Part shown: in pieces, positions 1-36,386 of the stretch
Numbering within the stretch: the stretch's first letter is position 1
How the letters are laid out: every line of letters starts with the position of its first letter
IMG/VR virus record: IMGVR_UViG_3300020042_006311
Location: 1 to 36,386 of that record
Source of the DNA: a virus
Taxonomy: Duplodnaviria; Caudoviricetes
Length of the DNA: 36,386 nucleotides
Direction: 5' to 3' (one strand)
Translations under genes and position numbers: made by a program
Notes under the pieces: model-generated
What the model was told of the DNA's origin: nothing
Database searches by the model: none
Seen by the model: only the letters and a program-made list of their open reading frames with translations

Positions 1-347
1 TAGCCATGGCCATGCCCTGCGATGCGTCAGGCTAACCCAAGGGCTAACCAAGACGCTAACCGTCAGGCTAACCGTCAGGCTAACCCATCCACCCTCCCCT
101 CCCTCCCCTCACGCACGCGACTCCCGGGACACTCGACATGCACTTGCTTTGCGTAGCCTAGCCTAAGACTATCAACCTAGCGCAGCATACTTAGCCTTGC
201 CTAAGACTCTTGGCCTGCACTAAGAATGTTAGCCCCACCTAACTAACTTAGCCTAGCCTAGGGGGGGGTGGATGGGTTAGCCTGACGGTTAGCGTCCTGG
301 TTAGCCCTTGGGTTAGCCTGACGCATCGAAGGGCATGGCCATGGCTA
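1..347. repeat. Long imperfect inverted repeat (arms ~1-94 and ~266-347) rich in GCTAAC/TAGCC motifs; candidate terminus, packaging or origin region
   Basis: The reverse complement of 266-347 matches 1-94 except for two substitutions and one extra 12-nt unit (CGTCAGGCTAAC) in the left arm. The spacer holds several TAGCC(T) repeats. Confidence 0.9.
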
Positions 348-469
348 GCGCATGGTGCGCGCATTTAGTGGCCGGAGATTGGCCGCAAACGGGCACGGAT
401 TGCGTGAGCATTTGCGCAGCACGCAAATTATTTCTCATGGGTGAAAATGCGATTTCCCAAAAAAGATGC

Positions 470-497
470 TTGCAATCAATAGAGCATCATCTATTGA
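470..497 (+). promoter_or_regulatory. Putative early promoter/operator: TTGCAA -35-like hexamer followed by the palindrome TCAATAGA-N6-TCTATTGA
   Basis: Perfect 8-bp inverted repeat at 476-483/490-497, about 40 nt upstream of the first early ATG. Confidence 0.4.
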
Positions 498-535
498 CAG
501 GCAATCGAGCGAATACCTCGCCGAGAAAAACACTC

Positions 536-1249
536 ATGAAATCCAACATAAAGCCGACAGGCTATTTGCTGCACGAATCAACCATTGACGGAAAAGCCTA
601 CATTGCCGTTGCGACACTAACGAGCGAAAACCGGAAAACTGGTGATATGGTTCAGATCTGGTTTTTGCTTCGAGATGTTTCACCAGTTGACGCTGTACGA
701 ACCGGTTTAGACGCTGCGACGGTTTGCAAAGATTGTCCATTTGCATCTGGAAATGGATGCTATGTAAATGTTGGACAGGCGCCCTTGTCGGTTTGGCGTG
801 GATTCCACCGCGGCATTTACCCGGTTTTGAATCCTGTGGACTACTCCGCGGTTTTCGCCGGCCGGAAAATCCGGTTTGGAGCATACGGAAACCCGTCGCT
901 TTTGCCTGTTTCGATCGTGAAGGCCATTGCAAGGGTTTCGGCGGGGTGGACCGGGTATTTCCATGACTGGAAAACGAATCCATTTGCAGCCGAGTATGCC
1001 AAATTCTTTATGGCATCAACGGAGACTGAATCATCCTTTCGTATGGCGCAAGGCTTAGGGTTTCGGACCTTTCATGCTTCGCCGGTCAAACCAGTGGAAA
1101 GCTTGGAATGTCTTTCGGAAACTAAGGGAATTTCCTGTGCTTCATGCAAGCTTTGCGCCGGACTAAGCAAAGCGCGTCAACCTTCCATCTGGATTAACCC
1201 GCATGGATCGAAAACGTCGAAGGCCAACGCTGTGGCGCTTTCAAACTGA
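536..1249 (+). CDS. Cys-rich phage protein, GP88/DUF7227-like (putative Fe-S or metal-binding enzyme)
   Basis: NRKTGDMVQ, CKDCP-x6-CYV, RFGAYGNP and C-terminal C-x8-CxxCxxC motifs. The ATG at 536 follows an A/C-rich leader and is preferred over the start at 335. Confidence 0.65.
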   Translation: MKSNIKPTGYLLHESTIDGKAYIAVATLTSENRKTGDMVQIWFLLRDVSPVDAVRTGLDAATVCKDCPFASGNGCYVNVGQAPLSVWRGFHRGIYPVLNPVDYSAVFAGRKIRFGAYGNPSLLPVSIVKAIARVSAGWTGYFHDWKTNPFAAEYAKFFMASTETESSFRMAQGLGFRTFHASPVKPVESLECLSETKGISCASCKLCAGLSKARQPSIWINPHGSKTSKANAVALSN

Positions 1250-1265
1250 ACCAAACCAAAAACAC

Positions 1266-1517
1266 ATGAGCACACTGACGCAACTGACCGAAAAACAGGA
1301 AACGCTAGTTCAAGGCCTTGCGGACGATTTTCGTCCACTTGTGAAAAAAATCGAATCCTCCATCGCGACAACGCAAAACCATTATGGACGCTACGGTCAA
1401 ATCCTGGCACAATTTAGCCGGGGTGACCGCACAGTGGCGCAAGTGATTTTGATTGCGCTCGAGCGGGCCGGAGCAAACCCTCAGGGGCTGCGCGATGGAT
1501 TCCGAAACTTCGTTTAA
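1266..1517 (+). CDS. Hypothetical early protein (83 aa)
   Basis: ORF MSTLTQLTEKQ... follows the AAAAACAC leader and tiles after the previous gene. Confidence 0.7.
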   Translation: MSTLTQLTEKQETLVQGLADDFRPLVKKIESSIATTQNHYGRYGQILAQFSRGDRTVAQVILIALERAGANPQGLRDGFRNFV

Positions 1518-1528
1518 TCTAAAACCCT

Positions 1529-1657
1529 ATGAAAATCACGTTCACAGTTACGAATACAAATCCCCAAACCCTCTGGAATCGCCTTGCCCTAAAGCTAGGC
1601 CACCCTCCGACAAACGCAGAATGCAAAGCGGCAATATTTGCCGCCCTCGCCAAGTAA
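1529..1657 (+). CDS. Small hypothetical protein (42 aa, MKITFTVTNTNPQTLWNRLALKLGHPPTNAECKAAIFAALAK)
   Basis: Read by hand because it is below the ORF-track cutoff. It fills the gap exactly and has an A/C-rich leader. Confidence 0.6.
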   Translation: MKITFTVTNTNPQTLWNRLALKLGHPPTNAECKAAIFAALAK

Positions 1658-1660
1658 TCC

Positions 1661-1753
1661 AACCCAACCCAACCCCCAACCCCTTGCCCTGCCTCCGGTT
1701 CGCCGGGGCGGGGTTAAGGCGGTGCAAAACAACAACAACAACAAAAACACACG
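1661..1753 (+). repeat. Intergenic hairpin cassette, copy 1
   Basis: CAACCCCTTGCCCTGCC-TCCGG-TTCG-CCGGGGCGGGG stem-loop, then an (AAC)n/A-rich leader to the ATG. Confidence 0.8.
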
Positions 1754-1963
1754 ATGAAAAACCTAAAAACAATACTCGAGGAAGCGACCGAGGAGAGCGA
1801 CGAATTTGCCTTTTACGCTCGGTCCTGCCGCGATGGTGATATCTCGCTCCGCGTCTACTTTCGCGCCTGCGCCGAAGGCGATGGTCTGTCTTGGGACGAG
1901 GCTGCAGCCTGCCTGCGGGAGCGATACCAGAGCTCGGGTCTCTCGCACCTGTGCCCGGTCTGA
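1754..1963 (+). CDS. Hypothetical protein (69 aa)
   Basis: ORF lies between the two hairpin cassettes and has an A-rich leader. Confidence 0.6.
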   Translation: MKNLKTILEEATEESDEFAFYARSCRDGDISLRVYFRACAEGDGLSWDEAAACLRERYQSSGLSHLCPV

Positions 1964-1967
1964 AATT

Positions 1968-2047
1968 CACCCAACCCTCAACCCCTTGCCCTGCCCTTCA
2001 CGGGGCGGGGCTTCGGGGTGCCAGGAAACAAAAAACAAAAACACATA
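1968..2047 (+). repeat. Intergenic hairpin cassette, copy 2
   Basis: Shares the 17-mer CAACCCCTTGCCCTGCC and GGGGCGGGG with copy 1, has a different loop, and has a similar A-rich leader. Confidence 0.8.
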
Positions 2048-2980
2048 ATGAAAAACACCACCGCCAGTTCAGACTTGAAAAAACACATCACTGAGGTCGC
2101 CCGCCGAACCGAGGCAGACCGCGCCCGTTCGCGGGCGATTGAAACGCTAGATAGCGGCGATGCCCAGCAGGTGCACGCCTGCGCCGAGGCATATCTCGAC
2201 GCCAGGGTCCGCTGCGCCGCCGCCGCCGCGATCGTCTCCGCAACCCCTAAGGCGCGCCGCGAGAAGGCCAAGAACCTGCACGACTTCGCCCTGGGCCACG
2301 CCCGCGACATCGCGCGTCGACTTGGCGGGAGCTACAGCGGAGCGACCACGATCGCCGCCCAGTGGGGCGAGCAAGCCTGCGCCCGCACCACCACAGGCGA
2401 TGGGGATCAATACTCCCGCTCCTGCCGTTACCGCAAGAGGGACGCAAAGCACCTGATCACCCTCTCTGCTGACACGGCCCCGCATCTCATGCAGTCGGAG
2501 CGCATCCGCATCGCATCCGCCGCCGAGGGGTTGCCGCTAATCTCCCTCAACCCAGCAGGGGAGTGCACTTGGGTGCGGGCAAAGGGCAAGGCTCTCGCGA
2601 GCGAGAGCGGCTGGATCGCGTATGCTGCAGAATTTGGGGGCACCTGCTACCACTCGACCCGATCCCGCGCCCACTCTGAGGCGGGGTTGGTAAAAAAGCT
2701 CGCCATCAGACGCCGCGAGGCCGCCGCCGCCGCCGAGAGCAGAAAAACCACGCGCCGCCTGCAACTCATCGCCCGGCTGTGCCGCAATGCAGTCGCGACA
2801 GTAGACGATGCTCGCTCCCTTGGGTATTGCTCCCCTGGCATCGCGGCTTTTCAGGCGCGTCACGGAATCGGCGACCGCGCAACGCTCCCCGAACTCATGC
2901 AGACTGGCGATCCGGCAGCCCAGCGGCTGGCCCTGTGCCTTGCACGACAGGTCTCCCGCCAGCAGCCCGTCGCCGCCTAA
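2048..2980 (+). CDS. Ala/Arg-rich hypothetical early protein (310 aa)
   Basis: Long GC-rich ORF starting after cassette 2. The C-terminal TVDDARSLGYCSPGIAAFQARHGI resembles a small domain I recall from phage proteins. Confidence 0.75.
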   Translation: MKNTTASSDLKKHITEVARRTEADRARSRAIETLDSGDAQQVHACAEAYLDARVRCAAAAAIVSATPKARREKAKNLHDFALGHARDIARRLGGSYSGATTIAAQWGEQACARTTTGDGDQYSRSCRYRKRDAKHLITLSADTAPHLMQSERIRIASAAEGLPLISLNPAGECTWVRAKGKALASESGWIAYAAEFGGTCYHSTRSRAHSEAGLVKKLAIRRREAAAAAESRKTTRRLQLIARLCRNAVATVDDARSLGYCSPGIAAFQARHGIGDRATLPELMQTGDPAAQRLALCLARQVSRQQPVAA

Positions 2981-2996
2981 TCCCCAACCCCAGCCC

Positions 2997-3092
2997 ATGA
3001 ACTCCAAAGCCGTCGTTAAATTTGTCCTCGAAACCCTCGCCTGCATGGCCGTTGGCCTAGTCTTCGCCGTCCTGTTTTTTAACGCACTTTAA
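2997..3092 (+). CDS. Small membrane peptide (31 aa)
   Basis: MNSKAVVKFVLETLACMAVGLVFAVLFFNAL forms one hydrophobic helix. Confidence 0.5.
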   Translation: MNSKAVVKFVLETLACMAVGLVFAVLFFNAL

Positions 3093-3107
3093 AGCACACC
3101 CTGCAAC

Positions 3108-3332
3108 GTGTACCGCAAAATTGAAATTGAGCTCACACGCGATGATGATCTCTTTGCAGTGGTCGTTGCCTGCACCGTAACGCCAAATACAGACTCCAGG
3201 GACTCTCCATTCGGGCCGGGCCAGTGGGACATCTCAATCGACTCAGTGATTGACTTGGACGGCAAGGAAGTTGACTTGACCCCGTGGGAACAGCTGTTGA
3301 TCGAAGATCAGATTGGCCGCACCATCCCCTAA
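3108..3332 (+). CDS. Acidic hypothetical protein (74 aa)
   Basis: GTG-start ORF that tiles in the operon. Confidence 0.65.
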   Translation: MYRKIEIELTRDDDLFAVVVACTVTPNTDSRDSPFGPGQWDISIDSVIDLDGKEVDLTPWEQLLIEDQIGRTIP

Positions 3333-3338
3333 AATGAG

Positions 3339-3377
3339 TTGACAAGCGGCGGAAAATCTGTGCTATACTCCGCTTGT
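3339..3377 (+). promoter_or_regulatory. Sigma70-type promoter (TTGACA ... TGcTATACT) overlapped by an 8-bp inverted repeat
   Basis: TTGACA at 3339-3344 and extended -10 at 3361-3369 (19-nt spacer, longer than consensus). ACAAGCGG (3342-3349) and CCGCTTGT (3370-3377) are inverted. Confidence 0.7.
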
Positions 3378-3990
3378 TAGGAATGCGGCCTGCACAGCCG
3401 AATGATTTTGCTGGGTTTGGTTTTTTACCCCAGTAAGCCCCGGAAGCTGTGCAGGCTTGCCGGGGCCTTTTCTTGCCCCAATCCTAGCCGTTGGTTCCGG
3501 CAACGTATCAGCACACTAGCACCGGACGGCCTAAATGCTGTTAAAGTTAGCTGCTAGGCATCACGACAAGTCCTTGCCCCAACTTAGGGAGATTCGAGGG
3601 AGCAAGGCATGGAACTAGCCTCAAAGGCTCAGTCAGGGGAGGAAGTGATGCTGAAACGGGGATGGAACAACCTTTCCCGGAATGCAGTAGGCAAATAGGA
3701 GACATCCGCCCACCTGGCGCATGGAATCTCCCTCATGGCTAGTCGGGGAGACTTGACTACCGAACGCACTGCATCGCTGCAAAGTGTCCCCCTAAATGTA
3801 CACGACTATTCGGGGGACGAAAGAACGCATTGCCTTTCCCCAGCTTTCAATAGAAAGCATTTTGGTTGGTAACCTACCGATTGCAAAAGAGACATCACGA
3901 ATTAGCTTGTGCTCTCGAAAACGAGGTTTCAGTGTGGTGACGTAACGAAAACGCAACCTCGGATAATTTGAATCTTCTCCGAGGTATTGT
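3376..3990 (+). ncRNA. Candidate large structured non-coding RNA (family not recognised)
   Basis: No credible ORF over >600 nt in a gene-dense genome, a dedicated promoter, and at least ten nested helices found by eye. Confidence 0.6.
3437..3474 (+). terminator. Intrinsic terminator with a competing antiterminator pairing (attenuator)
   Basis: Stem GCCCCGG-AAGC/GCTT-GCCGGGGC followed by CTTTTCTT. Segment 3446-3456 is perfectly complementary to upstream 3388-3398. Confidence 0.7.
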
Positions 3991-4007
3991 AATACCAAAA
4001 ACAACCA

Positions 4008-4409
4008 ATGAAAAATATCCTGTTAGCTTTTGCGCTGACATGCACGGCGCAGGCCGCCCCACCGGAAATCTACTGGAAGGCTTTGCACCACGTAGAAAGT
4101 AGCGGTCGTCACGGGCGGATCCTCGGAGACTACGTTAATGGTCGGCCTCAAGCCCTGGGACCCCTGCAACTTCACAGAGCCTTTCACCGAGAAAGTCGCG
4201 TGCCGGGACCATTTGAGCGGGTGGCCGATTTGAGCTACGCCCGTAGGGTGGCGACTGCGTATTACAAACGATACGCTCCAAAAGCATGGGAGCGCGGGGA
4301 TGTTGTTACGTTGGCCCGCATCCACAATGGAGGCCCGAGGGGGCATCATAAGGCCGCCACCCTGGCGTATTCCCGTAGGATTTTATCTGCAATGGGGAGG
4401 AACCGATGA
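4008..4409 (+). CDS. Secreted lysozyme-like muramidase/transglycosylase (i-type/destabilase-like motifs)
   Basis: Signal peptide MKNILLAFALTCTAQA, catalytic VESSG, GPLQL and ARIHNGGP. Confidence 0.8.
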   Translation: MKNILLAFALTCTAQAAPPEIYWKALHHVESSGRHGRILGDYVNGRPQALGPLQLHRAFHRESRVPGPFERVADLSYARRVATAYYKRYAPKAWERGDVVTLARIHNGGPRGHHKAATLAYSRRILSAMGRNR

Positions 4410-4531
4410 ACACCCTCCGGCGCGCATTCGGCTGGATCGGTGGGCTTTTTATGATCGTGATCTTCGCGACCGCGATGCTCGTGATTTGGCCGTTTGTGCG
4501 CCAGGTGAAAGACGAAGCCGACGACAACTGA
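4406..4531 (+). CDS. Small single-TM membrane protein (41 aa)
   Basis: MNTLRRAFGWIGGLFMIVIFATAMLVIWPFVRQVKDEADDN, with an ATGA overlap on the lysozyme stop codon. Confidence 0.6.
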   Translation: MNTLRRAFGWIGGLFMIVIFATAMLVIWPFVRQVKDEADDN

Positions 4532-4550
4532 ACCTATCGGACGCTCCCGC

Positions 4551-4742
4551 TCAATTCGAGCATCGGCTAAAGTCCCGCACCGGATGCGACTCATCCCAAA
4601 TTTGTTCGCAGCCGATGCAGTACATGCCGCGACCGTGCGGGAACATTTCGCAACGCAGTTCCGTGCGGTTGCAGTTGTCGCAGGTTGCGAGCCCGACACT
4701 AAGAATGTCTTTTGACGTATCCACCAACGATGGCGAGTTCAT
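4551..4742 (-). CDS. Putative small zinc-finger protein
   Basis: CDNC...CIGC pairs. It fills a gap and reads divergently from the AT-rich tract at 4745-4805. Confidence 0.45.
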   Translation of the reverse strand: MNSPSLVDTSKDILSVGLATCDNCNRTELRCEMFPHGRGMYCIGCEQIWDESHPVRDFSRCSN

Positions 4743-4807
4743 GCACGGATAAAATCACGTTATTTTATTATCTTGCAAGCATATTTATTTCTGTGTTTTG
4801 TCCATCC

Positions 4808-4930
4808 ATGTCCAAAACAATTATCCAAGTCGCCCGCATGGGCGGAATCGCTCGGGCGGAGAAGCTGACGCCTAAGCAGCGCACCCGAATCGCACGCAAA
4901 GCGGCAAGAGTAAGGTGGGCCGCAAAATGA
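4808..4930 (+). CDS. Small basic protein of the GGxARAxxLTxxxRxxIARKAAxxRW family (probable nucleic-acid binder)
   Basis: Motif match to a recurring mobile-element family, downstream of an AT-rich promoter-like tract. Confidence 0.7.
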   Translation: MSKTIIQVARMGGIARAEKLTPKQRTRIARKAARVRWAAK

Positions 4931-5145
4931 CAACCTACACCTTCCCGGGCGTAGTCGTCTGCTTCCAGCGCCACAACCTTGCGAGACGAAACCCGTTTCG
5001 GCTGCACGCGCTTATCCGCACGCAGCTTGCCGCGTTAAACGGCACGGGTAGCGGCAACGCAGCCAAGCGCCGCCTAGAATTACTCAAGTCGCAGTTCGAG
5101 TGTCGCGCAGACGAAGCAGCAACAGAAGAAAAAAACGACCTATGA
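4927..5145 (+). CDS. Hypothetical protein
   Basis: ATGA-coupled to both neighbouring genes. Confidence 0.6.
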   Translation: MTTYTFPGVVVCFQRHNLARRNPFRLHALIRTQLAALNGTGSGNAAKRRLELLKSQFECRADEAATEEKNDL

Positions 5146-5453
5146 TCTACAACCTAGACCGCGAAGACAGCCCAATCGAGCGTATGCTCGACATGGTTGC
5201 TCGTCACGGACCGCGCCTGATGCGCGAAGGCGGTGGGCCTCTAATGGGCGAGTCCCTAAATTCTGGTCGCCGTATTCCGCCAGAGACTATCGCCATGTTC
5301 CACGAAATGAGCGCCGAAGGAATCAGCGGAGCGGCAATCTCCCGCGCAACCGGCTGGTCGCAGAACGCAGTAGCGAAGCAGCTCCGCAAACCTTTCCCTA
5401 AAAAATCCGACGCCGTGACGGACGCAAATCACGGCAAACAAGAACATGATTAA
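5142..5453 (+). CDS. HTH DNA-binding protein
   Basis: EGISGAAISRATGWSQNAVAKQL fits an HTH pattern; translationally coupled. Confidence 0.65.
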   Translation: MIYNLDREDSPIERMLDMVARHGPRLMREGGGPLMGESLNSGRRIPPETIAMFHEMSAEGISGAAISRATGWSQNAVAKQLRKPFPKKSDAVTDANHGKQEHD

Positions 5454-6054
5454 AACCGGCTGGCGTGCTCCGTTCCTCGCCGCGTGCTCCACGCTCCCGG
5501 AAACGGTCGATCTGCCGTATCGTTTCACGCCCGAAGGCGAGCGACTCGCGCTCTTTAAGCGAATCTGCCCGGTGGAATTCGCGAGCAAGATCGACCGCGA
5601 CAAGCTCCCGAATCCCGACGCCTTCGACGCTGTCGCGAAGTGGAACGGATCGTTTCCCGGTCCCTGCGCTATCGGCGGGGCCGAGACGGCAAAGACACGC
5701 GCCGCATGGTCGGCTCTTGGTCGGCTCTACGTCCGCGAGAACAAAGCCTTCGCTTGGTTCCCGGTGCGGCGTCTCGTGACCGAGCTGGAGAGGTACGAGA
5801 GATGCAACGAAGCCGATGAATTCTTTCGCAGCTACGAGCACCAAAAGATCCTGATGGTGGACGACGTTGATAAAATCAATTGGCAGTTCGAGAGTCAGGG
5901 CGCGCTTCTGTTCGCGTTCTACGATTGGGTCTATCGAACGAACAAACCTTGTATCACGACCACGAACAAAGATCGCAAGTGGTGGGCCGGGAAGATGGGA
6001 GATGCGTTCGCTCGACGACTCTTCGACGGCGCTCACTTCACCGTTCAGTTCTAA
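5446..6054 (+). CDS. DnaC/IstB-like AAA+ protein (helicase loader-like) with a degenerate Walker A
   Basis: GGAETAKT, Walker B ILMVDD, sensor-1 ITTTN and ARRL. Confidence 0.8.
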   Translation: MIKTGWRAPFLAACSTLPETVDLPYRFTPEGERLALFKRICPVEFASKIDRDKLPNPDAFDAVAKWNGSFPGPCAIGGAETAKTRAAWSALGRLYVRENKAFAWFPVRRLVTELERYERCNEADEFFRSYEHQKILMVDDVDKINWQFESQGALLFAFYDWVYRTNKPCITTTNKDRKWWAGKMGDAFARRLFDGAHFTVQF

Positions 6055-6116
6055 AAACAAGCAACGTGCGACAGCAACAAAACACGAAACCAAAACTGAT
6101 CTCGGCTCACGCTCTA

Positions 6117-6287
6117 TCAATCGCGGTTGAGGATGGTCGTGAACGTAGGGCTCTCTTTGATCACGACGTAAGGCCGCATCACACCATCCCAGCAAGCAAG
6201 CTCAACTTTCTTCACCGGCTTCTCCGATTTTGTTTGAATCGGCACGTTCCTCGAAAAAGGATTACCGAACAGATCAACTTCTGGCAT
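6117..6287 (-). CDS. Possible small protein with an N-terminal DLFGNP motif
   Basis: MPEVDLFGNPF... lies in an otherwise unexplained gap, antisense to the early arm. Confidence 0.35.
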   Translation of the reverse strand: MPEVDLFGNPFSRNVPIQTKSEKPVKKVELACWDGVMRPYVVIKESPTFTTILNRD

Positions 6288-6323
6288 AGCGAAAACATAA
6301 CACACCCCCAAAAAACAGTCAAT

Positions 6324-6557
6324 ATGAACACTAGACAGATGGCACTAATTCACCACGCCGCCGCGATCCCCGTAGATGGGGAGCAGTGGAGGCTTCGTAT
6401 GGAAATGTGGATGGAGGCATCGAGAATCGAACCTCTCGCTGAGATTATCAGGGGGCTAGACGACATGCGGATCGACTACGATTTGAGCCGCTGCGTCGTT
6501 TACACGTCGCCCCTGATCCCCGACCAAGACGACGATTACCGGGAGGCGCGCGCATGA
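6324..6557 (+). CDS. Hypothetical protein
   Basis: 3' part of ORF 5880-6557. The ATG follows an A/C-rich leader and the gene is coupled to the next one. Confidence 0.6.
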   Translation: MNTRQMALIHHAAAIPVDGEQWRLRMEMWMEASRIEPLAEIIRGLDDMRIDYDLSRCVVYTSPLIPDQDDDYREARA

Positions 6558-6784
6558 GCACCATAACCAAAGACGGAGGATCGGCGTTTCCGCACAACGA
6601 AATGACCAGTACCGGCGAGATATATCACGACCATCTTGGCATGTCCCTACGCGACTACTTCGCGGGGCAGGCTTTGGCTGGCATGATGGCGAACAAACAT
6701 GCTCTTAATTGGACGATATCCGAGGTAGCTGCTGATTGTTACTTTCATGCTGACGCGATGCTTGAATACCGGGCACGCGCATGA
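6554..6784 (+). CDS. Conserved phage protein (GGxAFP...GMSLRDYFA...ADAML family)
   Basis: Widely seen phage family motif. Confidence 0.85.
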   Translation: MSTITKDGGSAFPHNEMTSTGEIYHDHLGMSLRDYFAGQALAGMMANKHALNWTISEVAADCYFHADAMLEYRARA

Positions 6785-7053
6785 GCACCATAACCGACGA
6801 CGCTCTGACGGAATTAATTACGCCCGCCCCTGGCGAGCGCAAAGGGAAGAAGCCCTGCGGCAAACGCGGGCCGAAGCCCGAGAACGGTATCAAGCGGGTG
6901 CGCCTGCTCAAGTGCGGGCCATTCGTGAAGCAGGAAACTGAGGACGTACTAATGGCATGGAAGAACATCCATGGCATCACGCCGGGGCGAGCGATTGACC
7001 AAGCGATTGCCTATGCCTCCCGCGATCCCCGCTTTGAACTGCGCACGAAATGA
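6781..7053 (+). CDS. Basic hypothetical protein, possibly DNA-binding
   Basis: Coupled ORF with a K/R-rich KRGPKP segment. Confidence 0.65.
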   Translation: MSTITDDALTELITPAPGERKGKKPCGKRGPKPENGIKRVRLLKCGPFVKQETEDVLMAWKNIHGITPGRAIDQAIAYASRDPRFELRTK

Positions 7054-7343
7054 ACGCACTCCACTCGCTTTTCGCCGCCATATCCCGGCTCTCGCCCAAG
7101 TACCACAAGCTAATCTCTGGCAACGCCAGCAAGGTTGAGGCCATGCTCGACGCAAAGCGCAGACGAGACCCGCTGGAAGAAAAGGATGTTTCCAAGATTT
7201 TCAGCTTGAAGTTTAACGGCGGTTGCGCCAATACCCAAATCGCAAAAGTGATGAACGTGTCGGACGTTACGGTTTACAACGTCTTGACCCGAAAACACAG
7301 ACTCTCGGCCAACTGGCCTAAACACAAAAAAGAAACACAATGA
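7050..7343 (+). CDS. HTH DNA-binding protein
   Basis: NTQIAKVMNVSDVTVYNVL fits an HTH pattern. Confidence 0.7.
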   Translation: MNALHSLFAAISRLSPKYHKLISGNASKVEAMLDAKRRRDPLEEKDVSKIFSLKFNGGCANTQIAKVMNVSDVTVYNVLTRKHRLSANWPKHKKETQ

Positions 7344-7891
7344 CACTGGTGCTTGACAGCAATAATAGCCGCCGCCTTGGCGTTGGCGAACGTATCAACG
7401 CGGGTGTGTTCGCACGCCCTTACTGCGGAGAGCTTGAATGGGCCATGGTTGGCCCGGTAGACCACGTTTGTGGCAGCTACGTCACAGACGACGAAGACCT
7501 AGAGTACCGCGAGTACCTCATGGTTGAGGGGACGGACGACGAAACCCCCATGGAGACCTTTGAGACTGGCTCCATTCGCCAGAGCAAAGTTGGCAAGGGA
7601 CGTTATGACCTCATCCCGCTTGAGGGTATGCGTGCATTGGCAATGCGTTACGAGCAGGGGGCCGAGGCGCATGGGGACCGAAATTGGGAGCTGGGCCAGC
7701 CGCTCTCTGTTTTCAAGAACTCCATGACCCGGCACGCCTGCCAAGTTGGTTACGACTTTTCCGAGGACCACGCGGCGGCTGTTGCGTGGAACGCCTTTGG
7801 ATACATCACGACGATGGAGCGCATCCGGGCTGGGCTTCTGCCTGCCTCGCTCGACGACCTCTCTGTTTGCAACAAGGAACCTTCACGATGA
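7340..7891 (+). CDS. dATP/dGTP diphosphohydrolase-domain protein (DUF5664-like) with an acidic N-terminal extension
   Basis: GKGRYDLIP, GAEAHGDRNWELG, RH and EDHAAAVAWNA. An internal Met at 7550 begins the domain. Confidence 0.8.
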   Translation: MTLVLDSNNSRRLGVGERINAGVFARPYCGELEWAMVGPVDHVCGSYVTDDEDLEYREYLMVEGTDDETPMETFETGSIRQSKVGKGRYDLIPLEGMRALAMRYEQGAEAHGDRNWELGQPLSVFKNSMTRHACQVGYDFSEDHAAAVAWNAFGYITTMERIRAGLLPASLDDLSVCNKEPSR

Positions 7892-8427
7892 ACACTGAAA
7901 ATCACTTCGCAGCCCTCGCTGCCGTTAACGTAAACGACAAGACCGAAAAGAAGAACGGTCTAACGTACCTCTCTTGGGCTTGGGCTGTGGATCAGCTACT
8001 CAAGCGCGATCCTGGCGCAAGCTGGGTGTTCGGGGAGCCAGTGCGGTGGAACGAGACCGTGATGGTTTCCTGCACCGTCACGGCGTTTGTCAAGCCCATG
8101 ACTGCCCACCTTCCCGTCATGGATCACCGCAATAAAGCGATCCCCAATCCGGATGCCTTCCAAGCCAACGTAGCCATGCAGCGTTGCCTAGTCAAAGCCA
8201 TCGCGCTCCACGGCCTCGGGCTCTACATCTACGCAGGCGAAGACCTGCCAGAAGGCGAGCCAGAGCCAAAGATCAGCGAGCAGACCCGCGCAAAGCTGGC
8301 CGAGCTTGCCACGACAAAAGAAATTGCAGCCAAAATTGATTTGGCTCTTGAAAAGAAGGGCCGCAACTCCCTTGATGACCTTACCGAGGATGAGGGGCAG
8401 AAGCTCATCGCTTGGTTGAACCGATAA
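7888..8427 (+). CDS. Sak-type (DUF1071) single-strand annealing recombinase
   Basis: KNGLTYLSWAWA, LPVMD and RCLVKAIALHGLGLYIYAGEDLP. Confidence 0.88.
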   Translation: MNTENHFAALAAVNVNDKTEKKNGLTYLSWAWAVDQLLKRDPGASWVFGEPVRWNETVMVSCTVTAFVKPMTAHLPVMDHRNKAIPNPDAFQANVAMQRCLVKAIALHGLGLYIYAGEDLPEGEPEPKISEQTRAKLAELATTKEIAAKIDLALEKKGRNSLDDLTEDEGQKLIAWLNR

Positions 8428-8446
8428 TCCATACACATACACACAT

Positions 8447-8719
8447 ATGAACTATACCGCAAAGATTGATGTTAAGAAGATTGACAAGGCCCACCTCTAC
8501 AAGGGTCAGTATTTGGACCTTGTGATTTGGGAGAACCGTGATGGTCCCGGTCAGTACGGGGACACCCACATGATCGTGCAGTCGGTCTCCAAGGAAGACC
8601 GAGCCGCAGGGAAGAGGGGTGCCATTGTCGGCAACCTGCGCCCGATGGAGAGCAAGGGCGAGGTCAAGTCCAAGCCTGCCTTCAAGCAGGAGGAGAACAA
8701 CGAGGATATCCCGTTCTAA
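8447..8719 (+). CDS. Putative phage single-stranded DNA-binding protein
   Basis: Acidic tail ending EDIPF like a bacterial SSB C-terminus; adjacent to the annealase. Confidence 0.7.
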   Translation: MNYTAKIDVKKIDKAHLYKGQYLDLVIWENRDGPGQYGDTHMIVQSVSKEDRAAGKRGAIVGNLRPMESKGEVKSKPAFKQEENNEDIPF

Positions 8720-8752
8720 GCGTTAGGTCATTCAACCTTAAAAAACACCACC

Positions 8753-8929
8753 ATGACAGACATTGTTGACCATTACGAGAAGCCGTCCAACAGCTTCGCC
8801 TCTAAGGCGGGGCAGCTTTACGGCATCCTCGAGATTCCCCCGATCATCACCAACAGCCTCGACCAAGACGCCGTTCGTAAAGCAATCGAGACGGCAGCGG
8901 CGCGGGCAAGGGAGATCATGTCCAAATGA
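8753..8929 (+). CDS. Hypothetical protein (58 aa, MTDIVDHYEK...)
   Basis: Read by hand. A/C-rich leader and ATGA coupling to the exonuclease. Confidence 0.6.
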   Translation: MTDIVDHYEKPSNSFASKAGQLYGILEIPPIITNSLDQDAVRKAIETAAARAREIMSK

Positions 8930-9744
8930 GCCACCACTGGTACACACGGGAGGGCGAGCCCTTCCACAAGGCGAGGAAGGCGGATGGTGGGGAGCGGCAT
9001 ACGACGCTTGCTGACGCGAAGAGGTTTGCGACCGCAAAGACGCGGTTCCTTGTGCCGTCCGTCACCGCCATCACCGCCATCATGGCTAACAATGGCCTAG
9101 ATTTCTACAAGAAACAGGCGGTGGCTAAGGCGGCTTATGCGTGCCCTGCGTCTTCCTTTGAGACCGAGGACGAGTACATCTCGCACGTTCTCAAGAAGGC
9201 GGACGAGCCAATGCAATTGGCCCAAGACTTTGGCACCCTCATCCACGCCCGACTAGATAGCATTCTGGGCGATAAAGGCTCCTTCGCAGAGGGTGAGATG
9301 GTCATGCTCCCAGAAGGCCGGGAAGTGCCCTTAGTCTCGATCATTGACCCTGCGCTTGACGTGATCCGTGGCCTGAACCTGGAGTTTCAATCAACGGAGC
9401 GCATCCTGACGTCCCGCCTTGGCTACGCCGGTACGTCGGACGTACTGGCGATGAAGAACGGGCTGCCCATAATTGTGGACTATAAGACCAAAAAGACCAC
9501 ACAAGATGAGCCCATTGTTCCCTTCCCTGAACAGAAAATGCAGATTGCCGCCTATTGGAATGCGGCCTTCCCCTTCTGGCTTGATTCTCCCATGGGTGGT
9601 TGCAACATCTTCATAAGCTCTACAGAGCCGGGGCGGGTGGAGGCCCACTGGTACGAAAGCGAGGAGCTAGAGCATGCTTGGGAAACCTTCAAGGCCTGCC
9701 TCGTTCTCTGGAAGCAGTCAAAGAAATACGAGAGCGGCTGGTAA
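8926..9744 (+). CDS. PD-(D/E)XK exonuclease
   Basis: PSVT, GTLIH, YAGTSD, IVDYKT and QIAAY motifs. Confidence 0.85.
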   Translation: MSHHWYTREGEPFHKARKADGGERHTTLADAKRFATAKTRFLVPSVTAITAIMANNGLDFYKKQAVAKAAYACPASSFETEDEYISHVLKKADEPMQLAQDFGTLIHARLDSILGDKGSFAEGEMVMLPEGREVPLVSIIDPALDVIRGLNLEFQSTERILTSRLGYAGTSDVLAMKNGLPIIVDYKTKKTTQDEPIVPFPEQKMQIAAYWNAAFPFWLDSPMGGCNIFISSTEPGRVEAHWYESEELEHAWETFKACLVLWKQSKKYESGW

Positions 9745-9752
9745 CCCAAAAC

Positions 9753-10703
9753 ATGAATGAGCTGGCTTTATTCGCAGGCACTGGTGGCGGCATACTGGGC
9801 GGCAAACTCCTCGGATGGAAAACCGTCTGCGCCGTTGAGCGCGAGCCCTACGCCGCAAGTGTACTTGCCGCCCGACAGAATGACGGCCTTCTCCCGCCTT
9901 TCCCGATTTGGGATGACGTGCGAACCTTTGACGGACGACCTTGGCGCGGGCGTGTTGACGTGGTGTCTGGCGGCTTCCCCTGCCAAGACATCAGCGCAGC
10001 CGGCAAAGGCGCAGGAATCGACGGAGAGCGCAGCGGAATGTGGGCGCACATGGCACGAATCATTCGCGAGGTGGGACCGCGCTACGCTTTCGTGGAGAAC
10101 TCCCCAATGCTCACTTCTCGCGGGCTTGGACGAGTTCTCGGAGACTTGGCCGCAATGGGGTATGATGCGCGCTGGGGAGTGCTCGGTGCAGTCGATGCCG
10201 GCGCTCCGCACAAGCGGGACCGCATCTGGATCGTGGCCCACGCCCAGAAGTTGCTCGGCAATGGCGGCGACGATCACCCCGGAATCGGCATGGCAGAGCA
10301 ATCGTTTCCCGAATTTGGAGACGGTGGTTGGCCGCAGGACGTGGCCGACGCCATGCGCGAGCGAAGCGAGACAGGGCTACCAGAACCGGAACAACGGGAA
10401 GAAGGGATCACAGAAAAGCCTCTCAACGGAAGTGATCGATGCGGAGAAATTCGCCACTCCCCAAGCGAGGGACTTCCGCACGGGATCGACAGACCGATGG
10501 GAGAATCCGGAACGGAGCCGGAATTTGAACGATCAGATTGGTGGGCAACTGAACCCGACGTGGGTCGAGTGGCTAATGGGATGGCCGCTAGGGTGGACCG
10601 ACTTAAAGCCATTGGCAACGGACAAGTTCCAGCAGTGGCTGCACTTGCATGGAATGTCCTAAAACTAACACCAGAGCGGCTGGTAGTCCACCCTGTTCCA
10701 TGA
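9753..10703 (+). CDS. DNA (cytosine-5) methyltransferase, alpha-type chain (motifs I-VIII and X)
   Basis: LFAGTGG, catalytic GGFPCQD, FVENS, HKRDRIW and C-terminal RLKAIGNGQVP. Motif IX is not seen in this frame. Confidence 0.92.
   Translation: MNELALFAGTGGGILGGKLLGWKTVCAVEREPYAASVLAARQNDGLLPPFPIWDDVRTFDGRPWRGRVDVVSGGFPCQDISAAGKGAGIDGERSGMWAHMARIIREVGPRYAFVENSPMLTSRGLGRVLGDLAAMGYDARWGVLGAVDAGAPHKRDRIWIVAHAQKLLGNGGDDHPGIGMAEQSFPEFGDGGWPQDVADAMRERSETGLPEPEQREEGITEKPLNGSDRCGEIRHSPSEGLPHGIDRPMGESGTEPEFERSDWWATEPDVGRVANGMAARVDRLKAIGNGQVPAVAALAWNVLKLTPERLVVHPVP
9757..10662 (+). CDS. Overprinted +1-frame methyltransferase beta-type chain (motif IX and WPTP repeats)
   Basis: 301-codon open frame nested in the MTase gene, ending LNPTWVEWLMGWPLGWTDL (motif IX-like). 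The true start may be internal. Confidence 0.75.
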   Translation: MSWLYSQALVAAYWAANSSDGKPSAPLSASPTPQVYLPPDRMTAFSRLSRFGMTCEPLTDDLGAGVLTWCLAASPAKTSAQPAKAQESTESAAECGRTWHESFARWDRATLSWRTPQCSLLAGLDEFSETWPQWGMMRAGECSVQSMPALRTSGTASGSWPTPRSCSAMAATITPESAWQSNRFPNLETVVGRRTWPTPCASEARQGYQNRNNGKKGSQKSLSTEVIDAEKFATPQARDFRTGSTDRWENPERSRNLNDQIGGQLNPTWVEWLMGWPLGWTDLKPLATDKFQQWLHLHGMS

Positions 10704-10778
10704 AGATTAGGAGCCCCACTCCCGATTTTCTTGGACATATTGTCGATGCTGACCACATTCTAAAACAACCAAAACAAA

Positions 10779-12125
10779 TTGATCCTAGAACACCCACTTT
10801 CCGACGGTAAAAGCCCACCCTTCAGCGCAAAGGCCGAGGAGTACCTCATCGCCTGCTGCCTGCTTGACGGCAACCTAACCCTCTCCCGTGCCATCACCAA
10901 GGGCATACGATCAGACGCTTTCCATGTCCCCGCAAACCGCACCATCTGGGACCACCTGATAAAGGCCCACGGCAGAGACGGACGAATCAGCATTGAAGTG
11001 GTTGCCGAGGATCTGAAGCAGGCAAAGCTCCTAGAGGACATTGGTGGCTTCGCGCACCTCATGAACGTCAGTGGGCTTGTCCCCACCACGGCCAGCGCGG
11101 AGTACTTCATCGACAAGGTGCAAGAGCTGTACCAGCTTCGCCAAGCAATCACAATTGCAACGTCTGCTGTTGAGCGTTGTCACCTGTACCAAGGCGGCGG
11201 CGTATCCGCCTTGGTTGGCGAGATTGTCCACAACCTGTCCCAAGTGGCTAACGGGGATAACGCAGGAGAGAAGCCCCTCAGTGATATCATTGACGAGGTT
11301 GAGCGATGGACGCAGGCACAAGAGCGCGGGGAGCGACCAGAAGGCGCACTCACCCTTGGCTGGATGGACCAACGCTTCTTACCCGTGGAACGCCACGAGA
11401 TTGTTGTCATTGGGGCTCGACCCTCAGACGGCAAGAGTTCGCTCGCCCTCCAGGTTGTTGGCGAGAACATCGCCGCAGGCAAGCGAGTGGCACACTTCTC
11501 CCTTGAAACATCCCCCGAGGCTTGCGTTAGGCAGATCGCCGCCCAACGGGCTCGGCTCAACCTCAGAAACTACCGTCACGAACTGGAGCCCCACCGCAAG
11601 GCGTTCCATAAGGCTTTGGGCCATTTGCGCGAGGGGAAGTGGCTCCGGGTCTTCGACCGCGTACAAGTGACTCAGATTGAGGCGCAATGCCGTCTGCTGC
11701 GGTCCTCATGGAAGCCTGACGTTGTGGTGATCGACTACCTCCAGCAGGTTGTTGCCCCCGGCAAGAGCGTTTACGAGCGCATTACCGAGATTGCGAACCG
11801 CATTGTGGAGCTCAGGAAGCACATGGACTGCCCTATGGTGGTCTGCGCCCAGCTTAACCGAGGCAGCGTCCTAGAGAACCGGGCTCCCCGCAAGGAGGAC
11901 TTCCGGGACTCCGGTGCTATTGAACAGGCAGCGCATCGTGTCTTGCTGCTCTATCGTCCCAACGAGGACTTCTCCGGCATCAGCCAGATGGACACAGAGG
12001 AAAGCCCACGCCGGTACTACGACTATCAGATCATCCAAGCGAAGTTGCGAGACGGCCCCAAGGGTTCCCTCAAGGCTAAGTTTGATTCCCACAGCACCAC
12101 CTTTAGCCCGTACACGGGCATGTAA
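10779..12125 (+). CDS. dnaB: Replicative DNA helicase, DnaB family
   Basis: PPFSAKAEE N-domain, GARPSDGKS, SLE, IDYLQ, QLNR, DSGAIEQ and KLRDGP. Confidence 0.93.
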   Translation: MILEHPLSDGKSPPFSAKAEEYLIACCLLDGNLTLSRAITKGIRSDAFHVPANRTIWDHLIKAHGRDGRISIEVVAEDLKQAKLLEDIGGFAHLMNVSGLVPTTASAEYFIDKVQELYQLRQAITIATSAVERCHLYQGGGVSALVGEIVHNLSQVANGDNAGEKPLSDIIDEVERWTQAQERGERPEGALTLGWMDQRFLPVERHEIVVIGARPSDGKSSLALQVVGENIAAGKRVAHFSLETSPEACVRQIAAQRARLNLRNYRHELEPHRKAFHKALGHLREGKWLRVFDRVQVTQIEAQCRLLRSSWKPDVVVIDYLQQVVAPGKSVYERITEIANRIVELRKHMDCPMVVCAQLNRGSVLENRAPRKEDFRDSGAIEQAAHRVLLLYRPNEDFSGISQMDTEESPRRYYDYQIIQAKLRDGPKGSLKAKFDSHSTTFSPYTGM

Positions 12126-12151
12126 CATCAACATTAACCAACGATTTAACC

Positions 12152-12343
12152 ATGACCATCCAAGAACTTGAATCCGATGGCTTCGCCCCACTCACAGACC
12201 CCTATGAAATGCCAAGGGAGGAAGAAGAACTTGAACGCTGCAAGAAGCAGCTAGAGAACGGCAAGGCCGGCCCCATCCCCTATCGGATGCGCTGGATTGA
12301 CCATGAGTTTGTAGAGATTTGGTCCAAGCCGCGGGTCAAGTGA
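12152..12343 (+). CDS. Hypothetical protein (63 aa)
   Basis: ORF tiles in the operon. Confidence 0.65.
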   Translation: MTIQELESDGFAPLTDPYEMPREEEELERCKKQLENGKAGPIPYRMRWIDHEFVEIWSKPRVK

Positions 12344-12471
12344 ACGGTAAAGGCGACCGCCCTCGTAACTGATTTAGCGAAGACTTCGGCTCCAGCTATG
12401 ACCAAATCTTCCGCAAAGGTAAAGCCACCAAAGGAAAAGCAAAAAATGCAAAGCCTAGAAAACGCAATTGA
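12340..12471 (+). pseudogene. Small GKGDRPR...YDQIF-family gene interrupted by an in-frame TGA
   Basis: GTG start coupled to the previous stop; reads MNGKGDRPRN*FSEDFGSSYDQIFRKG..., with TGA at 12370-12372. Confidence 0.5.
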
Positions 12472-13051
12472 GGAACAACTTACATACGATCCCGTTTCTG
12501 GTGATATAGCTCATTCAAGCAAATGCAGAATGGCTGATGGTCGGAAAAAGCCAACTCACGGGAAAATTGTTAAAACCATGAACTCAGGCGGTTATGTTCA
12601 GATTGGCATTTGCCTTAACGGTAAAAGCATTAGAATTTTAGGGCATAGAGCGGCGTGGGTTTTGCATAACGGTAAATTCCCAGACAACCAAATTGACCAC
12701 ATAAACGGCAATCGAGTGGATAACAGAATCTCAAATTTAAGAGACGTTGACTGCTCAACAAATAACACAAATAGAAGCAAAAAAGTTGGAAGGTCTCAAA
12801 ACCTTCCTGTTGGCGTTTCGGAAAAGCATCAAAACGGGAAAACCAATTACCGCGTATGCTGCTGGAAGGGTTCCGTAAGAAAAAGCACAACCGTGGCAAA
12901 TTTGCTAGATGCTGTTAAACTAAGGGCTAAATATGAAAAAGAAGTCTTTAAGAATCCTGGCGAATCGTCCGCACAACGGTGGCTTGTGGACAGATGCGAG
13001 AAAACGATCATTCATAATGTCGGCATTGCGGAGGGCGTCGTGGCCCCCTAA
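12446..13051 (+). CDS. Free-standing HNH homing endonuclease
   Basis: HRAAW...IDHINGNRVDNRISNLR motif and GV...Y C-terminal DNA-binding segment. Visibly more AT-rich than its neighbours. Confidence 0.9.
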   Translation: MQSLENAIEEQLTYDPVSGDIAHSSKCRMADGRKKPTHGKIVKTMNSGGYVQIGICLNGKSIRILGHRAAWVLHNGKFPDNQIDHINGNRVDNRISNLRDVDCSTNNTNRSKKVGRSQNLPVGVSEKHQNGKTNYRVCCWKGSVRKSTTVANLLDAVKLRAKYEKEVFKNPGESSAQRWLVDRCEKTIIHNVGIAEGVVAP

Positions 13052-13337
13052 GTGGGAATCCATATCTTCTGTTTCAGTTGGCCCCGGCATTAACCCCAAA
13101 ACCGGAAAGAACTGTATTATCCACCGCTGCCCCGCCTGCCAACAACTACACCCCAAGGGCATGATGCAGGCAGACCACATCAACCCTGTGATACCCTTGA
13201 CCGGCTTTGACTCTTGGGACGGGGCTATCAAACGCCTCTACTGCGAAAAGGATGGCTTCCAGCCCATCTGTAAGGCGTGCCATAAAACCAAAACTCTCTC
13301 GGAAAACCAACAACGCAAAGCACTCAAGAAGCCATGA
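12933..13337 (+). CDS. HNH-type Zn-binding endonuclease (T7 gp7.7-like)
   Basis: SFIMSALRR, CPAC, DHINPV and CKACHKTKT. Confidence 0.8.
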   Translation: MKKKSLRILANRPHNGGLWTDARKRSFIMSALRRASWPPKWESISSVSVGPGINPKTGKNCIIHRCPACQQLHPKGMMQADHINPVIPLTGFDSWDGAIKRLYCEKDGFQPICKACHKTKTLSENQQRKALKKP

Positions 13338-14074
13338 AAAACGCCAAGAGGTTCGTGATATGCTCCGACATCCACGGAGACGAACAAGACGCTGAAGCCG
13401 TCGCATCCCTGCACGCCTTCTGTGACGATTTTAAGCCCACAATCCGCGTCATCAATGGAGACCTCTGGGATCTCCGCAACCTTCGCAAGGGAGCCTCAGA
13501 CGACGAGAAGGCGGGCGACCTAGATTACGACTGGCAGTCGGGAATGGAGTTCGCCTGCCGCTTCTTCAGGGGCGGAAAGGACAACCACTTCCTACGCGGC
13601 AACCACGACGAGCGTCTGTGGGTGAGTCAGCAATCGTCAAGTGGCCGAGCACGTCACTACGCCGATAAACTTATCGAGGAAGTGAATAGTTCGGTTAAAC
13701 GCTGGAAGGCCAAGATGCTGCCATATGACTCCCGGCACGGCGTCCTCAAGCTAGGGCACCTAACCGTGATCCACGGCTATCACACAGGCGCAGGAGCCGC
13801 ACAAGCCCACGCCAGGGTCTACGGCAACTGCGTCTTTGGGCATACGCACAGCATAGAGGTTAATGCCATTGCGTCCCTAGAACCCGAGGAGGCTCGCGGC
13901 ATTGGCTGTCTCTGCAAGAAGGACATGCCGTACATCAACGCCAAGACTGGCAAGCTGCGCTGGGCTCAAGGATGGGCCTACGGCCTACTCTTTGACGACG
14001 GCACCTACCATCTGGAACAAGCCCGCAAGATTGGGGACACCTTCATCTGCGCCGACAACTTCAAATCTTACTGA
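13334..14074 (+). CDS. Calcineurin-like metallophosphoesterase
   Basis: SDIH, NGD, GNHD, HG and GHTH motifs. Confidence 0.88.
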   Translation: MKNAKRFVICSDIHGDEQDAEAVASLHAFCDDFKPTIRVINGDLWDLRNLRKGASDDEKAGDLDYDWQSGMEFACRFFRGGKDNHFLRGNHDERLWVSQQSSSGRARHYADKLIEEVNSSVKRWKAKMLPYDSRHGVLKLGHLTVIHGYHTGAGAAQAHARVYGNCVFGHTHSIEVNAIASLEPEEARGIGCLCKKDMPYINAKTGKLRWAQGWAYGLLFDDGTYHLEQARKIGDTFICADNFKSY

Positions 14075-14075
14075 C

Positions 14076-14309
14076 ATGAAATCTTGGGCAACACTACTAA
14101 AAGAGGAGACCCAGAAGCAGATACGGGAGCCCGAGGGCAAGGGCTGGCAGACCTTCGGTGAAATCCATAAATCCCTTCGATGCGGGAAAGGCAAGGCTCA
14201 GCGCGTGATAAAGGAATCAACGCGCTCTGGTAAGTGCGAGGTCTTTAGTGGAACGCAGGCATGTGCGGACGGTCGCTTTAGCACGCAAGTGTGGTATCGC
14301 CTGAAGTGA
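14076..14309 (+). CDS. Small hypothetical protein, possibly winged-HTH
   Basis: MKSWATLL...; starts immediately after the phosphoesterase stop. Confidence 0.6.
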   Translation: MKSWATLLKEETQKQIREPEGKGWQTFGEIHKSLRCGKGKAQRVIKESTRSGKCEVFSGTQACADGRFSTQVWYRLK

Positions 14310-14328
14310 CGAGACAGACAGCATATAC

Positions 14329-14403
14329 GCCCTCGTAGCTCAGTGGTAGAGCACCTGTTTTGTAAACAGGCTGTCGCAGGTTCAATCCCTGCCGGGGGCT
14401 CCA
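14329..14403 (+). tRNA. tRNA-Thr (anticodon TGT)
   Basis: GCCCTCG/CGGGGGC acceptor stem, TAGCTCAGTGGTAGAGC D-arm, CCTGT-TTTGTAA-ACAGG anticodon arm, GGTTCAATCC T-arm and encoded CCA. Confidence 0.95.
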
Positions 14404-14404
14404 A

Positions 14405-17400
14405 TTACTGATTAGCCTGCTGAATCATCTTAATCTGGCGAAAGACTTCAGGGGTAACAATGCCCTTGCGTGCCATAGCCTGAATGTAAGCGTCTGGATT
14501 CTGCAATCCAATCGACTGCTTATAAATATATCCAGCTCGGGTTCCGTCAGAAATGCCAAGGTTCATAATAAGCGAGTCTCTTGAAGTCACACCGCGCTGC
14601 TTGGCAAGCTGCTCTGAACGGGAAATGGACATCAGCGATTTTCCAAGGCTGGGATCTACTCGGGCAATCCTTTTAATCTCTTGCATTTGTTCTGCGCGTG
14701 GAAGAACAGAAACCTTTTCCTCCCAAACGCCAGTAGGGGTTACACGCTTCACCAAGGGGATGTCCGAAACCTTGCCGTCAAGCGTGTCCAAGATTGCGGA
14801 ATTGCTAAGCCTAGCACCATCGCCCCCCAAGATTTTAATTATTTCATCCTCTAAAAAATTAAGGGTACGCAAGCTGTTTACCTTTTTAATGACCTCCTGC
14901 ATGTTTGCCTTGTAGGTGGCATTGGACTCCTGATAAATGGCGGCAACTTCCTCTGGCGATTTCTTCCCATAGTCACGCGCTGAAGAATACCGGGACGCCA
15001 CCAACTGTGAGTTTTCCACAAACTCCTTAATCCTAAACATGGCACTCTCATCAACCTTGAAGGAATTGAGCCGAACGCCAATTTGCCTGCGAGCAACATC
15101 GCCCGTTGTGAGTTCACCCTGGCCCCGCTGCGCTTGTTGCAACTTCGTAATCTCACGCGCAAATCCGGGTTCAAAGGCGTCCGAAACAAAGAACTTGGTA
15201 AGCTCAACCGCTTTTTTGTAACCATCAACTTCTGCCGTAATCTTCTTTCGGTTCTTGGGGTCAGTGTTAAACAACGCTGACGCCATAGATCGGAACAAGA
15301 AACTACCCTCGCCAACAAACTCGTTAGTAACCAAGTCCACCACACCCTGAACTGGTTCGCCCTTTAATCCCGCATCCAAAGCGGACAAGCCAACCGCATT
15401 GGGAACAATATACGATGGGTTGGCATATTTGCCAGTACGGGTTTGCGGATCATAGGTAATGGCAAGCAAGCGATTGCCGTCGTATGATGGAATGGCTACA
15501 TCTTTTAGAGCGGCCTCCGTTTTGCTATCAACATCATTGTTGGAGTTGAACGCCTTTATCGAGGCATAGGTTAGTCCATAAACTCCCAGCAATGCCGACA
15601 AACGCCGTCCCCCTTCTTCCCTCATGGCAGCTACGTTAGCAGCACCAAGTCCATTGGCTCCACTGCCAAACGTGCCATCCATCATTGACCTAATTACCCG
15701 CCCCTGATTGTATTGATTGCGGGCAAACTCCATTGTGAAGGAAGCAAACTGTGGGAGAACGCCAACGCGGGACAGTTCTTTACCCGTGCGCGAAAGACGC
15801 GCATAGTTTTGGTAAACGTCATTGGTTACATCAGCCGCATACTTCTTAATAGTTTCCTCGTTGGCCGTTGGGAATATGTCTCGAAACAAACGCTGGTGAT
15901 GTTTCCATGCCACGAATCTACCCATCGTGTCGGGAACCGTGTACGCCTTGGAAATAGGGTCAATAATCTTTTGTGTTGTGTCCGAAAAAAACCCACGCTC
16001 TAGAGATGAACGAATGTCGCTATCCAAGATGTTTGTTCCCTTAATCCCATAACGAGTCATTTCGTTAATCTCTTTCAAAAGGGAAATGCGAGCCTCTGGC
16101 TTTTGGGTCAAACGCTCAATTGGACCATATTCCGATAAAGCTAAACGGAATCCACGGCCAGCTCCCGAAAATGGATTGATTCCCATGCTCGCCAAATTAA
16201 CCATATTGCCATATAGCTGCACCGCATAGGACGGTGGATTAAGCAATACCTTAACCGCTTTCGACACACCAACACCCGTGTTCCACAGGTCGGACAAACC
16301 CGAACTTACCGGAACCCTGGCGGCATCCTTACCACCGCTTAGATAAATTTGGTCTAACGCACCCTGAACGTATTGTGGCACATAAAGCCCCGAACCACCC
16401 TTGTCGAATCGGCGCAAAGAAAGCTCTGTCAAACCGGGTGCTGATACATTGCTGGCCATTCCCCTATCAACCAAAAGCTGTTTAATCGCAGCATCAGCTT
16501 CATCCCGATAAACTCCACGGGCAACGCGAGTCAAACTGCCCCTAATGCGTTCTCCGGGCTGTTTAATCTCACCCAAGTAATCCAACACGGCTGGCCCCAA
16601 GTCCTTTTTCTTTCTCAAAAATCCATCAATAGCCGTAGGAAGAAAGTTTCGGTTTTCAACGGCGGATAGCTTCTTGCTGTTTAAAGACGCCAGCACTTCT
16701 TCTGCATCTTGACCAAGCTCTGCCTTCACGGCATCGAGTTGCTTTTGAGTTGGGAAATAGTCCTTATCGGTAAACCACTTAAATTCGCGGGTAAGATAGT
16801 TGCCCTCATCCATAGAGCGGCCAATTAGTTCTCGCATCTCTGGAGTGGATGGGGTTCTGCCGGTATCAATATTTGCAACAAGTTTAGCCTGCAAATCCAA
16901 CATCTTTTCACGGAACAAATCTAGCTCGGGCTGAATCTCTTTGTATGCAGCGGGCAGTTCTTCCGTTGAGCGATCCAGATAAGCGTTAATCTTTATGTCT
17001 GCATCAACGGGATCTACTTGTTTCTTGGAAAAATCTTCTACGCGACGGGATATACGAGAACCCAACTCCTCGTCTGCTTGAGCAGCTTGTTTTGATAGAA
17101 TTGCTTCCGACTGGATTTCTTTGCCCAACACTCGACTTGGAGCAACCGCCGCCTTGACGATCTGCAAACGATTGCGGAACTTCCCCAAGAGCGTGCTTGG
17201 GTTGGCTGTAGCTACTGCCGCCAATGGGGCTTCTTCCATTGCTACCACCACATCTTCCGCTGCCTTTTCTACAGAGCGTATAGCTGAGTTAGATTCAGGA
17301 TTGTTACTGGTTGGCAAAAACTCTTGTGGAGTCAATTCACCACTATTTATGGCATCGTCTATCTGTTGAGGTGTCTTGCGTCCAATCTTGTCCCAAACTC

Positions 17401-17989
17401 GTTTACCACCAAGCATTGCCCCTCCAAGAACACCGCCAAATCCTGCGCCTAAACCAGCGTATGTACCAACTTCATTAATGGTAGGCAATCTTTGCTCGTC
17501 CACCGCAGCAACCGCCGTAGCTTCTCCAGCACCCATAAGGGCACCGCGACCAGCAGCCTTGGCAATCGTGGTTACTGCCTTGGCCCCACCCTTAGCTGCG
17601 CTTGATCCGGGTATGAGATTAACAAGACCAGCAAACAATGCGCGGCCAACGCTAATGTCATCGCGGCCCTCAAGCTCTTGGGCTGCAATTGAGCCAGCAA
17701 CACCACCGCTAAAGGCCAATACGGGATAGGAAATGCCAAGCGTGAAAGGGGCAAGTGCCGCGCCAGCCGCCTGACTGCCCACTCCAATGCCAACCTCGGC
17801 AGCTAAACCAGCACCAAGTTGACCAAGCGATGGACCTTCTTGTGGCTTTGGCTGTTCAGCGGCAACCGGTTGCTGATTTGCATATTGCGCAAAAAGTCCC
17901 TCAAGCTCTTGATCGGTCGGAGGCGGACCATCGCCGGTCAATTTAAGCTCAACCCCGGTCTGGCTATCTTTTACTAGATAGGTAGGCAT
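14405..17989 (-). CDS. Large putative internal virion/DNA ejection protein (1194 aa)
   Basis: Size, position at the end of the structural arm, and a Gly/Ala-rich hydrophobic N-terminal region. Confidence 0.7.
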   Translation of the reverse strand: MPTYLVKDSQTGVELKLTGDGPPPTDQELEGLFAQYANQQPVAAEQPKPQEGPSLGQLGAGLAAEVGIGVGSQAAGAALAPFTLGISYPVLAFSGGVAGSIAAQELEGRDDISVGRALFAGLVNLIPGSSAAKGGAKAVTTIAKAAGRGALMGAGEATAVAAVDEQRLPTINEVGTYAGLGAGFGGVLGGAMLGGKRVWDKIGRKTPQQIDDAINSGELTPQEFLPTSNNPESNSAIRSVEKAAEDVVVAMEEAPLAAVATANPSTLLGKFRNRLQIVKAAVAPSRVLGKEIQSEAILSKQAAQADEELGSRISRRVEDFSKKQVDPVDADIKINAYLDRSTEELPAAYKEIQPELDLFREKMLDLQAKLVANIDTGRTPSTPEMRELIGRSMDEGNYLTREFKWFTDKDYFPTQKQLDAVKAELGQDAEEVLASLNSKKLSAVENRNFLPTAIDGFLRKKKDLGPAVLDYLGEIKQPGERIRGSLTRVARGVYRDEADAAIKQLLVDRGMASNVSAPGLTELSLRRFDKGGSGLYVPQYVQGALDQIYLSGGKDAARVPVSSGLSDLWNTGVGVSKAVKVLLNPPSYAVQLYGNMVNLASMGINPFSGAGRGFRLALSEYGPIERLTQKPEARISLLKEINEMTRYGIKGTNILDSDIRSSLERGFFSDTTQKIIDPISKAYTVPDTMGRFVAWKHHQRLFRDIFPTANEETIKKYAADVTNDVYQNYARLSRTGKELSRVGVLPQFASFTMEFARNQYNQGRVIRSMMDGTFGSGANGLGAANVAAMREEGGRRLSALLGVYGLTYASIKAFNSNNDVDSKTEAALKDVAIPSYDGNRLLAITYDPQTRTGKYANPSYIVPNAVGLSALDAGLKGEPVQGVVDLVTNEFVGEGSFLFRSMASALFNTDPKNRKKITAEVDGYKKAVELTKFFVSDAFEPGFAREITKLQQAQRGQGELTTGDVARRQIGVRLNSFKVDESAMFRIKEFVENSQLVASRYSSARDYGKKSPEEVAAIYQESNATYKANMQEVIKKVNSLRTLNFLEDEIIKILGGDGARLSNSAILDTLDGKVSDIPLVKRVTPTGVWEEKVSVLPRAEQMQEIKRIARVDPSLGKSLMSISRSEQLAKQRGVTSRDSLIMNLGISDGTRAGYIYKQSIGLQNPDAYIQAMARKGIVTPEVFRQIKMIQQANQ

Positions 17990-18009
17990 GGCTTATTCTA
18001 CACCAAGCC

Positions 18010-18981
18010 TTATGGCTGAGTTACCGTAAATCGGCCACCGGCTGATGGGCTTGGAGCACCTGAATTACTCGAAGCGGCACTACCCTTAAAGAAACCCGCC
18101 AAGTCATCAATGCTTGGAGTTTGACCAAAATTGTTCTGAACTTTAAGGCCAATAAAAATGTCAAGAGCCTCGCCAATTTTACCAGCTTCGTAAAGTTTTC
18201 GCGCTTCAGAAACCTTTTTAATTCTATCTTCATTTGCTAAAACCTCGGCAGGAATCCTCAACCCAGCGGTTTCTGGAATCACTTGGGCACCGCCACTACT
18301 GGTTGTAACAACTTGTACCTTCTTCCCACTTTCAGGGTCCGTAAGTGTTTTTATTTCTGGATTAAATGTTTTCGGAGAAAGTTTCTCAAATCCTTGAAGT
18401 GATTGCGTTACAAAATCAGGAGCAGCACCAAGCTCAACCGCATCTGTGGCGGCAAAACCGTAGTCAACTACGCCAGTACCGGGTTCCGTATTCAAAGCAA
18501 TTGCCTGTTTCAGGAACTCGTTGTTTTTAATATCTTTTTGACGTTTGGCCTCATTTAAACCCAGTGTGATTATAGTTGGGGCTTGGGAAAGAAAGGCATC
18601 GGCGGAAGCAGCCTGTTCGGCAAGCGAAATATTAGGATTGTTGGCAACTTCTTTAGAGTATTCTTCAAAAACAGCCTTAAATTCAGCAGGCAAATCAAGA
18701 GCAAGTACGCCTTTTGCAAAGGCATTGCCTTGTTTAATAGTCCCCTTGGCTTTATCCTGTTGTTCTTTAAGCAAACGATCTCGCTCTACCATCTTATCCT
18801 TTCTTTCACGCTCTCGGACAATACCCGCGCCAACGCTCTGTCCCGCAGAAGCAAGCCCCTGGGCAATGGCAGCACCGCCCTGCGCCTGCATCTGGGCACC
18901 CGTAAGCGCACCCTGCAAGTAGCCGGAGTAATTGGTTGCCCCTAGCTGGGGGTTAACTGTGTTGCCAAAGCCGTATGCCAT
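18010..18981 (-). CDS. Putative internal virion/ejection protein
   Basis: Synteny; Gly/Ala/Gln-rich N-terminus followed by coiled-coil-like sequence. Confidence 0.6.
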   Translation of the reverse strand: MAYGFGNTVNPQLGATNYSGYLQGALTGAQMQAQGGAAIAQGLASAGQSVGAGIVRERERKDKMVERDRLLKEQQDKAKGTIKQGNAFAKGVLALDLPAEFKAVFEEYSKEVANNPNISLAEQAASADAFLSQAPTIITLGLNEAKRQKDIKNNEFLKQAIALNTEPGTGVVDYGFAATDAVELGAAPDFVTQSLQGFEKLSPKTFNPEIKTLTDPESGKKVQVVTTSSGGAQVIPETAGLRIPAEVLANEDRIKKVSEARKLYEAGKIGEALDIFIGLKVQNNFGQTPSIDDLAGFFKGSAASSNSGAPSPSAGGRFTVTQP

Positions 18982-19009
18982 AAGATTAGTTGGGGTTATT
19001 TAAAAAAGG

Positions 19010-20326
19010 CTACGGAAAAAGGCTACGAATTCCACCAGCTCCACCAGCTCCACCAACAGCCGCGCCAAGACCACCAAGCGCTCCACCAATCATAGCACCT
19101 CGGGCCTGCTGCTGCGCTCCGTACATTCCAGCCTGCGCCCCAAAGATGTTGCTCTGGTAGTTGCTCTGGTTGGCCTGATTCTGGAGGGCAAGGTTAATGC
19201 CAGCGTTTGGATCAAAGAGGTTAGGCCCAAGCTGCTGACCGGCCAATCCAGCCGTAAACTGCGTTGCGGCCATACCCATACCGGGAGCGCCCGAAGAACG
19301 CCCCAGAATGGCCGCAAACGGGTCAGAAGCCGTTGCCTGACGTGCCCCAACCAAGTTCATGGCATAGGCTCGATTAGCCTGCTGCTGGGACTGCTGGAGC
19401 TGTCCAAGGCCAAGCAAGCCCTGAAGATCCATACCACGGCCACTGATTGTGGCCTGCTGATTGGCAAGCGCGGCCTGCTGCTGCATAGAAGCATTAGCCT
19501 GATCCCTGCTCAAGCCCTGACCATAGAGAGAGCTGGCCGTGCCAAGACGCTGCTGGCCCATACCAAAGCCCTGATTGAGAAGCTGAGAACCAAGACCCAA
19601 GTTGCGAGATTCAAAATCCATTTCTGCCGCAAGCCTAGCACCGGCCTCGCCATAAATGCTGCTCATGTCGCCCGTTCGCCCACGCGCCTGAGAGGCAATG
19701 CGTGACTGCTGAATGGCGTTGCGAGCCTGTGTTGGGCTTAGGTTGCCCCCACGGGAAATCAAATCAAGGCCAGCCTGCGTGATCTGCTGCTCTCCGGCAG
19801 TAGTCCCAAGCTGACCCAAAGCGGCCTGCTGTAAGCCGCCCCCGAGCTGGGACTGAACAATTTGCGCTGCTTGTGCCTGTGGGATGCCCCGCGCCATAAG
19901 CTGCCGAATGTCAGCATCAACCGACATACCGCCGCCACGAAGGGCTTCCGCCTCAGTCAAAGACCGGGCAAGGTCTGGGTTGGCGGCAAGGAAAGCCCCT
20001 GAGGCCCGTCCGCCCAACGCCTCAACATCTCCAATGTCTGCCGTCCGCTGCGCTGTATTTAATTCAGATTGGTATCTCTGTAAATCTCGTGCAGCATATT
20101 CCTGTTGTCCAAGAATGCCCGTTTGACCACCTCCACCACGAAGCAACGTGTTGATGTCCGCAAGCTCAAGCTGGTTATACTCTGGGCGATAACGCTGCTC
20201 TGACGCAAGCAACTCATTCTGAAGCTCAGGGTTCGCCATGCCACGGATAAACTCAAGCGACGACTGGCCCGGATCAACTTGAGCCGGGGGCGGCGGCGCA
20301 GATGGCATTGTGATTTTAGAACCCAT
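19010..20326 (-). CDS. Putative DNA pilot/ejection protein (Gln/Gly/Ala-rich)
   Basis: Composition, a Gly-rich hydrophobic C-terminus, and position after the nozzle. Confidence 0.65.
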   Translation of the reverse strand: MGSKITMPSAPPPPAQVDPGQSSLEFIRGMANPELQNELLASEQRYRPEYNQLELADINTLLRGGGGQTGILGQQEYAARDLQRYQSELNTAQRTADIGDVEALGGRASGAFLAANPDLARSLTEAEALRGGGMSVDADIRQLMARGIPQAQAAQIVQSQLGGGLQQAALGQLGTTAGEQQITQAGLDLISRGGNLSPTQARNAIQQSRIASQARGRTGDMSSIYGEAGARLAAEMDFESRNLGLGSQLLNQGFGMGQQRLGTASSLYGQGLSRDQANASMQQQAALANQQATISGRGMDLQGLLGLGQLQQSQQQANRAYAMNLVGARQATASDPFAAILGRSSGAPGMGMAATQFTAGLAGQQLGPNLFDPNAGINLALQNQANQSNYQSNIFGAQAGMYGAQQQARGAMIGGALGGLGAAVGGAGGAGGIRSLFP

Positions 20327-20329
20327 AAC

Positions 20330-20662
20330 TTAGAAAGTGTTAATGACTGTCTTTATTTTGCTGAAGTTGTAAAAACGCGGCGTTGGCTTGCCGTTAAACT
20401 CCCGTGCCCAGCCAATTTTGGGGAGCGGGAAGGGGATGTGGGAGTATAGCGTAGCCAAACCGAGCGGCCCGACAACCAACTCAACCCACCAAGCATCAGC
20501 TTCTTCTGGGCTAACCCAGCGTTTGTAATCAGACTGAACACATGGCCGAGCGAGTGCCAACATGGTTGGCCCTGAATAGCAGTACCCATGCTCCAGATAA
20601 AGCCCATGGACTCTTGGAAAATCAGGCCCATACAACTTGATTGCTTCGGCTATGGCCGACAT
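20330..20662 (-). CDS. Small virion-assembly protein (at the position of gp13/GNAT-like genes)
   Basis: Synteny between tail and ejection genes; function not established. Confidence 0.5.
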   Translation of the reverse strand: MSAIAEAIKLYGPDFPRVHGLYLEHGYCYSGPTMLALARPCVQSDYKRWVSPEEADAWWVELVVGPLGLATLYSHIPFPLPKIGWAREFNGKPTPRFYNFSKIKTVINTF

Positions 20663-20665
20663 TCA

Positions 20666-21229
20666 TTAGATGGATGAGACGGCGTAAACGTCGCTAAGGC
20701 TTGTGCCGTAGGAATAGAGGATGAAGACCATCGCCTGACCAGCGGTAAGGGTTGCCGGAAAGGAGCCACCAGCGGTCTGCCAAGCTGGCCACGTCGTGGT
20801 GATGCTGCCACCCGTGCTGTTCTTAAGGGCAAAGATGTTCACCGCGCCAGATGCCTGACCGGCAACCGTAAAGGTTGAATTGCCGGTCAACAAGATACGG
20901 GCATTGCTTGCAACCGAAAGATTGAGCGCAATCGTACCGGAAGTGGTATAGGTCGTCTCTGGCGTAAGCTTAAGCAATGCAGCCGTAATAATGCTTGTGC
21001 CAATGGCTGACGTAACAGTTAGGGAGCCAACCGTGTAAGACGCAGTGGAGTCCAGCTTCTGCGGAGAAACGCCGCTGTCCTTTACAATGATAGACCCGCT
21101 GGAAAGCTGCGTGGTAACGCCATCAACTGCGCCAGATGCAAACGTTGCACTATTAACGGCGGCGTTGAGATTGGTCGATGTAACCTGATCGTTGGCGGCG
21201 TATGTGTTACCTGTTGCGAGAATTGCCAT
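20666..21229 (-). CDS. Short tail fibre/appendage-like structural protein
   Basis: Ser/Thr/Gly-rich, with an N-terminal VTSTNLN attachment-like motif. Confidence 0.6.
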   Translation of the reverse strand: MAILATGNTYAANDQVTSTNLNAAVNSATFASGAVDGVTTQLSSGSIIVKDSGVSPQKLDSTASYTVGSLTVTSAIGTSIITAALLKLTPETTYTTSGTIALNLSVASNARILLTGNSTFTVAGQASGAVNIFALKNSTGGSITTTWPAWQTAGGSFPATLTAGQAMVFILYSYGTSLSDVYAVSSI

Positions 21230-21247
21230 TGTCGTATTCTACCACGT

Positions 21248-23422
21248 TTACTGCTTAGAACTAATCGAAAGATCGGTAAGCTGGGAAGTTAGCTTGATTG
21301 CGCGAATCTTGGGCCTACCCTGGATTGGGGAAATGGTGAACTGGGCACCGTAGCCACGCACGTTGCTGCACCGCCCACGAACAGACGCATCCTCGCCAAC
21401 CGCCAGCTTTTCACCCAGAAGCGTACTAACTGAATCAAGGGTTTCAACCGAGTCCGGGTTCTCCGTTTCAAGGCTAATGGTCGCGTCAGATTCATTGCTC
21501 TCAGAGCTTTCAAGCTGAAGCTCAAAAGAGTTGTAACGCTTGCGGTCCATTGTGCCAGCCGTGTATTGGCGGGTTGTAACGTAGGAAACAATGTCGTATG
21601 GCGTAGCCGTGTAGCCCACCTGATTGATGATAACGTCATTGTCATCATCGCGGTCATCAATTACATGGATGCCACCAAAGGAGTTCACTGCATACAACTT
21701 GTTAATGGAATCGGCACCGGAGCGAATGAGATTACGCACATTCCAGTTTGGAATATCAACGGTATCAACCGATTCCCACCCTTGGGTCAGGAAGTTGTAA
21801 ACAAGAACGGCGTTGTTTTCCGTAGATGTCCCAATTGGAACCGACAGGTAGTAACGATTGTCGTGGTAGATGGCTACGGCGTTCTTGGCGTAGTCCGGGT
21901 TGATCTGCTTGATGATCGGGTTAATTGATTCGGACAACGGAATTGATGCACCGCGCAGGTTATATAAATCTTCAAATGTCATGGCGTAAACGCCGTTGTC
22001 CGAAAGGAAAAGGATTTGGTTGCCTACCTGTACAACCGACTTGCGGGCCAAGCAGCCCACTTCACGGGTAATCTCTTGCACCACGGTTGAGGCTAGGTCT
22101 CCGCTAACACCCCGCACAAGGTGGATGGTGTTGCGATTGAATACCACCAGATTGTCTTCCGAGAACGGCTGGATGGCAACCACATAGTCTGCGCCACCCG
22201 ACGCAATGCGGTAGTTGGCGTAAATCTTGTCGTAGGTGTTTGGATCTAAGATGTCGGACGCAATGATTTCATCCGTAATCCCGGTGCTGGTAATCGTTGG
22301 CGAACCGGAGCTTCCCGCCATCGTATAGAGGTAAGGCATCCACAGACGACGCTGGTGGTAAATGGCAAACGGTGGCGCGGGCATATGGGTAAACCCGGTG
22401 CCTACGGAAAGCCGACGGCTATAAATTACCCTGGCTGCTGCAAGATCAACAACGGACGCAAAGAACGTAAAGCTATTTGCATTTGGAACTGTAGCAACAA
22501 CATATCCAGTACCCGCCTCCACTAATGCAGAGGTCAGGTTATCAATGACATAAATGCGATCACCAACCGCAACCCCGTGCGCCGTCTCGCTTACGGTAAC
22601 AACGCCGTCGGCAATAACCGTATTGCTGCTTGCATCCAAATAGACGGGCTGTGCGTATGCGCCGTTTTCAACTAGAGCAAAGGCAGGGGTTCCGCCAAAA
22701 TCCCCATCCCACTGCAATGCGGTTAATCCATCACGGAAGATAAAAATGAAGTTGAACGCCTGAAGCATCCCAACGTCGGCTGAAATCTTGACCCCCGCTG
22801 GATAGGCAATTGTTGATGTTGTTCCGTCAGACAGCTTGACCGCGTAAGCAGCCTCGTTTGTCGCAATGACAATGTACTCAGTGTTGTTCGTGGCTGGATC
22901 AGAAAATAGGCAGGAACCGTAAACACCATTGATCGCGGTATCCTCAAGACGGGGAGAGCCAACAACCGCTGTTCCGGCAATGCTGCCAGAAAGACCCACA
23001 ACGGTAATTGTAATTTGGGTCGAGGTAACTACCGTAACCGGACGGTTCCCGTTGGGATCGGGCGTAAGGCCGGTAATGCCAGAAATACGCGCAAGGGTGG
23101 ACGTTACAAACGGATGCGCGGTGGCAAAGTTGATGGTAATCACATTCCCGGCTCGGCTAATCGAACTGGCGGTTGTATTGGTGTACAGGTAGAACGGCAG
23201 GCGCAGAGCAGCCGTATTGGTTGTAATTGTCGTGTCAAAGTTGGTGATGCCCTTGCGTGGTTGCCATGCCCCACCAATGTCCATGCGCCCGTTGGACGAA
23301 TAGGCCACGTCCCCGGTCTGCAACTGGTCCGGGCGAAGGCGTGCATTTACGCGGTTAAACGCGACATCCCCCTCGTCAACCATAATGTTGTCAAGGGAAC
23401 CATAGTTGCTGTACCTCGGCAT
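21248..23422 (-). CDS. Tail nozzle/stabilisation protein (P22 gp10/tubular B-like)
   Basis: 724 aa, beta-rich, with VGCLARKSV...ILFLSDNGVY and LSESINP motifs; synteny. Confidence 0.8.
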   Translation of the reverse strand: MPRYSNYGSLDNIMVDEGDVAFNRVNARLRPDQLQTGDVAYSSNGRMDIGGAWQPRKGITNFDTTITTNTAALRLPFYLYTNTTASSISRAGNVITINFATAHPFVTSTLARISGITGLTPDPNGNRPVTVVTSTQITITVVGLSGSIAGTAVVGSPRLEDTAINGVYGSCLFSDPATNNTEYIVIATNEAAYAVKLSDGTTSTIAYPAGVKISADVGMLQAFNFIFIFRDGLTALQWDGDFGGTPAFALVENGAYAQPVYLDASSNTVIADGVVTVSETAHGVAVGDRIYVIDNLTSALVEAGTGYVVATVPNANSFTFFASVVDLAAARVIYSRRLSVGTGFTHMPAPPFAIYHQRRLWMPYLYTMAGSSGSPTITSTGITDEIIASDILDPNTYDKIYANYRIASGGADYVVAIQPFSEDNLVVFNRNTIHLVRGVSGDLASTVVQEITREVGCLARKSVVQVGNQILFLSDNGVYAMTFEDLYNLRGASIPLSESINPIIKQINPDYAKNAVAIYHDNRYYLSVPIGTSTENNAVLVYNFLTQGWESVDTVDIPNWNVRNLIRSGADSINKLYAVNSFGGIHVIDDRDDDNDVIINQVGYTATPYDIVSYVTTRQYTAGTMDRKRYNSFELQLESSESNESDATISLETENPDSVETLDSVSTLLGEKLAVGEDASVRGRCSNVRGYGAQFTISPIQGRPKIRAIKLTSQLTDLSISSKQ

Positions 23423-23462
23423 TTTTTTAGTATAGCCTAAGAATTAACTTCACCACGTAAAC

Positions 23463-23696
23463 CTACCGATACTTGGCTGTTTTTCTAGCAATGGCCTTGG
23501 GCTGCGGAACAAACTGCTTACCGGCCTTCATCCCCTTGCGCTTTGCGCGGTTTGTCGCGCTCTTTTCAGCCGCAGTCATGGACTTCCAAGCAGCATCCGG
23601 GAGGTAGCGTTCGCCGGTCTCAAGGCTTGGCTTACCGGAGTTGGTGCGCCACTTCTGCCTAGACCAGTCCTTCAGGCTGCGTTGTTGGGGTTTCAT
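23463..23696 (-). CDS. Small basic protein, DUF5872-like (C-terminal half)
   Basis: QRSLKDWSRQKWRT...RYLPDAAWKSM...GKQFV. Confidence 0.75.
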   Translation of the reverse strand: MKPQQRSLKDWSRQKWRTNSGKPSLETGERYLPDAAWKSMTAAEKSATNRAKRKGMKAGKQFVPQPKAIARKTAKYR

Positions 23697-23839
23697 TTCT
23701 TGTTCTTTGCCATCTTGTGCTTTAGAACCTTGCTTTTAGCAGTGTGTTTTGCCCCAGTCATCAGAACCCGACCGCTCTTGTGAGTGGGTCCGTAATAACG
23801 TTCCCCGCTTGAAGTGTAGTGCGCTTGTAACTTGCTCAT
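23693..23839 (-). CDS. Small basic protein (48 aa)
   Basis: GPTHK...LMTGAKHT motif; ATGA-coupled on both sides. Confidence 0.65.
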   Translation of the reverse strand: MSKLQAHYTSSGERYYGPTHKSGRVLMTGAKHTAKSKVLKHKMAKNKK

Positions 23840-24012
23840 AATTTGTAACCTCCGCCAGCTTGCTTGTATCTGAGGGCTAGGAGTTGCGCCTTGCGCGCAG
23901 ACCACTGCCCCGGGCGTCCACCCTTGGTTCCAGACTTAATGTTCTGGAACAGACGCTTACGCATGGTGGGCTTTGTGTAAACCCCCGCTGAATTGACTGT
24001 AGAGCGTTTCAC
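23836..24012 (-). CDS. Small basic protein, DUF5872-like (N-terminal half)
   Basis: YTKPTMRKRL...KGGRPGQWSARKAQLLA..YK..GGGY. Confidence 0.75.
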   Translation of the reverse strand: MKRSTVNSAGVYTKPTMRKRLFQNIKSGTKGGRPGQWSARKAQLLALRYKQAGGGYKL

Positions 24013-24134
24013 TTGCACTTCTTGCGTTTGCCGTACTCCATCGTGCGCTCGCGCTTACCCTCGTTCTTTTCGTGGCGCATCTTCTGCTTGCGCGAATTAT
24101 ACTTCTCTTTGCCTTCCATTTTCACGTACATCAT
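24009..24134 (-). CDS. Small basic protein (41 aa, MMYVKMEGKEKYNSRKQKMRHEKNEG...)
   Basis: Read by hand; fills the gap exactly with a GTGA overlap. Confidence 0.6.
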   Translation of the reverse strand: MMYVKMEGKEKYNSRKQKMRHEKNEGKRERTMEYGKRKKCK

Positions 24135-24135
24135 G

Positions 24136-24384
24136 TTAACAATCCCAAGCCTTTCGGCTCCAGTAGTTTGCGCTAAGTTTGTTGTTTGTTCCCTTGATTC
24201 CGCCAGACCTAGCGCAGTAACTTTTCTTGCGGGCAGGGATTGATTTCTTGATGGTCATATTAGCATCACCAAACCGGACGACGCGCTCCTGACCCCCTTG
24301 GCAACCCTTCACCACCATCTTCTTGCCACCCTTAACGTCCCGTCTGGGGCTATTACAGGGCAAATTGCGGGCGTTTAAGGCCAT
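24136..24384 (-). CDS. Small basic conserved viral protein (VRFGD...RKKSYCAR...SANYWS family)
   Basis: Recurring viral motif. Confidence 0.75.
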   Translation of the reverse strand: MALNARNLPCNSPRRDVKGGKKMVVKGCQGGQERVVRFGDANMTIKKSIPARKKSYCARSGGIKGTNNKLSANYWSRKAWDC

Positions 24385-24472
24385 GGTGGCGGTTTGAGTA
24401 GAAAGCCTCTTAAAAGGTCTTTAATGAGCGTTTAAAGGGCAATGGGCGGGTTTAGGGATCAATTTTGGTGTA

Positions 24473-24700
24473 TTACAAATTGGCGTCTTCTTCTGGTTGC
24501 TTGCCTTCCTTCTGCCGAATCCTGTCTAAGTTCTTGGCCTGCTTGATGATCCACCAAAAAGACACCGAGCTAACGGCAAGCGATGCCAAAAGAACGAACA
24601 CATTCAAAACATCTGCAGCAAGCTGAAGGCTTGCAAGCGTTGAGGCCCAGCTAAAAATATTAGCAGCTAAAATCTTCATTGGCTGTAAGTTGTCGTTCAT
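24473..24700 (-). CDS. Small membrane protein, holin-like
   Basis: Hydrophobic helices with a charged C-terminal tail. Confidence 0.55.
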   Translation of the reverse strand: MNDNLQPMKILAANIFSWASTLASLQLAADVLNVFVLLASLAVSSVSFWWIIKQAKNLDRIRQKEGKQPEEDANL

Positions 24701-25143
24701 TTGCTAGAAACGGTCTTAGGCCGTGATCCAAACCACCATGTGAGCGCAGTTGCAGCGGTAAATACGAGGTCGGACACCAGGGCGGCACGGCTCACGGGGT
24801 CCAGATTACCACCAAACGCGAGCAGCGAAATGACAATCGCGAGCCCCCAGGTTAGGGCTGGTCGGGTAAACCGGCGGAACGAATCAACCACCACGGCAAG
24901 ATTTGCCGCCCAAGGAGCAGCCTGCTCCGGTATACCAACTGAATCCTCGTTGGCCGACTGCTGCGACGCTGTAAAAGCCTTAATCTCCTCCTCCTTAATC
25001 TTTAGCTCGGCAAGAGCCTTGGCCTTTAGAATGTCAACCTCTGCGTTCTTGCGATGGGTATATGACTCAATCCACTTATCGCCATAACCCAAAACCTTAC
25101 CCAAAAGGGTGCCGCCCAGAGCGGATGACAGGAAGCTAATCAT
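24697..25143 (-). CDS. Holin-like protein (3TM/GTA-holin-like)
   Basis: RRFTRPALT...WWFGSR motif and transmembrane segments. Confidence 0.7.
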   Translation of the reverse strand: MISFLSSALGGTLLGKVLGYGDKWIESYTHRKNAEVDILKAKALAELKIKEEEIKAFTASQQSANEDSVGIPEQAAPWAANLAVVVDSFRRFTRPALTWGLAIVISLLAFGGNLDPVSRAALVSDLVFTAATALTWWFGSRPKTVSSK

Positions 25144-25159
25144 TTCCTACTTTACCACA

Positions 25160-25690
25160 TTAAAACAAATGCGTTTGCAAATAGCGGATGCAAAAATAGG
25201 GGAACCAAATGATCCACGGAATTTGTTTAATCTTCACGTTGCTCCCAATTGCGTCCGGCTTGTCGGCGTTCCAGCAAGTGACGCGAATGGGTGAACCATC
25301 GGTGGACACGCACGCCTTAATCAGACCGTTGCGGGTTGGCTTGCGCCCCGGCGTCCAGTAGTTATCAAACTGGCCTAGCTCAATGTCCGTCTGCTTGCCG
25401 CGCCCAATGGTGCATCCAATCATCTGCCAGCCGTCAATGGAACCCTTAATGGTAACGGAAGAGACGCCAGCACCATTCAGGAGGTCGCACCCCTTGAACT
25501 TGTAGTTCTCGCCCCGCACCGCATCAATGCAGTTCTCGGACCCAGCAGCTACATCCAGTCCCTCAACGAGAACATTGATGCAATTGGAGAACTTGAGGAT
25601 GTCGTCGAAGTCCTGCGGATTAGGCGGGTTGACGAAGTCCGACGTGTTGGGGTTGTCCCCGTAGTAGGATCGCCAGTTGGTGTCGGACAC
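25160..25690 (-). CDS. Hypothetical protein, possibly a short right-handed beta-helix
   Basis: Repeating patterns such as CINVLVEG, ENCIDAV and VTIKG; GTG start. Confidence 0.55.
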   Translation of the reverse strand: MSDTNWRSYYGDNPNTSDFVNPPNPQDFDDILKFSNCINVLVEGLDVAAGSENCIDAVRGENYKFKGCDLLNGAGVSSVTIKGSIDGWQMIGCTIGRGKQTDIELGQFDNYWTPGRKPTRNGLIKACVSTDGSPIRVTCWNADKPDAIGSNVKIKQIPWIIWFPYFCIRYLQTHLF

Positions 25691-25694
25691 GGGA

Positions 25695-27659
25695 TCAGTA
25701 TTCGGCGGAGGCGACGTAGTGAAATCCGTATCCTCGATTTGCCGTCAGGGTGTTTCCAGCAATGTAAGAAATTCCTTGATTATTCGAAGTCGAGCCTCCG
25801 TTAGGGAATCCGGTCACATCGGTCCCGGTAGTCATGTCGCGCACGGAGCCTGCCGTTCGGTTCGCGCCGCTATAGACCGTCAGGGTTGGGTTGCTCCTTA
25901 GGCTGACCGGAAACCTAATTGGCACGAACAAATCTCCATTTGCGGCGGTTGAAAAGCCTACGATGCCACCAACACCACTTGCGTTTAGTGTGGCGAAATC
26001 GGTCACGATCTTCCCCGTTTCAATGCTGGTAGCATAGTACCGCTGGCACAGAGCAAGCTCCTGCCCAAACGGCCTGCGCTCAAACTCGGTCGCGGCGTTG
26101 CCAACTTCTAGCTGGATGCCGGTGACGTACCACGTTGCGCTGAGGGTTGTCATCAACTGAGTTTGATTGGAAGATCCAGAAACATTTCCGGTGCTCCAAG
26201 AGCCAGCCGCCTGCTGAAACGTAGTCCCAACACTTAGTCCAAACCGAAGAATAATCCCTCGCGTGTTGTTGGTCATCCAAGTCCCAGATGTGTCGCCGGG
26301 AACTGAAATTGTTTTGTACTCCCAAGTATTTGCTACGTCGATCGTGTACTCGGAAACGTAAGACCGATTAGGAACCCCGGTTCCACTAGACGAAGAGTTT
26401 CCGACCACAACGCAATAGGTTCCGGTTACGCTGCCGCGCACCCAAAACGAAATGGTCACGGTTTTTGCCGAGGCTGTCCCAAAACCCAGATCGGGAACGT
26501 TGTTGCCCTCGATAATAGTTTCAATATTTAGCAAATCACCAGCGGCGACGGTCGCATCAGCCGTCGTTACCGTAACGCCTACGCTATGCGTAAATCCTGC
26601 TGGGACGACGCTTGTGCTGCGCTGCAATGAAAACGCTCCGGAGCTAACGATTGAGCCTTGAAACCTATCCACGGGAAAAGCCGCAGAAGCGGTTACCGCC
26701 GCTCCCTCGTTCCGCTGGTCGATCCTCATATCACCATTGATGATCCGATTGCGGAAACCCAGACCCCCGATCGCTCTTGGCGCAGAGTTCGTGAACGTGG
26801 ACGCGCCAGAGGCCGAGAGCGTTGTCGCAGCCACAGTGCTCGGGGTCGTTGCTCCCACTGTCCCATTGATATTAATCGAGGCGGTGCCAGTAAGGTTCGT
26901 CACTGTGCCGCTAGACGGTGTACCCAGCGCACCGCCATTCGTGACGACTGCACCAGACGAGCCGACGTTGACGGCAAGCGCGGTAGCGACATTCGTTCCA
27001 AGGCCAGAAACGCCCGTGCTGATCGGCAGGCCCGTGCAGCTTGTGAGTGTGCCGCTCGACGGCGTGCCGAGAGCACCTCCGCTCACAAGTAGCGTGGAGC
27101 TTGTAGGAATCGTCGTGCCGTTGATGAGTCCCGATGTAGTGATGTCTCCGGTCGTGTCTGCAATCGTGACCGCCGAATTCTGTACCAGCTTCCCGGTCGT
27201 GCCATCAAAGCGCACAATTGCGTTGTCGGTCGATGACGCAGGACCGACCACATCGCCGCCAAGCGATGGCGCGGAGTTGGTCACTGTGAAGCTGGGATAG
27301 CTGCCGCTGATACTAATGCCCGTGCCTGCCGCAATGGCCACAGTCTGGTCCGGTGCCGTGTTCGTGACCGTAATGCTGCCAGACGACGTGATCGGCCCAC
27401 CGCTTACGCTTACACCAGTACCAGCGGTCAAATTCACGCTCGTAACCGTTCCTGCGCCATTGGTTGTCCACTCAACATCCGTGGCTCCCGAGTTGACGGT
27501 AAGCACCTTGCCGACGTTTGCCGTGTAATCGGGAAGCAGGTTGTCTCGCGCCCCAGCCGCATCTGTAGCACCCGTGCCACCATTAACAATTTGAAGGGTG
27601 CCAGTAATCGCGTTAAGCGAATCAGGCGTGTCCAGCAGCAGGGTTTTAAAGACGTCCAT
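25695..27659 (-). CDS. Tail fibre/receptor-binding protein
   Basis: NGGTGAT...ARDNL, GTVTSV, two GGALGTPSSGT repeats and a C-terminal FRNRIINGDM...ELALCQRYY module. Confidence 0.85.
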   Translation of the reverse strand: MDVFKTLLLDTPDSLNAITGTLQIVNGGTGATDAAGARDNLLPDYTANVGKVLTVNSGATDVEWTTNGAGTVTSVNLTAGTGVSVSGGPITSSGSITVTNTAPDQTVAIAAGTGISISGSYPSFTVTNSAPSLGGDVVGPASSTDNAIVRFDGTTGKLVQNSAVTIADTTGDITTSGLINGTTIPTSSTLLVSGGALGTPSSGTLTSCTGLPISTGVSGLGTNVATALAVNVGSSGAVVTNGGALGTPSSGTVTNLTGTASININGTVGATTPSTVAATTLSASGASTFTNSAPRAIGGLGFRNRIINGDMRIDQRNEGAAVTASAAFPVDRFQGSIVSSGAFSLQRSTSVVPAGFTHSVGVTVTTADATVAAGDLLNIETIIEGNNVPDLGFGTASAKTVTISFWVRGSVTGTYCVVVGNSSSSGTGVPNRSYVSEYTIDVANTWEYKTISVPGDTSGTWMTNNTRGIILRFGLSVGTTFQQAAGSWSTGNVSGSSNQTQLMTTLSATWYVTGIQLEVGNAATEFERRPFGQELALCQRYYATSIETGKIVTDFATLNASGVGGIVGFSTAANGDLFVPIRFPVSLRSNPTLTVYSGANRTAGSVRDMTTGTDVTGFPNGGSTSNNQGISYIAGNTLTANRGYGFHYVASAEY

Positions 27660-27660
27660 T

Positions 27661-27987
27661 TTACAGGTAGTTAAGCTCTTGTGCCTCAATCACGGCATCG
27701 GTTGATGCCTCACGAATAGCCTTTGCTGTTGTAACCATTTGCCGCGTCCAATACGCTGAACTTCCAGAAGGCATACGGAAACCAATGCTTGCCGTAGGCG
27801 TTGTAGCTCCGTCAAAGGTAACACGAAGATCTGCATCACCAACCTGAACAAGAACATGGGTTGTGCCGCTATTTAGCGTCCAATTAAGCACGTTCTCCGC
27901 AGTGGACCCAATGGTATTCTGCTTATGGGTAGTGCCGTTCTGAGCAATGGCCTGAGATGGTGTGTTTACAATGCGTGCGTTAGCCAT
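27661..27987 (-). CDS. Small virion protein, paralogue B
   Basis: Shares VTFDGxTxPTASxG with its neighbour. Confidence 0.7.
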   Translation of the reverse strand: MANARIVNTPSQAIAQNGTTHKQNTIGSTAENVLNWTLNSGTTHVLVQVGDADLRVTFDGATTPTASIGFRMPSGSSAYWTRQMVTTAKAIREASTDAVIEAQELNYL

Positions 27988-27992
27988 GTTTG

Positions 27993-28307
27993 TTAGACGG
28001 TAAAGGGTGAAGCCTGAACAGTCGCATCCGTGCTTGCGGACCGGATCATCTTAGCAGAATCAGCCCGACGAGCAGACCAGAAATCCATGTAGCCGCTCTT
28101 AAACAGATGCCCGTTACTGGCCGTTGGGGTAGAGCCATCAAACGTAACCATAATGTCGGCACCCTGCACATCAACAAAAACAAACTTCGTGTTCTCGTTG
28201 TAAAACGTGGACGCAAAGCTCACGGCAGCAGTTGACACCGTAAGCCGCTGGTCGGTCTCCCCCGGCGTTGGGACTGGGTAAAGATTAACTGAAAATGTAT
28301 TAGCCAT
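27993..28307 (-). CDS. Small virion protein, paralogue A
   Basis: VTFDGSTPTASNG motif. Confidence 0.7.
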   Translation of the reverse strand: MANTFSVNLYPVPTPGETDQRLTVSTAAVSFASTFYNENTKFVFVDVQGADIMVTFDGSTPTASNGHLFKSGYMDFWSARRADSAKMIRSASTDATVQASPFTV

Positions 28308-28310
28308 AAA

Positions 28311-29168
28311 TTAACGGGACTGACGTGAAATGTATGTTGAGATGCGCCGGTAAAGCGTGTTGTTGTTCCTCTGTGTCTCTGCCTTATCCAATTCTATCAC
28401 TAGGTATTGCTGGGCAACCTGCTCCTCCGCCATAGCCTTTTCAATCTGTCCATCCATACGAAGGAAATCAGCATAGGAAGCATGGGCAACATACGGGAAG
28501 AACTCGTCTGGGATGTCAGTAGAATTAACCGTAAATGGCCCACCATATGACTTAATGAAACCAACCCAGAAACCGTCAAGGCTACTATAGTTGTTAACAA
28601 CATGCGCCCCGTCTAAATCTACGTAGAACTCGTACTCATTAGCCGAAACCATGTTCAACGGGTTATTCGCCCAAATGCGGTTAAACGATTCGATGTCGGG
28701 GACGGCTACGGCAATAACCGTTCCGCTGCCCGTGTACGTCTCTGTACCCGTTCCCGTGGTCAGCTCATAGGTAAACGTATCGCCAGCAATCGTCGTGGTA
28801 TTGATCCCCGTAACCTGATAGGTGCCGTTAGGGCTAACCGTGCCAGAAAGCGACGCCACCGTAACGTACATCCCAGAAACAAAACCAACCGCCGTAGAGC
28901 ACACAACCGTAACCGTCGTACCGCTGCGCGTTGCGCTTGTAATTGACTTGCTAACCGGGGTAAACGTCGTAGCAATAACGCCATCTGTAGCCGGACGCGC
29001 TTGGGCACCCACAATGTAGCGAGGCCACACCTGACTAGATCCGTAAGCCTGCCGAATACGGCGGTTTACGAAGTTCAGGATGCTGGTCTGCTCGCTGCTC
29101 GTAAAGTTTGAGACGCCGCACAGCGACTTAATCAAGCTAAATAGGTCAGTGTAGGTTCTATTTGTCAC
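28311..29168 (-). CDS. Head-tail adaptor/tail tubular A-like protein with an inserted beta domain
   Basis: GTG start overlapping the upstream stop. Helical N- and C-termini (IPDEFFPYV) flank a Thr/Ser/Gly-rich insert. Confidence 0.65.
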   Translation of the reverse strand: MTNRTYTDLFSLIKSLCGVSNFTSSEQTSILNFVNRRIRQAYGSSQVWPRYIVGAQARPATDGVIATTFTPVSKSITSATRSGTTVTVVCSTAVGFVSGMYVTVASLSGTVSPNGTYQVTGINTTTIAGDTFTYELTTGTGTETYTGSGTVIAVAVPDIESFNRIWANNPLNMVSANEYEFYVDLDGAHVVNNYSSLDGFWVGFIKSYGGPFTVNSTDIPDEFFPYVAHASYADFLRMDGQIEKAMAEEQVAQQYLVIELDKAETQRNNNTLYRRISTYISRQSR

Positions 29169-29473
29169 AGTTTGTTGGGCGAAAGGTGGGGGAACTTCTT
29201 CTGGAAATACTGCATAAACCCGCGGGAATGGAGTTCCTTGTGGCCGTACTTCTGCTGCATGCGGAAAAACTCCCACTCAGGGATAACGCCAATGCAACGA
29301 CCAAGACCGGGCAAATCCTTCTTCTGGACCCGCGTTTGGGCCTGTTCTGCCGCCTGAATCTCCTTGGCACGCTCCATCTCCTTCTTGAGCTGCATACCGG
29401 TCTGAATCTCGTGGATCAGGGCATCGTGAATCTGCCCGTCGTGGTACTTGGGAAACGATGTAATTAACTCCAT
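29165..29473 (-). CDS. Conserved hypothetical protein downstream of the capsid genes
   Basis: ORF tiling; IGVIP...F..YF....P pattern. Confidence 0.7.
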   Translation of the reverse strand: MELITSFPKYHDGQIHDALIHEIQTGMQLKKEMERAKEIQAAEQAQTRVQKKDLPGLGRCIGVIPEWEFFRMQQKYGHKELHSRGFMQYFQKKFPHLSPNKL

Positions 29474-29505
29474 AAAAAAGGGGACCACCCGTGAAGGTGG
29501 CCCCC
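29474..29505 (-). terminator. Rho-independent terminator after the capsid/decoration genes
   Basis: Minus strand reads GGGGGCCACC-TTCACG-GGTGGTCCCC-TTTTTT. Confidence 0.85.
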
Positions 29506-29527
29506 ATTATAGCAGACTCCTGACTCC

Positions 29528-29980
29528 TTAGACGCGGGAGAAGTCGATCACCTGAAGGGCGATCACAACCTCGCCAGCGGTGATGGACGTAATCGCCGCA
29601 TCATTAACCTCAATGACAACATTTGTCGCTGTGGCAACCATCTTGACTGGCAGAACGCCACCCTTGATGGTTGTATTGCCAGCGGCCTGAACAAACGCAT
29701 CGCCAGTGTTGGCAACAGGGTCGGTCATGGCGTCAACGTCCAGAGCATCAATAAACTCGTCCGGGTCGGCCAGGGTTGTGCCAACGTCGATCACGAGAGA
29801 AGTCGAGCCAGCAATGGCTGTCTTCTCCCAGACTACGCAGGACAGAACACCGGAACCGGCAGGGAGCTTGAACAGGTTCTTCTGACCACCGTTACCGATG
29901 GCAATCAGATCCGTGAAGGATAACTTAGCAACATAGTTGATAAGCGTACCAGCGGCTTCATTAACTGTTAATTGTGGCAT
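29528..29980 (-). CDS. Putative capsid decoration/cement protein
   Basis: Follows the MCP and precedes the terminator; beta-rich with LPAGS and IDVG...D.F motifs. Confidence 0.65.
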   Translation of the reverse strand: MPQLTVNEAAGTLINYVAKLSFTDLIAIGNGGQKNLFKLPAGSGVLSCVVWEKTAIAGSTSLVIDVGTTLADPDEFIDALDVDAMTDPVANTGDAFVQAAGNTTIKGGVLPVKMVATATNVVIEVNDAAITSITAGEVVIALQVIDFSRV

Positions 29981-29988
29981 TTGATTTA

Positions 29989-30972
29989 TTAGGCAATTGC
30001 TGTGATTTTGCCGTGGGCACCGGGATGGTTGACCAGCAGCGTGAGGGTTGTGTCAACGTAACCACGCTCGCCACCGCCGAGATTCGGCAGGCGGGTAGAA
30101 CCGAGGCCGATCAGCTCCGCCACACCGTAGTAGTCAGGGTTGACCAGATAGCCGCTGTCCTTGTTCGTGGTGTCTGGAGCGCAATCAGGGTTCATGTTGA
30201 CGATGCTGACCATACCGTGGTCAGACTCGTACATCTCGACCGCCAGCTTGATTGTCTTGCTTTCAGCCGACTGCGTGACCTGACGGTACACCGTGTTGGT
30301 GCTACCAGAGGTACGCGCATAGTCAGCAATGACCCGGCGGAGAGCCGTGTCAGCAACAAGCGTCAGGTTGTTGGTCGTGCCAGTCACGCGATAGATCGAC
30401 GTGATGAGGTCATTGAACGCGCTCTCGGTAAGGGCACCAGAGCTATGGATCGAGGCAGCGGGAGTGCGGTAGGCAGCCGGAACGTCCGACGGGCCAGCCG
30501 AATCAATCCAATCGCCAAGGCCACGCAGACCGTAAACGGTGCCGGCACCGTCTTCAGCCGTGCGGTCATTGGTCGAGCACAGCGTCGCTTCCACGTCACG
30601 CTTTATCTCGCGAACCGCCTTGGCCTCAGCCTGAGCGATTTTGGCGGGACCAACAGACTCCACGGCGTTCTGAAGATCAGAAACCATGAAGTCGCGGCGG
30701 AACTTCTGGATGTAATTGCCCAGACGAGCGCGACCGCTGAACTTGTCGGAGAAAGAGGTGACGTCGGCACCCTCCGCCACGCCGGTCGTAACCGGGGACG
30801 AGAGACTGTCAACTGTCCACTCAACGAATGTCGCGGTCGCCTTGCTCTTTGGAGCAGACGAAAGGACGGGAGTCTCCTCGGGGGCGAGGATTGTCAGGAT
30901 GTCCGTAAGGTCTTCACGGTTGGAGACACCAGAACCAGGATTGGTCGTGTCGAATGTATTTGAAAAAGCCAT
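29989..30972 (-). CDS. Major capsid protein (DUF5309/SU10-like, HK97 fold)
   Basis: NREDLTD, PEETP, EWTVD, EGAD, NYIQKF and EIKRDVE motifs. Confidence 0.9.
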   Translation of the reverse strand: MAFSNTFDTTNPGSGVSNREDLTDILTILAPEETPVLSSAPKSKATATFVEWTVDSLSSPVTTGVAEGADVTSFSDKFSGRARLGNYIQKFRRDFMVSDLQNAVESVGPAKIAQAEAKAVREIKRDVEATLCSTNDRTAEDGAGTVYGLRGLGDWIDSAGPSDVPAAYRTPAASIHSSGALTESAFNDLITSIYRVTGTTNNLTLVADTALRRVIADYARTSGSTNTVYRQVTQSAESKTIKLAVEMYESDHGMVSIVNMNPDCAPDTTNKDSGYLVNPDYYGVAELIGLGSTRLPNLGGGERGYVDTTLTLLVNHPGAHGKITAIA

Positions 30973-30984
30973 GTTATTTAATAA

Positions 30985-32133
30985 TCACTTGCGTTTAGAG
31001 TGCTGAAGGGCGCGGAGAGCAATGAAGTCCATTGCTGAACCCGATGAGCTAAACCGTTGCTGGATGTCTTTCACGGCCTTAGCGGCGCGTGGCTCAGGTT
31101 GCTCGCTCTGGGCAGAGCTGCTTCCCTGAAACGAAGGAGGATTAAGACGCGCAGCGGGCTTTGCATCGAGAATAGGCTTGCGCCCATAGATCGAGTTAGC
31201 TGCGTGGGCCACCATGTACTCCATGTATGGCTCCAGATCGGGAACGGACTTCATGGCCTGCTTGAGAAGAGGACTCTCCTTCAGGATTTCATACCGTTTC
31301 CGTACGTCGTTATCATCGCCTTGCATCCAGTTAAGCTCCGTCTTAATCGCTTCCGTAAACTGTTGTTTAACAGCAACGCGATTCTGGCGGGCATTAACCT
31401 CTGCTAGTTGAGCCGGGAGAAAGTCCTTGCGAGCCTTCTGAGAGTCTCGCATAACCTTACGCACCTGAGACTTAGTGTATTCCTGACCATTGATTGTGGT
31501 TACAATATCATCGGCACCGAGATGCTCGTTTTGCCAGAGGATATCTTCTGCCCATTCAATAGCTTCGTCTACTTCCTTAGCCTTAGATTGAAGTTTCTCC
31601 ACTGTATCAATATCACCAAAAGGATTGTTTTCAATCTTCTTGGTATCCAGTGGATCCTTCTGCGTTTCCCGCTTAACCATTTCTTCCTTCAGAGCACTAA
31701 GCTGTTCCTCGGCTTGCCTACGTTTTGCGGTAAGCTCACCGTATCGGGCTACTGCGCGGCTGCCCAGCTTTTCAGCCAGTTCGCGCAAATCCTGCTCTGA
31801 CATAGATTCTAGGTCGATTTCCTTATTTGACTTTGAAAGAACATCCGACTCCTCGGCAGGCTGTTGTTCGGACTCGGTTGCGCTCTCCGCCTTCGGTGCG
31901 TTCCTCGTCTCCTTCTCAGGGGTTTCCTGTGAAGGGGCTTCCTCAACTTCCTGCTTTGTTGCCGGTTGTGTAACCTTAGCGTTAATTACCTCGGAGCTAA
32001 TTTTAGGCTCTCCGACAATTCCCGCCTTGGCCGCTCTGCGTTGGTTTGCGTACATACCGAACGCGAGGTTATCTGACTTCTCCACTGCATTTTGGGCACC
32101 CGCAGCGTTGGGTGTTTGGACTTCATTAGACAT
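30985..32133 (-). CDS. Capsid scaffolding protein
   Basis: Acidic, coiled-coil-like, located between portal and MCP. Confidence 0.75.
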   Translation of the reverse strand: MSNEVQTPNAAGAQNAVEKSDNLAFGMYANQRRAAKAGIVGEPKISSEVINAKVTQPATKQEVEEAPSQETPEKETRNAPKAESATESEQQPAEESDVLSKSNKEIDLESMSEQDLRELAEKLGSRAVARYGELTAKRRQAEEQLSALKEEMVKRETQKDPLDTKKIENNPFGDIDTVEKLQSKAKEVDEAIEWAEDILWQNEHLGADDIVTTINGQEYTKSQVRKVMRDSQKARKDFLPAQLAEVNARQNRVAVKQQFTEAIKTELNWMQGDDNDVRKRYEILKESPLLKQAMKSVPDLEPYMEYMVAHAANSIYGRKPILDAKPAARLNPPSFQGSSSAQSEQPEPRAAKAVKDIQQRFSSSGSAMDFIALRALQHSKRK

Positions 32134-32173
32134 AGTTCGCGCCCTCTATTCGCCGGGGCGATTGCGATGGGAC

Positions 32174-32200
32174 ATTATAACGCACCTTTTTAGTGCGTTA
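32174..32200 (-). promoter_or_regulatory. Late promoter -10 (TATAAT) overlapped by the palindrome TAACGCAC-N7-GTGCGTTA
   Basis: Perfect 8-bp inverted repeat whose arm runs into TATAAT, upstream of the scaffold/MCP genes. Confidence 0.55.
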
Positions 32201-32209
32201 AAAAACAGC

Positions 32210-32431
32210 CTACTGTGTGCTTTGACGCTTCCTAAACAGGATGTCTTCTGCGTTGCACATCTTCAGGATTTGGTCGTATGCCAATATCTGCCCTGAGATT
32301 TGCTGCATCTTCTCAGTCGGGGCATTGAACAAAGCAGCAATACAGGCTTCGCGCTCCTCGCTAATTGATTGCAGGAAGTCCCCGAAGTGGGGAACGTGAG
32401 CGAGATACTCTAGCGATTTTTCCAATGACAT
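32210..32431 (-). CDS. Small conserved protein following the portal
   Basis: ORF tiling; helical QQISGQILAYD segment. Confidence 0.7.
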   Translation of the reverse strand: MSLEKSLEYLAHVPHFGDFLQSISEEREACIAALFNAPTEKMQQISGQILAYDQILKMCNAEDILFRKRQSTQ

Positions 32432-32434
32432 AAT

Positions 32435-34528
32435 TTACTGGGCAGGCATTGCCTGAGTGTTCACGTTACCCATAGCTGCTGGCTGGGTTCCAATGCGCCC
32501 AATCTGGGCATTCTGGGACTGCTGCATTTGGAACGTATATTGGGCGGCATACTTCTCCATACGCCCACGGAAGGACTCATCCTGCTGCAAACGCTGCGCC
32601 ACGTCTGGCTGCTGGGCGTACTGCTGGAGGATTTGCAGGGCAATCTGCGCCCCGTTTGGACGGGCAGGCATTTCAATGCCAGCAAAGATCTTGGTGAGAT
32701 CGTCTGTAACGCTCTTAACCACTTGCTGCTGGGCCTGCTCCACCGGCTGGAGAATGGCATCTGCGGCAATCGGATCAATGGCGTTGGCGGCAATGTCAAT
32801 CAGGGTGTCTGGATTGATGCGGCCATTGCGATCAAGCTGCATCAGGCTAACAAGCTGGTTCAGCTTGGATTCCTGTGTTTCTGGATCGGAGTTCAGAACG
32901 TCGTACCCAATGACAATATCAAAGTTCTCGTCAGGGTCGCCCTTATCAAAGCGCATTGGATCGGGCACGCCGGTAACACGGAAGAACACCTGATCTGGGC
33001 CAAACCGCTGGAAGCAACGGAAAGTCATTTTAATCACGTCCTGAACATGGCTAAGAAACTTGTCCAAGATGAACTGACGCTTGATGCCAGACATTGGATC
33101 GTTTGCGCTAAGGCCAACCAGCTTGTCAGCCACGTCAATTAGCGTGCGCTCCATTTCAACGGAGCCAGGGTTGTACTGCGGGGTGGGTCCAAACTGAAAC
33201 TCACCACCGCGACGGTATGGCACAAAGCGGCCCGGTCCCCAGTCGCTGGGGGCGTTACCAACAGGGTGCATGATCGGCGGCATGGTAGCCATCGAGTTGC
33301 GGTCAATGCGGCTATCGCGCTCCACCTTAACCTGCCACTGGATACCACGCAGCATGTCAGACATGCTCTGCACGTCATAGACCCGCTTAGAAGCCTCGCT
33401 AAGGCGGGTAACTACCACGGGGTAGTCCTCGTACCCATTCATCAGCTCAAACTTGGCGTAGGGCTTTACGTCGCCCATCTTGGCAGAAAGCTCCCGGTGG
33501 AACACCGTGCAATAAATGCCCTCAGAATTATCAAGCGGGTCGATCAAGCGCTGGTAGCCATAGACCACCTCAACCAGTTCGTCGGCCTCGTAAACAACGT
33601 CGTCCCACAGCAGGGTCTTGCGCGTGTTGTTTTCCTGCCCAATCGTGTCCACGTTTACGCCCTTGTAGTGCTCGATAACGTAGTCAACCCAGTCCTCGTC
33701 CCAGCCCTCAGTGGCAACCTTGTTCTTTAGCTCCTGCGCTGTGTAGTAGGTACGCCAGAAGCAGAAGGGGGCACGCTGCGGATCAGTAACATAGGACGGG
33801 AAAAAGAAATCACCATCAGGGGTAAGGGCCTGAACAAGCGGCGCATCCACCTGACGACGGCTTACCGGAATCTCGGCAACGCCCTGCTTACGCAAATCCT
33901 TCAACGCCTGCTTTGCCCGCTTGTCGCTTACCGTTGGGTAAACAGACTTTAGCATCTGGATCATCTGGTCATCGGCCAGACCCTCTACAACCGCAGTGGC
34001 GAGCGCAGGGTCAACCTGAGCAAGCTGGTTAAGGTCAAGACGCTGGAGGAACGTGCGATCCTCGCGCTGCCAGCCAACGTAGGTGATAGCAATGCCACGC
34101 TCAAGCAGATGGTTGCAGGAAGCCTCCATCTCCTTTTTAAAGCGAGGGATATAGCTGCTGAGCATCCACTTCAGGAACGAGCTGATAACGCGGGCACGGC
34201 CCATGTCGCCCATCTCCACGGGGTAAGCGCGAATGTTCGCACGCTGCATCGAGGACATCAGCAACGCAACATAGCTATTAATCCGCTCATCAATGACATG
34301 CGCCTCAGAATCAGACGCGCCCTCCCACGGAAAAGCATCAGACCCATGCTTACGAAGATCCCGCGTCTTACCCGGCCAGATGTTATTACGGTCATCGTAG
34401 CTTTGGCGGCACTGCTGGAAGTATGGCTCTAGGTCGGCAAGCGTGTTCTCGTATGCACGGCGCAGCGCATTTACATTTGGCTCTTTAGCTGCGTATGTCA
34501 GTGATTTCTCGTCGTTGTCGGGAGTCAT
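32435..34528 (-). CDS. Portal protein
   Basis: 697 aa, FPWEGASD motif, Gln-rich C-terminus and position after the terminase. Confidence 0.85.
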   Translation of the reverse strand: MTPDNDEKSLTYAAKEPNVNALRRAYENTLADLEPYFQQCRQSYDDRNNIWPGKTRDLRKHGSDAFPWEGASDSEAHVIDERINSYVALLMSSMQRANIRAYPVEMGDMGRARVISSFLKWMLSSYIPRFKKEMEASCNHLLERGIAITYVGWQREDRTFLQRLDLNQLAQVDPALATAVVEGLADDQMIQMLKSVYPTVSDKRAKQALKDLRKQGVAEIPVSRRQVDAPLVQALTPDGDFFFPSYVTDPQRAPFCFWRTYYTAQELKNKVATEGWDEDWVDYVIEHYKGVNVDTIGQENNTRKTLLWDDVVYEADELVEVVYGYQRLIDPLDNSEGIYCTVFHRELSAKMGDVKPYAKFELMNGYEDYPVVVTRLSEASKRVYDVQSMSDMLRGIQWQVKVERDSRIDRNSMATMPPIMHPVGNAPSDWGPGRFVPYRRGGEFQFGPTPQYNPGSVEMERTLIDVADKLVGLSANDPMSGIKRQFILDKFLSHVQDVIKMTFRCFQRFGPDQVFFRVTGVPDPMRFDKGDPDENFDIVIGYDVLNSDPETQESKLNQLVSLMQLDRNGRINPDTLIDIAANAIDPIAADAILQPVEQAQQQVVKSVTDDLTKIFAGIEMPARPNGAQIALQILQQYAQQPDVAQRLQQDESFRGRMEKYAAQYTFQMQQSQNAQIGRIGTQPAAMGNVNTQAMPAQ

Positions 34529-34767
34529 GGATTTTTAAACTTTTCGATAAATGAACCAACTGCCTTATGCGTAAACGTCGGGTGTACCCCAATTTTTTCG
34601 CAAATAACTTTTGGCTTTAAATTTTCTGGATTGCCGGTAAGCTCCTTGTACAAAATCTCAAATGCCAACAAGCGGTCTACATGCTCGCCAATCCAATCAC
34701 TATTACACGTTTCCTCCCATGAGTGATGCGTGCCGATACGTTGTTCCTGTAGTGTCTGTGATGCCAT
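34525..34767 (-). CDS. Hypothetical protein, possible C-terminal HTH
   Basis: KPKVICEKIGVHPTF; stop overlaps the portal ATG; start uncertain. Confidence 0.45.
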   Translation of the reverse strand: MASQTLQEQRIGTHHSWEETCNSDWIGEHVDRLLAFEILYKELTGNPENLKPKVICEKIGVHPTFTHKAVGSFIEKFKNP

Positions 34768-35089
34768 GAACCGGGAATTTCTTATTGTTGAGTTTACCAC
34801 GCAGCTTTCGTGGAATTAGGACAGCATGTTTACCACCAATACCTTGTATGTTGGCGTAGACCCATCGAGGGTTTGGCGCATCATGCACAAAGGTAGCGTA
34901 CATGACATCTGGGGAAAACTCTGGAATATCCAGAGCGAGTCTAATCTTTACAACGGCATCCTCGGTGAACCATGTTTTGTTGCCGTGGCCCGTGTAGTCA
35001 TCCTCTGTGAGCTTCTGGGTCTTAAGCATCATTAGATCATTGACGTTAACACCAAGCTGCTCTGCTAGTTCTGTAATTTTAACCTTCAT
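34703..35089 (-). CDS. Hypothetical protein with an N-terminal HTH
   Basis: MKVKITELAEQLGVNVNDL; coupled to the terminase stop. Confidence 0.65.
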   Translation of the reverse strand: MKVKITELAEQLGVNVNDLMMLKTQKLTEDDYTGHGNKTWFTEDAVVKIRLALDIPEFSPDVMYATFVHDAPNPRWVYANIQGIGGKHAVLIPRKLRGKLNNKKFPVHGITDTTGTTYRHASLMGGNV

Positions 35090-36386
35090 TAATAACCTCG
35101 TTTTTTTCCCGTTGTCTTCATGCCCGCTGGGTCAATGTAAACGCAAGGAGTTGTTGCCGCGTATCTTAAACAGTCGATAGGATCTTTCCACGGTTCTTCT
35201 GGACCTGCTGCGCCCGTGTATTCCTTTAGCGCAGCAATCGTGTTTGCACAGCGATCAGAAATGTAGAAATGGGGATGGTTAGCCGAATCAACCGGGATCT
35301 TTGTGTTGTACGCCATCTTAGTCTGGATGGCCTGAATTCCATCCTCAATGTCCAGACCCGGCGCAGGAACAAACAGAAGCCCCACGTCTTCCAGTTCCTC
35401 AATGATACTGCTCGCCCCCGTAAGCCCTGGGCGTTTAGCCGCACCGGCTCTCGGGTCAATCAGTCGCTCAAAAATTTGCTCGGTATCCTCTGATCGAGTG
35501 ATCAGATCAATGTAGTCCCTAATGCCATAGCCAAGACCCTTGGCTCCGTCTCCATAGGACCACTTCCTCCCAGCCCAGATAGCCCAGTCGCCCACATTGA
35601 CATCAGGCCATTCCCGGTAAACCCAGAACGCACCATCCTCGTCCACGGCTATCCACAGCAGGAACCAGTTCTTAGAACCAGCAGGATCAAGAATCAGATA
35701 GCGGGTTACATTGGACCGTGGGATTAGCTCGTGCTTAACAACATTGATCGCAGAGTTAAAGAGCGGGAACTTGGTCGCCATGCTCTTAGTCGGGATGCCA
35801 TACAAGCGGCATAGCACCCATTGCTCATCACCCTTAGCCAAAGCCTCCTTAGCCACCCGCTCGTACCCCGAGAATGGATTGTCCTTCGTGTGCAGGTAAA
35901 TGATAGCCGCATCCTGCTTGGAACACCGCTGCACATACGGGACCATCCTATTGTTCAGTAGCTCCGCTGGCTTCTCCTCAATCGTCGTTGCCCCCTCAAG
36001 GTACTGCCGCACCGTCTCTGTGTACCCATCAATGGGCGTAAAGGTTAGAAGCATCTTGGCATTACGGGTAGCCAGACGAAAGGACAGCGTGTTAATCAGG
36101 TCAGGCCCACCAAGGTACTCATCGCACCACGCCCCAAGGTTTGCTACCACAGGCGAATAGCACCCAAGCTCCAAGCCCTCAAGCACCGTCTGATTCTGCT
36201 GGAACTGGCTGTACGTCTTGAATAGGATGCGACTGCCATTTGCAAAGATCACACTGTTCCCGGCAAAGCCATTCTGCTTGGTGTAGGAGATGTACTCCTC
36301 CTGCCCTAGCTGCTTGCGCTTCAACTCAATGGGCAAATGGTGGAACACCGCCGACTGCTGCACCAGCACAGACAACTCAGCGTTCT
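35089..36386 (-). CDS. terL: Terminase large subunit (5' truncated by the window edge)
   Basis: Walker B AWCDE, coupling motif TFTP, RNase H-like ILDPAG, VYREW and DPIDCLRY. The frame is open to the window edge. Confidence 0.92.
   Translation of the reverse strand, partial: NAELSVLVQQSAVFHHLPIELKRKQLGQEEYISYTKQNGFAGNSVIFANGSRILFKTYSQFQQNQTVLEGLELGCYSPVVANLGAWCDEYLGGPDLINTLSFRLATRNAKMLLTFTPIDGYTETVRQYLEGATTIEEKPAELLNNRMVPYVQRCSKQDAAIIYLHTKDNPFSGYERVAKEALAKGDEQWVLCRLYGIPTKSMATKFPLFNSAINVVKHELIPRSNVTRYLILDPAGSKNWFLLWIAVDEDGAFWVYREWPDVNVGDWAIWAGRKWSYGDGAKGLGYGIRDYIDLITRSEDTEQIFERLIDPRAGAAKRPGLTGASSIIEELEDVGLLFVPAPGLDIEDGIQAIQTKMAYNTKIPVDSANHPHFYISDRCANTIAALKEYTGAAGPEEPWKDPIDCLRYAATTPCVYIDPAGMKTTGKKRGY

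Follow-up and report, generated by a model that had tools for sequence, protein, structure and literature searches.

ColE1 and the plasmid-like prophages of mycobacteriophages are established cases of replication started by an RNA, and in the many uncultured phages that encode a helicase without an initiator, primase or polymerase the start of replication is a puzzle. In ColE1, as laid out in the available part of PMC5043065, a 550-nt RNA opens the origin and its 5′ 110 nt are the target of control. For mycobacteriophages, the accessible text of Wetzel et al. 2020 (PMC7157519) describes RNA origins in the non-RepA members of cluster A and states that phages with parABS mostly replace RepA by a transcribed non-coding region needed for prophage replication. 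A further RNA, ARRPOF, is linked to Rep-independent replication in the available portions of PMC5737381 and PMC12990946.

The locus reported here lies in a linear 36.4-kb virus record (96% complete), the whole of which is the stretch of DNA analysed and is called the window below. The best-matching sequencing runs for this stretch were freshwater and lake metagenomes, and a host look-up of portal relatives returned three short MAG contigs from three phyla, one of them Opitutae. According to PHROGs, the window encodes a major head protein, DnaB, a DnaC-like ATPase, Sak, an exonuclease, HNH nucleases and a methyltransferase; 32435–34528 and 35089–36375 are our reading of portal and terminase, from gene order and motifs. 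The sequence-only reading, a model's first pass over the letters, had noted DnaB and a DnaC-like loader without initiator, primase or polymerase, and the PHROGs and Pfam scans bore this out: neither these three families nor integrase or ParA were detected among the scanned window proteins (30 + 25 with PHROGs, 22 with Pfam, and two more). That reading had also proposed a single ~600-nt multi-domain RNA. The non-coding nature and the promoter of this element stood, while the single RNA gave way to two parts, a leader resembling an attenuator and a core, besides a 3′ hairpin that is dispensable (Table 1). The gene that follows (4008–4409), which we take to be lysozyme-like on the strength of that first label and of its motifs, matched no PHROG or Pfam family.

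Table 1. Features of the element and selected genes of the window (structures are predictions)
Feature	Position	Strand	Remarks
Promoter-like site	3339–3369	+	TTGACA (3339–3344), 19-nt spacer, extended −10 TGCTATACT
Leader	3376–3474	+	~100 nt, predicted bistable
Segment X, predicted antiterminator strand	3388–3398	+	perfect 11-bp inverted repeat with X′ (3446–3456)
Leader spacer hairpin	3408–3436	+	8 pairs; two one-sided changes, pairing kept
Intrinsic terminator-like hairpin, followed by U-rich tract	3437–3474	+	7 invariant G-C pairs; X′ (3446–3456) in loop
Non-coding core, predicted structured RNA upon read-through	3475–3945	+	~470 nt, three domains
First core domain	3486–3531	+	GCCG/CGGC stem stacked on TCCGG/CCGGA
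Second domain	3558–3651	+	closed by GCATCAC/GTGATGC; CCTTGC/GCAAGG and AGCCT/AGGCT hairpins
Candidate pseudoknot	3586–3733	+	3586–3595 (second-domain loop) with 3724–3733, perfect 10 bp
Third domain	3652–3931	+	closed by TGAAAC/GTTTCA; invariant in 3/3 haplotypes
Variable insert	3764–3822	+	has ACTGCAT and GTCCCCC/GGGGGAC of the first reading; 8/59 identical; shorter stretch in L002/L125
Terminal inverted repeat, outside core	3956–3985	.	8-bp arms, 14-nt spacer
DnaC-like loader ATPase	5446–6054	+	phrog_3277, E 4.6e-6
DnaB-like helicase	10779–12125	+	phrog_19, E 2.1e-63; operon downstream of element
tRNA-Thr(TGT)	14329–14403		where early and late genes converge

Set beside ColE1 RNA II as portrayed in the available text, the element is alike in its putative ~550-nt non-coding transcript, its own promoter, the lack of an encoded initiator (none among the scanned window ORFs) and the placement of control within the 5′ ~100 nt. 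Its length to the core end, ~570 nt against 550 nt for RNA II, speaks for an origin, and the distance from promoter to core end (near 3945) agrees with the ~550-nt spacing of ColE1-type origins, both ends being predicted rather than mapped. Unlike ColE1, in which the same text has a counter-transcript alter RNA folding, the 5′ part here is predicted to form a terminator/antiterminator pair; moreover, the phage encodes its own DnaB, and homology to RNA II or RNA I was found neither in the plasmid collection nor in Rfam, its RNAI model included. With the mycobacteriophage origins, so far as the accessible text of PMC7157519 goes, the element shares a ~400–500-bp non-coding RNA region in place of an initiator, related phages having one or the other. 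Those origins, however, adjoin parABS and serve the maintenance of plasmid prophages, not lytic growth, whereas the scanned window ORFs include no ParA/ParB family, and hence no adjacent parABS cassette, and no integrase; the window element instead heads a DnaB operon, has an attenuator-like leader of a kind not described in the available part of PMC7157519, and had no blastn match in the phage collection. The P4 immunity region (CI RNA, seqA/seqC; available portion of PMC4825925) resembles the leader in its complementary segments and in premature termination upstream of replication genes, yet the P4 read-through transcript is an mRNA, whereas 470 conserved non-coding nt follow here. Like ARRPOF, which comes from a region tied to Rep-independent replication, the element would be a structured, pseudoknotted RNA, its pseudoknot being a candidate; ARRPOF is described, in the text at hand, as a 255-nt RNA of a Fusobacterium plasmid, and its model did not match the window. 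GOLLD and ROOL (PMC5737381, PMC12641628; accessible parts) are similar in size and phage setting and differ in that the element matches neither model, lies away from tRNA genes and has an attenuator-like 5′ end. The element qualifies as a member of none of these named families.

The sigma70-like promoter that the sequence-only reading placed before the stretch was confirmed as a prediction: its extended −10 reads TG-C-TATACT (3361–3369), the start is predicted near 3376, and both boxes are kept in the homologues L002 and L125 though the spacer differs. A consensus promoter scan missed this site because it limited the spacing to 16–18 nt. Overlooked in the first reading was the 5′ attenuator (3388–3474). 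The leader contains complementary segments that would compete with a terminator, as in P4/P1-type attenuators, and its two folds are predicted at nearly the same energy (−38.3 kcal/mol for the X/X′ antiterminator, −38.0 kcal/mol for the terminator); X/X′ pairing is predicted to be possible before the terminator hairpin is complete. On the opposite strand, the promoter scan gave no site near 3475–3520, and no separate antisense RNA I was identified. We also observed the same 10-mer just 3′ of the terminator (3472–3481) and in a core helix (3573–3582), a repeat that permits alternative pairing.

All eleven helices listed by the sequence-only reading lie at the coordinates it gave, and comparison with the homologue sorted them. 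Those of TCCGG, CCTTGC, CTGAAAC, TCTCCC and ACCTCGGA are invariant; GCTTTC/GAAAGC is retained around a loop one base shorter; CCTAGC/GCTAGG has one pair broken; and ATGCAGT/ACTGCAT and GTCCCCC/GGGGGAC are missing, 3764–3822 being replaced. In the first domain, L002 turns both G3487-C3530 and A3486-C3531 into A-T, and the second domain shows one compensatory and two wobble changes (one of each in GCATCAC/GTGATGC, one wobble in AGCCT/AGGCT). The candidate pseudoknot, likewise overlooked at first, is invariant in G001 and offers no covariation. Forcing it is predicted to cost 4.9 kcal/mol while the duplex yields −15.4 (loop penalty left out); it would displace the TCTCCC/GGGAGA helix, and by our own estimate the chance of one such 10-bp pair in 600 nt is ~0.2. 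No strong terminator was seen at the 3′ end of the core. In L125, the 14-nt spacer of the terminal repeat is cleanly inverted between the 8-bp arms relative to the window.

Three haplotypes of the element were recovered: that of the window (also in L026), that of L002/L003 (G001, complete) and that of L125. In G001, the sequence 5′ of the promoter bears no relation to that of the window, and the place of the lysozyme-like gene 3′ of the element is taken by an Ala-rich ORF. Between these flanks, identity to the window is 85/95 in the leader, 275/293 over 3471–3763, 8/59 over 3764–3822 and 95/113 over 3823–3935, as compared with 699/1049 identical four-fold degenerate sites in eight shared genes (34–87% per gene). 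The core thus looks constrained, although recent exchange in a mosaic genome could contribute; with indels included, the whole block is 84% identical and no more alike than coding blocks. Together with the Rfam search below, the comparison with four-fold sites supports the earlier claim of an unrecognised non-coding element with its own promoter.

Coding function was rejected, as all six frames are interrupted by stop codons in the two haplotypes compared. The first reading had called the stretch ORF-free; the gap between plausible genes (3333–4007) contains three chance-sized ORFs of 51–70 aa, of which the one on the + strand lacks its start codon in the homologue. Folding was less telling. 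Each of 20 shuffles folded less well than the 615 nt (z −3.2); the reverse strand of 3376–4007, however, scored about the same as the forward strand (z −3.9 and −4.2), twelve control windows taken from this genome gave z values between −7.1 and +2.0 (eight shuffles each, hence noisy), and helices of at least 8 bp were at chance level (11 observed, 8.2 ± 2.7 in 20 shuffles). Because of these overlaps, folding alone does not discriminate. Among the 68 pairs of the eleven named helices, two changed on both sides, four on one side and one was gained in the homologue; all four one-sided changes swap A-U with G-U on the + strand and would be mismatches on the − strand. The covariation, which is drawn from three haplotypes representing two real lineages, was matched by 62 of 500 shuffles and is hence consistent with the proposed structure without being significant. 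On these comparisons, we regard conservation as better evidence for a real element than folding.

Rfam 15 gave nothing at gathering score for the stretch (best E 0.82), in keeping with the novelty first claimed. ARAGORN found no tmRNA, no model of group I/II introns, RNase P or small ribozymes matched, and the covariance models of GOLLD, ROOL, ARRPOF, MISL and OLE had no match in the window. For attenuators of the P4/P1 type, the C4, c4-a1b1 and IsrK models, which belong to Rfam, gave nothing up to E 10 for the window, and no such match appeared up to E 5 for the elements of G012, G023 and G002 (see below). Blastn with the element found nothing in 50,697 phage and 72,556 plasmid records, and blastn with the G012 element nothing in the phage collection. 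Exact-pattern scans of IMG/VR returned only L002/L003, identical to each other, and L125; a pattern scan of metagenomes gave 17 loci, of which one was real and identical to the window, and GTDB gave none. A DNA search of 50 records yielded one real match, 80 Sak-gene loci contained no homologue, and patterns of the G012 and G023 elements retrieved those two plus one chance match. No description of the element was found in the literature searched, which lay mostly outside subscription journals and covered the Weinberg 2017 motif tables via Rfam. The element is a sequence family absent from Rfam 15, the phage and plasmid collections and this literature; at best, it would work like known RNA origins.

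Searches for relatives gave 11 loci with the lysozyme-like gene, and from the 595 portal loci the best 80 were taken; among longer records, 17 were inspected whole or in part. Two of these, G012 and G023, have the same layout in other sequences: a promoter-like site (−10 CTGTG[CT]TATAAT), a different X, a terminator with the matching X′ in its loop, and 350–470 non-coding nt. Their elements are homologous to each other (E 1.7e-10; 0/200 shuffles score as high). In a third relative, G002, the same slot, 5′ of the lysozyme-like gene, is filled by an unrelated non-coding stretch of 725 nt (L004 5260–6000). Its promoter-like sites stand back to back, and 10 nt of a short terminated RNA match the extreme 5′ terminus of the long RNA; trans-antisense control in G002 was not counted, as 130 of 200 shuffles gave an equally strong duplex. 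Similarity of the window core to the cores of G012, G023 and G002 did not reach significance (38, 21 and 69 of 200 shuffles, respectively, scored as high), and none of the three elements had an Rfam match above threshold. A leader detector run over 236 loci (2.35 Mb, many overlapping) gave five distinct matches, all in the elements of the window/G001, G012 and G023; without its promoter rule, it found none in 23 loci of RNA-less relatives and one in the window. Wherever the operon of a carrier is in view, the element lies 5′ of the exonuclease and DnaB genes, and the next gene varies.

The sequence-only reading had raised the question whether element and initiator exclude each other. Of 20 related records whose early operon can be seen, none has both: five have the long non-coding stretch without an initiator (window, G001, G002, G012, G023), eight an initiator-like gene without such a stretch (G003, L005–L009, L012 and phage C75C1) and seven neither (G016, G017, G018, G026, G027, G030, G031); G006, G008, G009, G022, G029 and G032 stand outside this tally, their early operon being outside the view. 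Pfam covered 133 of the 202 listed early ORFs, the remainder being identified by similarity, and in these 133, from eight records, it found no initiator, primase or polymerase apart from a weak HTH_36 in G003; G016, G018, G027, G030 and G031 were covered by two initiator profiles and the leader detector only, without Pfam or PHROGs. The HTH_36 protein of G003 (80 aa) has relatives in L005–L009 and L012, and in each case a short AT-rich tract comes next. These initiator-like proteins measure 80–93 aa, and the three scanned matched phrog_270, a replication-initiation family, weakly (E 3e-5 to 2e-4). Phage C75C1, by comparison, has a clear initiator at the corresponding place (phrog_11233, E 1.8e-29). 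No leader was found in the eight initiator carriers; gap maps cover G003, L005–L007 and C75C1, and the one 510-nt gap without an ATG ORF, in L005, reads like coding sequence. The alternation as such is less clear: seven records have neither, and the split follows clades (portal identity to that of the window is 83–97% in carriers, 63% in G003 and C75C1). As, in addition, seven of the eight initiator carriers share one HTH family, few independent events underlie the pattern, and the alternation is suggestive only.

Several observations concern the initiator-like genes and the loader. The initiator-like proteins of L011 (8104–8346), L005–L009 and L012 consist of the winged-helix part only, followed by the short AT-rich tract; L014 presents the opposite case, a C-terminal-domain-only initiator 5′ of its loader. 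Homologues of the DnaC-like loader in L013 and L014 sit 3′ of initiator-type ORFs, whereas the window loader has no preceding initiator, the 103-aa ORF on its 5′ side resembling a generic small HTH protein; the loader is missing from G001–G003. The complete G026 (L219, L220) has DnaB with neither a detectable initiator nor a long non-coding stretch in its early operon, and a similar tRNA lies, by eye, directly 3′ of its dnaB.

Contigs from four of 24 listed runs add further variants. Those of three lake/sediment DNA runs follow the core, several leaving the window inside the leader (80–99% alike); lake-run contigs diverge from the window at 3943, and one passes from there into a start codon without the terminal inverted repeat. 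From the RNA-library run X8 came one contig on 3399–3637 (100% identical, depth 4.5) that spans the terminator; found with this very stretch, strandless and perhaps DNA, it is a weak hint of transcription. In run X3, two loose contig ends are mutually complementary by eye and may belong to one molecule.

Taken together, we tentatively read the element as an RNA-based replication origin that would work like ColE1 RNA II and be gated by attenuation, a possibility to which we give slightly less than an even chance. Transcripts from the promoter at 3339–3369 would have two fates: to end at the terminator near 3474, or to continue into a folded RNA of ~470 nt that would remain paired with its template and open the duplex for the phage DnaB. 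An R-loop, priming by RNase H/Pol I or direct loading of the helicase, and the use of host primase and polymerase are drawn by analogy only. Through its X′, the short terminated RNA could bind X of newly made transcripts in trans, increasing termination; such pairing might provide copy-number or superinfection control, with a specificity that would shift as X/X′ change. For the origin proposed by the sequence-only reading, the evidence is circumstantial: the position at the head of the operon and the lack of any record with both element and initiator. Also in its favour are the recurrence of the promoter–X–terminator(X′)–long non-coding layout with different X in the window/G001, G012 and G023, the one-sided changes that keep pairing on the + strand only, the lake contigs that depart within the leader yet follow the core, and the RNA origins that replace RepA in mycobacteriophages. 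Against it stand the clade-bound split, the covariation at shuffle level, the lack of significant similarity to the other cores, and the seven relatives with neither, one of them complete (G026), so that, as far as these methods can tell, members of the family can be without both. Since neither parABS nor integrase was detected, the need for copy control is unexplained, and a P4-type attenuator accounts for the leader without any origin function. In the window, the detrended GC-skew minimum is 165 nt away from the element, but in the other four carriers it is at least 1 kb off, and the expected shift was likewise missing from initiator-bearing controls; a G-rich non-template strand was not found overall (skew 0.01). 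An attenuation-controlled RNA origin heading a DnaB operon and exchangeable with a protein initiator would extend the ColE1 and mycobacteriophage cases, and the element, as a 600-bp unit, is open to direct testing. The wider proposal that a family of small DnaB-encoding aquatic phages swaps a minimal protein initiator for several unrelated large RNAs, which would open the origin for the phage helicase, each dosed by a self-targeting attenuator and with a 10–14-nt pairing code as the basis of compatibility, appears doubtful; if true, it would mean an RNA-initiated replicon in a tailed phage that has neither partition nor integration genes.

A long regulatory leader is the chief competing explanation; its attenuator would gate the recombination/replication operon as in P4 immunity with no role in starting replication, and its core would act on the elongating polymerase (antitermination, timing) or be processed into regulatory RNAs. 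The terminator/antiterminator layout and the place of the element before exonuclease and DnaB in all carriers are what such a leader predicts, P4 replication genes are indeed repressed via CI-RNA-driven premature termination (PMC4825925, available portion), and relatives with neither RNA nor initiator exist. We nonetheless consider it less likely than the origin, because a 100-nt leader would suffice, so that 470 more nt, 94% identical in their 5′ part, are unaccounted for, and because it is missing from all eight initiator carriers despite their otherwise similar operons. Even on this reading, the element would be a conserved RNA missing from the catalogues, with a switch that is recognisable and looks programmable. 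A leader serving the lysozyme-like gene in particular, as the first reading also entertained, finds no support, because carriers differ in the gene that comes next. The same indifference to the next gene, along with size, own promoter, the candidate long-range 10-bp pair and the RNA-library contig on 3399–3637, would suit a large, independent phage RNA, such as a GOLLD/ROOL-like scaffold, decoy or cage, under attenuator control; we judge this improbable, as there is no strong 3′ terminator and one variant passes at 3943 into an ORF, the tRNA gene is not adjacent, unrelated cores occupy the same slot, and Rfam gave no GOLLD/ROOL match.

Two further alternatives seem remoter. The core could act as DNA exposed by transcription (single-strand origin, primase or helicase loading hairpins, protein sites), to which the roughly equal folding of both strands and a terminal inverted repeat that tolerates inversion would be congenial; the one-sided changes favour the + strand only, though single-stranded DNA of that strand fits too, and 3300–4050 holds no iteron array, leaving this very improbable. 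Least credible to us is a ribozyme or intron remnant: a type II hammerhead does occur in the early region of L008 (3321–3382; RF02276, 39.4 bits), with a similar one by eye in L011 (about 5830–5890), yet the element had no Rfam match to a ribozyme or intron family down to E 10, interrupts no gene, and is accompanied by no reverse transcriptase in the PHROGs and Pfam scans of the window proteins, so that the ribozyme listed in the sequence-only reading found no backing.

Other parts of the window also drew our attention. Its segment 4410–6060 is missing from G001 and holds a small Cys-rich ORF on the − strand (4551–4742), a divergent AT-rich gap, a small basic ORF, an HTH ORF and, lacking the initiator that usually goes with it, the DnaC-like ATPase. 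At the left end of the contig, between terminase and early genes, 1–347 consists of 73-nt arms (1–73 and 275–347; 97% complementary, made of 12-nt repeats) that flank four 17-nt repeats. This could be a packaging or terminus signal, an iteron origin or an assembly fold-back; as an iteron origin, it would rival the RNA-origin reading. Finally, a repeated intergenic hairpin motif lies 5′ of early genes at 1664–1725 and 1976–2035 and recurs in several relatives.
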